A DNA stretch of 64,000 nt from an uncultured candidatus Porisulfidus sp. (GCA_965214545.1 OZ243950.1:59044-123043); one strand, 5' to 3'. Counted from the stretch's first letter, positions 1 to 64,000 are shown. Numbers and translations: made by a program. The notes: generated by a model from the sequence alone, not told the origin.

Positions 1-225
1 ATGGAAGTAGAAATCATGGGCCTCGGGCCCGGTGAACAGGAAGAAATCGCGCGGGCCGAGCCGGAACTGGAGGAGTTCGCCTTGCGCGCGCCAGCCGCGC
101 TGCAGCATGGCGACCGGGTCCTTCTGGAAATCCAGCAGATGGCCGAGCAGTGGCCAGCCTCCGCCCACCTCGGGAATGGCCCGCGTCTCCTGCGGCGAAA
201 TCGGGGTGGAACGGGCGGTGCTCAT
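1..225 (-). CDS. cyp51: Cytochrome P450, sterol 14-alpha-demethylase (CYP51)-like, N-terminal part (runs off window edge)
   Basis: Manual translation from ATG at 225: MSTARSTPISPQETRAIPEVGGGWPLLGHLLDFQKDPVAMLQRGWRAQGELLQFRLGPRDFFLFTGPEAHDFYFH. Has the P450 N-terminal PxxGGxPLLGH pattern and a CYP51-like 'GPEAHDFYF' segment. Starts 15 nt after the sterol reductase stop. Not in ORF track. Confidence 0.8.
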   Translation of the reverse strand, partial: MSTARSTPISPQETRAIPEVGGGWPLLGHLLDFQKDPVAMLQRGWRAQGELLQFRLGPRDFFLFTGPEAHDFYFH

Positions 226-240
226 GGTCCAGCTTGCGCC

Positions 241-1332
241 TCAGTAGACGAACGGCACCATCGCGAAGCGCACCCGTTTCGTGTAGCGCTCCCACAACGC
301 GCCGTACTTGGCGCGGCAGCGGCGGTCGTCGCGCCGGGAGCGATGCCACAACAGGCAGGCCAGCCAGGCGGGAAGCAGGTAGGGCAGCCAGGACGCGAAC
401 CCGGTGGTCAGGACGAATGAAAGGTAGATGCAGATCTCGCCGGTATAGTTGAGATGCCGCCCGATCCCCCAGAATCCGGAGACCAGCAGGCGCCCGTCCA
501 GGGATTCGGCGGGCTTGCCCCAGATCGTGGCGTCGGGGTTGCGCTTGAAGCGATGCTTTTGCCCGTTGGCGCCGCGGAAGACCCAGAAGCCGAAGACGAA
601 CAGCGACGCGATCGCGGCGGCGGCGAGGGGCGACAGCGGGTCCGGCGCGTGGACCAGCCACCAGCCGGCGAGGCAGTAGAAAAACGGCACCAGCACGTAG
701 TCGCCCCAGACCAGCATCCATCCGAAGCGCTCGCTGACGATGTCCCAGGTGTGGACCATCCCGCGCTCGAACAGGAAATAGTTGAGCACGTACAGGAAGG
801 TGAAGGCTTGGTAGAGCATCATGGCCAGGCTCAGTTCGCCATAGGTTTCGTACTGCACCACGGCGAACGAAACGTTGAACAGGGCGAGGCCGATGAGGGA
901 AGGGCGGTAGCTGAAGAATTTCAGGTCCACGCCGAACCAGGCCGGATGGCCCTCCCTGCCGTAGAAGAAGCCGGCCAGGCCCCCGGGGGATTCGCCCGGG
1001 GCCCGGGTGCCCCGGTAGTACAGCCAGGCGGACAGGGTGAACGCGAACACGTTCGCCACCACGAACAGGGCGAGGAAGTGGGTGTGCAGCACCGAAAGGG
1101 AGAACCCGCCTGCGGCCTGGGACAGCCCCGCTGTCATCATGACCAGCAGGAACAGGGCCAGGCCGTTGCTGCGGTAGACCCGGGGCTTGCCGTCGAAATC
1201 CGGTCCCGTGATCCGGCGTCCGGGCAGCAGCATCGAGCCCAGGAACAGGACGCCGAAGAAGCCCAGCATCATGACCGACGCGTCGAACAGGGCGCTGCCC
1301 GACAGCATCAACGCGGCGGGCAGCTCAGACAT
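241..1332 (-). CDS. ERG4/ERG24-family sterol reductase (probably Delta14-sterol reductase)
   Basis: Multi-TM protein with family motifs GRExHP, DxKFF..RP, ERFGWMLVWGD, FRGANxQKHRFK, LLVSGFWGIGRHLNYTGE, RDDRRCRAKYG. Confidence 0.9.
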   Translation of the reverse strand: MSELPAALMLSGSALFDASVMMLGFFGVLFLGSMLLPGRRITGPDFDGKPRVYRSNGLALFLLVMMTAGLSQAAGGFSLSVLHTHFLALFVVANVFAFTLSAWLYYRGTRAPGESPGGLAGFFYGREGHPAWFGVDLKFFSYRPSLIGLALFNVSFAVVQYETYGELSLAMMLYQAFTFLYVLNYFLFERGMVHTWDIVSERFGWMLVWGDYVLVPFFYCLAGWWLVHAPDPLSPLAAAAIASLFVFGFWVFRGANGQKHRFKRNPDATIWGKPAESLDGRLLVSGFWGIGRHLNYTGEICIYLSFVLTTGFASWLPYLLPAWLACLLWHRSRRDDRRCRAKYGALWERYTKRVRFAMVPFVY

Positions 1333-2422
1333 AGGCGCTGCCGTTTTCTGCCTTGCGCGCCAGGTATTCCCGCCACTTGCGCACGGTCACGTCCTGGAAG
1401 GCCTCGACCACGGGGTTGAATTCGACGCTCGGGGCGTCCCAGTGCTTCTCGTAGCCTTCCTGCTCTGCTTCGAGCGCGAACCGGTCCTGGCTGAGCAGGG
1501 GCCCGATGAGCATGCGGTTCGAGACTTTCAAGACCCAGGTCATGGCGAAACGGGGGATGCGCACCGGCAGCAGGGGGAGTTTCAGCGACCGGAAGTAGAA
1601 CAGGAAGAACGTCCGGGTCGTGCGCTCGTCGATGGGAAGCACGAACAGCCAGTGCTTGATCGCATCATCGGTGTTTGACCACTGGTACGGGTACTGGTAG
1701 CAGAGTTTCATGTGGTTGGTGTCCAGCCGCTTGTGGTCGACGAACCGTCCGGAGACGCGCCCGCGCCCGACCCGCGTGTCGTAGGAGAGGTGCACGTCGT
1801 CGCCGACGGTCTCGCAGTGGGTGAGGGTGGCGCCGACGAAGGGGCGGTATTTCCGGTGCAGGTGGGCGTGGGTGAAGTCGCTCACGTTGTCGATCACCAT
1901 CGAGTGGTGGGCCGACCAGGTGAAGGTGAGCGGGACGCAGGCCCATCGGCCGGGGCCCTCCAGTTCGGGAATGTCCGGGATCTGCCGTGATTCCGCCTTC
2001 TCCGGGTCGCCGGGGAACAGCCAGACCAGGCCGTAACGGACTTTCACGGGATAGGACCGGATCGAGACGGTCTGGCAACTTTCGCCCAGGTGTTCGCGCG
2101 GCCCTCCGGCCCGCTGCCCGTTGCCTTCGTATTGCCAGCCGTGGTAGGCGCACACGAGGCGGCAGTCCTGGACTTCGCCGATGGAGAGTTTGAGCTGGCG
2201 GTGGGCACAGCGGTCCTCGACTGCATGGAAGGTGCCGTCCTTCGCCCGGAACAGGGCGATGGAGTGCTTCCAGAACACGACCTCGACCACGGTCCCCGGC
2301 TTGACGCGGCGGACTTCCTCGACCGCGTACCAGTAATCCGGGTCCATGCCCGCGGCGCGCGCCTGCTGGCGCAGGTTGTGGGCGGCATCAAAGTCAGGGG
2401 GTGGGCAGCTTGTCAGGTTCAT
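1325..2422 (-). CDS. sdmA: Rieske non-heme iron oxygenase, sterol C-4 demethylase SdmA-like
   Basis: Rieske CAH...CAYHGW, mononuclear Fe motif DNVSDFTHAHLH, plus YQYPYQ and HWLFVLPIDERTTR segments that recall SdmA; lies between an SdmB-like SDR and sterol genes. Confidence 0.82.
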   Translation of the reverse strand: MNLTSCPPPDFDAAHNLRQQARAAGMDPDYWYAVEEVRRVKPGTVVEVVFWKHSIALFRAKDGTFHAVEDRCAHRQLKLSIGEVQDCRLVCAYHGWQYEGNGQRAGGPREHLGESCQTVSIRSYPVKVRYGLVWLFPGDPEKAESRQIPDIPELEGPGRWACVPLTFTWSAHHSMVIDNVSDFTHAHLHRKYRPFVGATLTHCETVGDDVHLSYDTRVGRGRVSGRFVDHKRLDTNHMKLCYQYPYQWSNTDDAIKHWLFVLPIDERTTRTFFLFYFRSLKLPLLPVRIPRFAMTWVLKVSNRMLIGPLLSQDRFALEAEQEGYEKHWDAPSVEFNPVVEAFQDVTVRKWREYLARKAENGSAYV

Positions 2423-2423
2423 T

Positions 2424-3572
2424 TCAGCCTCCGTCGGGAGTCAGGGGTGCGCGGGGGTCCGGCGTGGGATTTTCTGCGTGTTCCAGGGGGTCCATGCTCG
2501 GGGGTTTCGCGTCCGGGTTTGTGATGGCCTTGCGCTGATAGTAGTGGAAGGCGTAGGCTTCTTGGACGGCGGCGCGGATGCTGGTCGGGCGGTAGCCGAG
2601 TTCCTCTTGCGCCTTGCGGGTGCTGGTGTGGAGGCACTTTCGCAGCAGGCGGATGGCACCGGGCGTGAAACGTTGGGGGAAATTCGGGTGGAAGCGGCTC
2701 AGGTAAAAGCTCGCCACTTCCGCGAAGACGAGCATCGCGCGGACCGGGATCCGCCGGTTCGGGCGCGGGATGCCGGAGACTTCCTCCCATAGGCCGACGA
2801 TCTCGGAGATGGTCTTGTACTCGGTGCTGAAGATGTACTTCTCACCCGAGCGGCCGCGGTCCATGCACAAGCGATGCCCTTCGACGATATCCCGTGCCGC
2901 GACGAACTCGAAGCCGCCGTCGATGTAGGCGCGGAGCTTGCCGCTGGTGTAGTCGCACAGGGTTCGGCCTAGCCGCGAGGGGAAGAAATCGTTGCCTCCC
3001 ACCACCGCGCAGCAGGTCGCGACGATGACATCCTGGCCGGCCGCCGCGGCGCGCCAGCACACCTGTTCGACGAGGGTCTTGCTGCGCTCGTAGGGCATCG
3101 TGCGTTCCATGGGATAGAACAGCATGGTCTCGTCGCTGGGGGCGGAGGGGTCGTCCAGGTTGTATCCGACGGCGCTGAAGGAGCCGGTCACCACCACCCG
3201 GCCGGCATCCGTCTCCCGAGCCGCTTGCAGCAGGTTGCGGGTGCCGATGACGTTGCATTCGTAGATGTCCCGGCGGTGCGCGTGGTTTCCTTCAATGGTC
3301 GAAACCATGGCCGCGCAGTGGTAGACGCCCTGGCAGCCCTCGATCGCCTGGCGCATGGAATGCAGGTCGCGGAGGTCGCCGAACGTGCGTTCGACGTCGA
3401 GGCCGTCCAGCGCCGCGTTGTTCTCCCCGTGTCTCAGCAGCACCCGGACTCGGGTGCCTTCGCCGAGCAGCCGGCGCACGAGATTGGCGCCCACATGCCC
3501 GGCCGCGCCGGTGACGAAAACGGGTGCGGGCGCGGCCGAGGCCGACGGGGGGGTACTGGGTTCTGGATTCAT
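2424..3572 (-). CDS. sdmB: Extended SDR NAD(P)-dependent oxidoreductase, sterol C-4 decarboxylase/reductase SdmB-like
   Basis: VTGAAGHVGANLV NAD-binding motif, catalytic YERSK, 1 nt gap to sdmA. Confidence 0.78.
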   Translation of the reverse strand: MNPEPSTPPSASAAPAPVFVTGAAGHVGANLVRRLLGEGTRVRVLLRHGENNAALDGLDVERTFGDLRDLHSMRQAIEGCQGVYHCAAMVSTIEGNHAHRRDIYECNVIGTRNLLQAARETDAGRVVVTGSFSAVGYNLDDPSAPSDETMLFYPMERTMPYERSKTLVEQVCWRAAAAGQDVIVATCCAVVGGNDFFPSRLGRTLCDYTSGKLRAYIDGGFEFVAARDIVEGHRLCMDRGRSGEKYIFSTEYKTISEIVGLWEEVSGIPRPNRRIPVRAMLVFAEVASFYLSRFHPNFPQRFTPGAIRLLRKCLHTSTRKAQEELGYRPTSIRAAVQEAYAFHYYQRKAITNPDAKPPSMDPLEHAENPTPDPRAPLTPDGG

Positions 3573-3919
3573 CTGCTGCCTGGTCCCGAAACTTGAGTGG
3601 TTTCCTTCCGTTGCTCGGCGTCGTCGAGGGCACGCAGACAGGGCGATCGCAAGCGGTCAGGACACGCCATCTTTCAGCCGTCCCATGAACCGTCATGCTC
3701 CAAGCCTCCCGGGAATCTTCCTCACCGGTTTGCCTGCCAGTCGTCCCTCGCATATGACTGGTACCGTGATTCTAGCAAAATTGTGGGCGGTTTGGAGCGC
3801 ACGTGGATTTGCGTCGCTGGTTTTATTATGAAAGTCGCCTAGTTTGGCAAGGATAGTCCCATCATGCTCCGGGGGTGGCCAGAGTTTCATATTCGACCTG
3901 CTGATGCGGGTCCCCCCGA

Positions 3920-5485
3920 TCAGGCTGGCTCGGCTCGCACTCCCAGCAGGTTGCGCTCCTCCCGTCCGAACGCGATCCCGACCAAGTGAATCGGCTCGCC
4001 CCGGTCGCGGTACTTCTCCGCATAGCCCCGCTCCCGGATCTGCGCCAGGGCCGCATCCAGTGCCGCCTCCCCGTCTTCGCCCTCCGCCGCCATCTTGAAC
4101 TCCAGCACGAACACCTGCCCCCCGCGGAACACCACCATGTCCGCCCGGCCCCGGCTGGAGGCATCCTCCACCCGCAGGTCCACTCCGTTCGATCGGAAAC
4201 ACGCATACAGCAAGCCTCCGTACCAAGCCTCGTACCGCGCCAACTCCCCGCTCGTGTGCCACTGGTACGGCACTCCCGCATAAAAACTTTTCAGCTCGTC
4301 TCCAAATCCCTCGAAGTCCCCCGACTCCAGGCAACCGCACAACTGCTGGCCCCAGGCCACCACGTCCTCCCCTCGTTGTCCCAAGTGCTCCAATAGCCCG
4401 TCGTTCAAGCTCTGCCGCACTTCCTGGTTCGGATAGTCCAGCGTGTAAAAGGTCTTGTCCCCAATTGTCTCCTCGGCCGTGATCGTCAGGTAGCCGGTCT
4501 GGAATAGCAAGGCATCCAGCCCAATGTCCTTCACATCGAACTTCGAGACCAGTTTCTCGCTCGCCACCCGCTGCTCTAACTGCATCGGGTTCATTTCCTT
4601 CTCCATCATCAACCGGAACAGGAAGTTCGGCGAACCGGTCTCATACCAGTAGGGCTTGAATTTCCGGCTGTCGAACAACAGAAGGATGTCCCACGGGTTG
4701 TAGACTTTCTCCTCACCCAGCCAGTGATAGCCGTTGTACCAGGCGCGGATCTGATCCCGGTCCAGGCCCTCCAGTTCCGGGGCGAACACCGTGTCCAGAT
4801 CGGCATCGGTGTACCCACAGACCGTGGAATACCTTGGGTTCAAGCTGATGTCCTTCAGGTTGTTGAGCCCCGAGAACAGGCTCACCTTCGAGAACATGCT
4901 CACCCCGGTCACGAATACGAACCGCACATGCTTGGCACTGCCCTTGATGACGCCGTAGAAGGCACGCAGGTAATCCCGGTTCGCCTCCGACAACGCCGTG
5001 TCTTTCAAGGTATCCAGGATCGGCTTGTCGTACTCGTCCACCAGCACCGCCACCGGTTGGCCGCTCTCCTCGTGCAGACGGCTCAGAAGGTCCCGAAGCC
5101 GCTGCGGCCCATTCTGCACCTGGGTTGTCGGGGAAAGACCGGCCTGACGCTCAATGATCGCCAGTTGCGTGAGAATCTCCCCTTCAAGGTCCTCCGGCTC
5201 CGTATGCTTTCCATCAAAACTCAGATGCACCACCGGATGGCGCACAGACCAATCCCAGTGGTTGTGGATGTCCAACCCCTCAAACAGTTCCTCCTGACCC
5301 TCGAACAGGGCTTCGAGCGTGCTCACCAGCAGGCTCTTGCCGAACCGGCGCGGACGAGACAGGAAATAGTGGCGCCCCCCTTCGACCAACTCCCGGATGA
5401 GAGGGGTCTTGTCCACGTAGTAATAGCCCCGCTCCCGGATCGCCCGGAAGTCCTGGATTCCAATGGGTAGCTTGCGGCGGGTCAT
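3920..5485 (-). CDS. AAA-ATPase-like protein with C-terminal PD-(D/E)XK nuclease domain
   Basis: LPIGIQDF N-terminus, YYVDKT, Walker A SRPRRFGKS, Walker B VLVDEYDKP, C-terminal GRADM...VLEFK and AQIRERGYAEKY. Confidence 0.88.
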   Translation of the reverse strand: MTRRKLPIGIQDFRAIRERGYYYVDKTPLIRELVEGGRHYFLSRPRRFGKSLLVSTLEALFEGQEELFEGLDIHNHWDWSVRHPVVHLSFDGKHTEPEDLEGEILTQLAIIERQAGLSPTTQVQNGPQRLRDLLSRLHEESGQPVAVLVDEYDKPILDTLKDTALSEANRDYLRAFYGVIKGSAKHVRFVFVTGVSMFSKVSLFSGLNNLKDISLNPRYSTVCGYTDADLDTVFAPELEGLDRDQIRAWYNGYHWLGEEKVYNPWDILLLFDSRKFKPYWYETGSPNFLFRLMMEKEMNPMQLEQRVASEKLVSKFDVKDIGLDALLFQTGYLTITAEETIGDKTFYTLDYPNQEVRQSLNDGLLEHLGQRGEDVVAWGQQLCGCLESGDFEGFGDELKSFYAGVPYQWHTSGELARYEAWYGGLLYACFRSNGVDLRVEDASSRGRADMVVFRGGQVFVLEFKMAAEGEDGEAALDAALAQIRERGYAEKYRDRGEPIHLVGIAFGREERNLLGVRAEPA

Positions 5486-5677
5486 GGGCAGCCCCTTGCG
5501 TGCATTGCGGAATCATAGCATGGGGCCGCATCCGGTTTTCCTCATCCCCAATGTGCCAATGCGCAGGTGGATTTGCGGGAAGTCTGGAGAGAATCAGAAT
5601 ACCGATATCGCGGCGACAAACCGGGTGATGGAGGAGGGGCATCAAGGTCTCGTTCGCCGGGCGGGTAAGATTGGGGC

Positions 5678-6196
5678 ATGGATGAGCGTTCACTGCTTGG
5701 GGCGGCAGAAGTGCTGGCGGGCCACAGCCGGGCCCAGGGCCTGCGCGTGGCGGTAGCCGAATCCTGCACCGGCGGCTGGCTAGCCAAATGCTGCACCGAC
5801 CTGCCGGGCAGTTCGGACTGGTTCGAATGCGGCTGGGTGACTTACGATAACGCGGCGAAGAGCCGATTGCTGGGCGTGGACCCCGATCTGATCCAGCGCG
5901 AAGGCGCGGTCTCCCGGGCCGCAGTCGAGGCGATGGCGGCGGGCGCCCTGCAGCGTGCGCGGTGCGACCTGGCCTGCGCGATTAGCGGTGTGGCCGGGCC
6001 GTCCGGCGGGACGGAGCATGCGCCGGTCGGTTGCGTGTGGTTCGCGTTCCTGTGCGCGGGCGGGGAGGCGTGCTGCGAACGGCGGGATTTCCCCGGGGAC
6101 CGCGATGCGGTCCGACGCGCGTCCGTACTGCACGCGCTGCGCCGGCTGGCAGAGGAAATTTCGCCGCAGTTTCAGGGCCGATCACGCCCAGTTTAA
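5678..6196 (+). CDS. pncC: Nicotinamide-mononucleotide deamidase (CinA C-terminal domain)
   Basis: AVAESCTGG, GSSxWF, TYxNxAK, GAVS, SGVAGPSGG motifs; typical position upstream of recA. Confidence 0.9.
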   Translation: MDERSLLGAAEVLAGHSRAQGLRVAVAESCTGGWLAKCCTDLPGSSDWFECGWVTYDNAAKSRLLGVDPDLIQREGAVSRAAVEAMAAGALQRARCDLACAISGVAGPSGGTEHAPVGCVWFAFLCAGGEACCERRDFPGDRDAVRRASVLHALRRLAEEISPQFQGRSRPV

Positions 6197-6269
6197 TCCG
6201 GGGCGGGGCGTGTGGAATAATAGCGCTTGCGAAACCGGGCCGCCCTAAATAAGGGAGCTTGAATCAGTT

Positions 6270-7319
6270 ATGGACAAAGATCGGAAAAAGGCCCTGGAGG
6301 CCGCACTCGGACAAATCGAGCGCCAGTACGGCAAGGGCGCGGTCATGCGCTTCGGCGAAGGCGTGGCGGTGCCGGAGGTTGAAGTCATTTCAACCGGCTC
6401 GCTGGCCTTGGACACGGCCCTTGGCATCGGCGGCCTGCCCCGCGGGCGGGTCGTCGAGATCTACGGCTCGGAGGCGTCCGGCAAGACTACGCTGGCCTTG
6501 CATGTCGTGGCCAATTGCCAGAAGCAGGGCGGCGTGGCGGCGTTCATCGACGCCGAACACGCGCTGGACCCGGGCTACGCCACCAACTTGGGCGTGCAGG
6601 TTGACGACCTGCTGCTGTCGCAGCCGGACCACGGCGAGCAGGCGATGGAAATCGCCGATACGCTGGTCACATCCGGCGCGGTCGACCTGATCGTGGTCGA
6701 TTCGGTCGCCGCGCTGACCCCGCGGGCCGAACTCGAAGGCGGCATGGGCGACAGCCACATGGGCCTGCACGCGCGGCTCATGTCGCAGGCCTTGCGCAAG
6801 CTGGCCGGCAACATCAAACGCTCCAACGCGCTGGTCATCTTCATCAACCAGCTGCGCATGAAGATCGGGGTCATGTTCGGCAACCCGGAGACCACGACCG
6901 GAGGCAATGCCCTGAAGTTCTACTCGTCGGTCCGGCTGGACATTCGCCGCATCGGGGCGACCAAGAAGGGCGAAGAGGTGATGGGGCACGAGACCCGGGT
7001 CAAGGTGGTGAAAAACAAGATGGCGCCGCCGTTCAAGAAGGCGGAATTCGAGATTCGCTACGGCGAGGGCATCAGCCGCCTGGCGGAACTGCTGACGCTG
7101 GGGGCCGATCATGGCTTGATTCAGAAGTCCGGCGCCTGGTACAGCTACGAGGGCGACCGCATCGGCCAGGGCAAGGACAATGCGCGGCTGTACCTGGTCG
7201 AGCACCCGGAGATCGCCGACGCGCTGGAGCGGAGCCTGCGCGAGGTGCTGTTGCCGGACTGCAAGGCGCCGCCGAAACCGGAAGCCACCGAACCGGAGCA
7301 TGCCGCAACCGAGGCGTGA
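6270..7319 (+). CDS. recA: Recombinase RecA
   Basis: [52 protein letters not shown]. Confidence 0.99.
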
Positions 7320-7743
7320 CGCCGTGCAGCAGGCAGTCAGTCTTCTGGCGCGACGCGAACATTCGAGCCGGGAGTTGCGCGACAAGCTGCGGGCGAGAAG
7401 TTTTTCTGCCGAGGCGGTGGAGTCGGCGCTGGCGACCCTGCGCGAACAGGACCTGCAGAGCGACCACCGTTTTGCACACGCCTGCACCCGTTCCCTGATG
7501 GACCGCGGCTACGGCAGCCTCCGCGTGGCGGGAGAGTTGCGCGAGCGCGGCGTGTCGGGGGAGATTGCCGGGGAGTTCGAGTCTGTGGCCCGGGCCGGGG
7601 AGTTTGAGCGCGCCTGCGAGGCCCTGCGCCGAAAGACAGGGACGCGGCAGCAGCAGCTGCGTTTCCTGGCCCAACGCGGCTATCCGGGCGCGGTCGCGCG
7701 GCGGGCGGTCGACCAGGCCGTTCGGGAGGACCGGGATGACTAG
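7300..7743 (+). CDS. recX: Regulatory protein RecX
   Basis: ATG at 7300 overlapping recA end; [31 protein letters not shown]. Confidence 0.9.
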
Positions 7744-10336
7744 CCGCCAAAGCGACGAGATCCGCCAGGCGTTCCTGGATTACTTCGCGGACCACGACCA
7801 CCCGGTCGTGCCGTCCAGTTCGCTGGTTCCGGCGAATGACCCGAGCCTGCTGTTCGCCAACGCCGGCATGGTGCAGTTCAAGGACGTGTTCCTCGGGCAC
7901 GAAACCCGCACGCCGCCCCGGGCAGCCAGCGCACAGCGCTGCGTCCGCGCCGGCGGGAAACACAATGACCTGGAGAACGTCGGTTATACCGCCCGGCATC
8001 ACACGTTCTTCGAGATGTTGGGGAATTTCAGTTTCGGCGATTATTTCAAGGAAGAGGCGATCCAGTACTGCTGGGAGTTTCTGACCGACACCCTGGCGCT
8101 GCCGCCGGACCGCCTGTGGGTTTCGGTGTACCGGGATGACGCCGAGGCCGAGAAAATCTGGCGCGACGGGGTCGGCGTGGAACCGGATCGGCTGGTCCGA
8201 CTCGGCGAAGAGGAGAATTTCTGGTCGATGGGCGACACCGGGCCGTGCGGCCCCTGCTCCGAGGTGTACTACGACCACGGGGAAGGGATTCCCGGAGGGC
8301 CGCCCGGACAGGACGACGACAGCGACCGTTTCGTGGAGATCTGGAACCTGGTGTTCATGCAATACCGGCGCGAAGCGGACGGCAGCATGGAGCCGCTGCC
8401 ACGCCCGTCGGTAGATACTGGCATGGGGCTGGAGCGCATCGCGGCCGTCATGCAGGGCGTGCATGACAACTACCAGACCGACCTGTTCAAGCCGCTGCGG
8501 CAGGCCGTGTCCGAGATGGTGGATGCAAAGACGCCACATCCGGCCTCGCTCAATGTGATCGCGGACCACATCCGGACCAGCGGATTTTTGATCATGGACG
8601 GCATGCTGCCGTCCAACGAGGGACGAGGCTACGTCTTGCGCCGGATTATCCGACGGGCTCTGCGCCATGGCAACAAGATCGGCCTGGCCGAGCCTTTCTT
8701 CCACCGCCTGGTCGGGCCGTTGGTCGACGTGATGGGGGCCGCCCATCCGGACCTGGCAGAAGCCCGGGGCCGTATCGAGGAGGCCTTGACCCAGGAGGAG
8801 GAGCGCTTCGCGTTGACGCTCCAGACCGGCTTGCGGGTGTTGGATGACGGGCTGGCCCAGCTTCCAGGCAAGACCATTCCCGGAGATCTTGCGTTCCTGC
8901 TGTACGACACGTACGGTTTCCCGATCGACCTGACCCAGGACATTGCCCGGGAGCGCGGCCTGACGGTCGATGTGAAAGATTACGAACGGCGCATGGACGA
9001 ACAGCGCGACCGGGCCCGGGATACCGCGCAGTTTTCGGTGGATTACTCGCAACTCAAGGATGTGGCGCAGGACGGCCGTTTCAGCGGTTACGAGCGGATG
9101 GTCCAGGACAGTTCGGTCGTCGCGCTCTACGCCGATGGGCAAAGCGTGCAAGCCGTGGAGGCGGGCACCGATGCGGTCGCCGTGCTGGAGGAGACCCCGT
9201 TTTATGCTGAATCGGGCGGGCAGGTCGGCGACACCGGCTGGCTGCGCGGCGAAAACAGCCGCTTCGAGGTCCGCGGCACGCAAAAACACGGGCAGGCCCA
9301 TTTGCACCTGGGCCGGTTGCGCGAAGGAAGCCTGAAGGTCGGCGATCCGGTGGCTGCGGAAGTGGACGCCGAGCGCCGTCAATCGATTGTGCTCAACCAT
9401 TCCGCGACACACCTGATGCACGCGGCCTTGCGCGAGATCCTCGGCGAGCACGTGATGCAGAAGGGTTCGCTGGTCGCCCCGGACCGGCTGCGCTTTGATT
9501 TCTCGCATCCGCAACCGGTGACGGCGGAGGAATTGCACCGGATTGAGGATAGGGTCAATGCCGCCGTTCGACGGAACTACGAGACGGAAGCGACGGTGAT
9601 GCCGTTTAGGGAAGCGATGGATGCGGGGGCGCTGGCATTTTTCGGTGACAAGTATGGCGATGAAGTGCGGGTGCTGCGGATGGGCGACTTCTCAATGGAG
9701 CTGTGCGGCGGCACGCATGTTTCGCGGACCGGGGACATCGGATTCTTCAGCATTGTCGGCGAGTCGGGCATCGCTTCCGGCGTGCGCCGGATCGAGGCGC
9801 TCACCGGGGCGGTGGCGCACCGCTCGGCCTGGGAGCAAAAGGAATTGTTGCGCGATACGGCCGAGATGATCCGGGCGGTGCCGGACAATTTCCGGGAGAA
9901 GCTTGAGCGCCTGGTCGACCAGAACCAGAGACTTGAGAAGGAGTTGGAACGACTCAAAAACCGTCAGGCGCACCAGGCCGGCGGCGACCTGGCGGAACAG
10001 GCGGTCGAGATCGAAGGCGTCAAGGTGCTGGGCGCCCGGGTGGACGCCGATGTCAAGTCGATGCGCAGCATGCTGGACCAACTCAAGGACAAGCTGGGCA
10101 GCGCGGTGGTCGTGCTGGCTTCGGTCAAGGACGAAAAAGTGACGCTGGTGGCCGGGGTGACCTCGGACCAGACCGAGCAGATCCAGGCCGGGGACCTGGT
10201 CAACGCCGTGGCCGGGCAGGTGGGCGGGAAAGGCGGAGGTCGCCCGGATATGGCGCAGGCCGGAGGGAACCGTCCGGAGGCGCTGGGGGCAGCACTGGAG
10301 TCGATTCCGGGATGGGTCCGCGAGCGGTTGCATTGA
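7736..10336 (+). CDS. alaS: Alanine--tRNA ligase
   Basis: ATG at 7736; DPSLLFANAGMVQFK, ARHHTFFEMLGNFSFGDYFK, editing HSATHL and ELCGGTH, GGGRPDMAQAGG. Confidence 0.98.
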   Translation: MTSRQSDEIRQAFLDYFADHDHPVVPSSSLVPANDPSLLFANAGMVQFKDVFLGHETRTPPRAASAQRCVRAGGKHNDLENVGYTARHHTFFEMLGNFSFGDYFKEEAIQYCWEFLTDTLALPPDRLWVSVYRDDAEAEKIWRDGVGVEPDRLVRLGEEENFWSMGDTGPCGPCSEVYYDHGEGIPGGPPGQDDDSDRFVEIWNLVFMQYRREADGSMEPLPRPSVDTGMGLERIAAVMQGVHDNYQTDLFKPLRQAVSEMVDAKTPHPASLNVIADHIRTSGFLIMDGMLPSNEGRGYVLRRIIRRALRHGNKIGLAEPFFHRLVGPLVDVMGAAHPDLAEARGRIEEALTQEEERFALTLQTGLRVLDDGLAQLPGKTIPGDLAFLLYDTYGFPIDLTQDIARERGLTVDVKDYERRMDEQRDRARDTAQFSVDYSQLKDVAQDGRFSGYERMVQDSSVVALYADGQSVQAVEAGTDAVAVLEETPFYAESGGQVGDTGWLRGENSRFEVRGTQKHGQAHLHLGRLREGSLKVGDPVAAEVDAERRQSIVLNHSATHLMHAALREILGEHVMQKGSLVAPDRLRFDFSHPQPVTAEELHRIEDRVNAAVRRNYETEATVMPFREAMDAGALAFFGDKYGDEVRVLRMGDFSMELCGGTHVSRTGDIGFFSIVGESGIASGVRRIEALTGAVAHRSAWEQKELLRDTAEMIRAVPDNFREKLERLVDQNQRLEKELERLKNRQAHQAGGDLAEQAVEIEGVKVLGARVDADVKSMRSMLDQLKDKLGSAVVVLASVKDEKVTLVAGVTSDQTEQIQAGDLVNAVAGQVGGKGGGRPDMAQAGGNRPEALGAALESIPGWVRERLH

Positions 10337-10337
10337 C

Positions 10338-11558
10338 ATGAGTCTGTGGGTCCAGAAGTACGGCGGGACCTCGGTGGCCAGCACCGAGAAAATCCTGGCG
10401 ATCGCCGAACGGCTACAAGGGCAGAAGGCTCAGGGGCACCGCCTGGTGGTGGTGCTGTCCGCGATGGGCGGGGAGACCGACCACCTGATGTCGCTCGCGC
10501 GGCAGGTCAGTGCGCAGCCGGCGGGTGCCGCATTGGATTTGCTGCTGTCCTCCGGCGAACGGGTCAGTATCGCGTTGCTGGCACTGGCGTTGCAGGCACT
10601 CGGGTGCCCGGCCGTGGCGCTGACCGGGCGGCAGGCCGGCATCCTGACGGAAGGGCAGGCCAACAAGGCTCGGATCAAAGATATTGACGGCAGCCGCCTG
10701 AACGGCCTGCTCGATGAGGGGCAGGTGGCGGTGGTGGCCGGATTCCAAGGCATGGACGAATCCGGGCGGGTCACAACCCTGGGGCGGGGCGGGTCGGACA
10801 CGACCGCGGTGGCGCTGGCGGCCTCGCTGGGTGCGGACGAATGCCACATTTACACCGACGTCGAAGGAGTGTATACGGCGGATCCCCGGCTCGTGCCGGA
10901 GGCGCGCAGACTGGGGCATCTCACCTACGAGGAAATGCTGGAGATGTCTGGGCTGGGCTCCCGGGTACTGCAATTGCGCTCAGTGTTGTTCGCGGAAAAG
11001 TACAATGTTCCGCTACGGGTTCTTTCCGCGTTCGGGCCGGGCCCCGGAACGCTGATCTCTGAGGAGGCTGAAAACATGGAACAGGCCACTATCGCGGGTA
11101 TCGCGCACAACCGCGACGAGGCGCAGTTGACCATCTCCGGCGTGCCAGACACGCCGGGCGTTGCGGCACGCATCCTGGGGCCGATCGCCGAGGCCCAGAT
11201 CGAAGTGGATATGATCGTGCAGAACGTCGGGCAGGACGGCACGGCCGATTTCACTTTCACGGTACACCGGAATGACTACGCCAAGGCCCTGGAGATCCTG
11301 GAGCAAATCGGCAGCGAACTCGGCGCGCGGGAGGCCTGCGGCAAACGGGACATCGTCAAGGTGTCGCTGGTCGGAGTCGGGATGCGCTCGCATGCGGGGA
11401 TCGCAAGCCGTATGTTCCGGGCTTTGGCCGACGCGGGCGTGAACATTTCCATGATCGCCACTTCGGAGATCAAGATCTCGGTGGTGATTGAGGAGGCGTT
11501 GCTTGAGACCTGTGTGCAGGTGTTGCACAAGGAGTTCGAATTGGCGGGAACGGAATAG
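10338..11558 (+). CDS. lysC: Aspartate kinase (alpha subunit; in-frame beta subunit likely from 11076)
   Basis: VQKYGGTSV, TTLGRGGSDTTAVALA, YTDVEGVYTADP, two ACT domains, TSEIKIS. Confidence 0.96.
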   Translation: MSLWVQKYGGTSVASTEKILAIAERLQGQKAQGHRLVVVLSAMGGETDHLMSLARQVSAQPAGAALDLLLSSGERVSIALLALALQALGCPAVALTGRQAGILTEGQANKARIKDIDGSRLNGLLDEGQVAVVAGFQGMDESGRVTTLGRGGSDTTAVALAASLGADECHIYTDVEGVYTADPRLVPEARRLGHLTYEEMLEMSGLGSRVLQLRSVLFAEKYNVPLRVLSAFGPGPGTLISEEAENMEQATIAGIAHNRDEAQLTISGVPDTPGVAARILGPIAEAQIEVDMIVQNVGQDGTADFTFTVHRNDYAKALEILEQIGSELGAREACGKRDIVKVSLVGVGMRSHAGIASRMFRALADAGVNISMIATSEIKISVVIEEALLETCVQVLHKEFELAGTE

Positions 11559-11611
11559 TGATACACTGATTGTCCGTTTGTGCCTGGGTCGAATGCTCGG
11601 GATGCGAAGGA

Positions 11612-11809
11612 ATGCTGATTCTGACGCGAAAAATTGGAGAATCCCTGATTATCGATGACCAGGTCACGGTGACGGTCATGGGTATGAAGGGAAATCAGGT
11701 GCGGCTCGGCATTGATGCGCCGAGGACTGTGCGTATCTACCGTGAAGAAATTTTCCCGCGTGATGAGAGCGGCAAGGCGCGCAGGCCCGTGAGAGACGCA
11801 GACCGTTAG
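11612..11809 (+). CDS. csrA: Carbon storage regulator CsrA/RsmA
   Basis: [14 protein letters not shown]...[15 protein letters not shown]; conserved alaS-lysC-csrA-tRNA-Ser context. Confidence 0.95.
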
Positions 11810-11811
11810 TC

Positions 11812-11902
11812 GGAGAGGTGGCTGAGTGGCTGAAAGCGCTCCCCTGCTAAGGGAGTATGGGCTAATACCCCATCGAGGGTTCGAATCCCTCCCTCTCCGC
11901 CA
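11812..11902 (+). tRNA. tRNA-Ser(GCT)
   Basis: Acceptor GGAGAGG/CCTCTCC, anticodon arm CTCCC-CTGCTAA-GGGAG, long variable arm, GGTTCGAATCC, encoded CCA. Confidence 0.97.
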
Positions 11903-11906
11903 ATAA

Positions 11907-12174
11907 TCAAAGAGTTAAGCCAGGGCGCAACTGTCAAGGAATCCTTGACAGTTCGATCCGAAGGGAAACGCGAGGTTAAACGCAAGTTTCAGATCACAAC
12001 CTCGACCTCATTCTCGCTATCGGCTACAGGGTGCGGTCTCCACGGGGAACACAACTCCGTCAGTGGGCGACGACCCACCTCAAGGAATACATCGTTAAAG
12101 GATTCATCATGGACGGCGAGCGTCTCAAGCCTCTCGGAGGCTGGGACTATTTTGACGAGCTACTTGCCCGCATC
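11907..12174 (+). pseudogene. RhuM-family (virulence protein/DNA-binding) gene fragment with frameshift
   Basis: Two frames join into ELSQGATVKESLTVRSEGKREVKRKFQI / NLDLILAIGYRVRSPRGTQLRQWATTHLKEYIVKGFIMDGERLK..DYFDELLARI; frameshift near 11995; lacks start and C-terminus. Confidence 0.75.
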
Positions 12175-12808
12175 AGTTTTTATTCAAGTTCTCGATCTGG
12201 GATCGGTACATCTTCTGTGCCCAGCCGGGTATGGGGTCCGCTAGTTTGGTGATTTTGCCCTTGACCATGGTCATAACGAACCGGTAGATCACGCCTGAGT
12301 GGCCGGATTGTTGAGAGTTATCCCAAACATAGGTGCGGTCGGCGGCCATGCTCGCTTTCTGGATGTTGCCCACGGTGCGACCGTAACGGGAGAGGACTGT
12401 GCCCTTGTGTACGTCGTGGCCGCCGGAGCCGACTCGATCTCGAACTCGTTTGTAAGCCAGTTCCGCGGAACTCACATGGACATGGTTCAGCATGACTTCG
12501 AATCCGGCTTGTTGGGCATCTTCAACGAGTTGGTTTTTCGACTCATGGGAGAAAACCGTTTCAGTGATGAAAGACTGCCTCGCCTTTAAGTACTGACCAC
12601 GAATTTCAGCGGCCAGCTTGCCCATTTCGAGGCTGTGTTTTCCGGCTTCGTTGGGAAACTTGGCTTCCTCCATTTCGTCCGCATTGACGAATGGATACTT
12701 CCGCCCGGACTGATCAAGGAGGGGTTTGATCTGTTCGTAGTAGAACGTGGTTTTCCCCGCACCATTGATGCCGCAAATGAGTATTAATACGGGCTTCTCG
12801 GCAGCCAT
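12173..12808 (-). CDS. Zeta-toxin-like P-loop kinase/ATPase
   Basis: Walker A GINGAGKTT, FVNAD, SFITETVFSH, RVRDRVGSGGHDV, WDNS. Confidence 0.8.
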   Translation of the reverse strand: MAAEKPVLILICGINGAGKTTFYYEQIKPLLDQSGRKYPFVNADEMEEAKFPNEAGKHSLEMGKLAAEIRGQYLKARQSFITETVFSHESKNQLVEDAQQAGFEVMLNHVHVSSAELAYKRVRDRVGSGGHDVHKGTVLSRYGRTVGNIQKASMAADRTYVWDNSQQSGHSGVIYRFVMTMVKGKITKLADPIPGWAQKMYRSQIENLNKN

Positions 12809-12875
12809 ATTTATCTAGTGGCCATCCTGAACGAGCGACGGCCACGACCCAGCCGAAGGGATATGCCCGGAAAGA

Positions 12876-13229
12876 TCATGATTGGCTCAAGACGTTGCCG
12901 TCCATATCGCAGCGAGAGCCATCGGCCAATACACCGATAATCTTGCCGTCTTCTTCACCCCAGCTAATGCGGCCAGCGGCGGAGAATTCTTTCGCGCGTT
13001 GAATTGCGGTCTCGGTGGCAATTCCAGCTTCGGCATTTTTGGCGAGAGAATCCATGACGTTGCCGAGGAATTCCCGGTCGGCAAGTTCAGCCGGGTTTGC
13101 TCGAAACGCAGCGTCGATCAAAACGGCCAGCTGGCCAGGCTGGCTACGTTTCTCGCGATCCGCAAGCATACGAAGTTTGGCAAGAGAATCGCGGTCAATT
13201 TTGGTTGTCGTCATGTTGGTTGCAGGCAT
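12876..13229 (-). CDS. Putative ribbon-helix-helix (ParD-like) antitoxin
   Basis: AGGAG RBS 8 nt upstream; N-terminal TTKIDRDSLAKLRMLADREKRSQPGQL fits an RHH pattern; directly upstream of the zeta-like gene. Confidence 0.55.
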   Translation of the reverse strand: MPATNMTTTKIDRDSLAKLRMLADREKRSQPGQLAVLIDAAFRANPAELADREFLGNVMDSLAKNAEAGIATETAIQRAKEFSAAGRISWGEEDGKIIGVLADGSRCDMDGNVLSQS

Positions 13230-13332
13230 AACGAAATCTCCTGTAGTGATTTAGACCTTGTTGAGCAGTATACCAAAGGTAGACGATAAAGTATACGAAA
13301 GGTAACCCCAAAGGCTCGGGAAGATTGTGCGT

Positions 13333-13362
13333 TTGAATAATGCATAGCGTATACGCTATACT
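13333..13362 (+). promoter_or_regulatory. Sigma70 promoter with overlapping 16 bp palindromic operator of the higBA-like module
   Basis: TTGAAT (13333-38), 18 nt spacer, TATACT (13357-62); perfect palindrome ATAGCGTATACGCTAT at 13344-13359; ATG at 13369 sits at the expected start site (leaderless). Confidence 0.65.
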
Positions 13363-13368
13363 ACTGCA

Positions 13369-13509
13369 ATGGCATGGACAGTTGAAACCGTTTCAGCCGT
13401 CGATGCTGAAATCAGGGCGCTTCCGGTCGCATTGTGCGCCCGGCTGATTCGGTTGCTGGAGACCGTGGAGAACGTTGGGCTGGAGGCACTTCGCGCACCC
13501 CATGTCAGA
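13369..13509 (+). pseudogene. HigB/RelE (Gp49-type) toxin, N-terminal fragment
   Basis: MAWTVETVSAVDAEIRALPVALCARLIRLLETVENVGLEALRAPHVR is a typical Gp49-like N-terminus; similarity stops at 13509. Confidence 0.75.
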
Positions 13510-13567
13510 AATTTTTCACATAGGAACACACTACTGATGGGAACAGATAAACTATTGGAGATTTTGA

Positions 13568-14485
13568 GTGGAACAAGTATCTGAAATATTGAGACTTTTC
13601 AATCTGATGCGGACCTGTCCGGGAGAGACGGAAGCGATTGCGCATCTTGAGCGCATCTGGTGGGGAGACAGTCCGTGCTGTTCCCGTTGCGGTGCGACCG
13701 ACCAACTGACAAAGCAGAAGAAGCCCGGACGCTTCTGGTGCGGGTGTTGTCGCCAGTATTTCAATGCGCGGACGGACACCCCTCTTGAGTATGGTAAAGT
13801 CCCTATTCACAAGCGGATTGATGCCGCTTGTCTGTTAATGACTTCCCGCAAGGGCATTTCCGCAATGCAGCTGCCCAAAGAACTGGACATTAGTTATCCA
13901 ACTTCATGGAACTTGCTTCATCGTCTCCGCGTAGCCTGTGGCGATCAGATGGAAGCACTGCACGGCAATGTAGAGATTGACGAGGTTTATCTCGGCGGCA
14001 AGGAAGCAAACAAACACGAACATAAGAAATTGAAAGCCGGACGCGGAACTGTCGGCAAACAGGCCGTGCTAAGCATGAGGGAACGGGGCGGTAAGGTTAA
14101 GGCCATGCCTGTTCCCGATACCAGCAAGCCGACAATTCAATCTATCGTCCGTCAGGATGTCCGGCCTGGCTCTACTTTCTACACCGATGGAGAAAGGCGC
14201 TACGAGGGGATTGCAAACAGGTACCGGACGGTCAACCATTCCGCAAAGGAATATGTCAATGGCATGGCGCATACCAACGGAATTGAAAATGTGCGGGTGG
14301 TACTCAAGCGGGGATTCAACGGCATCTGCCATCATTGGGCGAAGAAGTATTGCCGGGACTATGTTAATGAATTTGCCGTTCGGCTGAATGAGGGGGATTA
14401 CGAAAGGGATACACAGGACCAACTGGATGACCTGTCTCGGGGAATGGTCGGGAAAACTGTTAACCATGAGGAGTTGGTGGCATGA
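13568..14485 (+). CDS. IS1595-family transposase
   Basis: GTG with GGAG RBS; Zn ribbon CSRC...CGCC, RKGISAMQL, VEIDEVYLGG, YTD, TVNHS..YV, HTNGIE, YVNEF..RLN; several non-consensus residues suggest decay. Confidence 0.9.
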   Translation: MEQVSEILRLFNLMRTCPGETEAIAHLERIWWGDSPCCSRCGATDQLTKQKKPGRFWCGCCRQYFNARTDTPLEYGKVPIHKRIDAACLLMTSRKGISAMQLPKELDISYPTSWNLLHRLRVACGDQMEALHGNVEIDEVYLGGKEANKHEHKKLKAGRGTVGKQAVLSMRERGGKVKAMPVPDTSKPTIQSIVRQDVRPGSTFYTDGERRYEGIANRYRTVNHSAKEYVNGMAHTNGIENVRVVLKRGFNGICHHWAKKYCRDYVNEFAVRLNEGDYERDTQDQLDDLSRGMVGKTVNHEELVA

Positions 14486-15333
14486 TTCTGCAAGGCGATT
14501 TTCTGCAAGTCTCCAAATCGTTGGAAGGAAAATTTGATTTGGTAATTGCCGACCCGCCCTACAATATTGGCAAAGACTTTGGCAATGATTCTGACCGGCA
14601 GGATTTAGAAGCATACCTTGAATGGACGGATAAGTGGTTGCAGGTGTGCATGGAGAACCTTGCTGAAACCGGAGTTATGTACGTGTACGGCTTCCCTGAA
14701 ATTCTGGCGCGTGTAGCTGTCAGGCATCCGATAGAGAGGCAACGCTGGTTGGTTTGGCACTACACGAATAAGACAGTACCGGGGTCTAAATTCTGGCAAC
14801 GAAGCCATGAAAGTATTTTGTGTTTATGGAAAGGCCGTCGACCGAATCTTGAAATTGACCAGATACGCGAAGAATACACGGAACACTATCAAAAGTGTAT
14901 TGGCAAGCCTAGACGCGAGACTAAATGCCGATACAACCGCAACGGAAAAGGAAGTATTTACAACGGCCATGAAAATGGAGCTTTACCCAGAGATGTTTTA
15001 AAAGTTCCTGCACTGGCTGGAGGTGCGGGGCGGAGTGAACGATGGTTTGTTTGCCGGAGTTGCAAAAATAGAATTTACCCGCCCCGCTACCTTGCCGAAC
15101 ACGATGGGCATGACATTCTTAAGCACCCGACCCAGAAGCCAATGGCCTTGACGCATCGACTTATCCGTTCGCGCATCAATGGCACCGGCGGGCGAGTGCT
15201 AATCCCGTTTGCAGGTTCTGGATCAGAATGCGTAGTTGCGCAGAATCTAGGATTAGACTTTGTAGGTGTGGAACTGAACAAAGAATACGCCCGTTTCGCC
15301 AAAAAGTGGTTAGCCCACAAGGAAAATTTCTGA
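14482..15333 (+). CDS. Site-specific DNA methyltransferase (N6-adenine/N4-cytosine, beta class)
   Basis: N-terminal DLVIADPPY, C-terminal HPTQKP and VLIPFAGSGS..GVELN; ATGA overlap with transposase stop. Confidence 0.92.
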   Translation: MILQGDFLQVSKSLEGKFDLVIADPPYNIGKDFGNDSDRQDLEAYLEWTDKWLQVCMENLAETGVMYVYGFPEILARVAVRHPIERQRWLVWHYTNKTVPGSKFWQRSHESILCLWKGRRPNLEIDQIREEYTEHYQKCIGKPRRETKCRYNRNGKGSIYNGHENGALPRDVLKVPALAGGAGRSERWFVCRSCKNRIYPPRYLAEHDGHDILKHPTQKPMALTHRLIRSRINGTGGRVLIPFAGSGSECVVAQNLGLDFVGVELNKEYARFAKKWLAHKENF

Positions 15334-15926
15334 TGTATCGATTGACGGCCCGAATGCTCCAACGGTTTCAGCGATCCTTGCTCCAATACCATGACCTGTT
15401 TTCCGGTGGCAGGTGTCAAGGATGGGAGCAGGAAGAATTAATTGTGAATGCAATCAAGTCTGACACTGCCGCCCATCATCATGTAATTTGGAAAGAGGGA
15501 GGCCATGATAGCAGAGCCGACATACGGGTTAGGACTAATGGCGATATTCATACCATCCAAATCAAATCGGGAAAAATAGATAGCAAAGACAATTTAGTAT
15601 TGTCAGGCTATCGGATGGGAACTTACAAGAACGATTGGCCAGCGATTACTGAATATCTAAAATCAAAAGACGCAAATATCCTGTCCGTAGCATATGAGCA
15701 AGTCAATGACGAGAGAGGCCGTAAGCATATTTATCAGGTTTCGTATGTAGCGGCCGATTTGCTGAAAAACATATCGGCCAACGCATGGGTGAAAGTGGGC
15801 GCACAGTATCGGCAAACCAACGAGCAAGGGATAGAATTCTCTGTGTGTCCGTCGATGAGTTGGCAAATTTGGTGGAAAATCCCATTGGAACTAGTGGCAC
15901 AGGAAGAGCCTTTCAATGTCCGATGA
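15333..15926 (+). CDS. Putative PD-(D/E)XK restriction endonuclease
   Basis: TGATG overlap with MTase stop; E..(EELI)...AD(I)...IQIKS pattern consistent with a PD-QxK nuclease core; 197 aa. Confidence 0.55.
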   Translation: MYRLTARMLQRFQRSLLQYHDLFSGGRCQGWEQEELIVNAIKSDTAAHHHVIWKEGGHDSRADIRVRTNGDIHTIQIKSGKIDSKDNLVLSGYRMGTYKNDWPAITEYLKSKDANILSVAYEQVNDERGRKHIYQVSYVAADLLKNISANAWVKVGAQYRQTNEQGIEFSVCPSMSWQIWWKIPLELVAQEEPFNVR

Positions 15927-16081
15927 ATGCCAAACTGGATAAGATGATGTGGGCATTGCTTCGGCTCTCTGCTCCGCCCCGTGTGCGTCCGCCAACTCCT
16001 ACCAAAGAGGACTTAGAACGGAAATTCCGAATCAGGGTTGACCGGAAAGGAAAGCCGCGCATGGAAGAAGTGTGGATCTAA
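15923..16081 (+). CDS. Small basic hypothetical protein (52 aa) at IS1595 right end
   Basis: ATGA overlap; MNAKLDKMMWALLRLSAPPRVRPPTPTKEDLERKFRIRVDRKGKPRMEEVWI. Confidence 0.5.
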   Translation: MNAKLDKMMWALLRLSAPPRVRPPTPTKEDLERKFRIRVDRKGKPRMEEVWI

Positions 16082-16119
16082 TTCCTGTCAACTCTCTTTT
16101 ATAACTCCCTTTGTAAAGA

Positions 16120-17158
16120 GGCTCTTCGTCCATTGGTGTGGGTGAGTCAGTCAGCTGAGGGGACGCCAGCAGGGTAGAGATTCAAGCCGCCGAGGTGGAA
16201 GTAGATCGCATCGCAGAAGCGTTCTTCGCTACGGAAGCCATGGCTTCGGATCTTGACCAGCCGGATACGGCTGTTGATGCCTTCCGCAGGGCCATTGCTG
16301 GCTTTCAACACGATTGCATTGATGATGCCCCACAGATGTTCGCGGATCATCCGCGCCGCCTTGAGCACCGGCGCCAGCCGGCAGCGCGAGGCCCAGGCCA
16401 GCCAGCGCTTCCACGCCTTCAGCGCCCAGGCCCGGCTCAGGTAATCCCACAACTGCGCCGCTTCTTCCTTCAGCGCCCAAGCCCGAGCCGTGCGCAGCGT
16501 GGTGCGCCGCATCAACGCATTGAACGCCCGCCGTTGCGCCCGATTCATGTGCTCCGGCCGGGTCAGCCACTGGTAGCGGCTGCCCTTCAGCGTCTCGTCG
16601 CCAAGCGTGGTCAGCTCCCGGTGCTCCGCCCGGCGCCGCGCCAGCCCGCGTTCCGTCGCCCGCTTCATCAGCCCGGCCACCGCCTTCCAGCCCAGCCCGA
16701 CCTGCCGCGATACCGCCGACACTGACGCCTCCTTCAGCAAACGAATCACATACGCCTCGAATAGCGCCGTGTAGCGCGAGCCTTTCTCCGCCCACGGCAG
16801 CTCGATCATCCGCTTGCCGTGCTCCGCACAGTTCACTCGCGGCACCTCGCACACCAGGTACAGCTGATGCTCGCAGGCATCCAGGTGGCGCCACTTCCGC
16901 AGCACCGTGTCGTAGCCGGGGCTGCGAGCCCCGCATTCCGGACAACGTAGCGCCGCCCGCGAGGTCCGCGCCACATGCACGTGGTAAGCCTTGTCAGACT
17001 CCGAAAACTCCACTCGCGACACCTTCCACCCCCGGCCCAGCCCCACCATTCGGGAAAAGGCCTCCGAAACCTTGCGCATCTCTTCCATTGACCGCCTCCC
17101 GGCCTTGATGATCTTCCAAAATCATCATACTATTGCCCACACCAATGGACGAAGAGCC
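16120..17158 (-). mobile_element. ISL3-family insertion sequence, internally deleted
   Basis: Perfect 23 bp terminal IRs GGCTCTTCGTCCATTGGTGTGGG (16120-16142 / 17136-17158) flanked by 8 bp direct repeat TGTAAAGA (16112-16119 / 17159-17166). Confidence 0.95.
16147..17088 (-). pseudogene. ISL3 transposase with in-frame deletion in the DDE domain
   Basis: Zn finger CPECG...WRHLD..C..HG, LPWA, HTH, C-terminal SNGPAEGINSRI..SHGFRS; the IGVDE...MDM...DRFH catalytic segment is absent at GLARR/RAEHREL. Confidence 0.85.
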
Positions 17159-17166
17159 TGTAAAGA

Positions 17167-17234
17167 ATTCGCGCAGGACACCGCGGCGTGCACTCGCGAC
17201 GGCCAGGGAACGGATGAAACAGGTGACACGATGA
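17167..17234 (+). pseudogene. HigB/Gp49-type toxin, C-terminal fragment
   Basis: Removing ISL3 restores FVKNSRRTPRRALATARERMKQVTR* (from 16110), matching the FxKKxxKTP C-terminal motif; stop overlaps antitoxin ATG. Confidence 0.75.
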
Positions 17235-17515
17235 CAAAACTCAAAGAGCTTAAAAAGCAGTTCATGAAGGACTCCGGTTTCCGGGAGGAATATGCGCGGG
17301 CCGATGAGGAGTATGCGCTGGTGGAGGCGCTGGTACGTGCACGTACGGCGGCAAAGCTGACACAGGCAGAGCTTGCCCAGCGTCTTGGAACTACCCAGTC
17401 AGCGGTCGCACGGTTGGAGGGTGGGCGGGTGTCCCCGTCTTTTGCCACGCTGCGCCGCTACGCTGAAGCAACCGGTACACGTCTGACAGTGGGCCTGGTC
17501 CAGATCGATACCTAA
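17231..17515 (+). CDS. Xre-family HTH antitoxin (HigA-like)
   Basis: MTKLKELKKQFMKDSGFREEY...LTQAELAQRLGTTQSAVARLEGG..PSFATLRRYAEATG. Confidence 0.88.
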   Translation: MTKLKELKKQFMKDSGFREEYARADEEYALVEALVRARTAAKLTQAELAQRLGTTQSAVARLEGGRVSPSFATLRRYAEATGTRLTVGLVQIDT

Positions 17516-17558
17516 GGTGTGTGCAGGCCGTGTGCTAATGCAATGATGGCTTTCCGGC

Positions 17559-18446
17559 TTATCCTTTCTTCAGGGACCGCCGGCGCACAATCTTCGCCAA
17601 AGCGGCGGAATCCAATCCCCCATCGCCCTGCGCGACCAGTTTCTCCATCAGGTGCAGCGCGTCTGCCGCACCGGGCAGGGACAGGCCGGTCTCCCGGGCC
17701 TCCTGTTCCACAATCCGAAGATCCTTCAGATGCAATTCAGCCTTGAATCCAGGCTGGTAGTCGCCGCTCAGCATGCGCTGTCCGTGGACCTCCAAGATGC
17801 GGCTGTAGGCGAACCCTCCGAGCAGCGCGTCGCGGACCGGTTCGCGGTTCACGCCGCTGGATTCCGCCAGCAGGAACGCTTCCGCCACCGCGGCCATCGT
17901 CTGCGCCACGAGTAACTGGTTGCAGGCCTTGGCCACCTGTCCGGCCCCGGCTTCGCCGATCCGGTGCACCTGCCCGCCAAGCACCTCGAATATCGGGCGC
18001 ACGCGTTCAAACACGTCTTCCGGCCCGCCGACCATGATCGAGAGGGTACCGTCGATGGCCCCGGCCTCGCCTCCGGACACCGGGGCGTCCAACATGGCGA
18101 TGCCTTGGGCTTCCAGTTGCTTGGCCACGGTCCGTGTCTCGGTTGGCGAGACCGTGCTCATGTCGACCACGATGTGCCCGGGTGGGGCCCCTTTATCAAT
18201 TCCTCTCTCTCCCGTCACGACGTCCCGCATGTCGGGCGTATCCGCTACCATGACGATGGTCAGGTCGGTTGCCGCGCTGACTTCGGCCGGGCTGTTCCCG
18301 GTCGTCGCCCCGGCTTCGACCAGGGGGTCCAGCTGCCCGGGCCGGCGCGCGTAGGCCTGGACCGGATACCCGGCGCGCAGCAGGTTCAGGACCATCGGGC
18401 GGCCCATGATGCCGGGGCCGACCCAGCCAATGGACAGATCGCTCAT
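17559..18446 (-). CDS. Beta-hydroxyacid dehydrogenase (2-hydroxy-3-oxopropionate reductase-like)
   Basis: IGWVGPGIMGRPM, DMST, LDAPVSGG, GQVAKACNQ, PGFKAELHLKDL. Confidence 0.9.
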   Translation of the reverse strand: MSDLSIGWVGPGIMGRPMVLNLLRAGYPVQAYARRPGQLDPLVEAGATTGNSPAEVSAATDLTIVMVADTPDMRDVVTGERGIDKGAPPGHIVVDMSTVSPTETRTVAKQLEAQGIAMLDAPVSGGEAGAIDGTLSIMVGGPEDVFERVRPIFEVLGGQVHRIGEAGAGQVAKACNQLLVAQTMAAVAEAFLLAESSGVNREPVRDALLGGFAYSRILEVHGQRMLSGDYQPGFKAELHLKDLRIVEQEARETGLSLPGAADALHLMEKLVAQGDGGLDSAALAKIVRRRSLKKG

Positions 18447-18490
18447 AACGTCGGTTCCCTTTACAATATTCACCGCATCATACCTGTACC

Positions 18491-19507
18491 GTGAAAGTCT
18501 ATTTCAGAAAACTCCGCGAGGCCCTGAACGGGCCGCTGTTGCCGGTGTACCTGATCACCGGGGACGAACCGGTGCAGATGCGGGATGCGGCGCGGATGAT
18601 TCGCCGTCGGGCAAAGCAGGAAGGTTTCGACCGCCGTGAACTGCGGATCATCGAGCGGGGGTTTGCCTGGGAGGAATTGCCGACTCTGTGCAGTCCGTCC
18701 CTGTTCGGGGACCAGGCCATGCTCGACATGCGGGTGCTGAGCGGCAAGCCGGACGCGACGGCGAAAGCCCGGCTCCGGGAATGGTGCGACCAGGCCCCGG
18801 AGGGCAGCCTGATCACCGTGCAGGTGCCGCGCTTGGACAACCGGGCCCTGAGCGAGGCGTGGGTGCGCGCTATCGACAAGATTGGCCTAGTCGTGCGGAT
18901 CATGCCCTTGGACGAGCGGGAGACCCGGCAGTGGTTGCACGGGGCCCTGCGCAAGCGCGAACTGGAGATGGACGACTTCGAGATGGATTATTTCCTGTCT
19001 TGCGTGGAGGGCAACCTGTTGGCGGCTGAACAAGAATTGCACAAACTGCACATCCTGAACGGACCGGGACCGGTCTCGATGGCGTCCCTGCAGCAGTTCC
19101 TGGGCCAAGACGCCCGCTACGAGGCGATGGACCTGGCGATGGCCATGCTGCAGGGCCGGGGCCGGCGCATCGTCAGCGTGGCGCGGAACTTGGAAAGCGA
19201 AGGGCACGACCCGGTCGCGACGCACGCCATGCTGATGCGCGAGGTGCGCCAGCTGCTCGCCCTGAGCCGGCAGCCATCCGGGTTGGACAAGGTGTTCCCG
19301 TTCACCCGGCGCGACCTGCTGGGCCGGGCCTTGAAGCAACACTCCCCGGAGCACTTTCGCGTTATACTGAAACGCTTCATTCACCTGGAACGGGTGGTCA
19401 AGGGGCAGGGGCCGGAAGGCCCGTGGCCCGCCATCCAGAACGCCTGCCTGGCTTTTTCAGGGAAAGACCGATTGTTGCCGGTACAGGGAGTCTCCGACCA
19501 TGCCTGA
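18491..19507 (+). CDS. holA: DNA polymerase III delta subunit
   Basis: LPVYLITGDEP, PSLFG, VEGNLLAAEQELHKL. Confidence 0.88.
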   Translation: MKVYFRKLREALNGPLLPVYLITGDEPVQMRDAARMIRRRAKQEGFDRRELRIIERGFAWEELPTLCSPSLFGDQAMLDMRVLSGKPDATAKARLREWCDQAPEGSLITVQVPRLDNRALSEAWVRAIDKIGLVVRIMPLDERETRQWLHGALRKRELEMDDFEMDYFLSCVEGNLLAAEQELHKLHILNGPGPVSMASLQQFLGQDARYEAMDLAMAMLQGRGRRIVSVARNLESEGHDPVATHAMLMREVRQLLALSRQPSGLDKVFPFTRRDLLGRALKQHSPEHFRVILKRFIHLERVVKGQGPEGPWPAIQNACLAFSGKDRLLPVQGVSDHA

Positions 19508-20762
19508 CGAAAACCTGGATGCCCGGATTGCCGAACTCGGCCAGGCCGCGCGTGCGGCCGGGCGGGTGATCGCGGCCTCCGGCCCGGAGGCGCGCAATCA
19601 GGTCTTGAAGACCACGGCCGGGCTGATCCGGGACCGAACCGACACCCTCCTCGAAGCCAACGCGGAAGACGTGGACGCGGCGCGGGCGCATCGCAACGAG
19701 GCTTTCATCGACCGCCTGGCGCTGGACGGCCCGAGGCTTGAGGCGTTGGCGGTGGAACTGGAACATATTGCCGCATTGCCGGACCTCCTGGGCCGGGTCT
19801 CGGACGTGCGAGACCGGTCCAATGGCCTGAAAATCGGCCGCATGCGGGTGCCGATCGGCGTCATCGGCATGATCTACGAGGCGCGCCCCGGCGTGACCGT
19901 GGAGGCGGGTGGCTTGTGCATCAAGTCCGGCAACGCGGTGATCCTGCGCGGCGGCTCCGAGTCGTACCGGTCCAACCAGGCGCTGGCGGCTTGCCTGCAG
20001 GACGGCCTGCGCGAAGCGTCGCTGCCTGCGGAAGGCGCACAGTTGCTGCCGACCACGGACCGGGCTGCGATTGATGCCTTGCTGAAGATGGACCAGTGGG
20101 TGGACCTGATCATCCCCCGCGGCGGGACGGAACTAATCAAGCGGGTGCACGACCAGACCCATATCCCGATCCTCAAGCACCTGCACGGCGTGTGCCACGT
20201 GTACCTCGACGATGCGGCCGACCGGGAGCAGGCGATCCGGATCGCGGTCAACGCCAAGACTCAGCGTTACGGGGTGTGCAATGCGATGGAGACCCTGCTG
20301 GTCGCGGAATCTCGCGCCGAAGAGTTGTTGCCGGTCTTAGGCGAGGCCTACGCCGGGCATGGCGTGGAGATCCGTGGCTGCCCCCGCACCTGCGCGTTGC
20401 TGGAGCAGGCTGTGCCGGCGGTCGAGGACGACTGGAGCGAGGAGTATCTGTCGCCGGTCCTGTCGGTGCGGGTCGTCGCCGGACTCGACGAGGCGATGGA
20501 CCACATCGACACCTACGGATCCCACCATACGGACGCCATCGTCACCACCGACGAGGGGCGGGCGCAGCGGTTCTTGCGCGAAGTGGACTCCAGTTCGGTG
20601 ATGGTCAATGCCTCGACCCGGTTCGCGGACGGCTTCGAGTACGGGCTGGGCGCGGAGATCGGGATCAGCACGGATAAACTGCATGCCCGCGGCCCGGTCG
20701 GCCTGGAAGGGCTGACCAGCCAGAAGTTCGTGGTCTACGGCGACGGCCAGGTCCGCGTATAA
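19500..20762 (+). CDS. proA: Gamma-glutamyl phosphate reductase
   Basis: VPIGVIGMIYEARP, KSGNAVILRGGSE, CNAMETLLV, VNASTRFADGFEYGLGAEIGIST. Confidence 0.97.
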   Translation: MPDENLDARIAELGQAARAAGRVIAASGPEARNQVLKTTAGLIRDRTDTLLEANAEDVDAARAHRNEAFIDRLALDGPRLEALAVELEHIAALPDLLGRVSDVRDRSNGLKIGRMRVPIGVIGMIYEARPGVTVEAGGLCIKSGNAVILRGGSESYRSNQALAACLQDGLREASLPAEGAQLLPTTDRAAIDALLKMDQWVDLIIPRGGTELIKRVHDQTHIPILKHLHGVCHVYLDDAADREQAIRIAVNAKTQRYGVCNAMETLLVAESRAEELLPVLGEAYAGHGVEIRGCPRTCALLEQAVPAVEDDWSEEYLSPVLSVRVVAGLDEAMDHIDTYGSHHTDAIVTTDEGRAQRFLREVDSSSVMVNASTRFADGFEYGLGAEIGISTDKLHARGPVGLEGLTSQKFVVYGDGQVRV

Positions 20763-20787
20763 TTTCGCCGCCTGCGAGGCCCAGACC

Positions 20788-21879
20788 ATGGAAGAATTCT
20801 CACTACCGGACCAGTTGCGCGACCTGACACAGCGGGTGGACGCGCTCAGGGGGTATCTTTGACCTCGACGACAAGCGCCGCCAGCTGGACGACATAAAGC
20901 AGCAGCTGGAAAACCCCGAAATCTGGAAGGACCCGGACCAGGCCCGCGCGCTGGGCCAGGCCCGCGCCCGCCTGGCGGCCATCGTCGAGACGCTCGACGA
21001 ACTCGGCGGCTCCCTGCGCGACACCGGCGAGTTGCTGGATATCGCCTTGGAGGAGCAGGACGAGGACACTCTGGAAGCGCTGGCAGTCGATGTCCGCGGC
21101 TGCGCGAAACAGGTGCACGACCTGGAGTTCCAGCGCATGTTCTCCGGGCGTTTCGACTCCGGCGACGCCTTTCTCGACATCCAGGCCGGATCCGGCGGCA
21201 CCGAGGCACAGGACTGGGCCGAGATGCTGCTGCGTATGTATTTGCGCTGGGGGGAGAAGCGCGGTTACGGAACCGAACTGATCGCCGCCTCGGCGGGCGA
21301 GGTGGCGGGGATCAAGAGCGCGACCATCAAGTACACCGGCGAGCACTGTTTTGGCTGGTTGCGCACGGAGACCGGCGTGCACCGGCTGGTGCGCAAATCG
21401 CCCTTCGATTCCGGCAACCGCCGGCACACCTCGTTCGCGTCGGTGGTGGTCTCGCCGGCGGTCAACGACGAGATCGAGATTGAGATCGACCCGAGCGACC
21501 TGCGGGTCGACGTGTACCGGGCCAGCGGGGCCGGGGGCCAGCATGTCAACAAGACCGAATCGGCGGTGCGGCTCACGCACCTGCCGAGCGGCGTCGTCAC
21601 ACAATGTCAGAATAGCCGGTCCCAGCACAAGAACAAGGAGATGGCGATGCGGCAGTTGCGAGCCAAGCTCTACCAGTTGGAAGAGCAGAAGCGGCGCGAG
21701 GCCGAACAGCAAAGCGGGGACAAGGCGGATATCGGCTGGGGCAGCCAGATCCGTTCCTACGTGTTGGATCAGTCGCGAATCAAGGATCTGCGCACCCAGG
21801 TCGAAACGGGCACGCCGCAGGCCGTGCTGGATGGCGATCTCGATGCGTTTCTCGAAGCCAGCCTGAAAGCGGGGTTGTG

Positions 21880-21880
<1 letters not shown>
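20788..21880 (+). CDS. prfB: Peptide chain release factor 2 (programmed +1 frameshift)
   Basis: ATG 20788, AGGGGG-TAT-CTT-TGA-C at 20848-20863, then +1 frame with SPF and GGQ motifs. Confidence 0.97.
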
Positions 21881-23376
<1,496 letters not shown>

Positions 23377-23382
23377 TCCGGA

Positions 23383-23538
23383 TTAGCTGATTTCCAGGAA
23401 CCCGAGGACCGCCAGCCCGGCGGCGATCGCGCCGAGGATGTAGAGGAGGATGCCGATGTCGCGCTGGCGGTTGAACAGGATGTAACCGCCGATCAGCAGC
23501 AGGATCGCCACGTACAGGATCAGCATCATCCGCGACAT
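23383..23538 (-). CDS. Small two-helix membrane protein (51 aa), unknown function
   Basis: MSRMMLILYVAILLLIGGYILFNRQRDIGILLYILGAIAAGLAVLGFLEIS*; GGAGG RBS inside ygfZ 3' end, 1 nt gap, host-like GC3-rich codons. Confidence 0.75.
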   Translation of the reverse strand: MSRMMLILYVAILLLIGGYILFNRQRDIGILLYILGAIAAGLAVLGFLEIS

Positions 23539-23539
23539 G

Positions 23540-24490
23540 TCAGTCGCCTCCGGTCAACTGGTAGGGGAGCGGGAGGGGCTCCAGGGCCGGGCCGTCCGGG
23601 CGCTGCGCGCGCAACGGCTGGCCGGCATCCACCGCACGCACGGAGGCCAGCATCTGGCAGGGACCGCCGTCGGGCGGGATGCGGGCATCGACGATCCGCC
23701 CGCAGGGCCGGGCCCCGGGATTCTCGCCGAGGTGGATGGGGTCGCCCGGGGCCGGGATTTCGTCGCAGTGGGCGCTCAGGCGGTAGGTGCGGAACTTGAC
23801 CTCGCCGCGGTACTTCATGCGCGCGACGACTTCCTGGCCGGGGTAGCAGCCCTTGCTGAAGCTGACCGCGTCGACCAGGTCCAGGTTCAGGTGCTGCGGG
23901 ACGAATTGCTCCCGGTTCTCGGCCCGGACGAACGCGATGCCGTCCTCGATGTCCCAGAGGCGCCAGAGGTCAGTGCCCGGGCCGGGCGCCTGGCCGTCTT
24001 CCCACAAGCCCGTCGCCGCATCCTGGGGGCTGATCACCAGCCATCGGCCCGGCGATCCGGGCCAGGCAATGGCGGCATACGGGTTGGTTTCCATCTGGCT
24101 CAGGGGGGAGCGGGGCAATTCGACCGGGAACTCGGGATGCTTTTCGAGGTAGGGCCCGGTGACGCCGAACAGGGTGTAGGAGTCCGCCAAGGATTCGATT
24201 TTGACATCGGAGCGCAGCTGGAACATGCGCAAGCGTTGGATGACGGCTTCGCCGAGGTCTGCCGGCAGTGCAATCCGGTAGGGGCCTCCGCGGGTGCGCC
24301 AGACCAGGAAGTTGGCGATCATCTGCCCTTTGGGCAGGCAATAGGCGGACAACTGGGCCCGGTTTTCGGGCAGGGCCAGGAGGTCGTTGGTGAATTGGCC
24401 GTGCAGGAAGTCGGGGGCATCGGCACCGTCGATGCCGAGGAGGGTCCAGTCGCCGATCGTGTAGAGGTTCGGGGCATCTTTTTTGGGCAT
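23540..24490 (-). CDS. ygfZ: Folate-binding Fe-S cluster repair protein YgfZ
   Basis: GADAPDFLHGQFTND, signature FSKGCYPGQEVVAR. Confidence 0.92.
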   Translation of the reverse strand: MPKKDAPNLYTIGDWTLLGIDGADAPDFLHGQFTNDLLALPENRAQLSAYCLPKGQMIANFLVWRTRGGPYRIALPADLGEAVIQRLRMFQLRSDVKIESLADSYTLFGVTGPYLEKHPEFPVELPRSPLSQMETNPYAAIAWPGSPGRWLVISPQDAATGLWEDGQAPGPGTDLWRLWDIEDGIAFVRAENREQFVPQHLNLDLVDAVSFSKGCYPGQEVVARMKYRGEVKFRTYRLSAHCDEIPAPGDPIHLGENPGARPCGRIVDARIPPDGGPCQMLASVRAVDAGQPLRAQRPDGPALEPLPLPYQLTGGD

Positions 24491-24572
24491 GGCGGGTCTG
24501 GAATTCCGGTTGGCCGGTGGGCTGGACCCTAAATGATAAACTATTCGGGAGCACAATTTCCGGTGGCGAGGT

Positions 24573-24851
24573 ATGGGGAATCAGTCAAGCGAGGCCCAGG
24601 GTTTTCCATTTGAGGAGTCTCTCAAGCAATTGGAGGACCTGGTCGAACGGCTGGAAGCTGGTGAAATTTCACTGGAAGAATCGCTGCAGGATTTCGAGCA
24701 TGGCGTCGCCTTGGTGCGCACCTTGCGCGAGCGCCTGGATCAGGCGCAGCAGAGGGTCGACAAGATCGTGGAGCAGGAGAGCGGGGAGACGACCGCAGAC
24801 CCCATGAATCTCATGGACGATGAAGACAACGACAAGGACGGTGAGTTGTGA
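24573..24851 (+). CDS. xseB: Exodeoxyribonuclease VII small subunit
   Basis: FEESLKQLEDLVERLEAGEISLEESLQDFEHG. Confidence 0.93.
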   Translation: MGNQSSEAQGFPFEESLKQLEDLVERLEAGEISLEESLQDFEHGVALVRTLRERLDQAQQRVDKIVEQESGETTADPMNLMDDEDNDKDGEL

Positions 24852-26704
24852 AAGAGTTTCCATTTCTGTCGAAGATTGAAAGCCCGATCGATTTGCGCCG
24901 GCTACACCGCGAGAACCTGCCGACGGTTGCGAACGAGCTTCGCGAATACCTGATCCAAAGCGTGGCCCGGTGCGGCGGGCACTTCGGAGCCAGTCTCGGC
25001 GCGGTCGAACTGACCGTGGTCCTGCACTATGCCTTCAACACGCCGGACGACTACCTGGTCTGGGATGTCGGCCACCAGGCCTACGGGCACAAGATCCTGA
25101 CCGGGCGCCGCGAGCAGCTGGAGACGATTCGCCGCTGGGGTGGCCTGGCGCCATTCCCGGAGCGGCACGAAAGCCCGTACGACAGTTTCGGGGTGGGACA
25201 CTCCAGCACTTCAATCAGTGCGGCCCTGGGCATGGCGCTGGCCAGCCGCAACGCGGGGACGCCGTGCAAGTCGGTCGCGGTGATCGGGGATGGCGGCCTG
25301 ACGGCCGGCTTGGCTTACGAGGCGCTCAATCACCTGGGGGTCTCCGATGCCGACGTGCTGGTGGTCCTGAACGACAACGAGATGTCGATCTCGCCGAACG
25401 TGGGCGCGATGTCCCGCTACCTGACCCGCCTGCTTGCGGGGAGCCTGTACAGTTCGGTGCGCGAGCGCGGCCAGCGCATGCTGAGTTCGGTGCCCCGAGT
25501 CAAAAAATTCGCGATGCGGATGGAGGGGCAGCTCAAGGGGATGATCCTGCCGGCGGGCATGCTGTTCGAGGAACTGGGGGTGCAGTATTTCGGGCCGGTG
25601 GGCGGTCATGACGTGTTGGGCTTGCTGGAGGTCGTGGAGAAGATGCGCGACCAGACGGGCCCGCGCCTGCTGCACGTCATCACCCAGAAAGGGAAGGGCT
25701 ATGAGCCCGCGGAAGGCGATCCCGTGGGCTATCACGCCGTGCCGATCTTCGATCCGGAGATCGGTGTGGAGAAGAAAGGATCCAGCGGAGGGCCGACCTA
25801 TACGCAGGTGTTCGGCGAGTGGCTGTCCGACCAGGCTGCCGCAGACTCCCGGCTGTTGGCGATCACCCCGGCGATGCGGGAGGGCAGCGGCCTCGTCCGC
25901 TTCGAGAAGGAGTACCCGGAACGTTATTTCGACGTTGGTATCGCCGAGCAGCACTCGGTCGCCGTGGCCGCGGGCATGGCCTGCGCGGGCGCGAAGCCGG
26001 TGGTGGCCATCTACTCGACGTTCCTGCAGCGCGGATACGACCAGTTAGTCCACGACATCGTGGTGCAGGAACTGGACGTGCTGCTGGCCATCGACCGGGC
26101 CGGGATGGTCGGAAACGACGGGAAGACTCACGTCGGCGCCTTCGACCTGTCCTACCTGCGTTGCCTGCCGGGCATGGTGGTCATGGTCCCATCCGATGAA
26201 GACGAATGCCGGAAGATGCTGACGACGGGGTTCCTGCACGAAGGTCCGGCGGCGGTGCGCTATCCGCGCGGCAAGGGGCCGGGGGCCGAGATTGAGAAGA
26301 ACCTGGAGCCGATTCCGATTGGCAAGGCGCGCAAGGTCCGCGAAGGAAAAGAGATCGCGTTCCTGGTGTTCGGCAGCCTGCTGGACCAGGTGCGCCCGGT
26401 CGCGGAGGAACTGGACGCGACGCTGATCGACATGCGTTTCGTCAAACCCCTGGACCTGGAATGCCTGAACGAGGCGGCGGCGGCCCACGGGTTGCTGGTG
26501 ACGGTCGAAGACAACGTCGTGGCAGGCGGGGCGGGCAGCGCGGTGGGCGAGGCCCTGGAGTTGGAAGGGTCCACCCGGATGCTGCAACTGGGCCTGCCGG
26601 ATCGCTATGTCGAGCATGGTACCCGCGAGGAACAATTGACATCGGTGGGTCTGGATACGGACGGAATCAGAAAATCGGTGGCCGAGTATCGGGGAGAGGG
26701 CTGA
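24848..26704 (+). CDS. dxs: 1-deoxy-D-xylulose-5-phosphate synthase
   Basis: GHFGASLG, WDVGHQAY, GHSSTSIS, GDGG...LNDN, DVGIAEQH, IYSTFLQRGYDQ, DRAG. Confidence 0.98.
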   Translation: MKEFPFLSKIESPIDLRRLHRENLPTVANELREYLIQSVARCGGHFGASLGAVELTVVLHYAFNTPDDYLVWDVGHQAYGHKILTGRREQLETIRRWGGLAPFPERHESPYDSFGVGHSSTSISAALGMALASRNAGTPCKSVAVIGDGGLTAGLAYEALNHLGVSDADVLVVLNDNEMSISPNVGAMSRYLTRLLAGSLYSSVRERGQRMLSSVPRVKKFAMRMEGQLKGMILPAGMLFEELGVQYFGPVGGHDVLGLLEVVEKMRDQTGPRLLHVITQKGKGYEPAEGDPVGYHAVPIFDPEIGVEKKGSSGGPTYTQVFGEWLSDQAAADSRLLAITPAMREGSGLVRFEKEYPERYFDVGIAEQHSVAVAAGMACAGAKPVVAIYSTFLQRGYDQLVHDIVVQELDVLLAIDRAGMVGNDGKTHVGAFDLSYLRCLPGMVVMVPSDEDECRKMLTTGFLHEGPAAVRYPRGKGPGAEIEKNLEPIPIGKARKVREGKEIAFLVFGSLLDQVRPVAEELDATLIDMRFVKPLDLECLNEAAAAHGLLVTVEDNVVAGGAGSAVGEALELEGSTRMLQLGLPDRYVEHGTREEQLTSVGLDTDGIRKSVAEYRGEG

Positions 26705-26766
26705 CGGTCCGGTGCTGAGTATGCCGGGCGGGCCCTACCATGTGTCCGCTGGAAAGGAAGCCAGCA

Positions 26767-26793
26767 GGGTGTAAGAGAACTTTTCTTATACCC
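26767..26793 (+). terminator. Stem-loop after dxs, possible terminator
   Basis: GGGTGTAAGAGA-ACT-TTTCTTATACCC hairpin with G-U pairs; no strong U tract. Confidence 0.4.
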
Positions 26794-26805
26794 GTATATA
26801 CAATA

Positions 26806-27092
26806 TATTTCAAATGGTTAGGCACACAAACTTTGATTCTGCACACCCGTAAACTTTCATTTATGCAAGCGGGTTGAATTTACAGACATTTTTTGTTATC
26901 GATCCGACCATTCTCTGGAGCCGTTTCGGCAGATTTCCAGGTTTTTTCAGGCTAATGACATGTCAATAAATACTATAAATTTTATGTGGCTATGACAGAT
27001 AACTTTGATTCTTCCGTAGTCTTAACTTTGATTCAAGCAAGGTTCTAATTAAAATATTTATATTTCAATAAGTTACTAATGCTAACTTTGAT
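26806..27092. repeat. AT-rich array of degenerate repeats with five AACTTT(G/C)AT boxes
   Basis: Boxes at 26829, 26852, 27001, 27024, 27084; three are preceded at identical 8 nt spacing by a WATTTYA-NNN-GG/AG-YTA-like element (26806, 26978, 27061). Confidence 0.7.
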
Positions 27093-27149
27093 GTAGCATC
27101 ATTTTTTGATATAAATGGATCGAAGAGGTTCTAACGGGGGAGTTCCCGA

Positions 27150-28406
27150 ATGCCGGCCGGACACCTATTTCCACGTTATGCGACAGCCAGGCTGACTCGC
27201 ATGCTGACCCGCGATCCCGTCGTTCTCATTCATGGTCCGCGGCAATGTGGGAAAACGACGCTCGCGAAGATGGTCGCGGAGGCCGAAGGCTATGGCTATA
27301 TTGATTTTGACGAGAAGGAAGTGCGCGATTTTGCAAGAGCCGAGCCTGACGGCTTCGTCAAGTCTTTGCCTGAGCGCATCGTCATGGACGAGGTCCAGAG
27401 AGTGCCGGAAATGTTCGGTTCGCTCAAGGCAGAGGTCGACAGAAATCGCATTCCCGGCCGCTTCATACTGACCGGGTCAAGCAACATTTTATTGATGCCA
27501 AACCTTTCGGAGTCACTGACGGGACGGATGGGGATCATCCGGTTGCATCCGCTGGCACAAGGGGAATTGGTGCTGGATGTACGGCAGATCCAGCCCCCCG
27601 GTTTTCTGGATCGATTGTTCGCAAGAGACTTTCGGAGCGAGCCCTATTCTCCGGCGTCCATACCGCTCGTGCAGCGAGTGGTTGCCGGAGGCTACCCGGC
27701 CTCCATTGCCTGTGCGACGGATGCGGATCGAATGGACTGGTACAAGACCTACATTGACACGCTCATCCACCGCAATGTGCGGGACTTGGCCCGGATACGT
27801 TCGCTGGAAACCTTCTCAAAACTCGTTAGGCTGGCCTGCGCCTGTACCGGGCAACTGGTCAACGCGAACAATCTCGCGATGGCGCTCTCGGTCAGCCAGC
27901 CTACCGCCCAGCATCATCTCCTTCTTCTGAAACAGATGTTTCTGTTGGAAACGCTCGAGGCATGGAATCGCAACGAGATCAAGAAAATGGTCAAAAAGCC
28001 GAAGATGCATATGGGGGATACAGGAATTGTTTGCGCCTTGCTTAACAAGGATGCCGCCGCGCTGGAGACCAAGGACAGGAAGCTGTTTGGGCACGTGCTG
28101 GAGACCTTTGTGTTCCAGGAACTGCGTCGATACATTGACGGTTTCGGCACAAGGGATAGGCTGTTCCATTTTCGTGCCTCTGATTCCGAGGTCGACATCG
28201 TGGTGGAGCGCAACGGACGGTTCGTGGGCATTAAGATCAAGGCGGGCACCGATTTGTCCCGCCGCGACTTCAGGGGGCTGAACACGATGCGGGAAAGCCT
28301 GAAGGGGGATTTCTCGGTGGGAGTGATCCTCTACGCTGGCCGGTATATCCGGAAGCATGCCGAGGATATTTACGCGCTTCCCATCCAGGAGATCTGGGTG
28401 GCATAG
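27150..28406 (+). CDS. AAA+ ATPase (AAA_14) with DUF4143 C-terminal domain
   Basis: GPRQCGKTT, MDEVQR, FILTGS, SESLTGR, GGYP, KKPKMHMGDTG, GHVLETFV, SEVDIV. Confidence 0.9.
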   Translation: MPAGHLFPRYATARLTRMLTRDPVVLIHGPRQCGKTTLAKMVAEAEGYGYIDFDEKEVRDFARAEPDGFVKSLPERIVMDEVQRVPEMFGSLKAEVDRNRIPGRFILTGSSNILLMPNLSESLTGRMGIIRLHPLAQGELVLDVRQIQPPGFLDRLFARDFRSEPYSPASIPLVQRVVAGGYPASIACATDADRMDWYKTYIDTLIHRNVRDLARIRSLETFSKLVRLACACTGQLVNANNLAMALSVSQPTAQHHLLLLKQMFLLETLEAWNRNEIKKMVKKPKMHMGDTGIVCALLNKDAAALETKDRKLFGHVLETFVFQELRRYIDGFGTRDRLFHFRASDSEVDIVVERNGRFVGIKIKAGTDLSRRDFRGLNTMRESLKGDFSVGVILYAGRYIRKHAEDIYALPIQEIWVA

Positions 28407-28476
28407 CCCACCCGTCCCAGGCCGGGCGCCTTAATCTCCCCGGCATGATGCTGAGGAGCCCTGATAAAAGCGAGGC

Positions 28477-29259
28477 CTATACGGGCCGGTTCAGGATGAT
28501 TTCCAGGACCAGTTTGGTGCCGAGAAAACCGAGAACCAGAAAGACCAGGCCCGCCAGCGTCATGCCAGCGGCCAGCCGGCCCCGCCAACCGAACTGCCAA
28601 TGCCCCCAGAGAAGCGCGACAAGCGTGATCCACGCCAAGCCGGAAAAGGCCATTTTATGCAACATGCCGGGGCTGAATGGCTCGGTTAGTGCGCTGCCGC
28701 CGACCGCAAGCCCGACGGACAGCAGGATCAGGCCCAGTGCGATGATCTTGATCAGCAGGGATTCCATGCGATCCAACGGCGGCAGCCGGCCGGAGATCGG
28801 ATCGCCCAGATGACGAGAGCCGAGCTGGTGTTCCTTCAGCAACAGCATCAGGGCCTGGGCTCCGGCCAGCATCAGCGTGCCATAGGCCAGGAGCGAAATC
28901 ATGATGTGCACGCCGACGTTCCACGGAAGGGCGAGGGCTTGCGAACCTGTCGCGGGCTCGATCCAGATCGCCGCCAGGGCGCAGGGCAGGGTGATCAGAC
29001 CCAAGTGCCAGGTCGGCTGAAACACGGCCCAGGCCAGGACCAGCGCGTTGATCAGCAGCGCGGTCAGCGCCATGGCATTGAAGAAGGTAAACGTGAAGCT
29101 TCCCTCAGCCCCGGCAGGCTCGAACAGGACCCAGGCGTGCAGCACGCAGCCCGCCGCCCAGGCAACGGCCGTGGAGTTGCGGCTCAATTTGTCCGACAGG
29201 ATGCCCGCCAGGGCAACCAGGTACAGGGCGAACGGGATGACGGGCAGCAGCGGGGTCAT
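28477..29259 (-). CDS. Cytochrome c assembly family inner membrane protein (YpjD/CcsA-like)
   Basis: 8 TM; HIMISLLAY, LPPLDRMESLL, HKMAFS, GWRGR, GTKLVLE. Confidence 0.85.
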   Translation of the reverse strand: MTPLLPVIPFALYLVALAGILSDKLSRNSTAVAWAAGCVLHAWVLFEPAGAEGSFTFTFFNAMALTALLINALVLAWAVFQPTWHLGLITLPCALAAIWIEPATGSQALALPWNVGVHIMISLLAYGTLMLAGAQALMLLLKEHQLGSRHLGDPISGRLPPLDRMESLLIKIIALGLILLSVGLAVGGSALTEPFSPGMLHKMAFSGLAWITLVALLWGHWQFGWRGRLAAGMTLAGLVFLVLGFLGTKLVLEIILNRPV

Positions 29260-29347
29260 AAAAAAATCTGGACAGCCCGCATATTCTATATACTGGCGGA
29301 TTGATTCATGCAGGAAGGCGGCATTGGCCGGCATTGAGGATGGGCAT

Positions 29348-30622
29348 ATGAAGATTGAAACCCTGGCCGTACACGGCGGCTACGAACCGGAAGCGACTAC
29401 CAAGGCGGTGGCCGTGCCGGTCTACCAGACCACGTCGTACGCGTTCGATGACACGCAACACGGGGCAGACCTGTTCGACCTCAAGGTCGAGGGCAACATC
29501 TACACCCGCATCATGAACCCGACCACGGCGGTGCTGGAGAAGCGCGTCGCCGAACTGGAAGGCGGGGTCGGGGCGCTGGGGCTGGCCTCCGGGATGGCGG
29601 CCATCACCGATGCCATCTTGACGATCGCGGGCAGCGGCGACAACATTGTATCCACGTCTACCTTGTACGGCGGCACCTACAACCTGTTCGCGCATGCCTT
29701 GCCGCGGCTGGGGATCGACGTTCGTTTCGTCGACCCGGACGACTTGGCGGCCATGGAGGCCTGCATCGACGAGCATACGCGGCTGGTTTTCTGCGAGACC
29801 ATCGGGAACCCGCTCGGCAATGTTGCGGACCTGGCGGCGTTGGCCGACCTGGCGCATGCGCACGGCGTGCCGTTGATGGTGGACAATACGGTGCCGACCC
29901 CGGTGCTGTGCCGGCCGTTCGAGTTCGGGGCCGACATCGTGATTCATTCCCTGACCAAGTACATGGGGGGGCACGGCACGTCGATCGGCGGCATCGTGGT
30001 GGATTCCGGGACATTCCCGTGGGCCGACCGTGCGGACCGTTTTCCCATGATGAGCGAGCCGGATGCGTCCTATCATGGCGTGGTCTACACCGACCTCGGC
30101 GCGGCGGCCTACATCACGCGGGTGCGGGTGGTCCCGTTGCGCAACATGGGCGCGGCGCTGTCGCCGTTCAACAGCTTCCTGATTCTTCAGGGGATCGAGA
30201 GTTTGCCGTTGCGCATGGAGCGGCATTGCGAGAATGCCCAAAAGGTCGCGGAATTCCTGCAGGAACACGACCAGGTCAGCTGGGTGCAGTTCGCGGGGCT
30301 TGCGGATCATCCGCATCATGACCGGGTGCAGCGGTACATGGGCGGGCGGGCGTCGTCCATCCTGAGCTTTGGCATCAAAGGCGGCGCGGAAGCGGGCGGG
30401 CGATTCATCGACGCCCTGGATCTGATCGTCCGTCTGGTCAACATCGGGGACGCCAAGTCGCTGGCCTGTCACCCGGCGACCACCACGCACCGGCAGTTGG
30501 ACGAGGCGTCCATGAAGGCGGCCGGTGTGACTCCGGACATGGTGCGCCTGTCGATCGGCATCGAGCATATCGACGACATTCTCGAAGACATCGACCAGGC
30601 CTTGCGGGCCGCAAAAGCCTGA
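29348..30622 (+). CDS. metY: O-acetylhomoserine aminocarboxypropyltransferase (sulfhydrylase)
   Basis: PVYQTTSY, GNIYTRIMNPT, HSLTKYMGGHG (PLP Lys), NIGDAKSL, HPATTTHRQL. Confidence 0.93.
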   Translation: MKIETLAVHGGYEPEATTKAVAVPVYQTTSYAFDDTQHGADLFDLKVEGNIYTRIMNPTTAVLEKRVAELEGGVGALGLASGMAAITDAILTIAGSGDNIVSTSTLYGGTYNLFAHALPRLGIDVRFVDPDDLAAMEACIDEHTRLVFCETIGNPLGNVADLAALADLAHAHGVPLMVDNTVPTPVLCRPFEFGADIVIHSLTKYMGGHGTSIGGIVVDSGTFPWADRADRFPMMSEPDASYHGVVYTDLGAAAYITRVRVVPLRNMGAALSPFNSFLILQGIESLPLRMERHCENAQKVAEFLQEHDQVSWVQFAGLADHPHHDRVQRYMGGRASSILSFGIKGGAEAGGRFIDALDLIVRLVNIGDAKSLACHPATTTHRQLDEASMKAAGVTPDMVRLSIGIEHIDDILEDIDQALRAAKA

Positions 30623-30638
30623 GCGCGGCCCGGGCGGG

Positions 30639-32585
30639 CTATCGAGGGCGGATCGGCTGGATCTGCGGCCAGATCGGCGACGTGTCCCGGCCGGCCTGCC
30701 ACTGGTAGATGATGGCGTATTCCAGCACGATGCGGACGTATTTGCGAGTCTCCTGGAACGGGATCGTGTCGATCCAGATGTCGGCATCCGTCTCGAAATC
30801 CGGGCGCCAGCGGTCGACCGCCCCAGGACCGGCGTTGTAGGCGGCCAAGGCCATCGCGGGATTGCCGTCGTAGCGTCGGAGCATGTCCGCGATGTAGCGG
30901 CTGCCGAGGCGGATATTCAGGGCAGGGCGCTTCAGGGATTGGGTCCGGGGGCGTTTCAGTTTGAGAGACCGGGCCACCTGGCGCGCGGTGGCTGGCATCA
31001 ATTGCATCAGGCCGACGGCCCCGGCCGGGGAGCGCGTGTCCGCCGCGAATGCGCTTTCGCGTCGCGAGATGGCGAACAGCAGGGACGCATCCATCTGGTT
31101 GCGTCGGGCTTCTTTCTCGAACAGGTCGGCGTGCGCCCGCGGGAAGCGGCGCTTGAGGTCGTCGAAGTTGCGGCTTTTCCCGAACGCGCGGATGGTGCCT
31201 TCGTGCCAGCCCCAGCCGCTGGCGGCGAGCGCGGCGCGATTGAGTTGCTCCGCGCTGCCGTGGGCCATCAGGTCGTACCATTCTTCACGAGCGTTCATGA
31301 TGCTTCTGTGATGGAGGAACTCACGGGCGCGCTTCAGCGCGGGCGGGTCTTCCGGGGCAACCTGGTCTCGCAGGGTGGGAGTATGGTTCAGGGCATGCGG
31401 CCGGTTGAGCCGTTCGGCTGCCAGGAATCCGTAGTAGCCCCGGTGGTGGGCGATTTTCTCGAACAGCTTGGCGCTTTCAGCGTCCCGGCCGAGTTGTTTT
31501 AGTGCGCGGGCCTGCCAGTACGGGCCCATCTGCTGGTACGGGTAGGCGTCCGGCAATTCCTGGGAGGCTTCCAGGATTTTCTGCCAGTCCCGTTCGTGCA
31601 GGGCCAGGCGCAGGCGCATGTGCCGGAACGTGCCGTCGCGCAAGTAGCGCGGCGTGGCTTCCATCAATGAATGGGCCAATGGCAAACCGTCGCTGGCGGC
31701 CTCCAGGGCGATGCGGTAGCGCAAATCCTGGATCTGCTTGAGGCTGAGCACCTTGGCCTTGCGGAAGCCTTCGTACCACTCGTGGGCAGCCTCCGGGTCC
31801 TTGCGTGCGCGGCGGGTGATGCCGTGCGCGACGATCCGGCGCGCGTGGGGGCTGTCGGATTTAAGGCGGCGGTCCCGCAGGTAGCGTTTGGGGTTCCGGT
31901 GGACCTGGATCCAGAGATCGACCCAGCCGCGATCCTTTTTCGGCAGGAAGCGTTTGAGGTAGCGGGCCAGCCGGGTGTTGCGCTTCTCCATGCTCAACTG
32001 GATGCGCTGCCAGACCAGTTCATCGGTCAGCCCGTTGTTCCGGAACCATTTGAGCAGGGGGTCGCAGATCTTGGGTCGAGATTTGCCGTGCAGCCAGATG
32101 GAATGGATCAGGGGCTCCAGTTCCGGGGTGGATTTCTTGAGACGGATGTGGGAACGGACGTACAGGCACTGGAGGCTGGCGTCGCCGTATTCCTGGTAGG
32201 CCTGGATCAGTTGAGTGTACTGGCGGCGCTTGAACAGGGCGCGTAGCCAGGCGTTGTGCAGTCGGCGGCTCAGGTGCGAGTCTTTGTGCTCGACGATGAA
32301 TGCTGCGATCTGCGGGTCGTGCGAGCCTCCCCGGCGCACCACCAAGTAACGGTAGTCGAGGTAGGAGGCCAGCGGATAGTCGCCGAGCTGCTTGCGCAGG
32401 CGGTGGAAGCGCTTGGTTTGGCCTTTGCGCAGTGCTTTCAGGGCCTGGCTGTAGACCGTGCGCTGGGCCGTCAGTTCGCGCTCGCCAGGTTTGGTCTCCG
32501 AGGCAAGAGCCGGCAGGGCAGTCAAAAGGGCGAATGCCAGCACCCAGCACGTATACTGTCGGTGAGAGTGAGGCGTGCGGGGCAC
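30639..32585 (-). CDS. slt: Soluble lytic murein transglycosylase Slt70-like (start uncertain)
   Basis: Signal peptide, DYPLASYL, RRESAF, GAVGLMQLMPATA, AAYNAGPG, IPFQETRKYV. Confidence 0.92.
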   Translation of the reverse strand: MPRTPHSHRQYTCWVLAFALLTALPALASETKPGERELTAQRTVYSQALKALRKGQTKRFHRLRKQLGDYPLASYLDYRYLVVRRGGSHDPQIAAFIVEHKDSHLSRRLHNAWLRALFKRRQYTQLIQAYQEYGDASLQCLYVRSHIRLKKSTPELEPLIHSIWLHGKSRPKICDPLLKWFRNNGLTDELVWQRIQLSMEKRNTRLARYLKRFLPKKDRGWVDLWIQVHRNPKRYLRDRRLKSDSPHARRIVAHGITRRARKDPEAAHEWYEGFRKAKVLSLKQIQDLRYRIALEAASDGLPLAHSLMEATPRYLRDGTFRHMRLRLALHERDWQKILEASQELPDAYPYQQMGPYWQARALKQLGRDAESAKLFEKIAHHRGYYGFLAAERLNRPHALNHTPTLRDQVAPEDPPALKRAREFLHHRSIMNAREEWYDLMAHGSAEQLNRAALAASGWGWHEGTIRAFGKSRNFDDLKRRFPRAHADLFEKEARRNQMDASLLFAISRRESAFAADTRSPAGAVGLMQLMPATARQVARSLKLKRPRTQSLKRPALNIRLGSRYIADMLRRYDGNPAMALAAYNAGPGAVDRWRPDFETDADIWIDTIPFQETRKYVRIVLEYAIIYQWQAGRDTSPIWPQIQPIRPR

Positions 32586-32589
32586 CCGT

Positions 32590-32823
32590 ATGGACTGGGA
32601 CTGGAACTGGATCATCAATCTGCCACAGTACCGTTACGGCCTGACCGTGTTCGGCTTGATGGCGGTCGTTCCGGCTCTGGTCAGCGGGAACATGCTGATC
32701 CACGAGCTGGCTCGGTTCCGGCAGGGGAAGAAGGATGCAGACGGGAAGGCCGTGGGATTCAATGCGGTCGCCCTGGTCGTCAGTGTGGCGTTCATCGCGG
32801 CAGCGATCTGGCAGTGGCTCTAG
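32590..32823 (+). CDS. Small membrane protein (77 aa), unknown function
   Basis: MDWDWNWIINLPQYRYGLTVFGLMAVVPALV...AVALVVSVAFIAAAIWQWL, two hydrophobic helices. Confidence 0.55.
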   Translation: MDWDWNWIINLPQYRYGLTVFGLMAVVPALVSGNMLIHELARFRQGKKDADGKAVGFNAVALVVSVAFIAAAIWQWL

Positions 32824-33953
32824 GCCTTGCGTAAAACCGTGAAGGCGCCTTGGCGCGATTCGGTTTGTTGGGCGATTTCTTCTTCGATCCGCTCGGAGTA
32901 GTGGTAGATCGGAACGCTGCGATGAAGGCGTTGCGCGACCGTATCCGAATAATAGTCCGGTTCGCTGAACCCTGAGCCGAACTCCGGGTTCGATCCCGTG
33001 CATTCGGGTGCCAGGATGAGTGTGCCGCCCGCAGGAAGTTGGCGGGCGGCCAACTTCAGGTCCAGGGTGCCCGGGTCGGTGACGCAGAGCACGTCGCAGG
33101 AGTTTTCGGCCGGGGCCGGGTCGGGGCATTCCAGCGGACCGTGTCCCCGGGTTGAGCAGGCTTGATCCAGGGCGCGCAGCGTGTCGGGAGATTCCATGGA
33201 GCCGAGGACCAAGGCCCGGGTGACGCGGGTATAAGGACTGTAGAGGCATTCGAGTGCAAGAATGCCGGCATCCGCGCCGGTTGCCGTCAGGCGCACCGGA
33301 CGGCGCGGGCCGTGTTGGTTGCGGATAATTTGTTCCACGACGGCGTGATGGCGGCCGAGACGCCAGAAGCGCCGAATCTCGGATTGCCAAAACCTATGGA
33401 TCATTTCGGCATTTCCTTCGAGGCCCAGAGCCATGGCGCATCGCGGAGCCTGCTCAAAGAGCCACCGGGCCGTGCTCGGGATGACAGGCGGCCAGCGTCG
33501 GCCGACTCGCATGGACATGACACCGTCGTTCTCCGCCCAGATATTGCTGATACCGATGTAGCGTGAGCGGCTGCGGAAGATGTTCTCCAGAGAGCTGCGG
33601 GACCACAGGCCCTGGTCGCAGGCCTGGGCTTCCGGATAGACCGGAAGGATAACGGCGCCATCGGGTTTTATCAGGCCCAGCAGGTGGCGCAGGAACGCGG
33701 CTCCCCAATTATTGGAGAACAAGGGAAAACTGATGCCGATGAAGATGCGGTCCAGTGAGAACGGCGCGAACGGATAGAACACGTTGCCGGTCTCATCCTT
33801 GCCGGGGTCTTGTCGGAAGTTCGACGAATCCGTAGTGAAACTCCGGATGTCGTCCGATGGGCGGATCTGGTTATGTTTGTCGCGCTGTTCGCTGAAGTAG
33901 TACTCCAGGTCTTCCTCGATGTCGGAGGATGAGCGGTGCAGGGCAATGTCCAT
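32820..33953 (-). CDS. Hypothetical protein with degenerate class I methyltransferase-like motifs
   Basis: YPFAPFSLDRIF...LLGLIKPDGAVIL and CDVLCV...QLPAGGTLIL resemble SAM-MTase post-II/III motifs. Confidence 0.5.
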   Translation of the reverse strand: MDIALHRSSSDIEEDLEYYFSEQRDKHNQIRPSDDIRSFTTDSSNFRQDPGKDETGNVFYPFAPFSLDRIFIGISFPLFSNNWGAAFLRHLLGLIKPDGAVILPVYPEAQACDQGLWSRSSLENIFRSRSRYIGISNIWAENDGVMSMRVGRRWPPVIPSTARWLFEQAPRCAMALGLEGNAEMIHRFWQSEIRRFWRLGRHHAVVEQIIRNQHGPRRPVRLTATGADAGILALECLYSPYTRVTRALVLGSMESPDTLRALDQACSTRGHGPLECPDPAPAENSCDVLCVTDPGTLDLKLAARQLPAGGTLILAPECTGSNPEFGSGFSEPDYYSDTVAQRLHRSVPIYHYSERIEEEIAQQTESRQGAFTVLRKA

Positions 33954-33964
33954 GGATCAGGGAG

Positions 33965-34384
33965 TCAGAGTACCAGGGTGTCGGGACGTTCGTAGTGGTT
34001 TTGGATGTAGTCGTTCAGGTCGCTCACCCAGTGTGGGTCCGGGGCCTCTGGCGGCAACGCACTCATGTCGGCGCGGGCGCGGGACAGGTCAGACTGAGGA
34101 TCTTCCAGAAATTTATCGCATTGAGTCAGGACGGCGGTGGCCTCACGGCGGTAGATCTCCTCGAACACGGCAGCGATCACACGTTGGGTGAGTACGGGCC
34201 GGGTGACCTTAAGGTGGGTGCAGATGCGTTCGGTCAGGCCGATCAAGGCGCCATTGATGCGGGCGTCCTGCTGCATCGCAACCGGGACGTTTCCAAGGTC
34301 ATCCTGGACGCGGCTGAGGCAGGGCAGGAGTAGGGCAAGGGTTTTCTGGCGGGCCTTGAGGGTGCGGGGCTTGAGGAACTCCAT
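33965..34384 (-). CDS. Hypothetical protein
   Basis: 139 aa ORF with plausible helical composition, 11 nt upstream of next gene. Confidence 0.6.
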   Translation of the reverse strand: MEFLKPRTLKARQKTLALLLPCLSRVQDDLGNVPVAMQQDARINGALIGLTERICTHLKVTRPVLTQRVIAAVFEEIYRREATAVLTQCDKFLEDPQSDLSRARADMSALPPEAPDPHWVSDLNDYIQNHYERPDTLVL

Positions 34385-34890
34385 GGGGATGCGGCAACTG
34401 AATGCCCCATTTTAGCAAGGATGAAGGGAAGGCTTTTGGTTTCCAATGGCTCGTGAGTGTGGATCAGGCTCCGACCTTGACCCGGAAAACTCAGGCAACT
34501 CACTGTGCATAGGTTCAGGGCCAAAAGCCTTAAGATTAGGGTGGGAGAAGGGGAGGCGGAAGTCTGAAATCCATGTGCGCATGCCCGGAATTGGTGGAGA
34601 ATTTGCTTGATTGGAAATGGTAAGTTTCTAATATAAATTTTTTAAGTTCCAAATAAATATTTGATTAAAAACATATTCTATTAAAATAATTTTCTTGATT
34701 GGCTTTTCCGGTTTTCAGGGTGCGGGAACCCTTATTCGGAAGAGGATAGGCGAGTCGGAATTCCCGCTTCCGGGAACATAACTGCCGGGCAACACCCCAG
34801 GGCCAGCCCTCTTTGAGGAAGGCCGAAATCCCCATATGCTAAAGTAAACGCACACTTTTTGGCGGACTATCCCACGACGGAATCACCCAC

Positions 34891-36696
34891 ATGAGGACAT
34901 TCTGGAGAAAGACCGCCAAAAAAATCCCGAGATACATAAAGACCCGGTTCCTGCCCTTCCTTGAATGGCTGCCGGAACTGCGCTCTTCTTCCGTCCTGAA
35001 GGCGGACCTCATCGCTGGGGTCACGGTGGCCTTGGTCATCGTTCCGCAATCGATGGCGTACGCCCAACTGGCGGGTCTGCCGACTTATTACGGCCTGTAC
35101 GCCTCGTTTTTGCCCGTCATTGTCTCGGCAGTGTTCGGGTCGTCCCGCCAACTGGCGACCGGCCCGGTGGCCGTGATCTCGCTGCTGACCGCATCGGCCC
35201 TGGAGCCGATCGCGTCGTCAGGCTCGGAAGGTTATATCGCCTACGCGATCATGCTCGCGCTGATGGTGGGCGTGTTCCAGATCGCCCTGGGGCTTTTGCG
35301 CCTGGGGGTGCTGGTGGATTTCCTGTCGCATCCGGTGGTTCTGGGCTTCACCAATGCAGCCGCCCTGATCATCGCCACGTCCCAGATGGGCAAGTTGCTG
35401 GGCGTAGTCGCCGAGAAGAGCGAGCACCACTACGAGACGGTCTGGAACATTTTCGTGGCCGCGTCCGAAGCCACGCATTGGCCGACCGTGGCCATGAGCG
35501 TGGTGGCCATCGCCCTGATGTACCTGCTGCCAAAATACTGGCGGAAAGTACCTGCCATCCTGGTTGCGGCGGTCCTAACCACGGTGGCGTCCTGGGCGAT
35601 GGGCTTCAAGGAGAATTTCGGCGGCGCCATTGTCGGATCCATTCCAGAAGGTCTGCCAAGCTTTGTCCTGCCGACGATTGATTTTAGCTACTTGCTGGAC
35701 CTGGCAGGAGTCGCGATCGCTATCTCGCTGATCGGCTTCATGGAGGCCTTTTCCGTGGCCAAGTCCATGTCGATGAGAAAGACGCGCCAGCACCTGGATG
35801 CGAACCAGGAGCTGCTGGGCCAGGGCCTCGGCAACCTGGCCGCCAGCATGTTCCAGGGCTATGCGGTTTCCGGGTCGTTTTCCCGCTCTGCCGTGAATCT
35901 CGCGGCAGGGGCCGCCACCGGCTTTTCCTCCGTCGTGACAGGCCTGCTGGTCGCCGCGACCCTCCTGTTCTTGACGCCGATCCTGTACCACATGCCGCAG
36001 GCCATGCTGGCTTCCGTCATCATCATCGCCGTCGTGGGGCTGATCCGGGTCAGGCCGATCATTGATGCCTGGAAAGTCCAGAAGCACGATGCCGTCGTTT
36101 CGGTCATCACATTCGTGCTGACGCTGGCGTTCGCCCCGCACTTGGAGAATGGGATCATCATCGGGGTGCTTTTATCGCTCGGCCTGTTCGTCTATCGCAT
36201 CATGCGCCCGAACATCAGCCTGATTTCACGCGACAGCATGGGCAAATTCGCCGATGCCCGGCGGCGAATCCTGGAAACCTGCTGCAGCATCTCGATGCTG
36301 CGCTTCGACGGGCCGCTGTTTTTCGCCAACACCGGTTATTTCAGCGACCAGGTCCTGCGGGCCGCTGCTTCGGCCGAGGGCCTGCGCTACATCATCGTGG
36401 ATGCGAGCAGCATCACGGAGATCGACTCCACCGGCGAGCACATGCTGCACAGCCTCGCGCGGGAACTGGTGGATTCCAACATCACGTTCATCGTGACCCG
36501 GGCCAAGCCCGAGATTATGGAGATTTTCGAGCGCACCGGATTCGCCAACCCGGAGTGGAGCGAATATTTCACGGCTACCCGGGAACAAGCGCTGGATTAT
36601 GCGATCAAGCAGATGAGGATCTGCGGAGACAAGCCCTGCGGCTGTACGCGGGACAAGTGCCCGATGATGAACAAGCCCAAACCCGGGACGGTATAG
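34891..36696 (+). CDS. SulP/SLC26 inorganic anion transporter with STAS domain
   Basis: DLIAGVTVALVIVPQSMAYAQLAG, GSSRQLATGP, ANQEL, GSFSRSAVN, STAS RFDGPLFFAN and IDSTG. Confidence 0.95.
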   Translation: MRTFWRKTAKKIPRYIKTRFLPFLEWLPELRSSSVLKADLIAGVTVALVIVPQSMAYAQLAGLPTYYGLYASFLPVIVSAVFGSSRQLATGPVAVISLLTASALEPIASSGSEGYIAYAIMLALMVGVFQIALGLLRLGVLVDFLSHPVVLGFTNAAALIIATSQMGKLLGVVAEKSEHHYETVWNIFVAASEATHWPTVAMSVVAIALMYLLPKYWRKVPAILVAAVLTTVASWAMGFKENFGGAIVGSIPEGLPSFVLPTIDFSYLLDLAGVAIAISLIGFMEAFSVAKSMSMRKTRQHLDANQELLGQGLGNLAASMFQGYAVSGSFSRSAVNLAAGAATGFSSVVTGLLVAATLLFLTPILYHMPQAMLASVIIIAVVGLIRVRPIIDAWKVQKHDAVVSVITFVLTLAFAPHLENGIIIGVLLSLGLFVYRIMRPNISLISRDSMGKFADARRRILETCCSISMLRFDGPLFFANTGYFSDQVLRAAASAEGLRYIIVDASSITEIDSTGEHMLHSLARELVDSNITFIVTRAKPEIMEIFERTGFANPEWSEYFTATREQALDYAIKQMRICGDKPCGCTRDKCPMMNKPKPGTV

Positions 36697-36822
36697 GCAT
36701 TGCGGTGGACGGCCTGCTTTTTAAGGCCTGCGTTTTGGCCGATTCGGGACAGGGTGCGGTGTATAATAGCCGCCAGACAAGCGATCCTTCGCGCATATCT
36801 TTTTAGAGACCTCATAAACGTC

Positions 36823-37146
36823 ATGCACGGACGCGGATATCTTCTTGCAGCTTCTTTCGTATTAGGGTTGACTCCCGCTCTTGCAGCCGCCGATGAAGCG
36901 GCGATTGAGCGCGGGCGCACTCTGGGGGGGACCTGCCTCGGGTGTCATGGCGTTCCCAGCTACACCAATGTCTACCCGAGCTACCATGTGCCGAAACTGG
37001 GCGGCCAGCATGCAGAATACATTGTCGCGGCCCTGAAAGCCTATCAATCCGGTGAACGCAAGCATTCGACCATGCAAGCGCATTCGGCCAGGCTTTCGGA
37101 AGAGCAGATCCGGGACATTGCGGCCTATTTCTCCTCTCTCAAATGA
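36823..37146 (+). CDS. Periplasmic monoheme cytochrome c (c553/c4-like)
   Basis: Signal peptide, CLGCH, PKLGGQHAEY, axial Met HSTM. Confidence 0.92.
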   Translation: MHGRGYLLAASFVLGLTPALAAADEAAIERGRTLGGTCLGCHGVPSYTNVYPSYHVPKLGGQHAEYIVAALKAYQSGERKHSTMQAHSARLSEEQIRDIAAYFSSLK

Positions 37147-37502
37147 ACCGTCTGACCCGCTCCTTCCTGACTTCAGCCGCGATCGTGCTGAGCATCGGAC
37201 TTACGGGCCCCGCCCTGGCGGGCGATCCGGTGGCGGGCAAGGAGAAGTCCCTGGCCTGCCAGGCCTGTCATGGCTCGGACGGCAACAGCCCGGTGCCGAC
37301 CTTTCCGATCATTGCAGGGCAGCACAAAGACTATCTGCGGCACAGCATGCTGAGCTACAAGACCGGCGAGCGGACCAACCCGATCATGGTCGCCATCGTG
37401 CAACCGCTGTCGGAAGAGGATATCGAAGATCTGGCTGCGTACTACGCAGGCCAGAAGGGCTTGTACCAGATTGATGCCGGTTTGGGTACCGAGATTCCCT
37501 GA
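37143..37502 (+). CDS. Periplasmic monoheme cytochrome c (c553/c4-like)
   Basis: Signal peptide, GDPVAG, CQACH, PIIAGQHKDY, NPIM; ATGA overlap. Confidence 0.92.
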   Translation: MNRLTRSFLTSAAIVLSIGLTGPALAGDPVAGKEKSLACQACHGSDGNSPVPTFPIIAGQHKDYLRHSMLSYKTGERTNPIMVAIVQPLSEEDIEDLAAYYAGQKGLYQIDAGLGTEIP

Positions 37503-37503
37503 A

Positions 37504-37773
37504 CTAACCGGTTGGTTCTTTTTCTTTCGGCGTGAATGGCCGGATCGTCAAGGCATGCAGTGATCCGTCCGCGAGCTGTTCCTGGACGGTGGCGTAGACC
37601 AGCCGGTGGCGTTTGACCGGCATCAGGCCCTCGAATGCATCACTGATGACGGTCGCCTCGAACTTGCCCTCGCCACCAGTGACGGTGACTTCGGCATCGG
37701 GCATGCTGGCCCGGATCAGGTTTTCGACCTGCTGTGCGTCCACGGTAACGTTCCTCGGGGATAAGACCCCCAT
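37504..37773 (-). CDS. BolA/IbaG family protein (start may be 37743)
   Basis: FEATVISDAFEG..VKRHRLVY, LHALTIR. Confidence 0.9.
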   Translation of the reverse strand: MGVLSPRNVTVDAQQVENLIRASMPDAEVTVTGGEGKFEATVISDAFEGLMPVKRHRLVYATVQEQLADGSLHALTIRPFTPKEKEPTG

Positions 37774-38147
37774 TTTACTGCGTCTCGATGTCGCTCGGGC
37801 AAGGAGGCCAGGGCGGGTGCCCAGCCCGCGTATTTTTCACGCCGCATCACCCCGCCTCCCGAGGGACGGCAACCCAGGAACGCGGATCCCAAAGTTGGCG
37901 AACAATGGCCGATATTCCGCAGGCCAGAGAGTTATAATTGTGTTCTCGCACCATCGGTGCGAGAAACCAAGAGCAGTGGTGGGCGATCTTGATTTTGAGC
38001 GTCTTCCAGTAGATGAACCGGCAGAGGGTTCTTCAGGATGATTGAGGAAAATTGCGTGGGGCGTGAGGCCTCGAAAATTAGAGAATCCTCATCAAGGCTC
38101 CCGCTTTTAAAGCCAACCCCGGGGGATTCACGCAGGAAACATTCACC

Positions 38148-38900
38148 ATGATTTTCAGGCAACTCTTCGAACCGGAATCGTTCACCTACACCTATCTGCT
38201 CGGCTGCCCGCAGACCGGCGAGACTGTGCTCATTGACCCGGTGCTGGAGACCGCGAACCGCGACGTGGAAGTCCTGCATGAGATGGATCTCAAACTTACC
38301 CATACCCTGGAGACGCACGTCCACGCCGATCACGTGAGCGGGGCGTTCAAACTCAAGGCGATCACCGACTGCCAGATCGCCGGCGCCGCCATGGACGATT
38401 TGCCGTGCCGCGACATCGGCGTGCGCGAAGGTGAAGCCTTCCGCGTCGGAACCCTGGAAATTCATCCGCTGTTCACGCCGGGGCATACCGACACCCACCA
38501 CGCCTTCCTGTTCCATTCCCCGAGCGGCGATTGGCTGTTCACCGGCGACGCCTTGCTGATCGATGCCTGTGGGCGGACCGACTTCCAGATGGGGGACGCC
38601 GCCATGCTGTACCGGTCGATCCACGACAAGTTTTTCTCGCGGCCGAACGACACCCTGGTCTATCCGGCGCACGACTATGAGGGGCGTTGCGTCTCTACGG
38701 TTGCCCAGGAGAAGGCGCGCAATCCCCGTCTCAAGGACAACCGGAGCGAGGAGGACTTCGTGGCGCTGATGAACGAACTGAATCTGCCGTACCCGAAGAA
38801 GATCGATTTTTCGGTCCCGGCCAACGAGTTATGCGGCCGCTGTCCCGACGACCTGCCGCCGGGAGTCCAGGCCCTGTGCAACCCACACGACCAGGGTTAG
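38148..38900 (+). CDS. sdo: Persulfide (sulfur) dioxygenase, ETHE1-like MBL fold
   Basis: MIFRQLFE, ETHVHADH, TPGHT, TGDALLI..CGRTDFQ, YPAHDY, NPRL, PAN..CG. Confidence 0.9.
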   Translation: MIFRQLFEPESFTYTYLLGCPQTGETVLIDPVLETANRDVEVLHEMDLKLTHTLETHVHADHVSGAFKLKAITDCQIAGAAMDDLPCRDIGVREGEAFRVGTLEIHPLFTPGHTDTHHAFLFHSPSGDWLFTGDALLIDACGRTDFQMGDAAMLYRSIHDKFFSRPNDTLVYPAHDYEGRCVSTVAQEKARNPRLKDNRSEEDFVALMNELNLPYPKKIDFSVPANELCGRCPDDLPPGVQALCNPHDQG

Positions 38901-38904
38901 TGGT

Positions 38905-39375
38905 CTACCAGCGGAATTTGTTCCAGCGTTGGGGGTTGGCCCAGAAGCGGCTGTTCAGCCAGTTTGGCGTTTTCTTGTAGGTGGTCAGGCTGAAGTGATT
39001 CAGCCCCCATGTTTGTCCGTTCACATCAAGGATTTCCAGGCAGCGCAACCCCAGTGCGCCCATCCGCCGGGCCTGTTCCATTGCATCGCCGGGGTGCAGG
39101 ACGTACAGTTCCAGGGACAGGAAGTCGCGCAGATGCGCGATGACCGGATCCAGCCGGTTTTCTTCCACCCATGAGGTCAGGATCAGTCCGCAGATCCGGT
39201 GCGGTTCCGGACGCGGTACCGCCAGGGCCTCGGTACACGACAGGGTCATGGCAATCCATCCCGGCACGGCAGAGGGCGGCCGGTCCGCAACCAGCAGAAT
39301 GTCCCGATCCGGCAGGATTGCCCGGATCGCTTCCAGGGCCGTGTTCGAATCGCTTGCTTCCGGCTCAGAGTGCAT
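38905..39375 (-). CDS. Conserved hypothetical protein (DUF6231-like)
   Basis: C-terminal YKKTPNWLNSRFWANPQRWNKFRW motif. Confidence 0.7.
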   Translation of the reverse strand: MHSEPEASDSNTALEAIRAILPDRDILLVADRPPSAVPGWIAMTLSCTEALAVPRPEPHRICGLILTSWVEENRLDPVIAHLRDFLSLELYVLHPGDAMEQARRMGALGLRCLEILDVNGQTWGLNHFSLTTYKKTPNWLNSRFWANPQRWNKFRW

Positions 39376-40477
39376 CGAGGGCTTGGGTCAAGGCCGGCCC
39401 CACCGTCTTGCCGCGCCAGCCTCGAAGCAGGACCGGGTCCGGGTTCTGCCGCACGAGGTCCTCCAGCATGGTGCGGGGCGCGAGCAGTTCCGGCGAGACT
39501 TTGATTTCCTCGGCGACCTTGCGGGCCACGCCGGCCAGGATCCGGATTCTCCGGCGCATTTCCATGCGTTCATCCCGGCCCATGGTTTTCCGCTGAATCG
39601 GAGGGGCGCGATGCGCCTCCTGAAGCGCCTTCCACAGTCTCTCATGGAGCTTCCAGGAAACCTTGCCGGCCACGATCTGCGTGAAGTCGTCCCGGTTATC
39701 AGGCGTCACGCAGGCGAGCGCCACCAGGATGCTGTCCGAGGCGACTCGGCCCCGAGACAGGTCTTGGCGCCGGGCGACCAGTTCGCGCCAGCGTGCCAGC
39801 CCTTGCAGCACGTGCAACCGGTCGCTGGGGATTTCGCCGTTGGGAATCTTGACCCGTTTCCACACGTGGTTCGAGTTGGGCACCAAAACGGCAGGGTCCA
39901 GGGTTCTCTCCAGCTCTTCCTGGAGCCAGCCGCGTCGCCCCATGGCCTCCAATTCTTCCGATAATTGCTGGTAGATGGGCCCCAGGTGGACGACGTCGTG
40001 CAAGGCGTACTGGAGCTGGGCAGGCTTGAGCGGCCGGCGGTCCCACCAGCTGCGCACCTGGGATTTATCGAGCGCGATCCCTAAGGTTTCCTCCACCATG
40101 GCGGCATAGCTGACCTGGAAGTCGCGCCCGAGCAGGGCCCAGGCGGTTTGCGTGTCGAACAGGTTGCTGGGAATCAGGTCGAAATCGTGGTACATGATCT
40201 CGACATCCTGAGAGCAGGCGTGCAGGACGCTGACTCGGTCGGTGCTGCGAAGCAACTCGACGAAACCGGACAGGTCGAGTCCGGCCTGGGCATCGATCAG
40301 GGCATGCTGAGTGCCGTCCGAAACCTGGATCAGGCAGAGTTTCGGGTAGTAGGTATTGATGCGCAGGAACTCCGTGTCCAGCGCAAGCCACCGGGTATCC
40401 TTGATGGAATCAAGGAATTTCAAAAGAGTGTCCTGCCGGGCGATCCATGTCCAGCTCGGGATTAACATTCTGCTCAT
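39365..40477 (-). CDS. rnd: Ribonuclease D
   Basis: LALDTEFLRINTYYPKLCLIQ, LHACSQD, FDTQ, RRPL..QLQYALHDV, HRDC, LLRGWR. Confidence 0.93.
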   Translation of the reverse strand: MSRMLIPSWTWIARQDTLLKFLDSIKDTRWLALDTEFLRINTYYPKLCLIQVSDGTQHALIDAQAGLDLSGFVELLRSTDRVSVLHACSQDVEIMYHDFDLIPSNLFDTQTAWALLGRDFQVSYAAMVEETLGIALDKSQVRSWWDRRPLKPAQLQYALHDVVHLGPIYQQLSEELEAMGRRGWLQEELERTLDPAVLVPNSNHVWKRVKIPNGEIPSDRLHVLQGLARWRELVARRQDLSRGRVASDSILVALACVTPDNRDDFTQIVAGKVSWKLHERLWKALQEAHRAPPIQRKTMGRDERMEMRRRIRILAGVARKVAEEIKVSPELLAPRTMLEDLVRQNPDPVLLRGWRGKTVGPALTQALDAL

Positions 40478-40532
40478 GGGGGGGACAGTATAATGCGTCC
40501 CGGTCGAAGAAGGACTTCAAGATCTCCAAAAA

Positions 40533-40820
40533 ATGCCTATTTTTCAGGCTCCGCTTCTCTTTTTCCTGCTTGCCGGCATCGGCGCCCCGGGGCTGTCGCA
40601 GGCTGCGGGCGACCCGACCCCGGCCACCGTGGATCGCATGCCGGCATCGGCCGGAGCAGAACGGTCGCCCGAACCGCTCGCCCCAGCGGAAGATGAAGCG
40701 CTGGAGTTTCCCTCGGACTCCTTGAGCCTGTCCGCTCCGGACATCCTGGTCGATCTGCCGTATATCTACCCGTTGCTGCGGATGCGCCTGACTCCGGAAA
40801 TGAGGCAGGGGCCGCGATGA
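40533..40820 (+). CDS. Hypothetical exported protein
   Basis: Signal-peptide-like N-terminus; ATGA overlap with next ORF. Confidence 0.45.
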   Translation: MPIFQAPLLFFLLAGIGAPGLSQAAGDPTPATVDRMPASAGAERSPEPLAPAEDEALEFPSDSLSLSAPDILVDLPYIYPLLRMRLTPEMRQGPR

Positions 40821-41407
40821 GGTTTCGCTGGAACTCCCGCCTTGCCAGCCACCTGGCTGCCGTCATCATCGTGATCACGCTGTTGCTGCTCGGGTGGCGG
40901 ATGAGCCCGGATGTCACCGGGCTCCCAAATCTGGAGATGGAGCCGTTGTTCGAACCCGGCCAATTGCCTTCGCTTCGGGGCGTGATCAACCCGCCGGAGG
41001 GCCCCGGCGGGGAAGAGGCGGTTCCGGCATCTTCCGAAAAGGGAGAACCGGCGATTCCGCAGGCCCCGGCAGGGGAGACGGAGACCGCGCCGCCGAAGGT
41101 GGACCCGGCGCCGCCCCCCGCTCCCCAAAGCGACCTGGAAGCGGAACAGCTTTACGAATCGTGGAGCCGGGCCCGGCAGCTGCTGCGGCAGCGGGACCTG
41201 GCGGGGGCTGAGCAGGCTTACCTGGAATTGGCGAACCGCTGGCCGAAGCATCCGGACTTGGCTGGCGAACTCGGCAATGTCTACGTCTTGCTGGGTGAGA
41301 AGGATTCAGCCCGGGCCGCGTTCAGGCGAGCCCAGAGGCTGTTGGAACCGCTGGGGCCGTCACTGCCGCTGGAGGCGGTGACGCGCTGGCTGGAACGTCA
41401 CCGCTGA
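40817..41407 (+). CDS. Membrane-anchored TPR-like protein
   Basis: N-terminal TM, Pro-rich linker, TPR-like AEQAYLEL..WPKHPDLAGELGNVYVLLG..ARAAFRRA. Confidence 0.65.
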   Translation: MRFRWNSRLASHLAAVIIVITLLLLGWRMSPDVTGLPNLEMEPLFEPGQLPSLRGVINPPEGPGGEEAVPASSEKGEPAIPQAPAGETETAPPKVDPAPPPAPQSDLEAEQLYESWSRARQLLRQRDLAGAEQAYLELANRWPKHPDLAGELGNVYVLLGEKDSARAAFRRAQRLLEPLGPSLPLEAVTRWLERHR

Positions 41408-41435
41408 GCGCAAGAAACCGCCACCCGGGTTCCGC

Positions 41436-41915
41436 TCAACCCGGGCTCTCCGTCGGAGTCTTCTTTAGCAGAAAGTACAGGATCGGCCAGGCCACGATGC
41501 TGGTCGGCAGGCTGGCCCAGAAGATCAAGCCGGGGTTGACGTTGGACAGAAAGATCGACAGCAGGTGAAGGTAGCCCAGGTGCAGCGCCAGCAGCAGGCC
41601 GACCGGAAGGCTGGTCTCCAGGGAGCCGGAGAAGTACAGCGTCCGGTAGAACCGGGTGCACAGGTACGCGATGACGGAATAACTGACGATGTGGATGCCA
41701 ATCCAGTTGCCGGCGATGAGGTCGCTGGCCAGGCCCGCCACCCAGACCATCCCGAAACCGGCCTTGCCGGTCTGGACGACGATCCAGAAGATCATGACCA
41801 TGGCGACCCAGTGCGGCTGCCAGGGCGCCAGCCATTCCGGCAACGGCCAGGCCGAAAGGGTGATTGCCGCGATCAGGCTTAGGACCTGGTAGACGCGCCA
41901 TTGCTCAATTGGCAT
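41436..41915 (-). CDS. mreD: Rod shape-determining protein MreD
   Basis: Hydrophobic, PHWVAMVMIFW, downstream of mreC. Confidence 0.85.
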   Translation of the reverse strand: MPIEQWRVYQVLSLIAAITLSAWPLPEWLAPWQPHWVAMVMIFWIVVQTGKAGFGMVWVAGLASDLIAGNWIGIHIVSYSVIAYLCTRFYRTLYFSGSLETSLPVGLLLALHLGYLHLLSIFLSNVNPGLIFWASLPTSIVAWPILYFLLKKTPTESPG

Positions 41916-42723
41916 CGGCAAGCTCCTCGGGGGCCTCTTGACCCCAGACCAGCAGGACTTCCCGGTTCCGGTGCAGTTGCGCCCCGGCCTGGATGTCCGC
42001 CTCCAGAAAGTCGCGGCCGGGCTGGGCAGTGATTTTCGTGACCTTTCCGACCAGGTGCTGTTCGGGGTAGGTATCGTCGAGACCCGAGGTCAGCAAGATG
42101 TCGCCGGGATCGAGGTCGTTATGGCGCGGGACATAGCGGAGCGTCAGCCCCTGTCCGTTGCCGTGCGCAAGGTAGCGGTCGTCGGTTCGCGCATTTCGCA
42201 CCATCACGGCATGGCTGACATCGTTAATCAGCAGGACGGTGGATTGCCACAGGCTGGTATTGGAGATCTGGCCGACGATGCCGTGTCCATCCAGTACCGG
42301 CTGGCCCACATAAGCGCCGTCGCGGGTGCCGCGGTTGATCGTGATGGTCTGCCGGAATGCATTCGTGTTGCTCCTTATGACGACCGCGACCCGGGTTTGC
42401 CTCGAATGCTTCTGGACGCCGAGTTCCGCGAGGGTGCGCAATCGGCGGTTCTCGTCTTCCAGCGCTTCTAGGGTCCGCGCGGAGAAGACGTTCTCCAGCA
42501 ACTGCCGGCGGAGTTCCCGGTTCTCTTCGGTCAGTGCCTCGATACCCCGGTAGTGGGTCGAGACCGAGTCGATGAGTTGCTGGGACAGTTGCGCGACGGC
42601 TCGGATCGGGTAGGTGAGCATATCGAGCAAGGGGGCGGCGCGGTCGACCACCGCGTAGCGGTAGTCGATGCTGATCAATGCGATGGCCAGGATCAGGCTA
42701 CTGGTCAATTTACGCCAAAGCAT
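41905..42723 (-). CDS. mreC: Rod shape-determining protein MreC
   Basis: TM, coiled coil ENRRLR, ITINRG..DG, GIVGQ, GDILLTSGL. Confidence 0.92.
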   Translation of the reverse strand: MLWRKLTSSLILAIALISIDYRYAVVDRAAPLLDMLTYPIRAVAQLSQQLIDSVSTHYRGIEALTEENRELRRQLLENVFSARTLEALEDENRRLRTLAELGVQKHSRQTRVAVVIRSNTNAFRQTITINRGTRDGAYVGQPVLDGHGIVGQISNTSLWQSTVLLINDVSHAVMVRNARTDDRYLAHGNGQGLTLRYVPRHNDLDPGDILLTSGLDDTYPEQHLVGKVTKITAQPGRDFLEADIQAGAQLHRNREVLLVWGQEAPEELADAN

Positions 42724-42773
42724 GGGAGGCCTGACTCAGGAAAGGCTTAGCCGTTCCAAGGGTTTGGAGCGAC

Positions 42774-43811
42774 TCACCCGAAAAAGTTTTGCGAATTCTG
42801 CTGAAGTTGGATATTTTCTTCCAGAACCTTGCCGCCGCCGCGCGCCACGCAGTACAGGGGTTCGTCGGCGATGATGACGGAGACCTTGATCTCCTGCATC
42901 AGCAGCTCGTCAATGCCCCGAAGCAAGGCGCCGCCGCCGGTGACAACGATGCCGCGCGCCATGATGTCCGAGGACAGGTCCGGCGGGGTCTGCTCGAGGA
43001 CCGAACGGACCTTATTCAGGATGACCTGCAGGGGCTCTTGCAGGGCATCGTTGATTTCGTTGCTGTTGACGGTGATGCTGCGCGGCGTGCCGTCGGTCGT
43101 GTCGCGGCCGCTCACCTCCATCTCTTCCACCGTCTGCGGACGGTAGGCGCTGCCGAGGGTGTGCTTGATCTTTTCCGCGGTGGCTTCGCCGATCAGCAAT
43201 CCGCAGTTGCGCTTCACGAATTCGATGATGCTCTGGTTGAAGTGGTCGCCGCCGGTACGGGAGGAGTCGGCAAAGACGATATCATTGAGCGACAGAACCG
43301 CGACTTCCGACGTGCCGCCACCGATGTCCAGGATGAAGCGGCCGCAGGGCTCCTCAATGCTCAGGCCCGCGCCCAGTGCGGCGAGTAGCGGTTCCTCGTA
43401 CAGATAGACCTTGCGCGCTCCTGCCGCTTCTGCAGCGGCCCGAATCGCCCGGCGCTCGACCTGGGTGGCGCCGCAGGGCACGCAGACCAGGACCCGCGGT
43501 CCGATCGAAAACAGCCGACGCTGGCTCGCTTTCCGGATGAAATACTGCAACATTCTCTCGGCGCTCGCGAAGTCAGCGACCACGCCGTCGCGCAGGGGAC
43601 GCACCACCTCGATGTTGTCCGATGTCCGGCCGATCATGCGTTTGGCCTCGATGCCGACAGCTACGACCTGCGGTTTGTTCAGGTCGGAATACCTGCGGGT
43701 GGCGACCACCGAAGGCTCGTCGAGGACGATGCCTTCCCCAGGCACGTAGACCAAGGTATTGGCGGTGCCCAGGTCGATCGACATATCGTCGCTAAAAAGA
43801 CGTTGGAACAT
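42774..43811 (-). CDS. mreB: Rod shape-determining protein MreB
   Basis: SIDLGTANT, EPSVVA, RPLRDGV, DIGGGTSEVA, TGGGALL, CVARG. Confidence 0.97.
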   Translation of the reverse strand: MFQRLFSDDMSIDLGTANTLVYVPGEGIVLDEPSVVATRRYSDLNKPQVVAVGIEAKRMIGRTSDNIEVVRPLRDGVVADFASAERMLQYFIRKASQRRLFSIGPRVLVCVPCGATQVERRAIRAAAEAAGARKVYLYEEPLLAALGAGLSIEEPCGRFILDIGGGTSEVAVLSLNDIVFADSSRTGGDHFNQSIIEFVKRNCGLLIGEATAEKIKHTLGSAYRPQTVEEMEVSGRDTTDGTPRSITVNSNEINDALQEPLQVILNKVRSVLEQTPPDLSSDIMARGIVVTGGGALLRGIDELLMQEIKVSVIIADEPLYCVARGGGKVLEENIQLQQNSQNFFG

Positions 43812-43919
43812 GAATGGCTTCCAGAAATCGCGAGCCACAATTTAGCATAAAGAGAGGCTTGGCGGCTATACTAAGTGCATAATCTCAGATTTTCCGACCC
43901 TCAAAACCTCGCTCCGTTC

Positions 43920-44213
43920 ATGGATCTGACCGCCGAGACCGTCCGCGGAATCGCAAAACTCGCCCGACTCCGCCCGGACCCCGAGGAAGAGCAGCGCCTG
44001 ATCCAGGACCTGGGCGCGATCCTTGAGTTCTTCGCCCAGCTCAGCGAAGCGGACGTCGACGGCATCGAACCGATGGCACACCCGCTCGAGCTCGACCAGC
44101 GCCTGCGCACCGACGAGGTGACCGAACCCGACCGGCGGGAAGACTACCAGGCGATCGCCCCGGACGCGCGCGCGGGTCTGTACCGGGTTCCCGCGGTTCT
44201 GGACCCCGACTGA
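43920..44213 (+). CDS. gatC: Asp/Glu-tRNA amidotransferase subunit C
   Basis: IAKLARL, EPMAHP, LRTDEV, YRVPAV. Confidence 0.93.
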
Positions 44214-45667
44214 TGCATGAACGGACCCTGCTGGAGCAGGCGCAGGCGTTGCAGGACGGGGAGGTATCCAGCGTCGAACTGACCCGCGCCTGCCTGGCGC
44301 GCATTCAGGCGCACGACGCGTCGCTCAACAGTTTCATCACGGTGACGGAAGCGCAGGCCCTGGCGCAGGCCGAGGCGGCGGACCGCGCCCGGGCCGCCGG
44401 GGACGCCGGCCCGCTGACCGGCGTGCCGCTGGCGCACAAGGACATTTTCTGCACGCGCGGCGTGCGAACCAGTTGCGGGTCCCGGATGCTGGACAACTTC
44501 GTCGCGCCGTACGATGCCACGGTGGTGGAACGGCTGGAGGCGGCCGGCATGGTGATGCTCGGCAAGACGAACATGGATGAATTCGCGATGGGCTCGTCCA
44601 ACGAAAACAGCTACTACGGCCCGGTCCGCAACCCTTGGGACCCGGAGCGGGTCCCGGGCGGTTCCAGCGGCGGGTCCGCCGCCGCCGTGGCGGCCCGCCT
44701 CGCCCCGGCGGCCACCGCGACCGACACCGGCGGGTCCATCCGGCAACCGGCCACGTTCTGCGGCGTGACCGGTCTGAAACCGACCTACGGCCGGGTGTCC
44801 CGGTTCGGCATGGTGGCCTACGCTTCCAGCCTGGACCAAGGCGGGATGCTCGGCCTGAGCGCCGAAGACTGCGCGGCCCTGCTCGGCGCGATGGCGGGGT
44901 TTGACGCCCGCGACTCGACCAGCGTGGATCACCCGGTCCCGAACTATCGAGAAGAACTGGCGCGGCCGGTCGACGGGCTTCGCCTGGGATTGCCGGCGGA
45001 ATTCTTCGACGACCGGCTGGACGCGCGAATCCGGGCCTCCGTGGAGGAAGCGGTTTCGGCCTGGGAGGCGCTGGGCGCGCGGCGGGTCGAGATTTCGCTG
45101 CCGAACCTCCCGCTCGCGACGCCGGCCTACTATGTGATTGCCTCGGCCGAGTGCTCGTCAAACCTGGCGCGCTACGACGGGGTGCGCTACGGGCATCGGT
45201 GCGCGGACCCGGGAGACCTGGAAGACCTGTTCTGCCGCTCGCGCGAGGAAGGCTTTGGGGCGGAAGTGCGGCGCCGGATCATGACCGGGACCTACGCCCT
45301 GTCTGCCGGCTACCGCGAGGCGTATTACGACCGGGCGCGGCAGGTGCGGCAATTGATCCGGCGGGACTTCCAGCAGGCATTCGAGACGGTCGACGTGATC
45401 GCCGCGCCGGTCTCGCCGGTGCTGCCGTTCCGGCTCGGCGAGAAAATGCAGGACCCGGTGGCCATGTACCGGATTGACGGGTATACCATTCCGGTCAACC
45501 TGGCCGGATTGCCGGGCCTGTCGTTGCCGGCGCGGCCGGTGGAGGGGCTGCCGACCGGGGTGCAACTGATTGGCGACTATTTCGACGAGGCGCGGCTGCT
45601 CGGTCTCGGCGCCGCCTGGCAACGGGAGACGGATTGGCACCGCCAGGTGCCGCCGGGATTCGCATGA
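44213..45667 (+). CDS. gatA: Asp/Glu-tRNA amidotransferase subunit A
   Basis: [40 protein letters not shown]. Confidence 0.97.
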
Positions 45668-47103
45668 GCGGCTGGGAGACCGTGATCGGGCTGGAGATCC
45701 ACACCCAGCTCTCGACCCGAAGCAAGCTGTTCTCTGCGGCCGCGACGCAATTCGGGGCGGAACCGAACCGCCAGGCCTGCGGCATCGACCTGGCGCTGCC
45801 GGGCGTATTGCCGGTGGTCAACCGCGAAGCCATCCGCATGGCGGTCCTGTTTGGGCTTGCGGTCGGTGCGAAGATCCGCACGCCCTGCGTGTTTGCGCGC
45901 AAGAACTACTTCTACCCGGACCTGCCGCGCGGCTACCAGATCAGCCAATACGAACTGCCGATCGTCGAGGGCGGGACGGTCGAGATCGAATTGCAAAACG
46001 GCGGCTGCCGGCAGATCGAACTGACTCGGGCACACCTGGAGGAGGACGCCGGGAAACTGCTGCACGAGGGTTACGCCGGGGAGAGCGCGGTGGACCTCAA
46101 CCGCGCCGGCGTGCCGCTGATGGAAATCGTCTCGGAACCGCAGATGCGAAGCCCCGAGGAGGCCACCGCCTACATGCGCACGGTGCACGGCATCGTCACC
46201 TTCCTGGGGATTTGCGACGGCAACATGGAACAGGGGTCTTTTCGTTGCGACGCGAATATTTCCATGCGGCGGAAGGGCGAACAGGAGTTGGGCGTCAAGG
46301 TCGAACTGAAGAACATTAATTCGTATCGTTTCGTCGAACGCGCCCTGCGCTACGAACAGCAGCGCCAGGTCGAAGCGCTGGAATCCGGCCAGCCGATCAT
46401 CCAGGAGACCCGGCAATATGACCCGGGAACCGACCGCACCCGCCCGATGCGGGTCAAGGAATACGCAGACGATTATCGGTACTTCCCGGATCCCGACCTG
46501 CTGCCGGTGGTCGTCGACGAAGCGATGCAGGCGGAACTGGCGGCATCGCTCCCGGAACTGCCGCAGGCCCGCAAGGCCCGGCTGATCGAACAGTACGCAT
46601 TAGCCCCCGACCTCGCCGCCGTGCTGGTACAGAGCCGGCAGTGGGCCGATTACTTCGAGGCGACCGTCGATGCGGGCGCCGCGGCCGCCACGGCGGCGCG
46701 CTGGATCACCGGCGAGGTGTTCGCCCGCATGCGCAAGGGTTCGGCCGAGCCGGCCGAACCGCCGGTGTCGGCGGAGTCGCTGGCGCAATTGCTGAAGTGC
46801 ATTGATTCCGGGCTGGTGTCCAACAGCGCGGCGAAGGACGTGCTGGCTGCGATGTGGCAGGGCGAAGGCGAAGCCGAGGCCATCATCGAAGCCCGGGGCC
46901 TGCGCCAGGTCGGCGCCGGTGCCGACCTGGACCAATGGATCGATCAGGTCATCGAGGCGCATCCGGATGAAGTGGAACAGTACCGCGGCGGCAAGGACCG
47001 CCTGCTTGGCTTCTTCGTCGGACAGGTGATGAAGGCGTCGGGCGGGAAGGCGGATCCGAAGCAGGTCAGCGAGCAGTTGCGCACGAAACTTCAAGCCGCC
47101 TGA
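45664..47103 (+). CDS. gatB: Asp/Glu-tRNA amidotransferase subunit B
   Basis: [46 protein letters not shown]. Confidence 0.97.
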
Positions 47104-47128
47104 ATAGGGGGCACATAGGAGGGAAGCC

Positions 47129-47899
47129 ATGAGGTCCATTTTTTTGCTGGGGTGGTTGGCTTGCGCTTCGGCGACGGCTGAAGTCGTCGAGGAGGCCGTT
47201 GATTTCGAGTACGGTGGCGCTGCGCACCGGGGCTACTTTTATTATGAAGACAGCGATTCCGACCCCCGCCCCGGAATTCTGGTGGTGCACGAATGGTGGG
47301 GACTGAACGCCTATGCCCGCGAGCGCGCAAGGCAGATGGCCGCCGACGGTTACGTGGCTTTCGCCATGGACATGTATGGGGTGGACAAGGTGACCGAACA
47401 CCCGAAGCAGGCGGGCGAGTGGAAGACGCAGGTCACGAGCAATATCGAAGACTGGCAGAAACGCGCGCAACTCGGGGTAGAACTGTTGCGCGGTCATCCC
47501 ATGACGGACGGCGGGAACATCGCGGCAATCGGCTACTGTTTTGGCGGGGCGACCGTCATGCAGCTCGCCTACAGCGGTGCCGACGTCAAGGGTGTGGTCA
47601 GTCTGCACGGTTCGCTGCCTCCGGCCTCTGCCGGGCAGGCCAAAGCGATCCAGGCGGCGATACTGGTCGAGCATGGCAACGACGACCTGTTCGTCCCGAA
47701 GGAGAAGGTCCGTGCGTTCCGTGAGGCATTGGATGCCGCGGGGGTGGACTACACCTTCAACGGCTATGACGGCGCGCGGCATGGGTTCACCAACCCGGAT
47801 GCGGCCCGGTACGGCATCGATGCCTTACGGTACGACGCTCACGCAGACCGGCAGTCGGCCGAGAATATGCGGGCGTTTTTCAAACGGATTTTCGAGTAG
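47129..47899 (+). CDS. Dienelactone hydrolase family protein (exported)
   Basis: HEWWGL, nucleophile GYCFGG, HGFTNP; signal-like N-terminus. Confidence 0.9.
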   Translation: MRSIFLLGWLACASATAEVVEEAVDFEYGGAAHRGYFYYEDSDSDPRPGILVVHEWWGLNAYARERARQMAADGYVAFAMDMYGVDKVTEHPKQAGEWKTQVTSNIEDWQKRAQLGVELLRGHPMTDGGNIAAIGYCFGGATVMQLAYSGADVKGVVSLHGSLPPASAGQAKAIQAAILVEHGNDDLFVPKEKVRAFREALDAAGVDYTFNGYDGARHGFTNPDAARYGIDALRYDAHADRQSAENMRAFFKRIFE

Positions 47900-48028
47900 G
47901 CCGCAGTTCTTCGTTGATGCGCCAACTCTGCAGCGCCTATAAATGTCTCAAGGGGCCGAAGTGTTCTCAAGGGGTCTTGGAATGAACAAACTTTGGAAGT
48001 GAGTGCCGTACGATTTTGGACATGGATC

Positions 48029-48622
48029 TCACAGAAGAGCCATGTCGTACCGGTTAAGGAAGGCAAAAAGATTTTCTCCCATGTAGTCCGGGAATGATCC
48101 TCGCTCATGAACCGTCAAAGCAGATTGCGCTCGATCAAACAAAGCCACGAGTTTCTGTTCTGGATCGTGACGGGAGATGTAGACGATGCCATCCGCTTGG
48201 TCGGGGTGCCCATGGAATGCGCAAGCCCACTGTTGGGCCAGATCATAGTCTTCAGTACAGATGCGCGCATCCAAGCCCATACGGATTAAGCCTTTCCCAG
48301 CAAGGTCGACAAGCCGAAGGCTTCGCGTAGAACGAAATTCCGCTACGTGAATCCGTGCAAGGAATCCTGCTGAAACTTGGCGTTGCCGTTGACGGCAAAA
48401 TACTTCTGCAAATGCGCCGTCGATCTGCTGTGCAAGATACAGCGTCCCGAATTGCCCATCAGAAGAATCAAAACGATTGTTTCCCGAACAGCCGAAGTGC
48501 ATGGGGGCGAAGCGGTTTCCGTGCAAGCGGAACCATTGCTGGTTTTCGGGGATTCGAGTCAGGGCAAGCGAACGATTCCGCAATTCCCGCGTAGGGCGGG
48601 CAAGGCGTCGCAGGGGGACCAT
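48029..48622 (-). CDS. RES-domain toxin (NAD+ phosphorylase-type)
   Basis: NRFD..GTLYLA..AFAEVF..DGIVYISRHDP (R, E, S residues present). Confidence 0.85.
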   Translation of the reverse strand: MVPLRRLARPTRELRNRSLALTRIPENQQWFRLHGNRFAPMHFGCSGNNRFDSSDGQFGTLYLAQQIDGAFAEVFCRQRQRQVSAGFLARIHVAEFRSTRSLRLVDLAGKGLIRMGLDARICTEDYDLAQQWACAFHGHPDQADGIVYISRHDPEQKLVALFDRAQSALTVHERGSFPDYMGENLFAFLNRYDMALL

Positions 48623-48630
48623 CGAGTTGT

Positions 48631-49227
48631 CTAGACCGCGCCTTGTTGCCCCTGCATGCGGGCTGCCCTTAGAACTGGTTTCAGGTTTTTCTTGCGAAGA
48701 AGGTCAAGGGGACGTTTGCCATTGGCCGCTTCATCTTCGCTCAGGAAGAAGATGAGGCGTGTCCAAGGGTCTTGGTCGGCTAGGAGTTCGAGGATTTCGG
48801 TCATGCCTTCGAGCGGTGCGGATTCGCCGAATTGCCAAGAGGGGTACAGGTATCCGTTCGGGCCCTCGATGGCAAGCAGTTTGTTGGCGGCCCGGCGCTG
48901 CCCTACGGATTGGCGGCTGATGCCAAGGAGTTTGGCAACGGATGAGGGAGACAAGATGCCACCCTCGCTTTCCAATAGTTCACGCCGTGCGAGCGCACCG
49001 CGAAGGCGGACTCTGAGTTCCGGGGATTCCTGCACTGGAGCGAGAGCCAGCATTTTTATGACAGTCCAGAAATCGTCACTTGCCGAAAGGGCTTGAGCCT
49101 GTTCCTGCCCTGAGAGGGAACGATAGGCATTCTGGAAATACCGCTGAATCCGGGCTAGAAGGGCCGCTTCGGCAGGGTTCCGGGCTGGCTCAAGATTAGA
49201 CAGATCCTCATAGGCTACGCTTTTCAT
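48631..49227 (-). CDS. Antitoxin partner of RES toxin (HTH plus MbcA/Xre-like C-terminus)
   Basis: VAKLLGISRQSV HTH, YPSWQF, GKRPLDLL; AGGAG RBS; 8 nt upstream of RES gene. Confidence 0.8.
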   Translation of the reverse strand: MKSVAYEDLSNLEPARNPAEAALLARIQRYFQNAYRSLSGQEQAQALSASDDFWTVIKMLALAPVQESPELRVRLRGALARRELLESEGGILSPSSVAKLLGISRQSVGQRRAANKLLAIEGPNGYLYPSWQFGESAPLEGMTEILELLADQDPWTRLIFFLSEDEAANGKRPLDLLRKKNLKPVLRAARMQGQQGAV

Positions 49228-49249
49228 AAGGGTTCTCCTAGCAAGATGC

Positions 49250-49289
49250 TTTACACTATATTATATCGTAATAATGTAAATAATGTAAA
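49250..49289 (-). promoter_or_regulatory. Sigma70 promoter with TTTACA repeats (putative autoregulatory operator) of RES TA module
   Basis: Minus strand TTTACA (49289-84), 18 nt, TATAAT (49265-60); second TTTACA at 49280-75 and inverted copy at 49250-55. Confidence 0.6.
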
Positions 49290-49379
49290 TCATTCAAACT
49301 ACAAAAGACACCCTGACACCATGATAGATTAAAGCGGTCTATTGCGGCACGGGGTGTTGGCCCGGCTTTGCCGCAACAG

Positions 49380-50225
49380 TCACTTAGCGCGACGCCAGAC
49401 AGGTCCGCGGCAGACCGGGTAGATCGACCAAGGTATTTGCGCTCCCCCATCCCGCCCGTTCGACAATCTTTCGACAAATCCCCCCTGATCCGCGCCGTGC
49501 TCCAGCAGCAGCCGGGTACGCCGATGTGCGTGTCGGCGTGCCTGCACGGCCAGGATCCGGATCGCCTGGGTCCCCCGGGCAGGGGCGACCAATGCATGAC
49601 GGGGCTCCCGACGCACGCCGGGAGATTGCAGGTGCGGGTCGTGGAGCATGACGTAGGGCGGATTTCCGAGGATCAGGTCGAAAGTGCCGCCGGGCCACGG
49701 GTGACGCCAGTCTCCCCGCGTAAAAAGGACATTCTTCAACCGTAATCGCAGGGCATTGCTTTGGGCCAGTTTGATTGCGGCGCGTGACTGATCCAAAGCC
49801 AGGACCCGGCAATCCGGCCGGGCGCGGGCCAGGGCCAAGGCAATCACGCCGCTGCCGGTGCCCCATTCGAGAATGTGTGCCCGGCGCGGCAACCCGCGCA
49901 AGGCCTGCTCCACGAGCAACTCGGTCTCCGGGCGGGGCGCCAGGACCCGGGAAGTGAGTCGGACCGAAAAATCCAGGAAGTCGCACTCGCCGCACAAGTG
50001 GGCGACCGAATGGCCGTCTTGCCGGCGGCGGACCAGGGCGGTGCCGCGTGCCTGTTCGGTCGGCGACAGCGACCACTCCGGATGCGCCAGCATCCAGGCC
50101 CGGGAGCGGCGCAGGGCATGGCTCCACAGCCATGCGGCATCGACTGCTGGGCTGTCGCTGCAGGAAGCCAGCCGGGTCCGGGATTCGAGCAGCGCCTGGC
50201 GGAGGGTGAGGGGCTCAGCCGCCAC
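49380..50225 (-). CDS. prmC: Release factor glutamine methyltransferase PrmC, frameshifted near 3' end
   Basis: PRPETE, EWGTGSG, NPPY, LEHGADQ; canonical C-terminus continues in another frame (stop 49384). Confidence 0.9.
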   Translation of the reverse strand: MAAEPLTLRQALLESRTRLASCSDSPAVDAAWLWSHALRRSRAWMLAHPEWSLSPTEQARGTALVRRRQDGHSVAHLCGECDFLDFSVRLTSRVLAPRPETELLVEQALRGLPRRAHILEWGTGSGVIALALARARPDCRVLALDQSRAAIKLAQSNALRLRLKNVLFTRGDWRHPWPGGTFDLILGNPPYVMLHDPHLQSPGVRREPRHALVAPARGTQAIRILAVQARRHAHRRTRLLLEHGADQGGFVERLSNGRDGGAQIPWSIYPVCRGPVWRRAK

Positions 50226-51303
50226 CGGCCTGTTCGGCCAATTGCATGGCCCGATGTTCCTGCCGCAGGGGGTCGATGACCGGGCCGAGCTCCCCTTCGA
50301 GCATCTCGTGCAGGGAGTGCAGGGTCAGCCCGATCCGGTGATCGGTGACGCGGCTCTGTGGGAAGTTGTAGGTACGGATCCGCTCGGAGCGGTCGCCGCT
50401 GCCGATCAGGTCCCGGCGAAGGCTGGCTTCCTCTTCTGCTCGCCGCTTGCGCTCCCGGTCCAGCAGCCGGGCCCGCAGAAGCGACAGGGCCTGTTCCCGG
50501 TTGCGGTGCTGCGAGCGTTCGTCTTGGCACTCGATCACGAGGCCGGTGGGCAGGTGCGTGATGCGCACGGCCGAGTCGGTCTTGTTCAGGTGCTGACCCC
50601 CGGCGCCGGACGCGCGGAAGCGGTCGATGCGCAGGTCATCCGGGGACAGTTCGATCTCGCCGATGTCCTCGGTTTCGGGAAACACCGCGACGGTGGCCGC
50701 CGAGGTATGGATCCGGCCCTGGGATTCCGTCTGCGGGACGCGTTGCACCCGGTGCACGCCGGACTCGAACTTGAGGCGGGCGTAGGCATCCCGCCCCCGC
50801 ACGCGCGCCACCACTTCGCGGAATCCGCCTTGCTCGCCCTCGTTGTGGTTGAGCGATTCGATCTGCCAGCCGTTCTGCTCGGCATAGCGGCTGTACATCC
50901 GGAACAGGTCGCCGGCGAACAGGGCGGCCTCGTGCCCGCCGGTGCCGGCCCGAATCTCCAGAAACGCGTTGCATTGGTCGTGCGGGTCGACCGGGATCAG
51001 CAATTCCTCGATTTCCTTCTCGATCTCAGCGAGCCGTTGTTGCAGGCGCACGCGCTCCTCGTCGGCTAGGGTGCGCAAGGCGGCATCGGGTTCGTCCTGG
51101 AGTTCGGCGACGGATTCCAGTTCCTGCCGGCAGGCACGATGGTCTTGGTACCGGTCCACCAGTGGTGCCAGCCTTGAGAATTCGCTGGACAGCTCGCGGT
51201 GGCGGGTCCGGTCGGACAGCACCTCGGGGTCCGCGAGTTGCTGCTGGATCCAGGCGTGGCGTTCGACCGAACAGTCGAGCCGGGCCTGAAGGGATTCCCT
51301 CAT
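50215..51303 (-). CDS. prfA: Peptide chain release factor 1
   Basis: LEIRAGTGG, ESGVHRVQRVPQTE (PxT), GAGGQ, DRSERIRTYNFPQ. Confidence 0.97.
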   Translation of the reverse strand: MRESLQARLDCSVERHAWIQQQLADPEVLSDRTRHRELSSEFSRLAPLVDRYQDHRACRQELESVAELQDEPDAALRTLADEERVRLQQRLAEIEKEIEELLIPVDPHDQCNAFLEIRAGTGGHEAALFAGDLFRMYSRYAEQNGWQIESLNHNEGEQGGFREVVARVRGRDAYARLKFESGVHRVQRVPQTESQGRIHTSAATVAVFPETEDIGEIELSPDDLRIDRFRASGAGGQHLNKTDSAVRITHLPTGLVIECQDERSQHRNREQALSLLRARLLDRERKRRAEEEASLRRDLIGSGDRSERIRTYNFPQSRVTDHRIGLTLHSLHEMLEGELGPVIDPLRQEHRAMQLAEQAGGG

Positions 51304-52565
51304 GAGTCCGGGGAGCGGGCCTTGAGCAGGGTGCGTGCCGCGTCGAGCAGGGACTGGTCGTTGTCCTGGCCGGCCTCGTTCAGGGCCTGGGTCGGGGTGT
51401 GCGTCAGGCGGTTGCACAGTGTGTGGGCCAGCCACTCCAGCGTCTCATCGGTTCCGCGGCCGTGTTTCAGCCGCTGCTGCGCCTGCTCCAGCGTGGTGTC
51501 CCGCAGCTGCTGCGCCTGGTCGCGGTAGTCGCGGATCAGGGCGAACGCGGACTCGCTCTGCGCGCGGCGCGCGAACTCTTCCACCTGCCGGTCGATGATC
51601 GCGCCGGCTTGGCGGCGGGCGTCCTCGCGGGATTGCAGGTTCTTCTCGATGACCTGACGCAGGTCCTCCTGGGTGTAGAGGTAGACGTCGGGGAGGCTCG
51701 CGATTTGCGGCTCGATGTCGCGTGGCACCGCCAGGTCCACCATGTAGACCGGCCGGTGCTTGCGCCGCCGGACGACGTCCTCGACCCGGCCCTTGCCGAG
51801 CACCGGCACCGGGCTCGCCGTGCTGCTGATGACGATGTCCGAGTCTTCCAGTGCATGGTCGATATGGGACATCGGGATGGCGTGCGCCAGCAATTCCCGG
51901 GCCAGTTTCTGGGCCCGTTCCAGGCTGCGGTTGGCGATGGTCAGGTGGCCGATGCCGGCATCGTTCAGGTAGCGCGCCACCAGCCGCGCGGCTTCGCCGG
52001 CCCCGATCACCAGCGCCCGGCGGTCCTGCAGGCGGTCGAAGAACTGCTGGGTGAGCGAGACGGCGACGTGGGCGATGGAGACCGGGTTCCGGCTGATCTC
52101 GGTCAAGGTGCGGACTTGCTTCGCGGCCGCGAAAGTGTGTTGGATCAGGCGGTGCAACTCGCCGCCCAGCGTGCCGGCCTGTTGCGCATCGCGCGAGGCC
52201 TGCTTGAACTGGCCGAGGATCTCCGGCTCGCCGGGGACCATGGAATCCAATCCGCTCGCAACCTCGATGGCGTGGCGGACCGCATCGCCGGCGGTGTGCC
52301 AGTACAGCGCGTCCTGCAAGGTCTCCGGATTTACCTGGTGCCAGTGGCACAGCCAGTCCCGGGCCTGTGCCAGATCCTCCGCGGTGTCGTGGCTGAGGTA
52401 CAGCTCGGTGCGGTTGCAGGTGGACAGGATGACCGCCTCGCTGATGTTCGGCAGCGAGGCCAGCTCCTTGAGAGCCGCACTCAGCGCGTCCTGGGTGAAC
52501 GTGATTTTCTCGCGCAGGTCCAGGCTGGCGGTCCGATGATTGATGCCCAAGGCGGCCAATGCCAT
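51300..52565 (-). CDS. hemA: Glutamyl-tRNA reductase
   Basis: GINHRTA, LSTCNRTE, GLDSMVPGEPEILGQ, IGAGE, DLAVPRD. Confidence 0.97.
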   Translation of the reverse strand: MALAALGINHRTASLDLREKITFTQDALSAALKELASLPNISEAVILSTCNRTELYLSHDTAEDLAQARDWLCHWHQVNPETLQDALYWHTAGDAVRHAIEVASGLDSMVPGEPEILGQFKQASRDAQQAGTLGGELHRLIQHTFAAAKQVRTLTEISRNPVSIAHVAVSLTQQFFDRLQDRRALVIGAGEAARLVARYLNDAGIGHLTIANRSLERAQKLARELLAHAIPMSHIDHALEDSDIVISSTASPVPVLGKGRVEDVVRRRKHRPVYMVDLAVPRDIEPQIASLPDVYLYTQEDLRQVIEKNLQSREDARRQAGAIIDRQVEEFARRAQSESAFALIRDYRDQAQQLRDTTLEQAQQRLKHGRGTDETLEWLAHTLCNRLTHTPTQALNEAGQDNDQSLLDAARTLLKARSPDS

Positions 52566-52606
52566 AATATCGGGGTTTCCCAAGCCCGGTTGCTGCGACG
52601 GTTATC

Positions 52607-54436
52607 TTGTCCATTTTACGCCAAAATTCCCTTTTCATAAGGCCGTTTGCGGGCCCGGCCCGGAATTGTTTCGGGGCGGCGGGCTTGGTTTTCCTGCTCG
52701 GACTGGCCGCCGGCTGCCAGATTCTGCCCGAATCGGGCACCCTATCCGGCGGGCCACAAACGCCTGAAGCATCCGACGCGGTCGAGGTGACCGAAACCCC
52801 GGTCGCAGACCTGATGTACGAATTGCTGCAGGGCGAGATGAGCGGATTCCGCGGCGAATTGCCGGCCGCATTCGAGCACTACTACCGGGCCTCCCTGTTG
52901 ACGGACGATCCCGAGGTTGCCTCGCGGGCGACCGAGATTGCCCTGTGGATGCAAGATTCTGCCCGCGTGCTGAAAGCCGCGGTGCGCTGGCGGAGCCTGG
53001 TGCCTGAAAATCCGCACCCGTTGCGCGTGCTGGGATCCATTCATGCGGCCCAGGGAGACATTCCCGCCGCGCTCGACGCGTACCAGGAGTCCATGACCGT
53101 GTCGCCGCTCAGCCTGGAACTGGATCTCCTCGCGGTCTCGAATTCCCTCTCCACTCCAGAGGCGCAGCCGGTCCGGCTCGAAGTCCTGCGGGGGCTTGCG
53201 AAACTCTATCCGAACAGCGCGCACGCGCATCTCCACGTGGCCGGCATTGCGCGTTCGGAAGATCGGCTCGATGAGGCCCTGGCGGCCGTGCGCCGGGCCT
53301 CCGAGGTCCTCCCGCAATGGCCGGAGGCGATCACCTTGCAGGCCGACATCCTGCGTTCGATGGAGCGCTCCGAGGAGGCGGCGGCCCTGTTGCGGGAAGC
53401 CCTGGCGCAGCCGATAGAAAACGCGCAGCGCCTGCGCCAGATGCTGGCGGACTTGCTCAACCGCCTGGGGCGGGAGGACGAGGCGCGGGAACAATTCCGC
53501 CAACTGCTCGAATCCGATCCGGGCAATCCGCACTGGCAGATGACCCTTGGCTCCCTGGCGCTGTTGGCGGGCGACTGGAAAGAATCCGAAGCGCATTTCC
53601 TGGCGCTTGCCGACAACTCCAGGCCGCTGGTATCCGGCCAGCCACTGGCGTTGAACCGCTCGGTCAGCGCGTACTTTCTCGGGCTCGTGTCCGAGGAGGG
53701 CGGGCAGACGCGCAAGGCCATGGACTACTACTACCAGGTCGAGGAACGGGACTACTTCGGGGTCGACGAGTACTACGAGAAGGCGCGGGTGCGGATCGCG
53801 CACCTGCTGTTGGATGCGGGGAACCTCGAACAGGCGCGGATGCACCTGAGGGTGTCGCGCGGGCGCAGCCGGCAGGCGGACAGCATTGTGCAGCTGTACG
53901 TCGCGGAGGGGGACTTGCTGTACGGCCTGAAGCACTACGATGACGGGCTGACCCTGATGAACCGCGCCCTGGAGGAATATCCGGGCCGGGCGTCGCTGCT
54001 GTACAGCCGCGCCTTGCTGGCGGAACGGCTGGGCCGGATTGACTGGCTGGAGCGGGACCTCCAGGCCGTGCTTGCGGAAGACCCGGACAACGCCCAGGCG
54101 CTCAATGCACTCGGCTATACCTGGGCGGATCACAACCTCAACCTGGAGCAGGCGCGGGAACACATCGAGCGGGCGCACGCGCAACTCCCGGGCGATGCGG
54201 CGATCACCGACAGCCTCGGCTGGGTGCATTACCGGCTGGGCAACCTCGATCAGGCGGAGGCGCTGCTGCGGCAGGCGTTCGCGCTGCTGGCCGAAGGGGA
54301 AATCGCGGCCCACCTGATCGAGGTTCTCTGGGTGCAGGGGCGGCACGAGGAAGCGCGCCGGATCTACCGCGAGACCATCGAGCGGCTGCCGGACGACGAA
54401 TTCCTGGCCCGGGTCGGGCAGCGCTTCTCCTTATGA
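52607..54436 (+). CDS. TPR lipoprotein (conserved between hemA and lolB)
   Basis: Lipobox LAAGC, many TPRs, ALNALGYTWAD, DSLGWV, EIAAHL; start uncertain. Confidence 0.88.
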   Translation: MSILRQNSLFIRPFAGPARNCFGAAGLVFLLGLAAGCQILPESGTLSGGPQTPEASDAVEVTETPVADLMYELLQGEMSGFRGELPAAFEHYYRASLLTDDPEVASRATEIALWMQDSARVLKAAVRWRSLVPENPHPLRVLGSIHAAQGDIPAALDAYQESMTVSPLSLELDLLAVSNSLSTPEAQPVRLEVLRGLAKLYPNSAHAHLHVAGIARSEDRLDEALAAVRRASEVLPQWPEAITLQADILRSMERSEEAAALLREALAQPIENAQRLRQMLADLLNRLGREDEAREQFRQLLESDPGNPHWQMTLGSLALLAGDWKESEAHFLALADNSRPLVSGQPLALNRSVSAYFLGLVSEEGGQTRKAMDYYYQVEERDYFGVDEYYEKARVRIAHLLLDAGNLEQARMHLRVSRGRSRQADSIVQLYVAEGDLLYGLKHYDDGLTLMNRALEEYPGRASLLYSRALLAERLGRIDWLERDLQAVLAEDPDNAQALNALGYTWADHNLNLEQAREHIERAHAQLPGDAAITDSLGWVHYRLGNLDQAEALLRQAFALLAEGEIAAHLIEVLWVQGRHEEARRIYRETIERLPDDEFLARVGQRFSL

Positions 54437-55035
54437 GGGGGGCGGGACTCGGCCTGGCGGCCTTCCTGTTGACGGGGTGCCCGTTGTTCCAGGGGCCGGG
54501 AGAAACCGGGCCGGGGGCCTCGGCAGACGCCCGGCTCTGGGAGTCGCACCGCCAGAGCGTGGCGGGGTTGCGGGACTGGAGCCTGCAAGGCCGTTTCGGC
54601 CTGCAATGGGGTGACGGTCAGGCCCAGGGCCGCCTGCGGTGGCGCCAGGCGGGTGCGGAGTTCGAGTTGCGGCTGAGTGGGCCGTTCGGGCTGAACCCGG
54701 TGCACGTGACCGGCAATCTGCAAAGTGGGCAGGCGATCCTCGACGACGGGGAAGAGCGGCTTGAAGGAGAACTGGAGACCCTCATGCGGGCGCGCTTGGG
54801 TTTTGCGCTGCCGCTGGCAGAACTGGCGCAGCTCGTGCGCGGCATCCCGGTCTCCGACACCGGCGAGGTGAGGCTCGACGGGAAGGCTCGGGCCCGGCAT
54901 ATCCGCCAGGGGGGCTGGGACATCGACTACCGCGACTACAGTTGCTGCGAGGAGCCGGCTCTGCCGGGCCGGGTGCGTTTCGCCCAGGAGGCGATGCGCG
55001 GCGTGCTGGTCGTTCGGGAATGGAGCCGGAACTAG
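54433..55035 (+). CDS. lolB: Outer membrane lipoprotein receptor LolB
   Basis: Lipobox LLTGC, WSLQGR, LSGPFG, QGGWDIDY, LP. Confidence 0.9.
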   Translation: MRGAGLGLAAFLLTGCPLFQGPGETGPGASADARLWESHRQSVAGLRDWSLQGRFGLQWGDGQAQGRLRWRQAGAEFELRLSGPFGLNPVHVTGNLQSGQAILDDGEERLEGELETLMRARLGFALPLAELAQLVRGIPVSDTGEVRLDGKARARHIRQGGWDIDYRDYSCCEEPALPGRVRFAQEAMRGVLVVREWSRN

Positions 55036-55038
55036 CTG

Positions 55039-55869
55039 ATGCGCCTGTACGCCCCGGCCAAGATCAACCTGTTCCTGCACGTGACCGGCCGCCGCGAGGA
55101 CGGCTACCACGAGTTGCAGACCCTGTTCCAGTTAATCGATTACACGGACTGCCTGACGATCGAACCGCGCGAGGACGACCGTTTCGAGTACGCGGACGAT
55201 ACGGCCGGGGCCTTCGCCGGGAGCAACCTGTGCCTGCGGGCCGCCGAACTGGCGCACGCCCGGCACCCCGGAGGCTGCGGAGCCACGATTTTTCTCAACA
55301 AGCGGATCGCGGTTGGCGCGGGCCTCGGCGGCGGTAGTTCCGATGCGGCCGCCGTGCTGCACGGGCTCAACCGCCTGTGGGGCCGGCCGTGGGGAACGGA
55401 GGAGTTGGCCGGGATCGGCCTGGAGCTGGGCGCGGACGTGCCGCTGTTCGTCCATGGGCGCACCGCCTGGGCGGAAGGCGTGGGGGAGCGGCTGACGCCG
55501 GTGGACCGTGCGGAGGGGTTTGCGCTGGTCGTGCCGACCCCGTCGGAGGTCAGTACGGCCGAGGCCTACCGGTCCCTGCAATTGACACAATGGAGCCGCC
55601 CCATCAAAATGGGCGCGGCAGACGCGTATTGGGGGAGCAACGTGTTCGAGGAACTGCTCCGGTCGCGGCTGCCGGAAGTCGGGACACGCCTGGACTGGTT
55701 GCGCCGCTATGCGCCGGCCGCCATGACCGGGTCGGGCGGTTCGGTCTTCGCGTGGTTCAAGGATCGCGGCGAGGCCGAATCCGTATTGGCGCGTTGTCCG
55801 CCGGAATGGAGTGGACGGGTTGCCGCGGGTCTCGCGCGCTCCCCCCTGCTGGCGCAGGCGGGGGCGTGA
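55039..55869 (+). CDS. ispE: 4-diphosphocytidyl-2-C-methyl-D-erythritol kinase
   Basis: APAKINLFL, GAGLGGGSSDAA, GADVP, MTGSG. Confidence 0.96.
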   Translation: MRLYAPAKINLFLHVTGRREDGYHELQTLFQLIDYTDCLTIEPREDDRFEYADDTAGAFAGSNLCLRAAELAHARHPGGCGATIFLNKRIAVGAGLGGGSSDAAAVLHGLNRLWGRPWGTEELAGIGLELGADVPLFVHGRTAWAEGVGERLTPVDRAEGFALVVPTPSEVSTAEAYRSLQLTQWSRPIKMGAADAYWGSNVFEELLRSRLPEVGTRLDWLRRYAPAAMTGSGGSVFAWFKDRGEAESVLARCPPEWSGRVAAGLARSPLLAQAGA

Positions 55870-55876
55870 AGGATGT

Positions 55877-55954
55877 TGGGCCGTCGCCAAGTCAGGTTAA
55901 GGCACGGGGTTTTGATCCCCGCATTCGCAGGTTCGAATCCTGCCGGCCCAGCCA
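55877..55954 (+). tRNA. tRNA-Gln(TTG)
   Basis: Acceptor TGGGCCG/CGGCCCA, anticodon arm CGGGG-TTTTGAT-CCCCG, GGTTCGAATCC, CCA; usual ispE-tRNA-Gln-prs context. Confidence 0.96.
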
Positions 55955-55981
55955 TTTTGCAACTCGTGAACGGATACTAGG

Positions 55982-56938
55982 ATGAGTGATTACGACGACC
56001 TGGTGGTGTTCAGCGGAAACGCCAACCCGGCGCTTGCGCAGAAGATCGCCCAGTACCTCAGCATTCCGCTGGGCAAGGCCGACATCGGCCGTTTCAGCGA
56101 CGGCGAGGTGCGTGTGGAAATCAACGAAAACGTGCGCGGCAAGGACGTGTTCATCGTGCAGCCGACCTGCCGGCCGACCAACGAAAACCTGATGGAGCTG
56201 GTGATCATCGTCGACGCGCTGCGCCGTTCCTCGGCCGAGCGCATCACCGCGGTGGTGTCGTATTTCGGCTATTCGCGTCAGGACCGCCGGGCGCGCTCGG
56301 GACGGGTGCCGATCTCGGCCAAGCTGACCGCGAACATCATCACCGCGGCCGGGGTCAACCGCTTGCTGACCATTGACCTGCATGCCGACCAGGAGCAGGG
56401 CTTCTTCGACATCCCGGTCGACAACATTTACGCCTCGCCGATCCTGATCAAGGACATCTGGCACCGCCACGGCGGCGACCCGTTGGTGACGGTGTCGCCG
56501 GATATCGGCGGGGTGGTGCGCGCCCGCGCGTTCGCCAAGCAGCTCGGCAGCGAGCTGGCCATCATCGACAAGCGGCGGCCGAACCCGAACGAGTCGGAAG
56601 TCATGAACATCATCGGCGAGGTCGAGGGCATGTGCTGCGTGATGGTCGACGACATGGTGGACACTGCGGGCACCTTGTGCCATGCGGCGGCGGCGCTGAA
56701 AGAGCAGGGGGCCACGCGGGTGGTCGCCTACGTCACGCACCCGGTGCTGTCGGGACGGGCGATCGAGACCCTGTCGGGTTCCGTGCTGGACGAGCTGGTC
56801 GTCACCGACACCATCCCGCTGAGCGCCGAGGCCATGGAGTGCGGCCGCATCCGCGTGCTCAGCGTGTCCGAACTGCTGGCCGAATCGATTTCCCGCATTC
56901 ACCGCAACGAGTCGATCAGCACGCTGTTCATCGAATGA
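55982..56938 (+). CDS. prs: Ribose-phosphate pyrophosphokinase
   Basis: [38 protein letters not shown]. Confidence 0.98.
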
Positions 56939-57060
56939 GGCGGGCGGCTTCGCGCCGTCCCGGACTTTCCGTTCGCTGTTTCTGGAAATCGGCTTAAAAA
57001 AATTTTTGTATAATGGCGCCTCCAAACGCATAACCAAGAACAACCTGGGACCCAAAAAAT

Positions 57061-57834
57061 ATGTTCACCAGCAATCCTTTTGCTGAGCTTTCGACGTACA
57101 TCGATGTTGCCGTGACGCAGACCTTCGTGGTCGTCATGTTTGCTCTGGTCGTGGTGGGTACGTTGTTTGACGTCATACATAAAAAGAGCGCCAAGTATTT
57201 TTTTGAAGACTGGCGGAAATCCAAGGCGAAGGGCAGCAATCCGGTCGGCGGCGGACAAGTTATGTCCCTGGCGGCCCGGACCCTGGCCAGCGAAGTGCTG
57301 ACTTCATCGGAATTTTGCTCCGCCCGGAGGCGTATCGCCCACCTGCTCACGATGTACGGCTTCGTCGGCTATGTCGTGGCCACCGCCATGATGGTGTTCT
57401 GCCACCCGACCGAGACCGGCCCCGCGGTCTGGCCGATGCTGTGGCACATCGGGGCCTTGATGGTGTGCGTCGGCGGCTACTGGTTCTGGTTTTTCATCCG
57501 GGTGGATGTTGCGGCCGAAGGGAATTCGCGGTTCAGCCTGTCGCAGGCCGACCTATTCGTTCTGTCGTTGCTGGCGAGCACGACTTGGGCCTTGGTCTGG
57601 TCGTGGCTGGGAACCTCGGGCTTCGGATGGCTGGCGTTTGGGCTGTACGTGTTCTCGACCGCGGTCCTGTTCGGATCCATCCCCTGGTCCAAGTTCGCCC
57701 ATATGTTTTTCAAGCCCTCGGCCGCCTTGCAGAAGCGGGTGGCGGAAGCGGCCGGGTCGCGGAGCAATCTGCCGGCGCCGGCGGACAAGCCTGAAACCCT
57801 GGGTTCGGCGCGTGAAATGCCGACCAATTATTAA
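57061..57834 (+). CDS. aprM: APS reductase membrane anchor AprM
   Basis: MFTSNPFAEL, HKKSAKYFF, RRIAHLLTMYG, WFFIRVDV, PWSKFAHMFFKP; precedes aprBA. Confidence 0.92.
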   Translation: MFTSNPFAELSTYIDVAVTQTFVVVMFALVVVGTLFDVIHKKSAKYFFEDWRKSKAKGSNPVGGGQVMSLAARTLASEVLTSSEFCSARRRIAHLLTMYGFVGYVVATAMMVFCHPTETGPAVWPMLWHIGALMVCVGGYWFWFFIRVDVAAEGNSRFSLSQADLFVLSLLASTTWALVWSWLGTSGFGWLAFGLYVFSTAVLFGSIPWSKFAHMFFKPSAALQKRVAEAAGSRSNLPAPADKPETLGSAREMPTNY

Positions 57835-57914
57835 CCCGCCTAATCGGTTTCCGATTCGGCCCCCCTTGAAAAAGGACCCCTGGTTCACTCAACAATAGGA
57901 GAGGACGGAACAGC

Positions 57915-58361
57915 ATGCCTACTTTCGTTTATATGACACGTTGTGACGGTTGCGGTCACTGCGTCGACATCTGTCCCTCGGACATCATGCACATCGACAA
58001 GACCTATCGACGTGCCTACAACATCGAGCCCAACATGTGCTGGGAGTGCTACTCCTGCGTGAAGGCGTGCCCGCAAAACGCGATTGATGCGCGCGGCTAC
58101 GCCGACTTCGCCCCGCTCGGCCACAGCGTCCGGGTGTTGCGCGAGGAGGAAAAGGGCACGATCGCTTGGAAGATCATTTTCCAGGACGGCCGGGAAAAGA
58201 ATTTCCTGTCGCCGATTCGAACCACCGAATGGGGCACCATTCCCTCACCGGCAGAGCTGGACGTGCCCAGTGCGGACGCGCTCAAGTCTCAGGAACTCGC
58301 CCATGAGCCGGACGCGCTCAACATCGATGGCGGGCTCCCCACATTGAAGCCGGCCACTTAA
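57915..58361 (+). CDS. aprB: Adenylylsulfate reductase beta subunit
   Basis: MPTFVYMTRCDGCGHCVDICPSD, CWECYSCVKACP. Confidence 0.97.
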   Translation: MPTFVYMTRCDGCGHCVDICPSDIMHIDKTYRRAYNIEPNMCWECYSCVKACPQNAIDARGYADFAPLGHSVRVLREEEKGTIAWKIIFQDGREKNFLSPIRTTEWGTIPSPAELDVPSADALKSQELAHEPDALNIDGGLPTLKPAT

Positions 58362-58376
58362 GCAAGGAGCAGACTA

Positions 58377-60221
58377 ATGGGATTGTTTAATCGAAGGAAA
58401 ACTGTGGTCGTCGATTCCGACGTGCTCGTCGTCGGCGGCGGCATGGCCGGTTGCGGCGCCACCTACGAATCCAGGTACTGGGGACGCGACCTGAAGGTGG
58501 TCTGCGTCGAGAAGGCCAACATCGAACGCAGCGGCGCGGTCGCGCAGGGCTTGTACGCCATCAACTGCTACATGGGCATGCAGTGGGGCGAGAACCAGCC
58601 GGAAGACCATGTCCGCTATGCGCGCAACGACCTCATGGGGCTGGTGCGGGAGGACCTGGGCTATGACATCGCCCGGCACGTCGACGCCACCGTGCACAAA
58701 TTCGAAGAGTGGGGCCTGCCCCTGATGCGCGACCCGGAAACGGGGCGCTACCAGCGCGAGGGCAAATGGCAGATCATGATCCACGGCGAAAGCTACAAGC
58801 CGATCGTCGCCGAGGCGGCGCGCAAGGCCGCCAGCGAAGTCTACAACCGGATCATGGTGACCCACCTGTTGATGGATGAGTCGAAGCCGAACCGGGTGGC
58901 CGGTGCCGTCGGCTTCAATGTCCGCACCGGGGATTTCTACGTGTTCCGCGCCAAGGCCGTGATCGTGTGCGCCGGAGGCGCCTCGCATATCTACAAGCCC
59001 CGTTCCGTCGGGGAAGGCATGGGACGCACCTGGTACGCGCCGTGGAGCAGTGCCTCGGCCTATGCGCTGCCGATTTTGGCCGGCGCCAAGATGACCCAGA
59101 TGGAGAACCGCATCGTCCTGGCCCGATTCAAGGACGGCTACGGCCCGGTCGGCGCCTACTTCCTGCACCTCAAGACCTATACCCAGAATGGTTATGGCGA
59201 GGAGTACGAGTCCAAGTGGTATGAGCACACCAAGGAAATGGTCGGCGAATACATCGATCACCATCCGACCCCCACCTGCCTGCGCAATCACGCCTTCCTG
59301 GAAGAAGTGAAGGCGGGCCGGGGCCCGATCCGCATGGTGACCAAGGAGGCCTTCCAGGACCCGCACAAGGAAACCGTGGGCTGGGAGAACTTCCTCGGCA
59401 TGACCATTGGCCAGGCGGTGGTCTGGGCGGCACAGAACATCGATCCCAAGCACATCAACCCGGAACTGACGACGTCCGAGCCCTACGTCATGGGCTCCCA
59501 CGCGACCTGTTCGGGCGCCTGGGCCAGCGGCCCGGAGGATGTGGCACCGTCGGATTACCAGTGGGGCTACAACCGGATGATGACCGTGGAAGGCTTGTTC
59601 GGCGCCGGCGATACGATTGGCGGCAGCGCGCACAAGTTCTCATCGGGGTCCTACACCGAAGGCCGCATCGCGGCCAAGGCGGCGGTCAACTACATCAACG
59701 ACCTGAAGAACGAAAAGCTTCAAGTCAGCGAGAAGCAGTGCCAGGACCTGAAAGAGACGATCTACAAGCCGCTGGAGAACTACGAGGTCGGCCGCAACGA
59801 GATCGTGGCGGGCACCGTCTCGCCGAGCTATATTCTGCCGATCCACGGCCTGCAGCGCCTCGAGAAGATCATGGACGAATATGTCGGCGGGATCAGCACC
59901 AACTACATGACCAACGAGCCCTTGCTCACGCGCGGTCTGGAACTGCTGGACATGCTGAAGACGGACCTCGACAGCATCGGCGCCGAAGACCTCCACCAGT
60001 TGCAGCGCACCTGGGAGCTCCAGCACCGGTTCCTGGCCTCGCAGTCGGTCGCGCACCACACGCTGTTCCGCAAGGAGACGCGCTGGCCCGGCTACTACTA
60101 CCGGGGCGATTTCCCGAAACTCGACGACCAGGACTGGCATTGCCTCACCCTGTCCCGCTATGACCGGGAATCCGACGAGTGGGAAATGGAGAAGGCGCCG
60201 GTCCACCACATCATCGACTGA
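58377..60221 (+). CDS. aprA: Adenylylsulfate reductase alpha subunit
   Basis: GGGMAGCG, RSGAVAQGL, WQIMIHGESYK, MTQMENR, HKFSSGS, ETRWPGYYYR. Confidence 0.98.
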   Translation: MGLFNRRKTVVVDSDVLVVGGGMAGCGATYESRYWGRDLKVVCVEKANIERSGAVAQGLYAINCYMGMQWGENQPEDHVRYARNDLMGLVREDLGYDIARHVDATVHKFEEWGLPLMRDPETGRYQREGKWQIMIHGESYKPIVAEAARKAASEVYNRIMVTHLLMDESKPNRVAGAVGFNVRTGDFYVFRAKAVIVCAGGASHIYKPRSVGEGMGRTWYAPWSSASAYALPILAGAKMTQMENRIVLARFKDGYGPVGAYFLHLKTYTQNGYGEEYESKWYEHTKEMVGEYIDHHPTPTCLRNHAFLEEVKAGRGPIRMVTKEAFQDPHKETVGWENFLGMTIGQAVVWAAQNIDPKHINPELTTSEPYVMGSHATCSGAWASGPEDVAPSDYQWGYNRMMTVEGLFGAGDTIGGSAHKFSSGSYTEGRIAAKAAVNYINDLKNEKLQVSEKQCQDLKETIYKPLENYEVGRNEIVAGTVSPSYILPIHGLQRLEKIMDEYVGGISTNYMTNEPLLTRGLELLDMLKTDLDSIGAEDLHQLQRTWELQHRFLASQSVAHHTLFRKETRWPGYYYRGDFPKLDDQDWHCLTLSRYDRESDEWEMEKAPVHHIID

Positions 60222-60404
60222 ACGGCGCGGCAGACGCTGCGCGGGATGCTCGCCCGGCCCCCACGGGGGCCGGCCGCGGGCAGTGCCGGACCGGGCGGAA
60301 TCGGGCGCCCGGGCCCCGGCAGAATCGGGGAAGAACAGAGTCCCGGAATCCGGCCCGATAACAGGAACATGACGGCGCCGAAGCGGAAATTAATTTTCGC
60401 CTTG

Positions 60405-60413
60405 TGCTATAAT
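60405..60413 (+). promoter_or_regulatory. Extended -10 promoter of str operon
   Basis: TGCTATAAT followed by GC-rich discriminator TCGCCGCC, about 85 nt upstream of rpsL. Confidence 0.55.
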
Positions 60414-60496
60414 TCGCCGCCGGATTTGGTGGGCCAGCCTCCGACCACGGGAGCTGGCCTGTTTTTATAAATGACCGCCAATTCATTGATGACACG

Positions 60497-61373
<877 letters not shown>

Positions 61374-61377
61374 GACC

Positions 61378-63474
<2,097 letters not shown>

Positions 63475-63490
63475 ACACGAGGAGGACACG

Positions 63491-64000
<510 letters not shown>

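Follow-up and report, generated by a model that had tools for sequence, protein, structure and literature searches.

Two sterol gene clusters from sponge-associated bacteria are the closest described systems. The msb locus (msbA-F), from a gammaproteobacterial symbiont of Melophlus sarasinorum (Mar Drugs 2020, PMC7074536), was proposed by its authors, on the basis of its genes, to direct saponin synthesis. The CSG clusters were reported in 115 of 537 MAGs from Ircinia sponges; these belong to 11 classes, one of them Gammaproteobacteria, and the clusters show indications of horizontal transfer and a low omega of 0.13–0.26 (Microbiome 2022, PMC9531527). No enzyme assays for this sponge-type cluster were found in the accessible parts of the msb and CSG literature. 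According to the accessible text of PMC10202945, homologs of the C-4 demethylation proteins SdmAB vary in the number of methyl groups that they remove, and one pair requires a third protein.

The stretch of DNA analysed here (the window, 64,000 nucleotides from an uncultured Candidatus Porisulfidus sp.) belongs to a genome that is 99.18 % complete and assembled as a single N-free contig of 1,853,631 bases. The four co-oriented genes at its left end, with gaps of 1, -8 and 15 nt, were confirmed by minus-strand ORFs and by the junction sequences: SDR and Rieske genes are separated by 1 nt (TGA-A-ATG), the Rieske and reductase genes overlap by 8 nt (ATGTCTGA), and 15 nt separate the reductase stop from the CYP51 start (TGA, 15 nt, ATG). 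The cyclase and epoxidase, which the first-pass annotation had supposed to lie left of the window, were found there upon extension as one fused gene directly following CYP51, its GTG start overlapping the CYP51 stop as GTGA. The four genes of the window make up the promoter-proximal end of an operon of five translationally coupled genes (Table 1).

Table 1. Coordinates of the sterol operon and of further features discussed in the text
Feature	Position	Strand	Remarks
SdmB-like extended SDR, first gene of the operon, 382 aa	2424..3572	-	ORF and family evidence; putative NAD(P)-dependent C-4 demethylation partner
SdmA-like Rieske monooxygenase, 365 aa	1325..2422	-	ORF and family evidence; putative C-4 methyl oxidase
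ERG4/ERG24-family sterol reductase, 363 aa	241..1332	-	read as delta14 reductase acting after CYP51
CYP51, first 75 codons (stub running off the left end)	1..225	-	ORF and P450 evidence
CYP51, complete, 462 aa	extends beyond the left edge of the window, to G000:C1:57880; L001:16837-18225
Fused squalene epoxidase/oxidosqualene cyclase, 1154 aa	L001:13376-16840		directly after CYP51, left of the window
Sterol methyltransferase (SMT) relic	G000:C1:54232-54415		after the fused epoxidase/cyclase gene; followed by mutS
dxs	24866..26680 = G000:C1:83909-85723	+	TIGR00204 831.2 bits, over cut-off; entry enzyme of the MEP pathway
aprA	58419-60215		in the window, same contig; 981.6 bits, over cut-off

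Pfam profile matches upheld the initial assignment of the four genes as SDR, Rieske, ERG4/ERG24 and P450. The Rieske protein matched the Rieske (72.1 bits) and VanA_C (53.5 bits) profiles and carries both the Rieske motif (CxH-x16-CxxH) and the mononuclear-iron motif (D-x3-D-x2-H-x3-H). On the NCBIfam SdmA model (NF052579) it reached 401.5 bits over model positions 4–348 of 351, below the curated equivalog cut-off of 600 bits, with the runner-up family at 34 bits. This cut-off is a narrow one: within the family to which genome G217 belongs, itself encoding an over-cut-off SdmA, 9 of the 32 SdmA-matching genomes reach 600 bits, while 22 of the remaining 23 score 376–400 bits, similarly to our protein, and one partial sequence scores 284. 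The sub-cut-off type of that family shares our gene order (SDR, then Rieske) and shows 54–56 % identity to our Rieske protein and 52–54 % to our SDR. The motifs CAHRQLKLSIGEVQDCRLVCAYH and DNVSDFTHAHLH of our Rieske protein are spaced like those of the over-cut-off SdmA of G217. Among solved structures, DdmC (69 bits) scored above KshA (29–31 bits). In a tree of 35 rows, in which 6 sequences over the cut-off, 3 below it and 16 of the cluster type were set against 9 other Rieske proteins, KshA and VanA rows being absent, our protein was placed within the SdmA clade (support 99/97).

The SDR matched the Pfam profiles Epimerase (119.8 bits) and 3Beta_HSD (68.2 bits) and displays GxxGxxG at residue 22 and YxxxK at residue 161. 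Its best NCBIfam model was SdmB (NF052578, 300.8 bits, cut-off 600), ahead of HpnA (230.2 bits). On the HpnA model, a true SdmB (678.3 bits on the SdmB model) scores 268.5 bits, while true HpnA proteins score 505–511. A tree of 28 rows grouped our SDR with those adjoining SdmA genes and apart from two over-cut-off HpnA proteins (95/95), with the second methanotroph-family type as its sister (98/97). Both trees are mutually consistent and place the two proteins inside the families to which they had first been assigned, separate from HpnA and from the remaining Rieske groups. By tree placement, the SDR and Rieske proteins belong to the SdmB and SdmA families.

The P450, of which the window holds the N-terminal stub, was analysed over its 462 residues (Pfam p450, 204.2 bits). 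Its top 56 distinct PDB sequences, at 200–357 bits, were all CYP51 or sterol 14alpha-demethylases (best matches 7jj1, 6mi0 and 6mcw at 356 bits), and the first non-CYP51 structure followed at 159 bits, which bears out the first identification as CYP51. The protein carries AGQHTS, PIFGRGVAYD and FGGGKHRCIG; the first two are the helix-I and B' motifs, which are CYP51 signatures, and the last is the heme-cysteine loop. The reductase is the sole ERG4_ERG24 gene detected in the genome by profile search (PF01222, 250.3 bits, cut-off 27) and has the C-terminal motif GFWGIGRHLNYTGE. Its best PDB match, in line with the delta14-reductase reading made at the outset, was the delta(14)-sterol reductase 4quv (E 1.1e-67; residues 24–363 aligned to 75–427 of the chain), of which it lacks about 70 N-terminal residues. 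A delta14 type acting after CYP51 is inferred for this enzyme, since its gene precedes CYP51 and searches of the genome gave no enzymes making delta7 or 24(28) substrates.

The fused gene is a single ORF combining SE and FAD_binding_3 domains with SQHop_cyclase_N/C. The epoxidase half (PF08491, 73.7 bits; PF01494, 77.9 bits) contains GGGPVG as FAD-binding GxGxxG and has human squalene monooxygenase as nearest PDB structure (6c6n, 80.4 bits). The cyclase half scored 716.5 bits on the OSC model TIGR03463, below its cut-off of 851, versus 262.7 bits for hopene cyclase, and 469.6 bits with human lanosterol synthase (1w6k) versus 171 with squalene-hopene cyclase. It displays the DCTAE catalytic motif and a valine aligned to V453 of human OSC, the residue that set the lanosterol producers apart in the bacterial panel of Wei et al. 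(2016; PMC4919349, as far as accessible). Ala and His occupy the sites corresponding to human 381 and 449, which differs from the classical lanosterol set. The genome search for squalene synthase recovered a single copy away from the operon, scoring under the NCBIfam curated cut-off, with a prenyl synthase gene directly upstream. De novo synthesis from squalene is plausible at the level of gene content, since the fused epoxidase/cyclase adjoins the other genes, squalene synthase and prenyl synthase are encoded elsewhere, and the window itself contains dxs. Five of six congeners devoid of the cluster retain squalene synthase, and squalene must therefore also serve another use.

We consider it probable (about 0.75) that the five-gene operon serves de novo sterol synthesis. 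Which genes are present and in what order, the integrity of their motifs, their placement in families, the purifying selection on them and the conservation of the operon were observed directly, and the steps, the product and the expression are deduced. Farnesyl diphosphate from the MEP pathway would be the substrate of the single squalene synthase, whose product, squalene, the fused enzyme would epoxidise and cyclise, probably to lanosterol in view of the valine at the human 453 equivalent. CYP51 would remove the 14-alpha methyl group to give a delta8,14 diene whose delta14 bond the ERG24-type reductase would saturate, and the Rieske/SDR pair would strip one or both C-4 methyl groups. The genome search gave no intact sterol methyltransferase, delta8-delta7 isomerase (ERG2, EBP) or ERG3/ERG25-type hydroxylase, and a delta8(,24) C27–C28 sterol, 4-methylzymosterol-like or zymosterol-like, is thus the expected end product.

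Of the 80 best public loci, 60 share the colinear order SDR, Rieske, ERG24, CYP51 and fused SE/OSC on one strand; they come from many phyla and have 56–91 % protein identity to ours. The cluster was detected on 444 public stretches, in hundreds of MAGs from many sponges. This genome's operon is a copy of the msb/CSG cluster, which sponge-associated bacteria share horizontally. The nearest named relatives are MAGs labelled sponge-associated, and the closest loci, MAGs labelled Candidatus Porisulfidus, carry the cluster at the identical site between recA and mutS. In seven loci from other assemblies recA lies upstream at 95–98 % identity (L022, L023, L024 and L025–L028), and mutS follows downstream at 88–92 % in six (L022, L023, L025–L028), L024 being cut short. 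Compared with four congeners, the five genes show dN/dS of 0.10–0.24 (0.10–0.19 for the fused gene; 0.08–0.09 for mutS), and their dS of 0.44–0.77 is similar to that of the flanking mutS and recA. The tetranucleotide composition of the block is typical, 35 % of 923 genome windows being equally or more deviant. Losses are also evident. The SMT relic comprises 61 codons (residues 279–339), frameshifted over two frames with a TGA, while SMT is intact in all eight nearest loci, and 59 of the 80 best loci have an SMT. The cluster is missing from six of 15 congeners, and two of the five of these examined at the site (G012 and G013) retain SDR fragments of the deleted operon. Within the genus, the cluster is an old one with a fixed place between recA and mutS, and it has repeatedly been lost; from the decayed SMT and the cluster-less congeners it follows that selection for the pathway is not universal.

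These data also bear on other explanations. The first-pass annotation had raised the risk of a misassembly, with the block being a chimera on the backbone of a sulfur oxidiser. No evidence for it was found, and it is rendered extremely improbable by the recA-cluster-mutS order shared with seven other assemblies, by the equal dS of cluster and flanks together with the genome-typical composition, and by the remnants of the cluster that two of the congeners lacking it keep at this site. An operon present yet unused, decaying under genome reduction, would be in agreement with the small genome (1.85 Mb), with the SMT relic directly downstream of genes whose eight nearest counterparts have an intact copy, and with the deletions in G012 and G013. 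It is nevertheless very unlikely, as all five genes are full length compared to relatives, with intact catalytic motifs and a dN/dS near that of mutS.

Equally improbable is the possibility, raised by the first-pass annotation, that the genes remodel sterols from the host or from food without de novo synthesis. A sponge host, suggested by the labels of the nearest relatives, would provide sterols, and that some bacteria alter acquired sterols is described in the accessible part of PMC13277303. Host end-product sterols, however, typically have no remaining 14-alpha or C-4 methyl groups that could be removed. In addition, the gene for the epoxidase/cyclase fusion is intact, evolves under purifying selection and is coupled in translation to CYP51, and squalene synthase and prenyl synthase are present. 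Somewhat less remote, though still unlikely, is the proposal made by the msb authors themselves for the same gene set (PMC7074536), namely a saponin. Sarasinosides are described as 30-norlanostane saponins in the available text of PMC10749473. An accessory GPP34-P450 gene often adjoins the cluster, which would suit such a product. The operon would then make a specialised triterpenoid aglycone of the sarasinoside type and no membrane sterol, with the SDR and Rieske proteins performing redox tailoring such as C-23 oxidation in place of C-4 demethylation; sarasinosides retain the 4,4-dimethyl group. The placement of the Rieske and SDR proteins within the SdmA and SdmB clades (99/97 and 95/95) argues against it, as does the distribution of the cluster, which on 444 stretches from many sponges and in the 115 of 537 MAGs reported in the accessible part of PMC9531527 exceeds the range of any one saponin.

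A fusion of GPP34 with a cytochrome P450 (GPP34_L) was presented in a 2025 publication as a protein found only in sponge symbionts, with the proposed role of blocking the maturation of phagosomes. Tentatively, and with less confidence than doubt, it may instead or also be an accessory of the sterol operon, with a sterol-tailoring P450 and a GPP34 domain targeting lipid or membrane. A full-length GPP34-P450 gene lies within 8 kb of the cluster in 19 of the 80 loci, from many phyla, five of these copies being co-oriented and less than 300 bp from a sterol gene. Within the genus, a copy with at least 44 % identity occurs in all ten cluster-bearing genomes versus none of the six cluster-less ones, one of which carries a paralog at 35 %. 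Among solved structures, bacterial CYP51 comes closest to the P450 part. In another family, GPP34-P450 is missing from two genomes that do have the cluster, which counts against an accessory role. GPP34-P450 and the sterol cluster are both enriched in the same habitat, and this too weighs against it. If the accessory role were true, the key molecule for life in sponges would be a bacterial sterol or oxysterol.

The bacterium had been regarded as a thiotroph outside the lineages known for sterols. The first part of this view is half supported: dsrA and two aprA genes are present, one of the latter in the window on the same contig, but the large subunit of RuBisCO was not found in the 99.18 % complete genome. 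The second part does not, as the same cluster including the fusion was published in 2020 for a gammaproteobacterial sponge symbiont (PMC7074536, accessible text).

In aerobic methanotrophs, as described in the accessible parts of PMC10202945 and PMC13277303, a Rieske/SDR pair likewise replaces ERG25/26/27 for C-4 and CYP51 acts on C-14. The CYP51 of Methylococcus, however, has a fused ferredoxin, which ours lacks, and the delta14 step is performed by the NTF2-type 8,14-Bsr, where our operon encodes a eukaryote-like ERG24-family reductase; delta8 rather than delta8(14) sterols are therefore expected. Epoxidase and cyclase are fused in our operon, unlike in methanotrophs, and identity to the Methylococcus-type proteins is 41–47 %. 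Calothrix and Enhygromyxa also have clusters combining OSC, CYP51 and SdmAB homologs, those of Calothrix being capable of removing both C-4 methyl groups, but possess further eukaryote-like steps to cholesterol (PMC10202945, as far as accessible); searches of our genome for an ERG3/ERG25-type hydroxylase, ERG2, EBP and a second ERG4/24 gave no match.

Compared by its published description (PMC7074536, in part), msb has the same genes with the same roles: overlapping NAD(P) oxidoreductase and Rieske genes, a membrane sterol reductase, CYP51, and a squalene epoxidase/cyclase that is bifunctional and has the lanosterol-type valine, with squalene synthase likewise elsewhere in the genome. It differs in msbF, the sterol methyltransferase, which is intact in msb and a relic here. 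The CSG clusters, in the accessible text of PMC9531527, share the core ERG24-CYP51-LSS, and the same-strand 'dihydroflavonol reductase' and 'hypothetical protein' ahead of it correspond to our SDR and Rieske proteins; the LSS alignment of 3765 positions is consistent with the fused gene. In that text SdmA and SdmB are unannotated and the epoxidase fusion is uncommented. The 3' neighbour of CSG is SMT or FDFT1 on the opposite strand, whereas SMT is on the same strand in the nearest relatives, as its relic shows it to have been here. Since gene order and fusion match the msb locus (2020) and the CSG clusters (2022), the cluster is not new. The new details are the reduction of SMT to a relic, the relics of the deleted operon in congeners, and the GPP34-P450 gene often travelling with the cluster.

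The first four genes of the sterol locus lie on the minus strand at the left end of the window (see table). The SDR and Rieske genes are separated by 1 nt (TGA-A-ATG), the Rieske and reductase genes overlap by 8 nt (ATGTCTGA), and 15 nt lie between the TGA of the reductase and the ATG of the P450. The ORF listing, the junction sequences and Pfam/NCBIfam searches showed that the first-pass annotation was accurate on the four ORFs and their gaps (1, -8 and 15 nt). Reading to the left of the window (stretch L001) gave the full-length P450 of 462 aa, followed by a single ORF of 1154 aa, in which squalene epoxidase/FAD domains precede both squalene-cyclase domains and whose start codon GTG shares bases with the P450 stop codon (GTGA). 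The cyclase and epoxidase that had been guessed to lie there are thus one fused gene right after CYP51. The tight, coupling-type junctions make this series of genes a five-gene operon, and with the fusion counted its gene content is predicted to be complete for de novo synthesis. On the left the fusion is followed by mutS, on the right the operon is bordered by a PD-(D/E)XK/AAA gene and recA. The genome under study (G000) is a single contig of 1,853,631 bases without N (completeness 99.18 %, contamination 0.27 %); the window corresponds to G000:C1:59044-123043. Neither a promoter scan upstream of the SDR gene nor a terminator scan downstream of the fusion scored above shuffled sequence. Four sequencing runs of one study matched the stretch with 0.92-0.93 of its words, and the number of RNA runs was 0.

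Coordinates and properties of the features (G000, genome under study; C1, its contig; L, locus stretches)
Feature	Position	Strand	Remarks
SDR ORF	window 2424-3572	minus	382 aa
Rieske ORF	window 1325-2422	minus	365 aa
ERG24-type reductase ORF	window 241-1332	minus	363 aa
P450 stub ORF	window 1-225	minus	75 aa, open at left end
AAA/PDDEXK gene	window 3920-5485	minus	521 aa, between operon and recA
Sterol C-24 methyltransferase relic	G000:C1:54232-54415 = L001:13189-13372	minus	directly after fusion stop
Squalene synthase / prenyl synthase pair	L003:1369-2442 and L003:2525-3403 = G000:C1:1740604-1742635	minus, minus	
Second P450, GPP34 (Golgi phosphoprotein 3) + cytochrome P450 fusion	L006:271-2301 = G000:C1:369719-371749	plus	676 aa, outside window
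aprA copy 1	window 58419-60215	plus	981.6 bits, full length, over cut-off
aprA copy 2	G000:C1:604243-606114	minus	935 bits, full length, over cut-off
Fatty-acid-desaturase-like gene	L025:12538-13950	minus	470 aa, related locus
FAD_binding_4 gene	L025:14021-15556	minus	511 aa, related locus
SDR fragment, congener G012	L148:4792-4938		residues 17-64, directly before mutS
SDR fragment, congener G013	L149:2622-2744		residues 75-115, near mutS

The gene between the operon and recA (AAA-ATPase_like, 213.5 bits; PDDEXK_9, 65.5 bits) has a lower G+C content of 60.9 %. None of the 80 related loci has a tblastn match to it at the equivalent place, which suggests an insertion confined to the G000 genome.

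The identity of the P450 as CYP51, already proposed from the sequence alone, was borne out by the PDB ranking, in which the top 56 distinct sequences were all named CYP51 or sterol 14alpha-demethylase (best 7jj1, 6mi0 and 6mcw at 356 bits) and the first other P450 reached 159 bits. The protein carries the heme loop and the motifs AGQHTS and PIFGRGVAYD, which we take to be CYP51 signatures. The reductase scored 250.3 bits on Pfam ERG4_ERG24, and its closest solved structure is 4quv, a delta(14)-sterol reductase (E 1.1e-67), relative to which about 70 N-terminal residues are missing; this short form is common to the homologs in other loci. The epoxidase half of the fusion is closest to human squalene monooxygenase among PDB entries. 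The cyclase half reached 716.5 bits on the oxidosqualene-cyclase model versus 262.7 on hopene cyclase, and 469.6 bits with human lanosterol synthase versus 171 with squalene-hopene cyclase. It contains DCTAE and a valine aligned to human V453, a position which according to Wei et al. (PMC4919349) splits lanosterol from cycloartenol producers among the bacteria tested. Since Ala occupies position 381 and His position 449, lanosterol as the product of the fusion is given as a prediction only.

The best NCBIfam family of the SDR was SdmB (NF052578, 300.8 bits; HpnA 230.2), and the Rieske protein matched SdmA (NF052579) at 401.5 bits over nearly the whole model, with the next family at 34 bits. 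Membership was tested directly because both proteins are below the NCBIfam cut-offs of 600 bits. In a survey of 401 genomes sampled across the class, a single one (G217, 698 bits) had an SdmA over the cut-off; the SDR after it scored 678 bits with the SdmB model versus 268 with HpnA. Five genomes (G000, G015, G433, G288 and the unpublished G079) scored 384-403 bits, and a separate group of hits lay at 160-192 bits. True HpnA proteins in G433 and G288 reached 505-511 bits, the cluster SDRs of the same genomes 233-237. The family of G217, by inference a methanotroph family, has an SdmA match in 32 of 41 genomes (9 at 695-715 bits, 22 at 376-400 and one partial match at 284). As only the first 9 pass, the cut-off marks a narrow subgroup; used as curated, it would leave 23 of the 32 genomes unnamed. 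Two SdmA/SdmB types are held by this family (loci L168, L169 and L170 versus L160-L167). The type below the cut-off (376-400 bits) has the gene order of G000, SDR then Rieske, and is 54-56 % (Rieske) and 52-54 % (SDR) identical to it; in the type over the cut-off the order is reversed and the identities are 45-47 % and 41-43 %. Of the two types, the one below the cut-off is more closely related to the sponge-type cluster.

A first round of quick trees included only one long SdmA/SdmB reference; careful trees with a larger set of references, picked by NCBIfam cut-offs in genomes, took its place. Left out were three Rieske fragments shorter than 200 aa (L120-L122) and the loci L106 and L117, which come from two unpublished genomes. 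In the Rieske tree (35 rows, without KshA or VanA sequences) all SdmA-like proteins grouped together at 99/97 against nine other Rieske proteins, with the cluster type sister to the below-cut-off type at 92/93. In the SDR tree (28 rows) the SdmB-like proteins stood apart from HpnA at 95/95, and the same sister relation was obtained at 98/97. KshA gave only 29-31 bits against the G000 Rieske protein. From the trees and this low score, therefore, the grouping with KshA, VanA or HpnA that the first-pass annotation had named as speaking against its reading was not observed. The best 120 homologs of the SDR (73-85 % identical) all belong to the sponge-type clade and are named at most 'NAD-dependent epimerase/dehydratase', none as SdmB. 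By family, PDB and tree placement of the proteins, the functional reading proposed earlier was largely right.

The idea of a sterol pathway in an unexpected lineage did not stand, as the operon belongs to an already published cluster type. The msb locus was published by Mohanty et al. (PMC7074536) from a gammaproteobacterial symbiont of Melophlus, in which squalene synthase is encoded on another scaffold. Kelly et al. (PMC9531527) reported that 115 of 537 Ircinia MAGs, spread over 11 classes with Gammaproteobacteria among them, carry ERG24-CYP51-LSS clusters, which are preceded by 'DFR' and a hypothetical protein and show signs of horizontal transfer. Brown et al. saw sdmA and sdmB in sponge-symbiont clusters. 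The best 119 homologs of the fusion (own protein excluded) are all fused and 69-87 % identical, and 444 stretches in species-representative genomes encode relatives. Among the 80 best loci, all six parts are present in 65, colinear in 60, and the ERG24-CYP51-fusion core occurs in 71; the records are labelled Binatia, Nitrospirales, Acidimicrobiales, Alphaproteobacteria, Acidobacteriota, Verrucomicrobiota, Rhodothermales and others. Titles and abstracts on Porisulfidus gave nothing on sterols. Judged against article texts, four points are new: trees put the SDR within SdmB and the Rieske protein within SdmA, the cluster has a history of decay in the genus, it is linked to a GPP34-P450 fusion, and the whole pathway is inventoried in a closed genome. 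Sterol synthesis in bacteria matters for the reading of sterane fossils and for the question of who makes unusual sponge sterols.

The presence of dsrA and two aprA copies supported G000 as a sulfur oxidiser. Of the thiotroph proposed earlier this part stood; for autotrophy, no RuBisCO large subunit was found in the 99 % complete genome.

An assembly chimera and a recent horizontal arrival were both considered for the operon. The nearest loci (fusion 81-87 % identical) are from MAGs labelled Candidatus Porisulfidus, uncultured Chromatiales or Gammaproteobacteria, and in six of them the cluster is flanked, as in G000, by recA (95-98 %) and mutS (88-92 %), which rules out a chimera at the operon junctions. 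The cluster genes and the flanks have similar dS (0.44-0.77 for the cluster genes, with dN/dS of 0.10-0.24), and the stretch has a tetranucleotide make-up typical of the genome; both results support a correct assembly and led to the rejection of a recent horizontal arrival in G000. The fusion is present in 9 of 15 congeners and absent in 6; of the other families of the order, 25 genomes were searched and none has it. Upstream of recA, five of the six cluster-less congeners were surveyed. Different SDR fragments survive beside mutS in G012 and G013 (see table), so these two lost the operon by separate deletions; in G009 recA and mutS are adjacent with no relic detected, and G004 and G006 are rearranged. 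The operon is thus ancestral at the recA-mutS site and was deleted more than once.

Partial decay was also seen in G000 itself. An intact methyltransferase gene (344-347 aa, same strand) lies just after the fusion in all eight nearest loci. Its relic in G000 comprises only residues 279-339 of 344, in two frames and with a TGA, and about 0.86 kb is lost. In three of these eight loci (L025; also L024 and L026) two genes are added between the methyltransferase and mutS, one desaturase-like and one with FAD_binding_4, a domain of DHCR24-type sterol delta24 reductases; tblastn found neither in G000. An operon that is old at one chromosomal site and was lost piecemeal across the genus speaks against an indispensable role.

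The GPP34-P450 architecture was described as exclusive to sponge symbionts and proposed to serve phagocytosis evasion (2025, PMC11706023); the word 'sterol' does not occur in the text of that paper. A full-length copy was detected inside the 8-kb flanks of 19 of the 80 cluster loci, in many phyla; five copies are less than 300 bp from a sterol gene and co-oriented with it. Pfam confirmed four copies. At an identity of at least 44 %, it occurs in 10 of 10 cluster-bearing genomes of the genus versus 0 of 6 without the cluster (one of which has a 35 % paralog), counts in which kin are not independent and the habitat enriched in the two traits is the same. Bacterial CYP51 is the closest solved structure to the P450 part of the fusion, at a weak 82 bits, and no copy was found in the cluster-bearing G433 and G288 of another family. 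A functional link to the sterol cluster is possible but, in our estimation, rather unlikely. The linkage offers a testable alternative to the published hypothesis of symbiont persistence in sponges. A literature search for work joining GPP34, sterol and sponge turned up one paper, which is unrelated.

The genome contains a single SQS_PSY gene, which matches the squalene synthase family best; of the two prenyl synthase genes, one lies immediately upstream of it. dxs lies inside the window. Squalene synthase was dropped as a pathway marker, since 14 of 15 congeners have it, among them 5 of the 6 without the cluster. The fusion is the only cyclase, with no hopene cyclase in the genome, and there is a single ERG4_ERG24 gene. 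No FA_hydroxylase (ERG3/ERG25-type) gene was found in the genome, nor ERG2 or EBP in G000 or 16 relatives (the ERG2 search being run without a positive control), and the sole Sterol_MT_C match is the broken remnant between the fusion and mutS. Methyltransferase, isomerase and desaturase are absent from the inventory of this 99 % complete genome.

We infer the enzymatic steps of the route as follows. Farnesyl diphosphate would be converted to squalene, which the fused enzyme would turn into the epoxide and probably lanosterol. CYP51 would take off the 14-alpha methyl group, the ERG24-type enzyme would reduce delta14, and the Rieske/SDR pair would demethylate C-4, removing one or both methyls. 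According to PMC10202945, SdmAB removes one methyl in methanotrophs and both in Calothrix, and a third protein is needed in Enhygromyxa. From the inventory, a simple delta8 sterol can be cleanly predicted, and the five genes would form a compact construct for heterologous expression. Most methanotrophs are reported to use an NTF2-type 8,14-Bsr leading to delta8(14) sterols (PMC13277303), whereas delta8 sterols are the expected product in G000, because its cluster has a eukaryote-like reductase.
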